The notes beneath the pieces are model-generated. The model saw only the letters and a list, made by a program, of their open reading frames with translations, did not search any database and was not told the DNA's origin. DNA of 43,517 nt. Origin: Syncephalis fuscata S228. Taxonomy: Eukaryota > Fungi > Zoopagomycota. The position numbers and the translations under genes were made by a program. Location: the NCBI GenBank assembly GCA_025786725.1, contig JAHLTZ010000076.1, forward strand, positions 1 to 43,517, in the 5' to 3' direction. Below, piece by piece: positions 1 through 43,517 of this stretch (positions within the stretch are counted from its first letter, which is position 1; each line of letters begins with the position of its first letter).

Positions 1-39
1 GTGGGACAGAATGGGAATGATATAGGTAAATGGTGGATA

Positions 40-235
40 TATGCATATGGATAACGAATCTATGATGACGAGTATTTGATGACTGATGTCACTCACCACC
101 CATCATCATGTTCAATAGATTGGGCGTTATTAAATATTAGTCATTTGTCCCCCAAAAAAGCAATAAGTGTGATGATGTGACGATTAAATAAAACTCACCA
201 CTTGTCCCCATGTTCAATAGATGAATATTAACAAA
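40..235 (+). repeat. Copy of dispersed repeat family A (ACTCACCAC...CATGTTCAATAG subunit, two tandem units ~100 nt apart)
   Basis: gatgtcactcaccacccatcatcatgttcaatagat (~86-120) and actcaccacttgtccccatgttcaatag (~193-220) match 6327-6361, the reverse complement of 6730-6862, and 33468-33500. Confidence 0.75.
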
Positions 236-614
236 AAATATTTAACACCAGAGCATATTAAATTGTTAATAAACTGTCTAATATCTACAAAAATAAAATG
301 ATCATCCAACTAGTAAGTGTAATAATATATTGTAATATCTAAATAACAATAAAATAGCGTTAGCAAAAAACAATACCTTATTAGAAGAAAGGTGAAACTA
401 TATGTATTTATACCAAGTTACACTACTCGTGTACTTTGAAAATAATAATATTCTATACCTTTTAAACTAATAGCCCGTCAGAATCTTAATCCAACTTATG
501 ACAACATAAATAATTTTGGTCAGTTTCACTAAAACACAGTCAGTTTATTATTATCAAACTAAATAGTAAATAAAACATATACTAGCACAGACACTTATAG
601 TTACTATATACATA

Positions 615-2378
615 TTAAAACAATGAGCTTAGCCTATTGATAACGCCTTTGAATCCATCGACCTGCTTGGGTAGCTGAATTGGCCGGTAGTCCATTACGC
701 GCAATGTACTGCCTTTAAGATATAGGCATCGACCAGAACCAGCCAATGTAGATGCTACCCAGGGAGTGCCATTATCTATAACTTGCCAGCGCATGGTTTT
801 TAAATTAAACAAATATCGAAATCGATTCGTTGTTAAAAGAATAATCGATGGCAGTACCGGTGTTATCAAGTAGTTTGCTGGAAGCTGCATAGGAAGCCGG
901 CGAAAAAAGTCTAAACAAACTGTAGTAGTTGCTAATTTACCAGTTGATTCATTTGACAAAAGAAATGTCGACAGTTCAGTATGATGTGGTGATGATGAAA
1001 ACACCGCTGCTGATGGCGGTAATATTGATTGGTTAGTCGGTGGATAAACTAGCTTATAGCCAGGCAATAGCCTGCTTAAACTATTTGATTTGAGATTATG
1101 TACAATAACGTATGATGTTTCGCGAAAATGTTCATCAGCACCATCGTAGTCAGCCATTTCGCACTGGCCAGTTAATAAAACGTAATGCTTATCAATTATT
1201 ATTGCATTCATTACGGTTTTTATACATCGTTTAACTTCAAGTGTGCCATGGTCCAATTTGATCATTTTTCCTTGATCGGTTAGTCCAAATATTGACCATC
1301 GTATTGCATGATTTAGTAAATGGCAATTATAAAGCCGTTTAACCTTTGTTGAAATTGCATCCGGTAAGAAAATGACACAATGATGTTCGGAAAAAGAAGC
1401 AACAGGACGCCAATAGTCACTGTGTTCTTTGTCGCAACTGTCATCTGCTCTTCATCCTGTAATAGTTGGTCAGATTCTTTATAATTCTCTACTTTTGTTT
1501 TGCTTTTACTGCTGCTGTAATAGCTTTCATTTGATTTACTTAGGTTTATAGGCTTTGATAATCCCGGATCCATATCAAGTAGGAAAGTGCGTTCAACGGA
1601 AGTAGGGACGTTGCTGTTTAGCATATTATTTCTTCTTCCTCCACCTCCTAGTGTACTCAAAAGCCAGCGGCCAGATGCAAAAGTGCGTCGTGTATCTGCA
1701 AATCCTAACGGCACCCAACGCAGTGGTTGGCGGTTGCTTATCCGCCATACAAGTAGACAGGGAGGAATACTAGGAAAGAAACGGTCACGAGGCGTGCGTA
1801 CAACTAAATAGTCGCCAGAAATAACGCCCCAAGTAGGTGCTAATAAGTGGCGGGCCACTAAGCGCGGCTGGGTAGGCGGTGGTGGCAATGCTAATTCAAT
1901 TGGGCTGGTGCCAAATTTTTTAGTAAAATATTTGACTGGTCATCTTTAATGGTGCTAGGCTGCCAATTGGAACAAGAAATAGCCGTAGTGGTCGTCCAGA
2001 AGCCACTACAGCCCATTGTTCATTGGCAGCCACTAGTTCGTACATAGAAAGCCATAGCGCAGGTAAGTTAGGATGGAGAGAATACTCGATACGTTTATCC
2101 AACTGCCATGCCCAGTACAAGCGTTTTAGTTGTATGTAGCAGCTATACCAGTCGACCTGCTCGCCGAGGTCCTCAAGTGTCAAGCCGCGGCACGCTTGCT
2201 GCCAATAAACGGTGTTTGTCTTGATAGCTTTGCGGTACCACCTATTTACGTTAGCTAATTGAACACCTATGTCTGGCGGAAGGAATGCAAGTAAAAGTAC
2301 AACAAGTTCTACAGGCAGTACTCTGGAGCCAGAAGCAGAAGTGATGTCGCTCGTAGCGACATTAGCAATAGTCGACAT
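615..2378 (-). CDS. F-box domain protein with long C-terminal region; reading frame broken at three places (~1946, ~1926, ~1448), either assembly indels or a pseudogene
   Basis: N-terminal F-box-like motif LPVELVVLLLAFLPP...LANVNRWYRKAIK...YWQQAC. The three track ORFs join into one frame if single bases are added (PLKDDQSNIFTKKFGTSPIELALPPPP; DEEADDSCDKEHSDYWRPVASF...NHAIRWSIFGLTDQGKMIKL). First ATG is at 2378; the track start at 2408 is GTG. Confidence 0.7.
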
Positions 2379-3505
2379 TGGGAAAAGAAAAACGGTTAGG
2401 CCATACACATGTACTACCCTTATTGAGCGTATTATAATATAGCATTATATTGAGCCGCCTTTCACGCGCTTAGTAACATACAGATGCATGGCTTTCACAC
2501 ATACACTATTAGCAGTCATATTATAATAAATAGACTTTATTAAATGCTATAGCTATTCAAATAATGCACAATAATATGAATGAACACTACAGTTCAAGCT
2601 GCACAAATAAACCGCAAATAAACGGGGTTTGAATAAATACCGGCTAAATTACCAATTTACTATAAACAGCAGCTCATTAATGCACATTAACATTTACATA
2701 CCACTATTATGGCTGGTCAGTTATTAATTATCTTTATCGTCATTGGTGATTAATATGCCCATTGCCGCATGCTGAATCTTATGAAATACCAAGACCATTG
2801 CTAGCGTGTGATTAGAACGCAACAGTTGATTGGCATGCAGTGGTCAGCATTGCATACTGTTCACAGCTTAATGACTCACGCAGGCTTTATTGTATATAGT
2901 AATTTATAATCAACTGTAATCTAGTAATTTGCTACTAAAATAAGCTAACTAGTCACTTAGACACTGTTTCTATTTCGGCTAAACGGTAATGCAACAATAA
3001 GCATAAAACTACATATTACCAAAACATGGCAACAATAATTGATTGCTAATTAAAACAGCATGTGGCTTATTTACGCATGTATTATCCACGCACGGTGAAC
3101 ATGCGGTATAATGCTCGGCTCAACACATTTTCAACCATCAACACAATCACTTAATACTCTGGCCACTAACTCGGAGCTGTGTAAGGTAAGATTTAGTTTA
3201 ATCAGCCAAGCAACATTATTGCGCGGATGCTATTCTATTTATACGTAGAGTAGATCCATATTATTCAGTAAAGAATGCCATTAAAATTCTTCTTTGCTAC
3301 TCTCTAATTATTTTTGGCATCATTCACTATGAAATGGTATTATTAACATTTATATGAATTTACAAGTTTAATAAAATAAACCAGTTCAAAACAATTACTG
3401 GTGACAAATACTAATTTTAGCATGAAAATAGATGAAATATATAACCAAAGCTTAACACACGATTGAATTAACTGCCAGGTCAGTAACAGTGCTGTATTAA
3501 ACAAA

Positions 3506-3923
3506 CTAACAGGCAAATGCATATTGCAGTATTGACTTTAATTCTGCTCCAGTTATTGGCTTTATATCGCTGCTATTATCCCCATTTAATAGCACGATCC
3601 AACTCATTAATTCCGCATTTCTTTGCTATTTTAGCAAAAGCGGCATTGATCCTGTTTGATGCTTGTTCGATTTGAATGCCGCTTTGTTGAATCTTTTTGA
3701 TATAACTTGCTATTTATTTGACATCAGCACTATTCAACTTTTGAATAATATTTGCAAGCCGGTTGAGTACAGCACAAATATATCTATTTGCATCCACGGC
3801 ATCTTTGATTTGCTCAAAGCTGATTGATTTTTGAAGTGCTGGCATAGGTTCGGTATCGGCCATAGTAGTACTGGCCACAAAAACGACAGCAAGGGCAGAG
3901 ATAATAGCGTAAGAGATCTTCAT
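3506..3923 (-). pseudogene. Small secreted helical protein (effector-like), disrupted by an in-frame TAA and a frameshift
   Basis: Signal peptide MKISYAIISALAVVFVASTTMA. After the TAA at 3714-3716 the frame continues IASYIKKIQQSGIQIEQASNRINAAFAKIAKKCG, then a shifted frame gives VLLNGDNSSDIKPITGAELKSILQYAFAC*. Confidence 0.6.
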
Positions 3924-4576
3924 GTTAAAAAATTTAAGAAAAGTTAGTATGATACTGTGCAGTTAAACAACAAAGGAAAACAGTTAGGTATTAGCATTTT
4001 TTGTCTTAAAAGCTCAAAGGTCATTTCTACATTCAATACCTCATGGTGCAAATTTCAAGCAATTTTTTCAGCATATGACTAACCCAATGCGTTAAATACA
4101 AATTTACTCAAGACATGCATAACCTTCGTGTATCCAACTTGACTTTAGCTTAATGTAGATTTCTTAATACCAACAGTTGCATACGCGATTACTAATGGCA
4201 TGGTGAAAGCAACATACATCAATGTTTGCTATTATTTGGTTGTTATTCATACAGCATACCTTCCTAAATATCTCATCATTTGTACCAATATGATGCTAAT
4301 GGCCAAAAGATAATAATAGTGTGCGTATTACACTGTTTATAATGATTATTTCATGTGCTAGATTATTTTTACATCAATAAAGATATGGCGTACAAACTTA
4401 AAAACTTAGAGTCATATATTAAAGCCAAGGAAAAGATATTTTATCTATACTAAAATTGTCGAGTCAGATAAACGCAACCAGATTAAAAGCAATCATTATT
4501 AACAAATGCTGCTTTTGTAGCACGGGAAGGAGCTGAAACGGAACTAAATTTGATACAAGGCTAAGCTGATTGCCAA

Positions 4577-4984
4577 TTATTGACAATGTTGTATTGAGTG
4601 AAGAAATAAACAAGATATGTGGTGCAATGCTAACTTTATATTAATGCTATTAACGCCATTTACTGGTATTTTGCTCATAACTTTGCTTATAGCTTTGCAG
4701 TATGTTGTTAAGAGTGCCACCAATACTGTTTGGCGTTTGTTAAATTTACTGGCACTTTGTTGCATGTTATCGATGCCACTTGAAATTTGGTGAATACAGC
4801 GCTTTTCAAATACTAATCTCATTTAAAGTTAGTCAAATGTATTGTTAATAAATACATAAACTCTAAAATTCTTTAATATTTGAGACGCTAGTTAATGCTT
4901 GAGGCATAGTTCTGGTATTGGTTGCAGCGGTGCTGGCCATAAAAGCAGCTACAAGAGCAGAGATAATAACATAAAAGTACTCAT
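4577..4984 (-). pseudogene. Degenerate tandem paralog of the 3506-3923 secreted protein
   Basis: Reconstructed N-terminus M(K)YFYVIISALVAAFMASTAATNTRTMP aligns with MKISYAIISALAVVFVASTTMADTEPMP; IHQISSGIDNMQQSASKFN resembles IKKIQQSGIQIEQASNRIN; several stops in between. Confidence 0.55.
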
Positions 4985-5429
4985 GTTAATAAGTTGCAGA
5001 TGTGTTGAAAAAAGGTATATTGTCAAAAGCAATAAAATAACTAGCTGCTAACAACTTTTATTTTAAAACTCCAAAAAACATATCAATACTAAATACAGCA
5101 TCCTATATGTTACATATATTTTCACTCAGCATATTATTAGTTTCACGTATCAAGTCCAACTCTACGGCGTGCACGATTTCTTACACACCTGAACTGGTAC
5201 AGCTGTTGCACCTGTATCTTAATTTATTGAAGCATGCATACAATGAGGAATCCAAAAAATGACATTATTCGCCCCTTAGTTGCTTTAATTGAGATTATGT
5301 GCTGTTATACAGTTTATTTAGTTTATTAAATAAATATAATATTAATTAGTTGGCTACATTTAATACAGCTACATTGGCACTGCTCATTTTAACAATAATA
5401 TCAATGATTTACTTATACTAGTTCCAATA

Positions 5430-6060
5430 CATTGATATTAAACAATTCACTAATAATCTAATGTAATTCGTGTTGAATGTCTACAATTAATAATATTTTT
5501 TCCATTGAACATGATGATAAGCAGTGAGTGACATCAGTGCTCAAAATACTCAGCATTATAGATTTATTATACTGTATACATTTATTTCCAATTGTAAATA
5601 CCACTATATCATTACATTTGCACAGTATTGCGCTATTACTATTTGCACTGCCTTTATTCATAGTTTATCTCATTTCTGCACCAATCTGCTTTTTTAAGCT
5701 TGTCATTCCTATTAGTGCCACATTACTTAACTTGGATACCATCAAAGTTATAGCTAACTGCCATCAACTAATTCGTCCATAATTAGCCATCAGTAATCAA
5801 AGTGCTAAATACTTTAATAAAGCAAAAGTTTACACATACCTCTAATATCGTTCTACCGATATAGCTCAATGTTAAGTGCAATGACCAAGCTTTATAGTAA
5901 TAGAACCGGAACCAAACAGACAACAGCACTAGATATCACATAGCCAATATGTAATAGAATAGTATACATTATAATGAGTATGCAATATTAAACGAGATTA
6001 GCAATGTTAAGTTATTGAGTATATATGCATGATCAATGAATGAAATTAGTCATTTATTAA
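5430..6060 (-). repeat. Diverged repeat family A copy, homologous in reverse orientation to 33060-33580
   Basis: attgaacatgatgataagcagtgagtgacatc (~5504-5535) is the family A core. 5870-6010 (aagtgcaa...aaacagacaa...tagccaatat...aatattaaacgagattagc) matches the reverse complement of 33110-33255. Confidence 0.65.
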
Positions 6061-6109
6061 TAATAAAACTAGAACAAAATAGAAATAGTTTTGAATAGAG
6101 GAAGACTAT

Positions 6110-7030
6110 TCAAGTATAGAATGATATATAAAATGGTCAATGTATTGTATGAAAGCATAAAAAGCGGTGTAAAATTTATAGTGTATATAATGTAATGAGT
6201 AGACTTAATAAGGCTTATTAGAACATATAAACAATATAATATACCCAATATGGTATAGAATAATACAAGTACATAGAATATATGCATACTGAATAATAAA
6301 GCTACAATAATGAGTATTTAATGACTGATGTCACTCACCACCCACCATCATGTTCAATAGATTGAATGTGCAGTGCAATTGCGCGAATGTTATTAAATTT
6401 AGTCATTTGACCCCAAATCACACTACATGTAATGATGTAATGATTAAATAGACAATTATAAAAATATATATATTGTTATATACCATTATATGACGGTGTA
6501 AGACGGCGTACCGCTCCGTACCGCTCCATACCGCTCCATAAGACGGTGTAAGGCGGTATAAGAAAGTATATATCACTATATACCACTATATACCATTATA
6601 TATACCATTATATACCATTATATATCACATTATAGCTTTTTTTAACTAAAATCGTTTATTGCTTAGTGTGATTTGGGGGTCAAATGACTTTTTTTTGTAA
6701 CATTCGCGTAGTTGAACTACATTTTCGTTCTATTGAACATGGGGACAAGTGGTGAGTTTGATTTAATCGTCGCATTATTACATTTATTGTGATTCGGTGG
6801 TTAAATGACTAATATTTAATAAGCCCAATCTATTGAACATGATGATGGGCGGTGAGTGACATCATCATCAAATGCTCATTATTGTAGCTTTATTATCCAG
6901 TATGCATATATTTTTCATTGTACTTTCACGCTACCATATCTTATTCTATATTATATTAAATATTACTATTCACTGTATACCCTAAAATTACTGTTTATGC
7001 TTTTCTCGTTTTATAATCATTCTAACTTAT
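6110..7030. mobile_element. Foldback/MITE-like element: two family A arms in inverted orientation around a 10-nt-unit minisatellite
   Basis: Left arm tatatgcatactgaataataaagctacaataatgagtattt...gatgtcactcacc...catgttcaatag...gtcatttgaccccaaatcacacta (6279-6425) is reverse-complementary to 6664-6910. Similarity decays outward to ~6110/7030. Confidence 0.7.
6481..6625 (+). repeat. Minisatellite of 10-nt units (taccattata, taccactata, taccgctcca/g, agacggtgta)
   Basis: Read directly, e.g. taccgctccg taccgctcca taccgctcca and tataccattata repeated. Confidence 0.8.
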
Positions 7031-7453
7031 GTCGCCCTATGCTCTAATGACATGAGTTATTAGTAAAAAATAATTGTTTATAAATATTGAATTATTGTGC
7101 TTATTATACTTACCTCTTTGTATACACTATAGCTCCGCCATCAGCATTTGTACGTGGCCTTTTGCTCATTCATCTTGTTTTATACTGTTCTGTGTTTTAT
7201 TGGTTCATTTATTAGTAAATTTGTTTTTGTTGTTACTTATTTCATTTTATATTTTAACAAAAACAAAAAACAAGATTCTAATGTCCTAGTTTACTGCTAC
7301 ATCTTTAACATAAATGAAAAGCATGGCCAAGGGAGATTGGTTAGGTTTACATTTTACATTAGATCATGTCTCAAGTAATGATTATATTATGTCGTAATGA
7401 TATTAGTAGATTAACATATTCAGCACCAATTGTAGCTTAATAGCCACATTTCT

Positions 7454-8098
7454 AATTTGTAACAACTTTTTGGCCAATAAATAAATAAATAACAATTGGA
7501 AACGAGTGTAGCAGACTACATAAGCAATTGTTTTTTAGTATACTAACCATATTATACTGCATAGCTACAGCAACAATGCATACTTATGCATAGCGGATTA
7601 ATATCAAACCTACAACTTTGCCATATGCTTTTCTGCATTTCAGTATTGCTACTGTTTGGCATTGACTGCGTATATGTAAACAATATACACGACATGTAGG
7701 CATGGTCATATCATTTGCACATAAAATAATAAGTTTATGGCTATTGATATTCACATCCATACTACTGTTTTAGTAATTATATTTGGCTATCTAAATATCA
7801 ATTAATATTTAAAGTACTCATCTGACTATTGTTTTCCATGCATTTTGTTTATTTCTTCAATATTAGTATTATTGGATATTTAATTAATCAACAAATAAAT
7901 ACTATCTTTGCTTTGATTATAGCTCAGATCTTTTGAATTAAATTCGTTGCTTTAGTCTATTGCTGCTAGACAGATGCAATATTCAGCTCTATCTATTTTT
8001 AAACTCTCACTAACTAATTATATTGTTTGCCTGTAGGCAATATTGTATGTATTGATATTACAACTTGTTTATTATTATGTAGTATTTTAAGTAAAATT
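7454..8098 (-). repeat. ~640-bp non-coding repeat B, copy 1 (near-identical inverted copy at 36097-36741)
   Basis: Continuous reverse-complement match with only a few substitutions and 1-2-nt indels. Confidence 0.92.
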
Positions 8099-8180
8099 AA
8101 AAAATATACTATAAAATATGTTATCAATTAGTTTATTTTTATACATCAAAAAGTATGTAGATGTTTTAATGAGCTATTAT

Positions 8181-8822
8181 TTATTGTCTTTCAGCAAATG
8201 CTTTTTCGCCTAGTTTGCGAATAAGCACTTGTTTTGCAAAGTATTCGCCTTGTGCCTCGCCAATCTCAATCTCAAGCTTACTTGGGCTCTCTCCTTCAAC
8301 ACCTGCAACAACACTGGCACCGTATGGACTGCCACCATACACAGCATTGGCCTTGAGCAAAGAGGGATGTCCGTTGCCAAACGATACAAATTGCAAGCCG
8401 TGGTGAGCTAAGAAAGGCAAAGTAGTAAGAATTGTTGTTTCCTGCCCACCATGCTGTGTATTGCTCGATGTAAAAAGGCCAGCTTGTTTTCCACGCAAAG
8501 CGCCCGATGCCCAAATACCGCCGCTACTATCAAGGAAAGTTTTGAATTGTGCAGGCACCATACCGAAGCGGGTGGGAAATCCAAACAATAAACCATCAGC
8601 TTCGGTCAGTTGATCAGCTTTTTCGATGACAGGCACATCTTCAGGTTTGGATGGTGCATGCATAAGAGCAAGTACTTTTTCGGGTAAAGTTTCAGCAACG
8701 CGGAACAATTTGACTTGTATACCTTCTACACGATTAGCACCGCGTTCAATCGCTTTGGCTAGCTTGTGAATATGCTCATAGGTAGAGTAGTAGACGATGT
8801 AGACGGTCGCTGAAGCGGTCAT
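8181..8822 (-). CDS. PST2: Flavodoxin-like NAD(P)H:quinone oxidoreductase, WrbA/Pst2 family; intronless
   Basis: YYSTYEH, FRVAETLP, ADGLLFGFPTRFG, QHGGQETT and GGSPYGA motifs of the WrbA/Pst2/Ycp4 family. Confidence 0.92.
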   Translation of the reverse strand: MTASATVYIVYYSTYEHIHKLAKAIERGANRVEGIQVKLFRVAETLPEKVLALMHAPSKPEDVPVIEKADQLTEADGLLFGFPTRFGMVPAQFKTFLDSSGGIWASGALRGKQAGLFTSSNTQHGGQETTILTTLPFLAHHGLQFVSFGNGHPSLLKANAVYGGSPYGASVVAGVEGESPSKLEIEIGEAQGEYFAKQVLIRKLGEKAFAERQ

Positions 8823-9258
8823 GGTAGCTGTGTGTTGTCGAGTAACATTAATAGGTAGTTTGCTGCTGCTATTTTGCTATTGATTCAAAAGTTCGTGTGT
8901 TGTTAAATAATCGATTGCCGGCTAACACAAACCATTGTCCGCGATATAAATACACGTGCTATTGAGCTGCATTTGTCAATGGAGAAAGGCGAGTGAATAA
9001 TTAACCATATGGCAGCAAACATCAATCCTGATTAAATCGTCATATTATTGGTGCATTTGTAATCTTACCGGTTTATCGTATCAAATATACAAATTATTGA
9101 CAAATAGTTTGCAAAAATTCAGCAAAACTGCTACAGATTTTTCATAGGTATCGTTTACATTTGATAACCTTTTATTAATATACTAAAACACAACAAAATG
9201 GAGTGGACTTGGCCGGATATCTTACTAAGACTGAAGCATTGCTTCTTGTATTAGTCAG

Positions 9259-10531
9259 CTACCATCGGCGAGCAATTAGTAAAAGCAACACGCTAAGTAT
9301 AACAGCAATAGCCATATCCCATTGATGCTTTGTAAATCCAAATGGAGCTGTGGGTTGGGCAAGTTCTCGATCCGCTCTATTGCGACGACCAGCTGCTGTT
9401 GCCTGTCGACGTGTGTGCCGACGCCTGATAGGTGGCGATGTTTCTCTATTAAGTTGTTCTGCTGGACTCTGTTCCGGCTGGTCAGCTACTGCTGTTATAT
9501 TAGCTGGTTCTGCCTCTGCGTTATTAATTTCCACATCTTGACTAGTCGCTGCTGCTAGAGGATTTTCGTTGTTGGCATTTACAGCCTCATCGGGCTTATT
9601 AGGAGGCGTCCTTCATATGACAGTTGAAATATCGATAAATCTTCACGAGCATCAGCCGCACTTGATGCCGTTTCATTAGCTTTTAACATCATGTAATCTA
9701 AATCTTCATCGCAATGCTCACACCGCCAATTAACCGATCTATACCATTCAGTTATTTGTTATCGGACTAGTTACCTTGAAAGCATAACCACTTACTGTTT
9801 AGCAAACGAACGTCGCTCGTCATCAGTATAGTCCAAAGCACCAATGGCCCCCTCGCCTTTAGTAGGCAAAAAGCTTATGAGCGCAAGCATCGCCGTTCTA
9901 ACTGTTTTTGCAAGTTAACGATACATATCTATATTATTAGCGTTGATAGGCGTTTTAGCTTACCTCCCCAAGCTGGCTGCCAGTATTCTGGATGATAGCC
10001 TGTAATGCTCAAACATATTTTCTTATGCAATTCAAATCTTCCATTGGGCTAAACATGGCTATTATTAGTTTTATTCAGCCACGCTATTCACTGCTTACCG
10101 TTAGCAGTATAATATTAGGTGGTTTAAATGGGTAATCGCTCGGCAATAAAAGACGTCCGTGGTATCTATTAGTAACAAATATTAGCACGTCGTTGCATTT
10201 TAGCTGTTATAGTGTTTTTAACAATTGTTTACCTGCCATCCTCGAATGCAGTTCCTTGTGTCCCGCGAATAGTAAAGTGCCATTCAAATAGATTGTCCTT
10301 TTTGATAAATTGTAAGCGATGGCTATCAATACTTTATGCCAAAAAGTGTTCTATTGCTATGACTTACCTCTAGTGGATATGCAACAAAAGCATCTGACGG
10401 TTCTTGTTGTAATTCTCGCACCTCTTGCAGCAAACGTCTTACCGCTACTCGGACCATCATTTAAGCTATAGCCATTACATTTACACTAAACACTTACCAG
10501 AGCTATTGCGATTGTACCGATTACTGGCCAT
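9259..10531 (-). CDS. UBC6: ER tail-anchored ubiquitin-conjugating enzyme E2 J1 (Ubc6 family), multi-exon; one -1 break near 9610
   Basis: Spliced translation MASNRYNRNSS-AVRRLLQEVREL...PLE-DNLFEWHFTIRG...YHGRLLLPSDYPFKPP...PNGRFELHKKICLSITGYHPEYWQPAWG-VRTAMLALISF; C-terminal TM AIAVILSVLLLLIARRW. Confidence 0.9.
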
Positions 10532-11307
10532 GCTATAGGTTGGAAATATGAAATAAAGATGAAAGCAAGTAAAACAACAACCAATGCGGTCTTACTTTCT
10601 TGTAAAGGTGAAACTAAGATTTCAGTCTCAAATCACGATAACAGCAAATCAACTCCGCTTTCATTGGTCAATTGATTAACTTTGTTTACTTAGTAGTTTG
10701 CTATTAGCAATATTGATTCTGTTTTAGCACACAAAAGCATTGTGCTTTCGTGTGTATATATATTTATAGTCTATGATATACTATGCAACACTTGGATACA
10801 AAGGCTATGGATAAACAAAACACTAATATACACGTCCAGTTTATTAAAACCCCGATAACTTTAATCTATACCCGTACAAGCAAATTACAACGCCCTTTAG
10901 TTTAGTAGTTGCCTTGTTGAACTTGCTGTTGTTTATTGTAATGTTCAATTACGTGTATATTCTCATTGTCTTATTTATGTAATCAGCATTTCATGTTTAT
11001 CAATCTATATGTCTATCAGCAATGCTTAATATTTTCAGTATGCACATTTATGTAAGTTGTATATTTATATCAGTCTATATTTGCTGCTAATAGTCTAATT
11101 TTAATTATTGATCCTTTAAGTAATCACTATTTATCTAACAAATTATTAAGATTAAGCCTTAATTATGCAAATGTAACAGATTGATTCATAATTATTTTAA
11201 AGCAATCCAGAACACTAGGATTAATTAATAACAGTAATTTTATTGATCATAATTACTTGTGAAAATATTGGCAGATTTTTTTGTCGATTTTGACTTTGTC
11301 GTTGTGA

Positions 11308-13098
11308 ATGCGTCTTTTGCTTAATCGTTTACGTCGTACTATGACCAGCCATACACCTTTCTCGGCACGTTCGCCGGCGCTGCACTTTGAGATTGTCGCA
11401 AAATGTCCTACCACAAAAGCACGAGTTTCCCGGCTGCATTTACCGCATTTTGTCGCTGACACGCCCATGTTTATGCCAGTGGGCACACAGGGTACTATGA
11501 AAGGTTTGACAACGCAGCAGCTGGAGGATCTTGACTGCCACGTTATTCTCGGCAACACTTATCATCTGGTAAGTATATAGAATAGAGCTGTAATCATATT
11601 TACTAATATCGATCGATTACTTGTAGGGTAATCGACCAGTAAGTATAGCCACGCTACAATCAACTGCAATTACATATTGCACTCTAGGGACAAGAACTTC
11701 TAGACGAAGCACAAGGTTTACACAAATTTATGAATTGGAGTAGAGGCTTATTAACGGCAAGTTATGGAAAATATGTAAATTAACATAGCGCTTACAAATA
11801 TTACTACAGGATAGTGGTGGCTTTCAAATGGTTTCATTGCTTAAATTAGCCGAAATTACAGAGGCAAGTTTACGTAGATAGTTGGTATTTATAGACATTG
11901 ACAAGAGTGCCTATATAGAAAGGTGTAGAGTTTGAGGCACCTCACGATGGATCCCGCATGTTGTTAACGCCAGAGAAGTCAATTGATTTGCAAAACTCAA
12001 TCGGTGCGGATATTATGATGCAATTGGACGACGTGGTCTCTTCGCTTACCACTGGACCGCGTCTTGAGGAAGCAATGTTGCGATCTATTCGCTGGTAAGG
12101 CTTAGTAATGTCCTATAGGTACGTAAAGACTAATTGATTGATGGACATATATATTCTAACAGGCTTGATCGTTGCATTGATGCACATAAACGTCCTAATG
12201 AACAAAATCTATTTGCCATTATCCAAGGTGGATTAATGCCAGAATTACGACGCACTTGTATTGATGGTAATTAATTAATTAATTAAACAATAGATGGCTG
12301 TAACTACCATGATTTAATTAAATGTGATTAGAAATGGTAAAACGCGATTTACCCGGCTATGCCATTGGTGGATTAAGTGGTGGTGAAGAAAAAGATCAGT
12401 TTTGGAGGATGTAAGCAATTCAAATCAGCAACATTCATATTGTAACATTGTATGTAGAGTTACACTGTGTACAGATCTACTACCAGAGGATAAGCCACGC
12501 TACTGTATGGGAGTCGGGTAAGTGATGCCAATGGATTACAGTAATGCTTACTCGTGTCGTAAAGCTACGCCGAGGATCTTGTTGTTTGTTCCGCACTTGG
12601 CGTCGATATGTATGATTGTGGTACGTTGTAAATGATATAAAGATAAAAATATAGACTGATATAGTATTATATTAGTATTTCCTACACGTACTGCAGTAAG
12701 TATAAAAATAGAGACAATAAGAATAAACAGAAAAATGACTAACTGGTTTATTGAAGCGATTTGGCAATGCACTCACTGCATACGGACCCATGGTACTCCG
12801 CCAGACACAGTATGAACATGACTTCCGTCCTATCGAAGAAGACTGCGATTGTTTAACATGCAAAGGCTACACACGAGCCTATCTGCATACCTTGGTTACT
12901 AGAGAAACAGTAGGCTGCCATCTAGTGTCAATTCACAATATTAGCTATCAAATGCGACTGATGCGCGGTATTCGAGAAAGTATCGTTGCGGGTACATTCC
13001 CTGAATTTGTGCGCACATTTATGCGAAATCGCTTTGGAGATGGCAATACGCCTGAATGGATAGTAAACGCGCTGAAAAGTGTTAATGTTGAGCTTTAA
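11308..13098 (+). CDS. QTRT1: Queuine tRNA-ribosyltransferase catalytic subunit (eukaryotic TGT), ~11 exons including 12- and 20-nt micro-exons
   Basis: [76 protein letters not shown] and Zn site CDCLTC..YTRAYLH. Confidence 0.96.
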
Positions 13099-13123
13099 CA
13101 TTAGAATAAACAATAATGCTTAT

Positions 13124-13851
13124 TTATTCGGTAGTTGATGTATAGGAATAAACATATAAACGTATAGGTAAACATGCTTTTTCGTTGAATATAACATATT
13201 CATCGTAGTTCAGTTCACACTTTCCGGCTTCACCATGTGAGCTGTGAAAGCCAGCGGTAGGCTGTGCGTTGCAACTCGATACTAATGGCTTATAGGTACG
13301 GCCAAGTATGACGCTGACTAAGAACAGACCTCGTACCTGTCGTGAAGAGTCTTTATGCAATGCTTGCGCCTGTAGTAATTGTAGTGCACTAGGTGTTATT
13401 TTCATGCTTTAAATAATTAAATACTTACCCCAGTTCCTGCATAGAAATGGCATTTTGATGCATGCGGGGAAAAGTAGATGCCATGTCCCAATCGTTGCCA
13501 TTTTGTCGGTCGATGATTTTTCCAACGCATTCCATTTTAAACGATTGTTTAACAATGCTGCAACCTTCACAGTCTTTTCGACATAATCTTGCTGTGGACT
13601 TTGTGGTAAAGTTGCATTCAAAATGCGTCCCGTGAAACAGTTGCATTTTATTGATTTCTTTCGTACTCAGCTCGTCTTCCAATAACTTTTCATAACTTTT
13701 ATGGTTGTTTATTAGCGTAGGATTGTGATTAATATTGAATATACGCTCCACACGCAAATCTTCACGTTATCCTTTGTCCAAGCAGTCATAATAATTGTTC
13801 CGCTTCCGAGAATTCCTTACTGCTACAATTTAATTCTTTTAGATATGGCAT
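13124..13851 (-). CDS. PARP-like (ARTD-type) ADP-ribosyltransferase catalytic-domain protein 'ART-A' with H-Y-E triad; intron 13370-13428; three single-base breaks (~13790, ~13767, ~13519)
   Basis: Reconstructed MPYLKELNCSSKEFSEAEQLFMTAWTK...LRVERIF...QLFHGT...CRKDCEGCSIVKQSF...WQRLGHGIYFSPHASKCHFY...LFLVSVILGR...GFHSSHG...LNYDEYVIFNEKACLPIRLYVY. All PARP signature segments are in order; the GHGIYF motif lies in a frame not shown in the track. Confidence 0.85.
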
Positions 13852-14520
13852 GATGACATGAAAATGTTTAATGACCAATAATTCAATGGTTTATTGCATA
13901 ATAAACAAACTTTAAATATATGATTGATTTTATATACAATTTATCAATTTAATGGTTGATATTGTCTGAACAAGATAGTTTTATTGGCACTAATAATCAG
14001 CCACTGTTCATTATCAGTTTAACCTCACATGACACTCCACTTTGCTTATAAATTATTGATTTATGGTAAATTATTTGTTTAATTAGCACGCTAATGGCCA
14101 CATCATGCTAATAATAGCAAAGTATTGATTAAAACAGTATTAAAATAAGGCTATTAACAATAATCCAAGAATACTATTTGTATTATTTTGCTTATTTACT
14201 TCATTTATCAATGCAAATAGCTATTTTTTAATATTATATCACAATTCATCAGTATTAAATCAGTAGTATACTTTATCAATCAGTTAATTTTTCACTACAG
14301 ACTACAACTTGGAATTTATATTAATTAATTAATATTCGATCTGCAATATCTTTATTACTTTTTATATTGTTTTTTAATTTGCTATTAAAGGGTGGCTATC
14401 ATGATCGACGCAGCAATTCATTGGATAAAAAATAATGTTATATTCAAAATTCAGATTAAATTACCATATGACATTTTCTGGCTAAAAACCGGCCACTCAT
14501 TTCTAGCTAGTAAAAAGACA

Positions 14521-15479
14521 ATGGTAGCGTTGATTTTGACTAAAAACAAAAGCTGGATGAATTGCGCCCGCTTTTCAATGATTACCAAATAAACACTCAA
14601 TATGTTAGTATTTTTAATGCAGTCGAAAAAGCTGACAAGCTTTTACGTAATGGTTTTCATCAGCTATTGCTGTTTATCCAACCAAATGCCAGATCTTTCA
14701 ATAAGTCTTGGATAGATTTTATTATCCAGTTTCGCCATGAATTTGACTCAACCACGGCGCCCATTTACCTTGTTCTTCATAAGGGACTAACCATTCAGTT
14801 TATAATAATTGGATAAAAAACGTAAATAACATAGACAGTTTTTATAATAACACCTCTAGCGTTACCATAACCTATGGCGACATTGACATTTTCAATGCTA
14901 TTCAACACCACTATAAGGTTGGTTGTCAAGAAAATAGACTGCAATAGTAAAGCTGACATGCTAATAGATGCAAAAAGAAGGCACAATTAATTTTTATAAC
15001 CGAGGGGAGCCTTATTACGAATTTACCAACTTTTATTCATCAGACATAAAAATTGACGATAAGCATTGGCCAACAACCGAACACTACTGTAAGTCATATA
15101 TGCAATTAGATGATATACACCAATTTATATAAATGTAGTTCAAGCACAGAAATTCAAAATCAATTCGCCAGTATTCAATCGTATTCAAAATGCACCATTT
15201 GCACGTGCTGCATTTTCTATTGCACGCAGCTATGATTATTTAAAACGATGGGATTGGGAAGAAAAGAAGGAGAATATTATGTTAACTGCTTTACGTGCAA
15301 AATTTCAACAAAACCCAATACTCCTTCGAAAACTACTGGCTACTGGAAATAGAAGATTAGTTGAACACACATACAATGACAAATACTGGGGCGATGGCGG
15401 CAATGGAAGTGGAAGAAATCGTCTTGGAGAGCTATTGATGTTTGTACGTAAAGAGCTGCAGCAGCATCAATTCCACTAA
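14521..15479 (+). CDS. NADAR/YbiA-family N-glycosidase (core 14968-15479, intron 15089-15138) with probable ~135-aa N-terminal extension (intron 14918-14967; -1 breaks at ~14544 and ~14784)
   Basis: Core INFY...EFTNFY...IDDKHWPTTEHY-FQAQKF...DWEEKKENIMLTALRAKFQQN...LLATG...LVEHTYNDKYWGDGGNGSGRNRLGELLMFVR is the COG3236/NADAR consensus. An upstream exon splices in frame onto MQKEG. The start codon is uncertain (14401, 14521 or 14968). Confidence 0.88.
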
Positions 15480-15690
15480 TACTACATTGTTATCACTCCT
15501 ATCAATATTGGTTTATTATTACTCCTAGTGATTAGCGTTATTCATTGCTATTGCTTTCAATATAAATCTACCCGACATTTTAATAAAAACAAATATGATT
15601 GCACACGTAATTTAACAAATAAAATAATTCCAATCATACTTTTACTAAGTAAACGAAGTGTTGCTGTCAACATGAACGATCAATATTTAA

Positions 15691-16284
15691 TTATTGCTTT
15701 TCAAAATAAGATCTGCGAATTCTTTCGCGTTCTTCGTACGAGACGCCATCAAATGATCCGCGTATGCTACCACCTGTATAGTCGTATACCCACATGGTGC
15801 TTCCAATAGCTGCTGCCGCGCCAAACATCACGGGAAAAGAGCGAGCTAGAGATTTATGAATCCGCAGTCAATTGTCAAATCATTCTGCTATGAACACAAG
15901 TATTATACGCGTTACTTACCTAGAAGACCAAGCATGGCACCGGCAGCAGCGCCGGCAGTACCAGAACTCCAATGATCTTGTTTTTGACGGAAATTGCTCA
16001 TCAAACAGTAGGTGGCGCTATAGGTGACGCCAGCAAAGCCTTGGTAGGTATACTGTTAGATGCCAACAGCAATTAAAGGTGCGATCTAACTTACCGAATG
16101 CCTTAACAGAACTGCTGGTTTTTGTAAATACGCTGGCCGCGTTAAATTGATGCGTTTGATACGCGTTGGCCACCGTACTGTAGATGACGCCAGCTAATGC
16201 AGAGCCTGCACCGATCTTGACGGTGTCGCCAATGCAATCGGCAGGTTTATAGTGGGATTCATCGTGGCCGTGCACCTCGCTCAT
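15691..16284 (-). CDS. NDUFA11: Complex I accessory subunit NDUFA11 (B14.7 / 21.3-kDa, Tim17-like), 3 exons
   Basis: HYKPADCIGDTVKIGAGSALAG...AASVFTK...AF-GFAGVTYSATYCLMSNFRQKQDHWSSGTAGAAAGAMLGLL-ARSFPVMFG...YDYTGGSIRG...EERERIRRSYFEKQ*. Confidence 0.85.
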
Positions 16285-16583
16285 GGTGGATACGATATTT
16301 TACTGATAAAGAAGAGGTGATATCAAAAGAGAAAAGGATGGAATCGACAGGGTGAGTATGAACTGGCTCTAGTATGACTATTGTTGTTACCTAAATTGAT
16401 AATTCTTTGATAAACTAGACATCTACTGAGCCTGTAATAAATTTATTACAGTAAGGCTTGATATATGTCTGCCGGCATTGATATATGGCCAAAAGCTATA
16501 AAATACATTGATTTATAAATGTTTCCTACTATCCCGCTTGTATATCGTATAGCACCAAACAATTATTGTTGTATTTTTCAAAA

Positions 16584-17526
16584 ATGCTTGTTAAAGGCGA
16601 TATAGCACTTGTTAACAATATAATCGCTAAAATACAGAATAGCGAAGGTCCACCGTCTTGCATTTTTCCTAGCTGTTCTCGCCCACGTCTTGTAGAAAAC
16701 AAAAAGATCCATATGTTCTGTTCCAATAGTTGTCGTGTATTATGGACATACACACTTGATCATTCCACGTTATTACTCAGCAAATACAATAGCCAAATTG
16801 CGCTATGTCGTAACCAAGGATGTAACTTGCCATGTTATAAAAAGGCAGGTACTAATCTGGAATACAGCTATTGTGGCCGTAACTGTGGTATCAAGGATAT
16901 GAATCGTGAGGAAGGACCACGGCTTTTATGTCTAGCTCAAAACAGCGCTGATTTTATGCGAGTATGGAAAAAGTTCAATAGTACAATGAATCTGAAAACT
17001 ATTGCTACAATTTATCGTATTTACATGCCCAAGACTGTTCGTGAACAATACGGTGATGCTCTAGGGAAGCACGATGTAAATTGTGCTACTGTGGAATATT
17101 TTCACGGCACAATTTACTATGATAACGGCATTTCTACACATAACAGCAGCAATATATGTGATGCCATTGGCTGCAGAGTTTGCGGGATTATAAAGAATGG
17201 TCTATTAATTAGCTGCGCTGTTTCTGGTAAGTAATCCGCTTTTATTAATAGTGTCAATATTAACATGAATGATTATAGGTCCTCGTATCTGGCTAGCCAA
17301 AAAAGCAACTATATCCAGTGGGTATGCGCGGAATACAACACTCAAATCTATGTTTTTGTGCAGTGTAGTGGCCAGCGCTATTACTCCTACTACCGAAACT
17401 GATGTTATCACAGTAGATCAACAACAGGTAGCTATATTGATTAATATCATCGAGTAACATTGCTGATGTCTAATTTATTTCAACTATTAGACTATCCTTC
17501 CAAAGTTTCTAATCTACTATCAATAG
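16584..17526 (+). CDS. Second PARP-like protein 'ART-B': two N-terminal Cys4 (Zn-finger-like) repeats plus an ART domain lacking the catalytic Glu; introns 17227-17278 and 17428-17490
   Basis: Repeats CIFPSCSRP...FCSNSC and CRNQGCNLP...YCGRNC; then IYRI, YFHGT, CDAIGCRVCGIIKNG, GPRIWLA...SSGY, SMFLCSVV, DVITVDQQQ-TILPKFLIYYQ*. The reading frame is intact. Confidence 0.78.
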
Positions 17527-17962
17527 CCCACTTAATCAATTATTTGATTAATTTATTGCTTTATTGCTTTGTACTTGCTATCACCAATAAACATTGCTTG
17601 TTGTTTTGAACAAATTGGTCTCAAAGTGTTTAAACCAATGCACGTCACATTGAGTACACGCCATTGGATCTACCGCATGCACATCCACTTATCGCACGCT
17701 CCACCATGCTTCTGTACGTGTTCATGCGCGAGTCCAGTATGCGTGAATGGGCGTGAGGGTGCCAGATGCCTATAGTACGCTCGCACCAAGCCTTTAAAAG
17801 CTCGCTTTACGTTCTTTGTTTCGGTAAATCTCCTTTTTGTCGTTTTCTTCCTATCGACTTCGTCTTTGCCGGTGATAGTTCCGCTTCTTACTATTTCATT
17901 TTAGTTGGCAGGTTTCTAAATATACATCCACATAGGACAATCGTGACTAGTTTTACTTAATC

Positions 17963-19041
17963 ATGGTAGGTTGTGGCAATAGTGACGCGTCTACAGGCAG
18001 AAAGGCGACAGTAGGACCATATTGGCCTATTCCGCTCTATTAGTCCAGCCTAATAGTCGGCAGTTTAATATTGATTGAAATCTAATTTATTTTGCCTTTA
18101 ATAGACCAGTAGCTTTGATGAAGAAGACGGTGGGCTCCTTAACACTTGTTAATTATTCTTTGTACTTACCAGCTACCAATTGTTGCTATACCGATATAAC
18201 AATGCTATGTTATGACAATGCAGCGCGCGAGCATGATAGCATATCACGTTCTCCAACTTCAACGCGCGATACTGCATCGTCTCAACAGGATAGCGGAGAG
18301 GCAAAGCGCAATCAAGGCCACAATATATACGTAGCTGGATTATCTTACCAAACATTAGAGGGAGATTTGGAGGCGTTGTTTAAAGAATTTGGCGCGGTAA
18401 TGGCGTTTCTATACAATTTATTTAAATGCCAATTATAAACCATTTACTAATTGACATTCTAGATTAAACGGTGCCAAATTATGCGTGATCCACAGACGCA
18501 ATCACATCGAGGATTTGCCTTTGTCACTATGACGGATGTTCAAGGTGCAAGAAAAGCGATTGAAAAACTGGACGGTATGGAGCTTCATCGCCAGCGCATT
18601 CGTGTTGAATTAGTACGTATAGCTGACATTGCTATTGCTATTGCCATTACTGCTATTACTAATAAGTGGCCAATCTATTTAATATTCAAATATTACCAGG
18701 GTAAACGCGCTCGACCGCGCACACCTACACCTGGGCAATATTTGGGCCCACCTAAACGATCTGGTATGTAATTGAACAGCTGATAAACTATAACACATTG
18801 CATTAACGATGCTTTATAAAATACGTATTGTTTAGGCACGAGTGGCCATAGATATGGTCGCCGTCGACGTTCCCCACCACCGATGCGCCATGACCATCGT
18901 CATCGTCGTGACTATTCTCGTCGTAGCCGCAGTCGCAGTCGTAGTCGTGACCGGCGCCGCCCGTATTACCAGCAAAAACGCGAATCTACTTGCTACCGTT
19001 CACGTTCACGCTCACGTTCTCCCTATCGTAACCGATACTAA
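17963..19041 (+). CDS. TRA2: Transformer-2-like SR splicing regulator (RRM + RS domain); first coding exon probably ATG only
   Basis: RNP2 NIYVAGL, RNP1 RGFAFVTM, TRA2-type linker KRARPRTPTPGQYLG, and a last exon (+ frame absent from the track) encoding RRRRSPPP...RRSRSRSRSRD...RSRSRSRSPYRNRY*. The 5' exons are less certain. Confidence 0.85.
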
Positions 19042-20863
19042 GATGCACATATGTGCGTGTACGTGTGCGTGTATATGTGCCACAGAGAACCATGACTGCC
19101 AAGTCCCACAGCAATACACTGCGCACAGTATTTGATGATCGACATTCCAATTCACTATAGACTATCCACTCTTCAACCATATCCATATCCACTGATGGTA
19201 TTGAACTAACCTCAATAGCTATCGTTGCTTGCATCACCACAATAAACTCCCTCATTTACACATTACACAATAGCCACATCCGGTCAAATTCATCAGATCA
19301 AAGTAGATGTTTCAAATCCAAATGAGGAAGGCCTTGTTTGTTCGTATGGATGTCATGACTTTTAGCGGCGATACGAGTTACTTTTCCTCTTTCGTGGTGT
19401 AGCGTCTTTTTCTGCCTATCAGTACTGTTCTAGAATCTATCTCAGCTACTTGCTCTAAATCGTTTATAACTCTCATTTTGCATGCCCACGCCTCTTTCCT
19501 CTACATAACACTTTCACGATACTACGATACACGACATCTAAACGCCTGTTAACCGACCATCACTGCTACACTTTACTCTACACTGCTTCTCTTACGACAC
19601 TTAACGCCTTACGAACTCTCAACCATTCTATAGTGGTGTGTGTCTGTGTGTGTGTCACCATCATTTCCCCAACATACATATACACTAGATTCTAGCCAGC
19701 CATCTCCTCTCAAGTCCTCCTCACTTGGCTCTACTCACTCATTTACTCGCTGACTTATTCTAACTCACTCTTTCGCTCTCACTTTACTTTCTACCATTCA
19801 CCCATTTCCTACTTATTTTCATTTCTACTGTTAGTAAGCACTATTTGACGGCAACCACCTGCTATAACAACAGTTGCTATCTAGCAGTGGTTTGTCTATT
19901 TCTACGCTTTTCATTCCAACTTGTCAAACTCCTATAGATTGACCTTGACCCTTTTTATTACTGCTGCCAACGACCCTGTATTCCATTGACGTTCTATTTC
20001 TCGGTGGCCTTTATACATTGGCAACTATTATTTCTTTCGATAGACGTATCATCAACCTTTGATATTGACTACGACTCCAAACTAATCTGACGGTTTAAGA
20101 GATAGACAGCCACGGCACTAATATTGGTTTACTTTGGTAAATATAGCACGAGGGTGTGTAGCGTATATCGTATATGGCCATACGGCCGTCTCTATCATTG
20201 TAATATGCCCTTGTTAGTAAAGATAAATCAATTACAACACCTCCTTTACCTCTTTATACTGCGGGGTGTTCAATGTTGTTAAACAACAGCACTTATTGGA
20301 AAACGGCGATATTGATTCATTTGATGACGGTACTTTTGTCCCCTTGATCTTGTGATTTTGATAATTGCTTTGCCATGATTATTCTCCTTATCTCACCGCT
20401 CCTTTCGTCTATTAATTCCCCTGGCTCGGTTTAGGTCGATCATCACATCGATTTAGTAGTAGTTGCTGACTATTTTCACGGGTGACTACGTCGATATATT
20501 AGCTTTGTGCTCGGCCACTGACCACTTGTTGACGATCATCACTGGCTAAAACAATAGACTTTTATTTACTAACTCGTAGATTTATTTACTATTTAGACTA
20601 CAGATAGTATCTCGTGATTATACAAGCCAATACACTACACAGTAGCCGTTTTTTGTTTAGACAGGTGTTGTCGGATCAGATTGTTGTTACGAACACACAA
20701 AGACAAGCCCATATACTCCCCTGCTTGTCTACCACAGCAACCATCATTACAGTTATCTTCTTGTTGTTAGACGCCGCTTACTCGATCATCTATAGCATTT
20801 TATTGCCGATTTTCGCTAGAAATTTCCTCAGCTTAACTAACTATACCTACTATTAGTCACACA

Positions 20864-21469
20864 ATGGAGTTAAACTATTCGGTACATAATACTCAACACA
20901 CCATCGGTGGTGAGACCCGCTCAGCAACATCAAAAATACCACCTCGTCTAAGCGGTATTAGGTAGGCACGAATAATGTGTTTCTAGGCTATACTAACTAT
21001 AAAGTATAGACGCTCTTTCAGTGAGCCTACCGATATACACCAAGCAGCAAGTGAAGCCATTGAATCCGCTTGCTGGTCTCCAGCAATTACCACGCCGCCA
21101 CTGACGCCATGTGCAGTGAAGGACGATGATGACGATGCTGTGAATCAAATGCTTGACGCGTCCCTAGTTGTATCCTATAGCTACCGAAAACGACGACTTT
21201 CCACCAGTAACGGTAATTAACATACGTATTTATTGATATTAGGCTAAATCTATTGTATAGAACGACCATTAACTGAAACGAAGCAGCATATCGTTCATTT
21301 CAATGAGCAGCATTGGTTTAGAGATGCAGAGAGTTATTTGATGAAATCGCGGCGACGAAGCGGTTTACCAAATATTTTCAACCTCACGCCTATTCCTTTC
21401 GAGACAGCGCAGCCTCATTGCTCGTTAAATGGAATAAGTCAAATGGATGACCAAATGCTTCACAATTAA
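20864..21469 (+). CDS. Unannotated 3-exon gene, 169 aa, predicted disordered phosphoprotein
   Basis: Two 48-nt GT-AG introns (20962-21009 with a perfect TACTAAC; 21213-21260). Removing them gives one 510-nt ORF, MELNYSVHN...RRSFSEP...TTPPLTP...RKRRLS...KQHIVHF...RRRSG...QMLHN*. Confidence 0.8.
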
Positions 21470-22359
21470 ACACCAAGACCTGCCTACTAGCGGCGCTTCA
21501 ATTGTCTTTAATGACAAACTTTTATTTTACGATTTTCTTGCGCCTTTACGTTTATTTTTTAACGCTTATGTGTTTTTATACATATAAAATTTTATGCATT
21601 ATTCACTATCAATTTTTATCTGGTTCTTGACCTTTTAGATAAACCAACATTATTCAATAAAAGAATATAACATTTATGACATCAAACTTTAGATGCTATT
21701 AAATAATGTGTTATTCACAAATAGTAGATCGAACATCTACTTTGAGTCCCCCCCCCCAGGACAGTAAATCATTTTACGCAATCTATTGTAATGATTCGAT
21801 TAATTAATTTGTGTTTAAATCATTAGTCACAATAAACATTGATGTAATGTTATTGTCCATTATCGTTTCCATAAAATGGAATTGATTAAATGTAACAAAC
21901 ATTGTATCATTAACTGCTATTTTAAATATTTAAATACAAATGTAGCATACTATTTAATTCCTTTGAAATATTTGAGGCTGATTATTGTTGTTGACCATGT
22001 GTAGAAAGATTGATTGAGTATTAATAAAAGCCATATGATCGCGATTCCACGTTGTTCTGCAGTCGTTGTTATTGCATCTACGTACAGCGTGAATCCTTGC
22101 ATCTAAATGGTCTGTTTTAGTTGATTGTACTAGTACTGTTGCACTAATATATACACGCTATATACCATTTCATTTTCAACTTTTAATTTTAATACTTGTG
22201 GATTTTGATATTTATTGATCAAATTAAATAAAACCTTGCCACCATATAAAATACTATGTGTCATTTAACATCATTATACAATTTAATTGAAATTGTTAAA
22301 TAATTAGTATGGTTTATGGTTAAAATGACTAAATTTAATAATATTCGTTCTATTAAATT

Positions 22360-23345
22360 TTATTTAGAAAAATACACCGTTTTAATTTTTATTAATTTTA
22401 TTAATTAAGCCCTTTTTTATTTGCCCACACTTCGTTTTTTGTAATGAGGTTTATCACAGACTAAACATTTTTTAATGAAACGCTGTATTTTTTAATAGCT
22501 GTTTCATTACTAGTTTGTATTTGTTCAATAATAAACGTTTATTACAACAGCAACTACTGTTTCAATACTATTAGTGCTATTTTACACAGCATATTTTTGT
22601 ATTGTGTTTTTTAAATGTATTTACCACAGGTATATTGTTGAAAGGCTTTTAACAAATAAATACGATTGGCATTGCTGATAATATTGCTACAATCAACTAA
22701 ATTACATACATAAGCAAAGGTTTAAATTAAAATTGTTGCATTTATTGTGATTAAACTTTTCCCATCAGGCAATTTTTAGCTTTGTAACATTTATTATTCA
22801 ATAGTATTGTAAATACATAATACTGTTACTCAATAATAATAATAAAAATGCCTTTTATAATTCAGTTCATTTTAATTTATTATCAAGGTTTATACAGTTA
22901 CAACTTTTGTTATAAACATGCTAATTTGAGCTATTGTTATAAGTTAGTCATTCAATACTAATAATGGGTTTTATTAAATTGATATTAAACATCTGACTAA
23001 GCTACTATTTCTATTTATTTCAACTTTAGCTGTTTGTCCGAAGCTACATCATTTATTACTAGTGTTGTAACAATGTCATTTTTATCGAATTAAAAGCAAA
23101 TCAAGCTTTGTAATAAGAAATAATAGCATCTGTTAAGCTGTTACAATTGCTAGTGTATATTGAATAATCAAATATGTACTTACCTTAATGCTTTAGTTGT
23201 ACATTTTTTGGTTTTATATTTGAGAATGTAGCAACATTATATGTAATAGATTTAGTAATAGATTTTTTAATAAAAGGATTTAATAATTTAATAAGAAGGG
23301 GAAAATTTAAAAAATTAAAAACAGTGCATTTTTCAAAACTTCTAA
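22360..23345. mobile_element. Degenerate ~1-kb non-autonomous TIR element (AT-rich, no ORF)
   Basis: Left end gaaaaatacaccgttttaatttttattaatttt matches the reverse complement of the right end (gaaaaatgcactgtttttaattttttaaatttt). The same terminus, followed by attaattaagcccttt, recurs at ~43455-43517. Confidence 0.5.
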
Positions 23346-23395
23346 TTTCCACATTGTTTTAATAAAATTAAATTGTTTACAATATTATTTATTTA

Positions 23396-26300
23396 TTATT
23401 CTAATTGATCTTTTAATCGAAGCATAGCATCGATTATTGGTGCAGATGGCGTGTTATTTAGCTTTAAATAGGCAGAAAAACGTTTAGATTGATTTGGTGG
23501 CCAGTTCAACGGATTATTTTCCGTACCTTCAATTGATAAAGGGGGTAAAGCTGTATATAATGTTAACCAGACAAGATTTGGGTGATAAGAAATAATACGA
23601 CTATACAACTGCTCGACCTGCCGATTTATTTGATCTTTTGAAATAGACGATTCCGGTGCTATGTTTACTAACCAAGGAAGTGACATCTGTAATAACTTCC
23701 AAGTAACTATAGCATCAAGATAAGGTATAACCATAGTGCATACGCTTAGTGCTGTACTAGCTAGTGTCCATTCAGTTCGTGATGAATGGTCGCGATGCAG
23801 TAACCATTTCTCTAGTAGGGGCCATGCATCTTTACTAAACGGCAAGGCCATAAATGATTCACATGTTTTGCAGATAATAGCTACTGCCCGTGCCGCGGCT
23901 AATTTGACCACTAATGGCTCGTTCATCTGTCGTTGATTTGATAAATTCTCTATAATTAATGGCCATATTTGCTTCACTAGTGGATCTAATCGACGGCGAT
24001 CATTGCTTAAAACAAGTGTACAAGCTACAACAGCCTCTAATACATTTACTCGATCATTAGTATTAGGCATGGTGGCATGGTTTTGTAGACTTGATAATAT
24101 CCGCTCAGCATAATCTGCTTTCAAAGAAAGTATTCTCTTTTCAGCTGATTCGCTAGCTGATTCAATTTCGTTATTAGTAGTTATTAAAGTTGATGAATCC
24201 GCTGTTTCTGCACCATCTTTTTTTACTAGTTCCAAATCTTGATTAACAACCTCTGTTTTGCCAAAAGTACGCGTTTGATGTAAAAATACTTGAACAGCTA
24301 CTGAAGGCTGATTGTATCGAATATGCTTTTCTAGTGTCGGTTCAGTTTGTTTTTCTTCAAGTAAAGGAAATTCAATACATGGCGAAGATAAAGACATTGC
24401 CCGAGCTAGTTCTGATAGTGTATGAACTAGCTGTCCACGTAGTTCATCATTTTCAATATAGTACTCCTCTAGACCATCTACTAGATCTTCTAATACATCG
24501 CCCATATAAGGAAGAATAGCTTTACCGGTAACTTTAACTACTGCCGATAACATAGCCGGCGTTTGTGGATAAGTGGGTAGATGTCGTAGACGCAACGAAA
24601 CAGCGTTCATCATATAATCGACATTGCCTAACAACAAATGATAGACTGATGTACAACCTGTAGCAATTGCAATAGTACGCAGTGCATTAGATGCAGCATG
24701 CCGTACCATAGCAACTGAACTGGCTAGTTGTTCACATAACGGATAAAGAAGATCAACAAGCAGTATCTGTAGTTGATCCGATGCTATGATACGTGCACAA
24801 ACAGTCACTACATGTAAACAAGCCACTGTCAATGGTGCTATTTGTTCTTGGTATAAACTACTGCTGTTGCTGCTACCCTTGTATCTTGTAGATTCAAGTG
24901 ATGTGTGGATCTCCATAATATCTTGTAGAATAGCCTCAGCCAATGCTGGTACTAGCTCGTCAGATTTCTTTGAATCCAAATTAAAATACATTTTTTGTTC
25001 TGAATAATTGGGCGATAATGCAGAAGCTCCCTCTAGTAACCAACCAACGACCAATGCACACTGTGGATGATATGTATTCAATTCAGATGTTTGTAGTAGC
25101 TGCATGAAATGATCGAGTAACATTTCAACGTCGCCAACAGCGCCTAATCGCTTAAATAAACGTGCCAATGCTGTATCAGTATCAATATACGTAAATGTAG
25201 TTGAATTGACATTGCTATTTGACTGATCCATTAATGCATCATCAATTAATTCAATATTTGGTTGTGTAATAGCTGAAGTAAATGTCGATGTTTCCTGTTG
25301 AAGTGCCTTTAATAACCAAGTGAAATGGCAGGCATTTCAAGTGAAATAATCGTTGGTGCATCTGTGTCTAATAACGATAGATAGCCATTTAATAACAATA
25401 ATGACTGATCCACTCGCTTTGGCTGTCCCTCTCGCAATAGTAGTAAATCTGGTAATCGAGCCAGTCCATCTTTTAGCCGACTTGACAGTGCTTTTGGCAA
25501 CTGTTTATGTACATCTGGATGTTGTTTCAATTCATCTATCGTTTGTAGCCATACTTCACGTATTTGTTGCTGTTCATCATCTGCATATATAAGAATAACG
25601 TCAAGTAGCCCAGGAATAATGTCACTAAGCGTATGCGAACAGGATTGAATAATCTGAGATGCTAATTGCATACACGCCATTCGAATAGCTGTATCTGTAT
25701 GAAACCGTACACTTAAAATTGCCTCTAATGCTTTTTGTAATTTCGGTGTTGTTGTTTTAATCCAGTCAGCATTGCGTACAATAAGCGGAAATGTTCCTTG
25801 CATCGTTTGAACCATTTCTTCTTTAATAGGCTCTGATTTTATATTTTGTTGTTGTCGTTTAGTATAGGTATTTTTTAATTGAGTAATATCTGCTACAGTA
25901 TTTAATTCAACTGGTCTCCAATCCATTTGTCGTGTATCTGCAAATACCGCAATAACTAGATGTTGTGTTAATTGCAACATATGTTTTAATGGCCGTCGAT
26001 GTTCACCAGCCTGCGTCTTTTGAATATGAACAGCCAATTTACCCAACACTTTAGGTGCCACACTAGCCAATAGACGTGCATCATCCACCAGTCCCACTAA
26101 TAACGACTCAAGTACATCAGTGGCCGCCAATCGGATGTCCCAATTAATAGATGATGTCATCCATTCACCAGTAATTAGCGTAAATATACCGAGAGGTGCA
26201 TAAAATCTTGTGGGATCTCTGGCTACTTGCTGTGCCCGTTCTCTCCAATAAGGTGGCATATCTGAATTGGATGGTAGACAGGCTTGTAAGCAGTCAAGAA

Positions 26301-26880
26301 ATGCCAGTATAGCCTCTTCATGACTTGCTGATACAGTATCTATTGGTAGTTCATGTAGCTTCTGCCCATAACTAGCCAATAAAATCAACATTCTATACCA
26401 GTGCTCTACGTGAAAGGTTACCAAGGCAAGTAAAGCTGTTTCATTTAGCGTAGCCGACAATCGCTTGTGCATTAAACGTGCCAAACAACGAAATGTAATA
26501 GCTATACAGTCAAGGCTTTGTACCGCATCAAATCCTAGGGATAATATAGTATTTAAGGGTAGACAGGTCATAGTAAAGAATTGATCTGTAAATATAATAG
26601 TCTGGTCAGAATGGCCTGATGATATAGGCAGTTGCTGTTCTTCATAGTGAAATACACGTTCTATTGCTACTTGATAGTCCAATAAAGCTTTCCGTAATAA
26701 GCTTTGCCATACATTAGCCTTAACAAGCCCTACACCATGTTGATAGACCACATCTAATAACGCTTCTTGTTCTGCCAAAATCTACGTTTATTTGTATTAC
26801 ACCACGGTTGGCGCTACATTACTGCAATTACTTACCAGACGTTGTACATTTTGAGGAATCTTATTATTTAACATAGCCAT
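23396..26880 (-). CDS. TTI1: TEL2-interacting protein 1 (TTT complex, HEAT/ARM repeats); intron 26782-26835; one -1 break at ~25317
   Basis: ~1150-aa helical protein with TTI1-like segments LASVAPKVLGKL, VRNADWIKTT..KL, LVDLLYPLCEQLAS...VRHAA, LLLGNVDYMMNAVSLRLRH, LDPLVKQIWP and FSKDAWP. The two track ORFs fuse as ISLG-LLKALQQETS with one extra G. Confidence 0.85.
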
Positions 26881-27104
26881 GATCGATAATAAACAAGACT
26901 AACAATACATGCTGTTTTTAAACCGAAAAAAGAAAGCTGTAGAGTGACAGTTGAGAGTGAGTGACGTGTCAAGCGATGAATTTAAAAGTTTATGAAATTC
27001 CTTTTTTTTCTTTTTCTCTTTATTCTATTGCAACGATTCCATCTTGCTCTATTCTCTTACTTCTAACTAGGTGGTTATATACACGATTTGTTATAGTCAT
27101 CACT
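26881..27104. promoter_or_regulatory. Putative compact bidirectional promoter between TTI1 and DIS3
   Basis: Head-to-head start codons are only ~225 nt apart; a pyrimidine-rich tract lies at 27000-27065. Confidence 0.5.
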
Positions 27105-30100
27105 ATGTTACGGTCAAGGGCTCATGTTCACCGTAATAAGAAGGGTAACGTAGTCAAAGTAGTGAATGAACACTATTTGCGCGACGATATTTGGTGTTCC
27201 TCTCAAATATGTCGAGTCTGTGCTCATACAGCAACGTCAACCTCGGCCGAACCCGTATTGTCAGCTTCACCAGATATTACGCGTCTATATACAGCACCAC
27301 ATTATTGTCTACCAGATACCAATGTATTTATCAACCAGGTAATAATAACATGTTAAATATACAAAGCTGAACTCTAATTAGCAATATTTTAATCTAGATT
27401 GATTTTATTGAACATCCTGCATTGCGTGATGTCATTGTATTGCAAACAGTTCTAAATGAAATTAGAAATTTAAGTCAAGCAGTTTATAACCGATTAAGAA
27501 CAGTCATCGCAGATCCTACACGACGATTTTACGTGTTCTCCAATGAACATCATCGGTAAGTAATAGCTGAATTATTATTATATAAATATGGATAGCTTAT
27601 ATTGTATTCATATTATAGACACACTTTTATAGAGAAATTAAAAGATGAATCGCCAAATGATAGAAATGATCGCGGTAATTGCTAATAGAGCTGCCATCAT
27701 ATGTAAAATACTAATTGTATTAAATATAGCCATTCGTGTAGCCACTCGATGGTATGAGGATCATTTGAAAGAAGCGGCCATTGCCAACAATATACAGTCA
27801 GCCATTCGAGTTGTACTTATTACCAATGATGTAGGCAATAAAGAAAAGGCACTACAAGAGAATCTACTTTCATGTTCAGGTATACAAGCATACTAATAGA
27901 CATTTCGAAATATTAATAGTTATAATAACCGTGTTATAGTTAAAGACTATGTGACAGGCATGACAGATGATGCACAGTTATTGGATATGGTGGCACAGGC
28001 CGATACATCAAAGGAAGATAACGGTTATGTTGAGAAGCCATTTGAATATGAAGAGGTAATTTATACGATATCAGAACTAGTGTGTTAAATGCTAATAGAT
28101 ATTAACCATTGGTTCATTAGTATTTATCCACCCTTCAATTAACATCAGGTGTTAAACAAGGACAATTACACCAGGGCACATTATCTATTAGTACTCATAA
28201 TTACCTTGAGGTATTATAGGATTAAATGGATAAACGGTCTCTCTACTAAAAATGAATTACAGGGAACTATTATGGCAACAGTGAATGGAAAGGAGCAAAC
28301 TGTTCTAATACTAGGCAGGGCTCATATTAATCGAGCTGTTCAAGGTGATGTTGTAGTGGTGCGTTTACTACCGAGTGAGGAATGGCGTCGTTCTCCATCG
28401 GCAGTTGTAATGGACGAAGGTAAGTTCAATGAAATAGTAAATGATTACTATATTATATTAACGTAGTTTATAGATGAGGAAAAGGAACAAGTAGATACAG
28501 AGGGTGATATGATGATTGTCGGTGACGATGCAGACTTACAGCCTTGTGGTGTCGTAGTCGGTGTTATTAAGCGCAATTGGCGACCGTATCCTTTATAGTT
28601 ATATTGTATAAAAGTATAGACTTGACTTATCAACTGCTATACTAGATATTGTGGATTTGTTGATGTACGTACCGTCAATATGAATGCCACCAATAGTTGG
28701 CAGAATGTACTATTTATGGCTATGGATCGACGTATCCCAAAAATACGTATGCGTACACGTCAAGCCGGCACTTTATTGGGACAGCGACTTATTGTGTGCA
28801 TTGATAAATGGGACCGTGATTCCAAATATCCATCGGGCCACTTTGTAAGGGCACTTGGCCGTGCTGGTGACAAACAGACCGAAACACAAGTTTTATTACT
28901 TGAGCATGATGTGCCATATCAACCATTCTCGGCCCAAGTACTTGCTGATTTGCCGTCAGAAGGTGCCGAATGGCGCGTGACCGATGAACGTTTAGCCGGT
29001 CGAACTGATTTACGTCACTTGAATATCTGCAGTATTGATCCACCTGGCTGTACAGATATTGATGATGCACTCCATCTAACACCACTACCTAATGGCAATT
29101 ACCAAGTAGGCGTGCGTAAGTAGTACAGTATAGCAATGTGTTATTATACAGTTGAATGGAAAAACCTAATAATAGAATGAATAGATATTGCGGATGTGAC
29201 AAGCTTTGTAAAACCTGGCACTGCTATGGATATAGAAGCTGCTGCTCGTGGTACTACCGTCTATCTTGTTGATAAGCGTATTGATATGTTGCCAGCATTA
29301 CTCGGTACAAGTAAGTAAAGCAATAGCAATAACAACAATAATAATAATAATAATAAACATTATGAATGACTATTTACTAATTTGACATGTATTATAATCA
29401 TTAGATCTTTGTTCACTACATTGTGATGTGGATCGATTTGCATTTTCGTGTATTTGGGAAATTACACCCGATGCTGAATTGGTTCAAGTCGATTTTGCCA
29501 AGAGTGTTATTCGATCCAAGGCATCATTTACTTATGAACAAGCACAACAGCGTATTGATAATCCGTAAGTTGGCCAAGAAATGCTTAATAACGGTATTAA
29601 TACGTATTGATACGTATTAATAGAGAAATGCAAGATGACCTGACACAAGGCATACGGATGTTGAATGCATTAGCCAAGAAACTACGTGCCAAACGTATCG
29701 AGCGAGGTGCATTGACTCTGGCCAGTCCAGAAGTACGATTCCAACTGGAAAATGACTCACAAGACCCGATTGATGTCGGTATCCTTTTAATAGTTAGATT
29801 TAATAGAATATTTAGAATAGATGGATATGCCATTATTGTTAGTATTATTAACTTTTATGATCCAATTTAGAAATGAAGGAATTAAAGGAAACAAATGCTT
29901 TGGTTGAGGAATTCATGTTACTGGCAAATATATCTGTGGCACAAAAGATATTCAGTCATTTCCCTGATTGTTCTATGCTACGGTAGGTAGTTGGTTATTA
30001 AGGAAATAGGTTGATATTGATCATAGTAAATATTTATTTATTTATTAGACGACATCCAACACCGCCACCTTCTAATTTTGATAAACTATTGAAGGCTGTG

Positions 30101-31193
30101 GCTCCTCTAGGTATTTCACTCGACTGTACCACTTCAAAGACATTGGCCGATTCACTTGATTTGGCTATAGTAAGTAGAGTATTGTTATTAATAGCAATAA
30201 TATTACATATCTATTATTTATTTATTACTTTTATGTTTATAGCTACCAACAGATCCATATTTTAACAAATTGGTTCGTATCATGACAACACGTTGTATGA
30301 TGCAAGCAGTCTACTTCTGTTCAGGCACTTTAGCCGAATCGGATTTTCGTCATTATGGATTAGCCACTGATATCTACACGCATTTTACATCTCCTATTCG
30401 TCGATATGCAGGTAATGGGCAAGAGACATAATATGACAGCATAGCTTACATTTATCCTAGACGTCATTGTTCATCGTCTATTGGGTGCCTGTATCGGTGT
30501 AACTGGCTACTCATCAAGATTTATGGAAAAGAAGAAAATGGCCGAATTATGTGATGGTAAATAATAGAATTGATAAATTGTTATTAAAAGTTGAAGGCTA
30601 ATTGATAAATAATAGTATTGAATTATCGACATCGTATGGCCCAACAAGCCAGTCGTAGTTCAGTTGAATTATATACACATTTGTTCTTCAAGGGCAAGCG
30701 TGTATTAGAGGAAGGTTATGTTACACGTATTCTTAAAAATGGATTCTTGGTATTAATTCCAAAGTAAGTAGCTATTACTAGCTATTTATTTTACTAATCA
30801 CAGAATGTTGCTACTTTCTATGTATTATCTAGATACGGTATTGAAGGTATTGTGCATGCAACACCACAGAAATCACGTAATAGCAATAATGCTGCGACGT
30901 CAGCCGCTCTGGTCTACAATGCCGCCACCGATTGTTTAGAGTGTCCGGATAACAGCGAGACAATTACGCTGTTCCGCAAGGTGATGGTCCAACTAACCGT
31001 GGAGAGTCAATCGGGCCACGACGAGGAGATGGGCAGCATGCGACAAAAGCTCTTTATTGCTCTTACTGAACCGGCCATTCCAGGACTAGTACCCCAGGCC
31101 GTGGCTGCCCTTCCATTAGTACGTGGGCACGATGCAACAGCTGATGAGGAACGTATCGTGAAACGTGTTAAAGCCGATGTTTCTTTATCATAA
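27105..31193 (+). CDS. DIS3: Exosome catalytic subunit Dis3/Rrp44 (PIN + CSD + RNB + S1), many short introns
   Basis: [81 protein letters not shown] and [20 protein letters not shown]. Confidence 0.97.
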
Positions 31194-31257
31194 TATTGTT
31201 ACAATTCTGGTTAAATAAATTGCAGCTTAGATGAACAATTAACTCTTTATCTTGGCG

Positions 31258-31790
31258 TTATTATATAGCTTTAGTCTTTGATATGCGCTAATACTTATCT
31301 TAATGCCTAGAATACAATGTGTTATTTGATTGATATTGTTTTGATAATAAAATTGCTCCTTATTGGCCATTATTTTATACAGCTCAACTATAGCAAACTA
31401 AATAATTTATGTAATAAGTAGAAATATAGTAAAACTAAAACTGTGCTGTTTTTATTAAACAACGCTATCATTTTATAACGGGTATGCCTAATAATGGAGT
31501 CTAGATGCTTTATACTGTTCATCATTAACTCAGCGTATCAGCTTGTGTAACTGCTCTTATATTAAAAAGTAACAGAGATTTATTCATTGTGTCTTCGTAA
31601 TAGTTATTTGTTGTTAGTAATCAATGCTGATATTTGATATATATTATTCTTGTGTCATTTGCATGTAATATGTTTTTCATTTATATAATACATTTCTTAG
31701 TTACATTAGCATAACAACATGATTTAATCTGGGATTGTAACAATAGAACCATTGTAAATATGTAGTATTTTTTTGATTTCAATAGCTATG
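31258..31790 (+). repeat. Old diverged repeat C, copy 1 (direct copy at ~38118-38665)
   Basis: atacttatcttaatgcctagaatacaatgtgttatttgattgatatt versus atacttagcttaacttttagaatacaatgtgttgtttggttgatatt; colinear similarity for ~500 nt. Confidence 0.7.
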
Positions 31791-32004
31791 GTTGTAGTAA
31801 AATAGCTTATCTTTAGCTGTATTATTTTTAAATGCCAATATAACTCTAATCTACAAATTTAAGTGTAAAATAATTGTGCAATACTATGGCATATGCAACA
31901 GTATTAATATTGATTTTAATGTAGCTAGGTGACATAGCTCACTGAAATGTAAACTGAAGAGCAATAGTAATAACTTAATTAATAAACCGTTGACATTACT
32001 ACGT

Positions 32005-32795
32005 ATAGCTTTACGTAAAATGTAGCAAATTGCATGATGTTTTGCACAGGTGTGCACATAATATATAGGTAGCTATTGACAAGGTATGCCGTTATTGCGT
32101 TGCTTGATGATGCAATAACTGCGATGATACGTTAATAAATGTGTAAAAATAGCCGTTTTTTACCGTTTATAACTTATATAAACAAAATACAGCAAAATGA
32201 ATGCTGGATTCGAGTTCTCTATGCTTAGTTGTAAGGAATGGTATAAGATTTAGAACAAAAATATTTTCAAAAAATATTAGTCAAAATTGCAATTTACGTG
32301 TAAATTAGTTAACAAAAGTATACTTTATATGTAGAGATATGACACAAGTCGCCAATTTGCATCGGTATTTCTAAATATTAACTTTTCATATACTTTTTAT
32401 AGCGCTTTAGATTGCTTCAGATTTAACTTGGGTCAAATTCAATCTTCAATATTAAATCTTTAGAATCATGAAGTTTAATTACTTTTTGTTAACTAATTTA
32501 CACGTAAATTGCAATTTTGACTAATATTTTTTGAAAATATTTTTGTTCTAAATCTTATACCATTCCTTACAACTAAGCATAGAGAACTCGAATCCAGCAT
32601 GCATTTTGCTGTATTTTGTTTATATAAGTTATAAACGGTAAAAAACGGCTATTTTACACATTTATTAACGTATCATCGCGGTTATTGCATCATCAAGCAA
32701 CGCAATAACGGCATACCTTGTCAATAGCTATCTATATATTATGTGCACACCTGTGCAAAACATCATGCAATTTGCTACATTTTACGTAAAGCTAT
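32005..32795. mobile_element. Foldback (long-TIR, non-autonomous) element, copy 1: ~315-bp arms 32005-32320 and 32480-32795 with ~160-bp spacer
   Basis: Arms are near-perfect reverse complements (ctttacgtaaaatgtagcaaattgcatg... / ...catgcaatttgctacattttacgtaaag), differing at about five positions; no ORF. Confidence 0.92.
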
Positions 32796-33059
32796 GAAAT
32801 AATAAACGAGTTTATGCCGCCAAACAACAAGTTCGCCTTAAAACTGGCAATGTGAGTGCTGTTAAACCTTCCAATAAACTCCATGGACAACTTGGAGTTG
32901 CAGTGGGAGTATAAAAAATTGTTAACGGAGCCGCCGATGAACTGTTGCCGATATTAACCTTTAAAGTATATTTTGTTGTATGTTTTACAAATTTTAAATG
33001 CTAAAAATATAATTAAGTCCTTGTGACTACAGTAGTAATTAAAGACATAATTATAATGA

Positions 33060-33580
33060 CTTATTTAATTAATAAAAATTAATAATATACATCATCTTTT
33101 ATTAACAATTTATTAACATCGCTAATCTCGTTTAATATTGTATATTCATTATAGTGTTTATTATTTTATTGTATATTGGCTATACATTGTCTATAACCAT
33201 TGTCTGTTTAGTTCCAACTCTTTTATTAATAAAAATTGGTTTATTGCACTTAGTTTGTTCGCTAAGGTATATTGATAAAACAAATAATATGAATATGAAT
33301 AAAGGTATGTTTTATTAAGATTATTTATAAATAAACTAGATCATGCTAATTAGTTATGGTTTTAATGCTAATCAAGCAAAGTGACGGGTATATATAGTAA
33401 TAACACATACTGTGATGATATATGCATACTGGATAATAAATTTACAATAATGAATATTTAATTATTAATGTCACTCACCATCCAACATCATGCTCAATAG
33501 GTTGAATATGCAGTTTAATTACGCAAATGTTATCAAAAGTATCATTTAACACAAAATCATGCTATCTATTACAAATAACG
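33060..33580 (+). repeat. Diverged repeat family A copy upstream of the amidase
   Basis: tatgcatactggataataaatttacaataatgaatattt...atgtcactcaccatccaacatcatgctcaatag matches 6281-6360. Confidence 0.7.
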
Positions 33581-34314
33581 CATTTGCGATAATAGTAACA
33601 GTTCAAATCTATATATTTAAGCTAGTTGGTCAACTAATTATGAGTTATTCATATAAGTTTGTACCAACCAAATTCTACAGCATTTTCAAAACAGTTGCTC
33701 CGATACTAATAACACTAAAAATGCAAATATGAAAGGCAAAAGTATTTAGTTTACTATATTTATGTTATCAAATAATAAATGCATGTTTTTTATCATCATT
33801 TGCGATGCTGTAGTATCGTGCGCAATCGCAATAAGAATGCAATAAAAAAGAAATTACACACGTGCTACAGAATGTTAGATCACATGTAAATGAAGAATCA
33901 TGTGAAAGGCAGTAAAGCAAATCAGTACTTACATCGCTAAGCGCAAGTTACACGAAAACTAACAAGGCCTATTAGCAATGTATTTTATTACCACTAAAAT
34001 CTTGTATACTAAATTATATAGATACAGTTTCGCATATCAAATACGTCTATATATTTTTAAAATTGTATAAATGTTATGACGTTAAACATTGCAATCCTGG
34101 CATTACCCAAAAAGCCGATACTTCTCAATTTTTATTGCATGCTATACCAAATTTGGACAGCAAGGCCTGCGATGAATTAAATAAACGTCCACGCTGTCCG
34201 GCTATTCTTTTTCGCCTCGCTATTTAAGCTGTAAAGACAGCACACTTTCTCACACGCGCCATCTTTGAATCTAAACCTCTTTTTCTTTTAATTATAAGTT
34301 ATATTAGCACCACT

Positions 34315-36036
34315 ATGCTATCTTGGACCGCTAGCGGAATATCTCAAGCTCGCTGTGAAGCAAAACAACAACAACGCGATGCAGCAAGCCAGAATGCCGA
34401 AGAGTATTTAAGTCAACTCAGTAAAAGCAAAATAACATCTATATCTGATGATGAACTTTTAAATATGTCGGCACGCAAGCTTTGCGCTGCCATTGCCGCT
34501 AAACAACTCACTGCCGTCGATGCTGTCAGAGTGTTTGGTAAAAAGGCCATTGAAGCACACGTTCGTCTCAACTGCTTAACAGAAATTTGTATCAGTGAAG
34601 CAATAAGCGATGCTCGTGTATTAGATGCCCGTTTGGCAAACGGTGGGCCCGTTGGTCCCCTCCACGGCTTGCCAATTTCCGTCAAAGACTCTGTGGGCAT
34701 GAAAGGATATGACGCATGTATTGGTTATTCCGCATGGACAGAAACTCCTCTGTCCGAAGACGCAGTGGTTATCAAGTGTCTGCGTCGTGCAGGCGCCATT
34801 CCGTTTGTGAAAACAAACATTCCTCAGACACTTCTTGCTTTCGAATGTGAAAATCCTGTTTTCGGTCGTACATTGAATCCATTTAACGACAAGCTTACAC
34901 CAGGTGGCAGCAGTGGCGGTGAAGGCGCGCTTATTGGCGCTAAAGGATCAATTCTTGGAATTGGTACCGATATAGGTGGATCCGTCCGTATTCCGGCCCA
35001 CTTTTGCGGTATTTACTCGTTGAAGCCAACGGCTGATCGAATGCCGAACAAAGGGACACTGGGCGGCCTAAAAGGCCAAGAATTGGTTCGGGCAACTATC
35101 GGGCCTATGGCAAGTGATGTTGACAGTCTCGACTTATTTATGGACGTACTTCTTGGACAAGAGCCATGGATTGAAGATGAATTATGCGTTCCAATGCCAT
35201 GGAAAACATGGAGTCCGCCAGAGAAGCTTTGCATAGGTTATTTTACATTCAACGGATTTCTGCCAGTACCGCCGGCATGCCAACGTGCTGTAATGCATAC
35301 GGTTGAAGTATTACGCGCTGCTGGCCATGACGTTGTGGAATTTGAACTGCCCAATGCACACGAAGCACTAGTCGTGTTTCATGGACTCATGTCGGCTGAT
35401 GGCGGCCACGGTATTTTAGAAAAGCTTCAGGGCGATCCGGTAGGTGCACCGGTTCAAGCGCTAAAAACCCTTGTTGATTTTCCTCGAATTGTTCGTCACC
35501 TCATTTGCTGGGTGCTATCGAGTTGGATGGGTGAGCCGATGCTAGCCGATGTTATTGCAGCAACCTGTCCCAAAAACTACATCGATATATGTGGCTTCGT
35601 CGCGCGACGCGATGCATATCGCGAATTGTTTGCCAGCACAGCACGTGAATCGGCAATTCAGCAGTGTGGCCGTCCATTTGATGCCATTATATGTCCAGGA
35701 TTTGGCTTTCCGGCAATACCACACAATTCTGCAGGTGACTTGATACTGGCTTCAGGATATACTGCTTTACAAAATTTACTCGATGTACCCACTGGCGTCA
35801 TTCCTACTATTAATCTTGACAAAGAGTTGGACGCACAAATAGAACATGTATCATGGCTTGGTGAAGATGTTCCTATCGGGTACATGGAAAAGCAATTCCG
35901 TCCTTATTATGATGTAGAATTAATGCACGGTCAGCCTTTGGGTATTCAGATATTTGCAGAACGATTCCGTGAAGAAAAAGTAATTGGCTGCATGAAGATT
36001 ATTGACCAATGTCTTAAGAATGCTCGTGGTCATTAA
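34315..36036 (+). CDS. Amidase-signature family enzyme (FAAH/acetamidase-like), intronless
   Basis: GPLHGLPISVKD (catalytic Lys), TPGGSSGGEGALI and GIGTDIGGSVRIPAHFCGIYSLKP (Ser-cisSer-Lys triad). Confidence 0.95.
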   Translation: MLSWTASGISQARCEAKQQQRDAASQNAEEYLSQLSKSKITSISDDELLNMSARKLCAAIAAKQLTAVDAVRVFGKKAIEAHVRLNCLTEICISEAISDARVLDARLANGGPVGPLHGLPISVKDSVGMKGYDACIGYSAWTETPLSEDAVVIKCLRRAGAIPFVKTNIPQTLLAFECENPVFGRTLNPFNDKLTPGGSSGGEGALIGAKGSILGIGTDIGGSVRIPAHFCGIYSLKPTADRMPNKGTLGGLKGQELVRATIGPMASDVDSLDLFMDVLLGQEPWIEDELCVPMPWKTWSPPEKLCIGYFTFNGFLPVPPACQRAVMHTVEVLRAAGHDVVEFELPNAHEALVVFHGLMSADGGHGILEKLQGDPVGAPVQALKTLVDFPRIVRHLICWVLSSWMGEPMLADVIAATCPKNYIDICGFVARRDAYRELFASTARESAIQQCGRPFDAIICPGFGFPAIPHNSAGDLILASGYTALQNLLDVPTGVIPTINLDKELDAQIEHVSWLGEDVPIGYMEKQFRPYYDVELMHGQPLGIQIFAERFREEKVIGCMKIIDQCLKNARGH

Positions 36037-36096
36037 ACATAAACACGTTTATATTGTAATAAATTAAGAGTATATTTAATATATTTTTATTATCCC

Positions 36097-36741
36097 AATT
36101 TACTTAAAATACTACATAATAATAAACAAGTTGTAATATCAATACATACAATATTGCCTACAGGCAAACAATATAATTAGTTAGTGAGAGTTTAAAAATA
36201 GATTAGAGCTGAATATTGCATCTGTCTAGCAGCAATAGACTAAAGCAACGAATTTAATTCAAGATCTGAGCTATAATCAAAGCAAAGATAGTATTTATTT
36301 GTTGATTAATTAAATATCCAATAATACTAATATTGAAGAAATAAACAAAATGCATGGAAAACAATAGTCAGATGAGTACTTTAAATATTCAATTGACTAT
36401 TTAGATAGCCAAATATAATTACTAAAACAGTAGTATGGATGTGAATATCAATAGCCATAAACTTATTATTTTATGTGCAAATGATATGACCATGCCTACA
36501 TGTCGTGTATATTGTTTACATATACGCAGTCAATGCCAAACAGTAGCAATACTGAAATGCAGAAAAGCATATGGCAAAGTTGTAGGTTTGATATTAATCC
36601 GCTATGCATAAGTATGCATTGTTGCTGTAGCTATGCAGTATAATATGGTTAGTATACTAAAAAACAATTGCTTATGTAGTCTGCTACACTCGTTTCCGAT
36701 TGTTATTTATTTATTTATTAGCCAAAAAGTTGTTACAAATT
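36097..36741 (+). repeat. ~640-bp repeat B, copy 2
   Basis: Near-identical reverse complement of 7454-8098. Confidence 0.92.
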
Positions 36742-36885
36742 TAAATTGTCAAATTCGGATTTTTCATGTTTAAATACATCGTTTGGTATAACTTACCGAA
36801 CAACGATTTTTGCAACAGAGTTGGCCATAAATGTAACTTACGTATTTGTAATTCATTTAGTAAAGCGTTGCTAAACTATGCATAC

Positions 36886-37668
36886 CTTTACGTAAAATGT
36901 AGCAAATTGCATGATGTTTTGCACAGGTGTGCACATAATATATAGATAGCTATTGACAAGGTATGCCGTTATTGCGTTGCTTGATGATGCAATAACCGCG
37001 ATGATACGTTAATAAATGTGTAAAATAGCCGTTTTTTACCGTTTATAACTTATATAAACAAAATACAGCAAAATGCATGCTGGATTCGAGTTCTCTATGC
37101 TTAGTTGTAAGGAATGGTATAAGATTTAGAACAAAAATATTTTCAAAAAATATTAGTCAAAATTGCAATTTACGTGTAAATTAGTTAACAAAAAGTAATT
37201 AAACTTCATGATTCTAAAGATTTAATATTGAAGATTGAATTTGACCCAAGTTAAATCTGAAGCAATCTAAAGCGCTATAAAAAGTATATGAAAAGTTAAT
37301 ATTTAGAAATACCGATGCAAATTGGCGACTTGTGTCATATCTCTACATATAAAGTATACTTTTGTTAACTAATTTACACGTAAATTGCAATTTTGACTAA
37401 TATTTTTTGAAAATATTTTTGTTCTAAATCTTATACCATTCCTTACAACTAAGCATAGAGAACTCGAATCCAGCATTCATTTTGCTGTATTTTGTTTATA
37501 TAAGTTATAAACGGTAAAAAACGGCTATTTTTACACATTTATTAACGTATCATCGCAGTTATTGCATCATCAAGCAACGCAATAACGGCATACCTTGTCA
37601 ATAGCTACCTATATATTATGTGCACACCTGTGCAAAACATCATGCAATTTGCTACATTTTACGTAAAG
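36886..37668. mobile_element. Foldback element, copy 2, inverted relative to copy 1; homology extends a further ~100 nt to 37770
   Basis: The spacer is the reverse complement of the copy 1 spacer and arm-specific variants are preserved; 37669-37770 matches the reverse complement of 31908-32008 with several mismatches. Confidence 0.92.
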
Positions 37669-38117
37669 TTATACGTAGTAATGTCAACGGTTTATTAATT
37701 AAGTTATTACTATTGCTCTTCAGTCTAAATTTCAGTAAGTTATGTCACCTAGCTACATTAAAATCAATATTTTAATATGGTTATAACTAGTAACAATAAA
37801 AATGTCAAATGTTCATTATAGTCTTGGTTATTAGAAATAATGATATTACGTTTTATAATAACCATATGTAATAAAATAACAAATAATCCAATCTTATAGT
37901 GCGCATAACTATTATGTATTGATGATAAATTATTTATACAATAATTCTGACTATAAAAACGAACATTTGCACGATGGTCATAGTTAATGGCAAGTGAGAT
38001 ATGTGTGTAATCAAATGGCTATAGTTGATAATATTTGTTATAAATAGTTGATTATGTTATTTTGATTTTAATCTAGAAGCTATGAACTAAATGGCCAAGC
38101 AATATTTTCTTATAAAA

Positions 38118-38665
38118 TTACTATATTGCTTTAATTTTTGATTTTTGTTAATACTTAGCTTAACTTTTAGAATACAATGTGTTGTTTGGTTGATATTTCT
38201 TTAATAATAAACTTGTTCTTTATTAGTTATTGATTATACAAATTCAACTATGATAAAACGAATAACTTGCATGATATTAAGTAGAAGCAAGATGGAACTA
38301 GAAATTTGATTATCGTTTATTAATGCTGAATAAAAACATCATTATATAGTAGACATAATTAATAATAAAACATAAACACTCTTAGTATTTTATTAACCCA
38401 GCTTATCAATTCGTGTAATTTCTTATATATATTCATAGCTGTCAAATATTTGCTTGTTATATATTCGTTATAGTCGTTTTTTTACTAATAATTAGTGCTG
38501 ATATCTGATACATGTGTCATTCTTATGGTTGTTTACATGTGATATTAAAATATTTATCTAGTTACATAGTGCATTCTCTGTTATGCAATTATAGCATGTG
38601 CCTGTAATATCAGTATAGCAACAACATTGTTAATTCAATAAGGTTTCATTAAATGTTTGATTTAC
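38118..38665 (+). repeat. Old diverged repeat C, copy 2
   Basis: Colinear similarity with 31258-31790. Confidence 0.7.
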
Positions 38666-39702
38666 CATTCCATTTATTCTATTTGATGACCAACTAGAAC
38701 CAGTTTATTACGTAATTCATGTAAAATGATATTTGTTTTGCTATTCGGTGTCAGACTACTAGGATGATTAGTATTAGCGGATACTAATCGGCAAATAAAA
38801 TTGCGATCCGTAATTCATTAATAAATACAGGCGTAGAAACTATGATTAGTATTTCTGTAATACGTAAAGTTTACGGGTCAATTGCACATGTGTTTCTGTA
38901 CAAAAATCTACCTAGTAACTGTCGTTGGCAACGTTCGGCTAGTAGCCAGTAGTTCTACTGACAACCAATAGAGCCGTTGACCAACCAACGAGCCAGCCAG
39001 TCAACCGACAGTCAACGCAACCAATCAGCTGCTCATTGACAATAAGCCAACCAGCCAACCAACAAAGTGTCGTCTTTTTACACGATGGGTGTAGACAAGC
39101 ATAACAATCGTTTCACGCAGTCACACAAATGAATGTGTGCCCTTGACAGCCACCGTCACACCACCAATCAGTCGATTAAAATGACGGGCTTTTTGCTGCT
39201 GGTTGTTTAATTGTAGTAAATCAGTTTCACTATTGCTATCTTTATACTGAATAATGCTGTCATTAGATAATTCTGAGGGGTAGTGTTCGTGTGGGGAGTG
39301 GTGTCGGGAATGTTGCCGTTGTGACGTTAAATACACTGGTTGTTGTGTCGTGTCGCCAGGTTGGCGAAGAAGCGCACATCCAACCACCCGTCTATACATA
39401 ATGTACTTCTGTAATTAGTGACATCCTTCGTTTGTCCTTTTCTCTCTCTCTTCTTCCCCAGCGACCTAACGCTAGGTGGTAACTACGTATTCTGTATCGC
39501 TACATCTGTTTTTTGCATCTTAGGCGCAGGCGTGTGTATGAACCAGCCAACAACATCTCTATTGTTATCTGACGAAACGTGTACTTGACTCCTTCTCTAC
39601 GCATTCATACTTTTTCATTTCAGTGCTTATCAGTGTATTTTCTATCTTGATCTTATATTCTAGCCACGTCTAATTCTTTTTTAAACATCAGCTTAAGTTC
39701 TA

Positions 39703-41238
39703 ATGACGGCATCATTACCGCCGGTCATGGCCGCTGACGGCATTACTAAAACACTTTCGGCCGATGTGCTCTCTTCGCTATCGGCCAAACAATTTGATAC
39801 TCAATTGCTAATGCAAAAGAGTGACCATAACAAACCAACAATTGATCGAATATCTCCCCACAAAATGTCAGATACCTTAAACTTTGCCGATGTTATGGGT
39901 GTTACCGGTGCTAGTCTAAATAGTAACAGCATCAGTAGCGATTCTATTGCATCTACTACGAGTAGTCTATTGTCAGCATTTAATAATGTAACACTGCCAA
40001 GTTACGGATTTTCTCCATCCACTAGATGTGTAAAAAACTCAATGTCTAATATGCTGATGTCTGAAGCAAAGCACAATGATTTTTATTTGTACTCAAGTGG
40101 TGGCAGCGACAGAGGTGGCATGGATGATACGCTATTTCGCACCACGCTACAAGGCGGGTTTCCAGTGAAGCCACGCCATCGTACTACTAAACGACAGTAC
40201 AGTGTACTTGAGCGACAATTCCGCCGTAATCCACGACCGGATGCGGCTACAAGGGATGCTTTGGCCGCCAGACTTGCGATGCGTGGTCGTACGGTGCAGA
40301 TATGGTTTCAAAATCGACGGGCAAAATGTAAACGTGATCGCGAACGTGGCCGTCCCACACCACCACTACCATCGATGAACAACGGTTCAGATATAGGTGA
40401 CGATGAAGGATGTGACGATTCAATTGCTGTTATCGATTGGGATCCAGCAGAGCTTGATAGTGAAGGTGGCGAGGAATTATTACTACGTGCAGGTTCCGAG
40501 TCGAGCTCGTCAAAACTGGCATCTGGGTCAAATTCCGGCTCTTCAAGTTTGAGCAATATGATTATGCCTGACTTTAAGGAAAATAGTGCTATTGATAGCT
40601 GGCTAGCCAATATTAATTTGACCAGTGCCGAGTCTCAGTTAGCTCAACAATTAGCGGCCACCGATGCTTCAACTGCAGCCTATTTGAATCAGTTGGCATT
40701 AACGGCGTCCGGAGCTTCAGGTTTAAAATCTGATCCGATAAGTAGCTTGGGTTCCTTTTCATGGTGGACTAGTTCAGATAACCTGGGCCATAACAGCAAT
40801 ACCGCAAGTACACCAATGGATGGACTATCGGATTCTTTTGTATCTTCAATGCTTGCAAATGCCGGACTATTAAACAATGATACGGCAGCAGGCAGTAAAA
40901 ATGAGCTTAAAGAAGAAGGATCAATGTTGGATCAGGATTTGGCAGCCACGGGTCTAGCATCAGCCAACTGGTTACTCGGAACAGGCATAGATCCGCCGTC
41001 GGCCGCGGCAGCGGTGGCTGTAGCAGCAGCAGCAGCATCAACGGGCACTACTAACCATCCGTTTTCACTAATTGCTACTACACCGCTTATATCTCCAGAA
41101 ACATCTAGCACAGAAGCTGCGAAAGAAAAGGTCAATATTGGCATTACCACAGAAAATGCAGAACTAAATGAATTCAGACGCCAGTTAAGAGAATACCGGG
41201 AGCACATTTCGTTAGAAGTACCTACACTATCACTGTAA
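39703..41238 (+). CDS. Homeodomain transcription factor, intronless, with Ser/Ala-rich low-complexity flanks
   Basis: KPRHRTTKRQYSVLERQFRRNPRPDAATRDALAARLAMRGRTVQIWFQNRRAKCKR (helix-3 WFQNRR, Q50). Confidence 0.95.
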   Translation: MTASLPPVMAADGITKTLSADVLSSLSAKQFDTQLLMQKSDHNKPTIDRISPHKMSDTLNFADVMGVTGASLNSNSISSDSIASTTSSLLSAFNNVTLPSYGFSPSTRCVKNSMSNMLMSEAKHNDFYLYSSGGSDRGGMDDTLFRTTLQGGFPVKPRHRTTKRQYSVLERQFRRNPRPDAATRDALAARLAMRGRTVQIWFQNRRAKCKRDRERGRPTPPLPSMNNGSDIGDDEGCDDSIAVIDWDPAELDSEGGEELLLRAGSESSSSKLASGSNSGSSSLSNMIMPDFKENSAIDSWLANINLTSAESQLAQQLAATDASTAAYLNQLALTASGASGLKSDPISSLGSFSWWTSSDNLGHNSNTASTPMDGLSDSFVSSMLANAGLLNNDTAAGSKNELKEEGSMLDQDLAATGLASANWLLGTGIDPPSAAAAVAVAAAAASTGTTNHPFSLIATTPLISPETSSTEAAKEKVNIGITTENAELNEFRRQLREYREHISLEVPTLSL

Positions 41239-41585
41239 TATAATAGAAGTGTATCTCCTTCTACAAATTACAAGTTTTCCTTTTCCTTTTTTCATTTTAT
41301 CGCGCATATTCATTTGTTTGAATAAAAAACTAAAAAGAATTTGCTGCATATTAAAGCAGAATTTGTACTAAATGTTTATTTAATTGTTGCTAGCAAACAT
41401 AATAAAACCAAAAGTTTAATTCTAATGTAGTTTAATCGCGTATGTAGATGCAAATAATTTAAGTAACTATAACTTAAGTTACTGTAAAAAATTATTGGGA
41501 TTGTACTGATTTGGCACTAAAAAGTATGCTGAATTAAATTAATTAGTAATAATATATAATAAAGTAAAATTATCAGATTAAGGTT

Positions 41586-42595
41586 TTATTGTTTAAGTGA
41601 AACGGTGTGTTCAACGAAAGTATCAGTAACAAAGTAGCGAGTTGTTGTTGCATGATTATTTAAAAGTTCCGCTTTTCTTATTTCTCTGTAGTGTGTAGCA
41701 CCATTATACGTGTTAAACGCTTTACGCATGCCTTGGTGTTGGTAGATAAGCAGTGTTGATGTCAGTGCCCCTATAGATAGCTGTTAGTGCATGCTACAGT
41801 AAAATAGCCATGATGCTTACAATCAACTAGGAAAAACATATCACTTGAATCGCCGGCAAGCTTAAATGTAGTAATAACGCCACAAACAAGATTAGAAATA
41901 ATTACCCAAAATATATACATTAAATTATCGGATTTTAGCTTTGCCCAGCACCGATTGCCAAGTACGCGGTATTGTTCTATGACTACTTGTAGAAATACAG
42001 CTGAGAAAATAAAGTTGATGGCAACATCAACAGATGATCGAAAAGGTCCAAGGTAATTAGGATAATGATTAACACATCCATGGTCCGTTGTAACTTGAGT
42101 TGGACTTATCAGGAATATCCAAAGAGCACCCGGAATTGGTAGCATAAGTAATATACCAATAGCAAGAAGCCAGCGGTTGTGGTTCGCAACGGTGTACGCT
42201 CTTAGTAGCAAGCAAATATTGACACATAGACTAGAAATTGCCATTCCAGTCACATCAGCTGTACTACACATAAGACACGATGCACCACCGGGAAACATGG
42301 TGGACACATCAATGGTCTCGGCGATAAATCCTGTCATAGACTGAATTAAACAGCACCAGCTACCAGCGCCTTTCGGTCGAGCATATACTAGCTTTGCGGC
42401 ATGCCAAAAATTACGGGCAAATATAACAAATAACGTTGCTTTCATATACCCTTGAAATAAGCTGCTATGCAATCGACGACGTGCTTCGTCGTGTGTGATG
42501 GCTTCGATCACGTAATCGCCAACCGATAATATCCCCGTAGGATAATAGGGAAGAAAGTTCCATACATAATTTAATTCAAGCTGATTTAAAGACAT
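41586..42595 (-). CDS. Multi-pass (about 7 TM) GPCR-like membrane protein; intron 41771-41820
   Basis: Successive hydrophobic segments with Cys in extracellular-type loops. Splicing the GTAAGC..TAG intron gives FFLVD-WALTSTLLIYQH...SLKQ*, completing the last helix. Confidence 0.75.
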
Positions 42596-43449
42596 GGCAC
42601 TGATATAAGAATATTAGCAAATAGGTAAAACATGAATACATGGACCAAAAGTAAAGCGAAGAAAATACGTTTTGTAAAACTCGACCAAGTAAAGCCCCTG
42701 TACCGCAAGGCATCATGAAACCAGCTGACATGATTGATGCATAATTATACATGAATGAGCTACAAACGACTATAATCCCAGTATCGTCTTATCATTGGAA
42801 TCCATGTGGCTGATTTCAAAACCTGTTTGTAAATTGTGTTGTGTTGCAACTGGATATTTTTTTACAAATTGTTTGTATTTGCTTCAAGTCTGTTGGCTGC
42901 TTGATTAGCAACAAACAAATGGCTAATAACAAAAAATTCATTAGCGGACTTTAAATAGAAAAGACAGCATAATCTTTATTACAAATATGTGTAGATTGCA
43001 TCAATTTGTCAATAGCAAATAATTAGTTTTATTCACCTTGATTGCTAAGTGCCAAGGACTAGTGCACAAGTATTACCTCCCTCTCTTCCTCCCTTGAATC
43101 TACAGCCAACTGCTAATAAATCTGTAGGCGGCCCGCATATAAAACTATTTTAAATTTTTATGCATTAGATCATTTGTTCAACGTATTGACGCTGTCTAGT
43201 TGTAGTCTGGATTTTTAATATCTAATATTTATTAGTAGTATTTGGCATAGTAACAAATGTCTGGTAAAAGCTAGTTTTGTTTGTTTATTTATAGCAATAG
43301 TTTACGGACTATTTGAATAATGAATGGACATGCTCAAAAAATAACATTGATGGCATAAAACAGTTGATTTGGTATGAGGCGGTTCAGCCTGTATGAATGG
43401 CTAAAACCTGTTTTGTTGCCTATCGTTTGACCACAATACTAATTTATTA

Positions 43450-43517
43450 GAGGAATTTTGAAAAATGCCCGCTTTTAATTTTTAATTTTTAAAATCATTT
43501 ATTAATTAAGCCCTTTT
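43450..43517 (+). repeat. Terminus of the same family as the 22360-23345 element, running off the window
   Basis: ttttgaaaaatgcccgcttttaatttttaattttt...attaattaagccctttt matches 22360-22417. Confidence 0.55.

Follow-up and report, generated by a model that had tools for sequence, protein, structure and literature searches.

A divergent PARP-like ART/NADAR gene pair of early-diverging fungi as a candidate writer and eraser of ADP-ribosylation

Does the close association of a PARP-like ADP-ribosyltransferase (ART) gene with a NADAR hydrolase gene in a fungus reflect a shared, reversible chemistry, and would this chemistry be a weapon or an endogenous modification? The locus that raises this question lies in Syncephalis fuscata (Zoopagomycota), on a contig that was analysed whole (the window, 43,517 nucleotides). 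A sequence-only reading had recognized here, in this order, ART-A, NADAR, NDUFA11 and ART-B, and all four genes were recovered at the positions given by that reading from motifs, Pfam matches and splice joints in RNA-like contigs (Table 1). The impression that such a pair had gone undescribed in fungi also held: no paper on one was found in the literature, and a 2026 review reports no NADAR identified in fungi.

The locus in Syncephalis fuscata

ART-A (13124-13851, minus strand) encodes an ART of PARP fold that has the H-Y-E triad and is recognizable by the motifs LFHGT, GHGIYF..SKCHFY and LNYDEY, and NADAR is transcribed divergently from it. The head-to-head spacing amounts to 549-611 nt up to the ATG of the NADAR extension and to about 1.1-1.2 kb up to the NADAR core. 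NDUFA11, whose exon translations were checked, is an unrelated housekeeping gene between NADAR and ART-B and was not found near the pair in the loci of the other species. In a public RNA-like run, NDUFA11 and ART-B are spliced exactly as modelled.

Table 1. Features of the ART-A/NADAR/ART-B locus in the S. fuscata window
Feature	Position	Strand	Remarks
ART-A last exon	13124..13369	-	stop 13124-13126; ..VRGLFLVSVILG.., GFHSSHGEAG, LNYDEY (catalytic Glu), family tail YSYTSTTE
Predicted ART-A intron	13370..13428	-	GTAAGT...CAG, 59 nt; read from sequence
ART-A piece, ..TKWQRLGHGIYFSPHASKCHFYAGTG (triad Tyr)	13429..13521	-	PF00644 positions 68-102; family HMM 154-184, E 2e-14
ART-A piece, LRVERIFNINH...LFHGT (triad His) and Cys-rich insert C..C-x4-C-x2-C	13522..13757	-	PF00644 23-59; family HMM 72-154, E 2e-26
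ART-A N-terminal part, two more frames	13758..13851	-	MPYLKELNCSSKEFSEAEQLL from ATG 13851, then ..MTAWTKDNVK
ART-A/NADAR shared intergenic region	13852..14400	.	candidate bidirectional promoter, suggested by the head-to-head layout
NADAR N-terminal extension	14401..14917	+	read in three frames in succession, broken near 14545 and 14785; ends ..IQHHYK at GT donor
NADAR exon	14968..15088	+	..INFYNRGEPYYEFTNF..WPTTEHY (catalytic Glu); PF08719 positions 2-46
NADAR main exon	15139..15479	+	(F)QAQKF (catalytic Lys) ... LVEHTYNDKYWGDGG..NRLG (YbiA-type Glu); stop 15477-15479; preceded by intron 15089-15138
NDUFA11 (complex I B14.7)	15691..16284	-	introns 15846-15919, 16039-16093; splice joints in RNA-like contig, depth ~2200
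ART-B	16584..17526	+	exons 16584-17225, 17278-17425, 17489-17526; equals NCBI BDF19DRAFT_426775

Profile searches against the PARP and NADAR families, which the sequence-only reading had called for, agree with these assignments. The three stop-free pieces of ART-A match PF00644 weakly (12.6-15.1 bits each) and collinearly, at model positions 23-59, 68-102 and 171-190; they match an HMM of the orthologues strongly and again collinearly, at 72-154, 154-184 and 186-266 (E 2e-26, 2e-14 and 2e-30). With 40.1 bits (P0008) and 33.1 bits (P0009), two orthologues exceed the PF00644 cut-off of 26.7. Among 15 family sequences, the triad Tyr (Y146) and Glu (E223) are invariant and the His (H83) nearly so; a four-Cys insert has two invariant and two nearly invariant cysteines, and QRLGxGxYF and SK.H.Y are conserved as well. 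The window copy lies in pieces, and the ART fold was examined on the orthologue of Thamnocephalis sphaerospora, whose AF2 model (pLDDT 79, pTM 0.82) finds as its best Foldseek matches in the PDB the ART domains of tankyrase 1/2 and PARP4 (E ~1e-13, TM up to 0.80 by target). These share the H-Y-E triad with ART-A, whereas identity is only 17-20%, ankyrin, SAM and other accessory domains are absent from ART-A, and its zinc-type insert directly follows HGT. This insert, together with an N-terminal C-x4-C..C-x2-H added in Glomeromycota orthologues, qualifies the earlier description of ART-A as a bare catalytic domain. Membership of ART-A in the DarT family (DUF4433) was considered and rejected, as PARP is its only Pfam match and the top structural matches are all eukaryotic PARPs.

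The main exon of NADAR matches PF08719 with 90.3 bits (E 2e-25, cut-off 35.1; 88.8 bits in a scan of the genome), and its core is YbiA-like, as had been noticed before (50-55% likeness to YbiA of E. coli, 2B3W, at E 8e-23). Read across the 50-nt intron, ..TEHY and (F)QAQKF give an E-x6-K spacing, so that the catalytic Glu and Lys (E88/K95 of the E. coli C7 NADAR) are present, and the last strand carries Glu rather than Asp, LVEHT aligning with LVEHT of YbiA (residue roles from PMC11543638, PMC11125620). Upstream, the extension consists of stop-free runs of 67, 90 and 54 codons in DNA of 30% G+C. Between it and the NADAR ATG at 14968 lies a 50-nt GT..AG intron (14918-14967), which contains a branch-like CTGAC and keeps the reading frame; low-depth RNA-like contigs extend over 14258-14559. 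The extension has no family match. In Glomeromycota, a flavodoxin-like domain precedes NADAR at the N-terminus, and no similarity was detectable between the extensions of the two phyla. The only other NADAR-like match in the S. fuscata genome is weak. The NADAR of the pair may be the housekeeping YbiA of this species, which would count against a writer/eraser reading.

ART-B combines two C-x4-C-x14-16-(F/Y)C(S/G)xxC repeats with a PARP-like domain that contains FHGT, CRVCGII, IWLAKK, TDVITV and a shortened loop. It had been described as lacking the catalytic Glu; that column indeed holds Val (TDVITV), and Trp (IWLAKK) replaces the triad Tyr as well, so that ART-B fails the H-Y-E triad (H, Trp, Val). 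It matches the family HMM with E 2e-9. An RNA-like contig confirms both introns, in agreement with an exon-wise check: ART-B is transcribed and spliced. A gene of this type, with the full architecture (BLASTP E 1e-14), also lies on the same strand downstream of NADAR in Acaulospora morrowiae.

Broken reading frames in ART-A and the NADAR extension

The five single-base breaks that the sequence-only reading had reported are present in the assembly, near 13790, 13760 and 13520 in ART-A and near 14545 and 14785 in the NADAR extension. All of them require the addition of one base, and none of the pieces contains an in-frame stop. The family pattern E..F...W.K.N...LRVE fits the N-terminus of ART-A at the right spacing only with one base added at each of the breaks near 13790 and 13760. 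The third break falls in or close to the A5 run 13517-13521, where the piece with the triad Tyr, the counterpart of GKNRRxTKWQRLG in the orthologues, is one frame off the upstream piece. Moreover, an RNA-like contig adds three bases that the assembly lacks, after 13254, 13260 and 13284, and these turn the reading of ART-A into KPSSIELQRTALPSGFHSS, which matches KPSTMELERLCPPPGYHSS of S. pseudoplumigaleata. Since every break takes one additional base and the three extra bases of the contig restore a conserved reading, the five breaks are probably assembly errors.

Alternatively, ART-A and the NADAR extension could be decaying pseudogenes with real frame breaks, in which case the cluster would be a relic in S. 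fuscata even if the pair works elsewhere. This would accord with the concentration of five breaks in 1.1 kb of assembly as compared with none in NDUFA11 and ART-B, with RNA-like contigs that match the genome on both sides of two ART-A break sites and stop exactly there, and with the very low expression of both genes. It is nevertheless unlikely, given the uniform correction of all breaks, the three further single-base omissions whose repair restores a conserved protein, and the retention of all catalytic and invariant residues. Another RNA-like contig, over 13522-13759, is identical to the genome.

The depth over ART-A and NADAR in the one RNA-like run is only 2-7 and strandless, and the contig for 13050-21 is joined to the highly expressed QTRT1; the expression and splicing of ART-A thus remain predicted. 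The sole RNA-like contig over the predicted ART-A intron is this unspliced one. An alternative in-frame acceptor exists at 13337, and the open frame of S. pseudoplumigaleata is broken at the point of the predicted intron, after ..GTG.

Conservation of the pair in two phyla

ART-A and NADAR lie head-to-head in all eight species whose contigs offered enough flank, while all other neighbours differ. These species are S. fuscata, T. sphaerospora and six members of Glomeromycota that range from Geosiphon to Rhizophagus (Geosiphon pyriformis, Diversispora epigaea, Gigaspora rosea, Racocetra persica, A. morrowiae and, in two assemblies, R. irregularis), and thus span two phyla of early-diverging fungi. 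Glomeromycota have 241-667 nt between the two genes; in T. sphaerospora, whose ART gene is free of introns, 1.2 kb separate the ART from the NADAR core. The linked NADARs are orthologous, with a common intron position after ..TEHY and a near-identical first exon (seen in Geosiphon, Diversispora and Thamnocephalis). Absence of linkage in related genomes had been named beforehand as grounds to abandon the idea of a functional cluster; the recurrence of the divergent pair in Zoopagomycota and Glomeromycota shows instead that it is no local accident. As six of the eight species belong to Glomeromycota, the independent support amounts to about two to three lineages rather than eight. A Zoopagales-like metagenome contig shows no NADAR within its 1.3 kb upstream of the ART, a flank too short to decide.

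The ART has a mean column identity of about 49% across phyla, and its relatives in the fetched loci have no signal peptide. Most species yielded one syntenic copy; Ambispora gerdemannii and R. irregularis each gave a second family protein. Neither duplication nor mobile-element signatures were seen around the pair in the fetched loci, and a motif scan gave no bacterial or archaeal relatives of ART-A.

A proposed shared chemistry and its alternatives

We consider ART-A and NADAR a strong candidate for the first eukaryotic writer/eraser pair of NADAR-reversible ADP-ribosylation. On balance, we favour the view that they form an ancient divergent gene pair of early-diverging fungi whose products would write and erase one ADP-ribose mark, a view in which co-regulation, substrate and reversal are the inferred elements. 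The writer would be a compact mono-ADP-ribosyltransferase of the PARP superfamily (240-290 aa) with an intact H-Y-E triad, a conserved YSYTSTxE C-terminus and a four-Cys, probably zinc-binding, insert in the place of the donor loop of other PARPs. The eraser would be an N-terminally extended YbiA-type NADAR N-glycohydrolase with catalytic Glu and Lys and a last-strand Glu, and the shared intergenic region (0.25-1.2 kb) would co-regulate the two genes. To our knowledge, NADARs so far cleave only N-glycosidic bonds between ADP-ribose and a base (guanine, cytosine) and related ribosyl-amine metabolites, so that the likeliest substrate would be a nucleobase in DNA or RNA that the ART modifies and NADAR restores. 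PARP-family enzymes modify mainly proteins, which counts against a nucleobase writer.

Several known systems resemble the fungal pair. In the YarT-YbiA system of myxobacteria, a small ART of the H-Y-[E/D/Q] clade is genetically paired with a YbiA-family NADAR, likewise with a last-strand Glu, which cleaves guanine-ADPr and neutralizes its ART (PMC11125620). It is a bacterial operon, in contrast to the divergent fungal pair, in which the ART has a full PARP-type fold and the four-Cys insert and NADAR carries N-terminal extensions. DarT1-NADAR (DarTG1) likewise couples an ARTD-clade transferase to a NADAR eraser in the reversible ADP-ribosylation of a base, guanine; its transferase, however, belongs to a DarT (DUF4433) family of its own, and the NADAR beside it, which has a catalytic Asp, is BC4488-type (PMC11543638), whereas the fungal proteins are tankyrase/PARP4-like by fold and YbiA-type, respectively. 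Human PARP10 and TARG1 provide a eukaryotic precedent, in which a PARP-family mono-ART writes on a nucleobase (uracil) and a dedicated hydrolase reverses the mark, albeit with a macrodomain eraser, unlinked genes and an H-Y-I triad in PARP10 rather than the H-Y-E of ART-A (PMC13036486). The conserved linkage that characterizes ART-NADAR toxin-antitoxin systems was found in every species with enough flank (8/8), and the co-directional operon of prokaryotes and phages was not, the fungal genes being eukaryotic, intron-bearing and divergent.

Could the two genes be conserved neighbours without any shared chemistry? A bidirectional promoter could have been kept by selection or chance, with NADAR acting as a YbiA/COG3236 N-glycosidase and the ART modifying proteins. 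The core of NADAR most resembles E. coli YbiA, whose established role, according to work cited in PMC11543638, is the control of riboflavin intermediates; a housekeeping YbiA/COG3236 enzyme would destroy reactive intermediates of that pathway, and the genome has just one strong NADAR. The nearest folds of the ART are protein-modifying PARPs. We nonetheless regard this explanation as rather unlikely: between the two phyla ART and NADAR alone stay together while every other neighbour changes, and ART-linked NADARs have extra domains that a metabolite hydrolase would not need. The YbiA-like core had itself been raised as a caveat. The likeness stands, but its weight against ADP-ribose reversal is reduced, as ADPr-guanine is a substrate of YbiA-type enzymes, one of which serves as antitoxin to an ART (PMC11125620); eukaryotic NADARs, moreover, act on G- and C-ADPr (PMC11543638, PMC12945103).

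The sequence-only reading had proposed reversible ADP-ribosylation of nucleic acids by a toxin/antidote or antiviral module. On such a conflict view, the ART would poison the nucleic acids of an invader or of its own cell (an abortive or incompatibility response) and NADAR would protect self, as in DarT1-NADAR and YarT-YbiA. The two-component logic is shared with the systems of bacteria (PMC11543638, PMC11125620), the pair occurs in coenocytic symbionts and parasites in which mycoviruses are known, S. fuscata being among the fungi surveyed (PMC7482067), and the ART is a small protein whose N-terminus varies. Genes engaged in conflict, however, tend to evolve fast and patchily, and the pair shows strong conservation of its ART, a single syntenic copy retrieved from most species, no sign of duplication or mobility in the fetched loci, divergent transcription instead of an operon, and no prokaryotic ART relatives by motif scan. 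The proposal thus found no support and appears improbable to us; the conservation of the ART, the lack of a signal peptide in its relatives and the absence of duplication or mobility signs make a housekeeping or regulatory function likelier than an arms race. The slow, vertical evolution of the pair fits better with an endogenous reversible modification than with a toxin/antidote weapon.

It is tempting to go further and suggest that a cassette predating the split of Zoopagomycota and Glomeromycota provides the first endogenous writing and erasing of ADP-ribose on nucleobases of DNA or RNA (guanine or cytosine) in a eukaryote, with a PARP-like H-Y-E writer, a NADAR eraser driven from the same promoter and, as an ancestral third component, a PARP-like protein bearing FCS-like zinc fingers. 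We put this forward as a tentative possibility; if true, ART-A would be the writer that the NADAR family has been missing in eukaryotes. The third protein, ART-B, would be a PARP-like paralogue that has FCS-like Cys4 repeats and in which the site is remodelled (H, Trp, Val/Tyr); it would be an occasional addition to the pair and may act as a reader or in targeting. Among Atlas clusters, those nearest to ART-A-type proteins and to ART-B consist of fungal proteins of 250-400 aa (PF00644), the small 'PARP catalytic domain-containing proteins' known from Basidiomycota and elsewhere in the fungi. Such uncharacterized small families and the clade-6 PARPs resemble ART-A and ART-B in having Cys-rich zinc motifs beside the ART domain, whereas fPARP2, a fungal clade-6 PARP, differs from the compact ART-A in its large size and multidomain make-up, which includes RWD and E2 domains (PMC13720257).

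Conservation of the ART-NADAR pair

The window is contig C346 in the 29.4-Mb, 371-contig assembly of Syncephalis fuscata, a mycoparasite of the Zoopagales; its DNA is AT-rich (30-40% G+C) and its genes have short introns. The sequence-only reading had drawn attention here to the linkage between a PARP-like ADP-ribosyltransferase gene (ART-A) and a NADAR hydrolase gene, and this linkage recurs in related genomes. The two genes stand head-to-head in eight of eight species, the window included, wherever the contig extends far enough upstream (see table); loci L007, L008, L010-12, L015 and L021-23, whose contigs are too short, are left out of this count. As the Glomeromycota contribute six of these eight species, the independent weight of the observation is roughly that of this phylum taken as one (with its deep Geosiphon branch) plus two families of Zoopagales. 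The NADARs have a common intron after ..TEHY, with exon 1 almost identical in S. fuscata, Geosiphon and Diversispora, and judged from their sequences they are orthologous. The other neighbours of the pair all differ: QTRT1 and NDUFA11 in the window and, elsewhere, zf-UBR and kinase genes, HMG-box genes, genes for a methyltransferase and an IBR protein, or rhomboid and kinase genes. Since no other microsynteny is left at such a distance, we suggest that the ART and NADAR genes have been maintained together by selection.

In Rhizophagus irregularis, the ART gene is flanked by two HMG-box genes. In Racocetra persica, a Cas12f1-like_TNB (TnpB/Fanzor-like) ORF lies about 7 kb away from the pair.

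Coordinates of the features discussed, with the distance between the paired genes
Feature	Organism or contig	Position	Remark
ART-A	S. fuscata, window	13124-13851	minus strand
QTRT1, tail-to-tail with ART-A	S. fuscata, window	11958-13098 with 13124	convergent
NADAR extension	S. fuscata, window	14401-14917	170 codons
ART-B	S. fuscata, window	16584-17526	plus strand
Head-to-head pair	Thamnocephalis sphaerospora	L009	1.2 kb, ART to NADAR core
Head-to-head pair	Acaulospora morrowiae	L013	gap 417 nt
Head-to-head pair	Racocetra persica	L014	gap 469 nt
Head-to-head pair	Rhizophagus irregularis, two assemblies	L016, L017	gap 667 nt
Head-to-head pair	Geosiphon pyriformis	L018	gap 376 nt
Head-to-head pair	Diversispora epigaea	L019	gap 241 nt
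Head-to-head pair	Gigaspora rosea	L020	gap 421 nt
NADAR C-terminal tail	A. morrowiae	L013:5323-5796	
NADAR C-terminal tail	R. irregularis	L016:5242-5736	
NADAR C-terminal tail	G. pyriformis	L018:5213-5695	
NADAR C-terminal tail	D. epigaea	L019:5611-6099	
NADAR C-terminal tail	G. rosea	L020:5581-6024	
HMG-box genes	R. irregularis	L016:9605-10504 and 12815-13903	flank the ART gene
Cas12f1-like_TNB ORF	R. persica	L014:312-626	
QTRT1-ART, tail-to-tail	S. pseudoplumigaleata; Zoopagales-like metagenome contig	L007:805-2665; L008:2200-3054	
Copies of a gene related to ART-B	S. fuscata, C3 and C328	G000:C3:26360-26653 and G000:C328:826704-826997	L005, L006
Weak NADAR-like match	S. fuscata, C329	G000:C329:65769-66050	L002:1486-1800

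The paired enzymes and a third gene

The ART-A family is a true member of the PARP superfamily of ARTs and not a DarT. Pfam PARP is above cut-off in two orthologues, and the model of the T. sphaerospora orthologue (pLDDT 79, pTM 0.82) superposes best on the ART domains of tankyrase and PARP4 (E 1e-13). In the window, ART-A consists of stop-free pieces in alternating frames that include LFHGT, a Cys-rich stretch, GHGIYFSPHASKCHFY and LNYDEY. The pieces and exons of ART-A and NADAR were searched one at a time, and folding was done on intact orthologues. In a profile search against PF00644 every piece is weak singly, with three matches collinear along the model; an HMM of the orthologues is matched at consecutive positions (E 2e-26, 2e-14 and 2e-30). 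A PF00644 profile search of the S. fuscata contigs found no match, a result that is uninformative because the controls were also without a match.

When a 113-aa ART-A piece was scanned against the full set of 1.84 billion representative proteins, only ten proteins were returned, hence the family is rare. In the word-indexed homologue search, the ART-B piece retrieved itself only and the family alignment (A1) few proteins; the Acaulospora protein P0009 was a productive query, adding members from Diversispora, Rhizophagus, Ambispora, Geosiphon, Glomus, Gigaspora and Racocetra. Full-length relatives have a common pattern made up of E..F...W.K.N...LRVE, (L/Y)(F/Y)HGT..C, C-x4-C-x2-C, (F/W)QRLGxGxYF..SSK.H.Y, G(Y/F)(H/D)S, LNY(E/D)EY and a C-terminus of YSYTSTxE. 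Four conserved Cys residues right after HGT take the place of the donor loop, where confidence in the ART model is lowest, and the Glomeromycota members have an additional N-terminal C-x4-C..LC-x2-H motif. By inspection, no full-length relative has a signal peptide, and a motif scan of limited sensitivity found no prokaryotic relative in 185,579 species. The Atlas clusters nearest to the ART-A type and to ART-B are uncharacterised fungal PARP-domain proteins, mainly from Basidiomycota. Two large proteins, P0003 (6273 aa) and P0005 (1743 aa), match the HGT/Cys-rich part of ART-A repeatedly, P0003 in 6 separate stretches and P0005 in 9, which suggests that this Cys-rich module is present elsewhere as a repeat.

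The plus-strand NADAR gene recognized in the sequence-only reading is unambiguous (PF08719, 90 bits). A 50-nt intron separates ..TEHY from (F)QAQKF, and the nearest solved structure is E. coli YbiA (E 8e-23), the YbiA-type LVEHT being included. The N-terminal extension runs through three successive frames and joins the NADAR ATG in frame via a second 50-nt GT..AG intron. The Glomeromycota proteins have 487-718 aa, and a single open frame runs through both the extension and exon 1 of the Geosiphon NADAR gene, from which we conclude that the fusion is real. The conserved part of the Glomeromycota extension, in which an NCWxNxW motif is invariant, is modelled as a five-stranded flavodoxin/CheY-like domain with generic matches only (TM 0.4-0.55). 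Comparisons by tblastn, HMM and hhalign found no similarity of the S. fuscata extension to this extension or to the ORF that precedes the NADAR gene in T. sphaerospora, and a by-eye alignment across phyla was therefore rejected. In the Glomeromycota NADARs, the catalytic domain is followed by a conserved C-terminal tail (..[RK]W[IFL][IV].EL.EL..), which the S. fuscata and T. sphaerospora proteins lack. Elsewhere in the S. fuscata assembly, contig C329 has a weak NADAR-like match (33 bits) with one internal TGA, reading ..RDDWEQVKEDIMEQAVLTKYTQ..; this could be a further NADAR gene, interrupted by an intron or a break.

NDUFA11 and ART-B follow NADAR as previously described from the sequence, and both are spliced in RNA-like contigs. 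The ART-B piece is 100% identical to NCBI 'hypothetical protein BDF19DRAFT_426775 [Syncephalis fuscata]'. Similarly, a second PARP-like gene lies directly downstream of NADAR on the same strand in A. morrowiae. Its product has three C-x4-C-x15-(F/Y)C(S/G)xxC repeats, YHGT, CGVCGII, MWFAKS and TDYIIV; ART-B has the same architecture, with two repeats, FHGT, CRVCGII, IWLAKK and TDVITV, and matches it over the full length (BLASTP E 1e-14). In both proteins about 30 residues are missing ahead of the catalytic strand, the triad Tyr is replaced by Trp, and the Glu by Val or Tyr. A reading of ART-B as H-Y-D is ruled out, as judged by the spacing to a conserved Pro, since the Asp falls in the column of the variable E/D that precedes the catalytic Glu. 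No ART-B-type gene was found within 8 kb of the pair in the remaining six species. That the order ART-A, NADAR, ART-B occurs in both phyla points to an ancestral set of three adjacent genes, since dispersed for the most part, although with two cases the evidence is weaker than for the pair. Contigs C3 and C328 of S. fuscata carry apparently identical gene copies that resemble ART-B in its Cys4 repeat and the region after this (29% identity, E 2e-10); either a paralogue is present on both contigs or the assembly may have duplicated a region.

Frame breaks and transcript evidence in S. fuscata

One public sequencing run contains 54% of the words sampled from the window. As its contigs have canonical splice joints in NDUFA11 and ART-B, identical to the NCBI model, we consider it RNA-derived. 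ART-B is expressed (depth 12); coverage of NADAR and ART-A by these strandless contigs is thin (depth 2-7). The contig over 13050-13521 runs into the convergent, highly expressed QTRT1 and retains the predicted intron of ART-A, so that expression and splicing of ART-A are only predicted.

Five single-base frame breaks are inferred; ART-A has three of them and the NADAR extension the other two. All of them need exactly one added base to restore the family pattern, and none of the pieces has an in-frame stop. Compared with the assembly, the 13050-13521 contig has three additional letters within 31 nt, after 13254, 13260 and 13284. With them ART-A reads KPSSIELQRTALPSGFHSS, where the assembly alone gives KPLVSSCNAQPTAGFHSS; the former agrees with KPSTMELERLCPPPGYHSS in the orthologue of S. 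pseudoplumigaleata, indicating that the assembly lacks some ART-A bases. Across about 2.4 kb of NDUFA11 and ART-B there are zero differences between RNA-like contigs and assembly, and the assembly errors seem to be locally clustered. We thus regard it as quite likely that the five breaks are assembly errors. A 238-nt contig covers exactly 13522-13759, from one inferred ART-A break to the next, and the neighbouring 1556-nt contig stops at 13521 with two letters unaligned; possible causes of these contig ends at break sites are a poly(A) site of QTRT1 read-through and read heterogeneity. RNA-like contigs also show two substitutions relative to the assembly (G>A at 13406 and T>C at 14467).

A candidate writer and eraser

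NADAR hydrolases are widespread among eukaryotes, and ART-NADAR pairs are already known from bacteria and phages; we know of no eukaryotic enzyme that makes guanine- or cytosine-linked ADP-ribose marks. NADARs remove ADP-ribose from guanine, and all four families from cytosine too; eukaryotic NADARs are active on both linkages in vitro, and YbiA-type enzymes have the same activity, one of them being the antitoxin of the H-Y-[E/D/Q] ART YarT (PMC11543638, PMC11125620, PMC12945103). Human PARP10 is able to modify uracil bases (PMC13036486), and endogenous eukaryotic G/C ADP-ribosylation 'has not yet been discovered' (PMC12945103). Given these activities and the conserved linkage, we propose that the ART would attach an ADP-ribose mark to a target, most likely a nucleobase, and NADAR would erase it, with the shared intergenic region supplying co-regulation of the two genes. 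The pair could act as an arms-race toxin system or serve the cell itself in regulation, repair or as a safeguard, and the two are not exclusive. In the fetched loci its sequences are strongly conserved, signs of mobility are lacking, and for most species one syntenic copy was retrieved, which argues for the endogenous role over that of a toxin.

A eukaryotic ART-NADAR pair was not found in the literature searched; it may be mentioned in passing in the 2012 study of de Souza and Aravind, which reportedly defined NADAR. A PARP-like gene and a NADAR gene kept head-to-head across several hundred million years form a concrete candidate writer/eraser pair. Among its copies, the one in T. sphaerospora is free of introns and others come from R. 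irregularis, a species open to experiment, and the question of a eukaryotic writer thus becomes directly testable. The ART-A type, with its unusual four-Cys insert at the donor-loop position, would be a fifth fungal ART type.

The tail-to-tail neighbour of ART-A, QTRT1, encodes a tRNA-guanine transglycosylase (PF01702). The same convergence is present in S. pseudoplumigaleata and a Zoopagales-like metagenome contig and absent in T. sphaerospora and Glomeromycota; it is probably lineage synteny. Guanine in RNA could nevertheless be a common concern of both enzymes.
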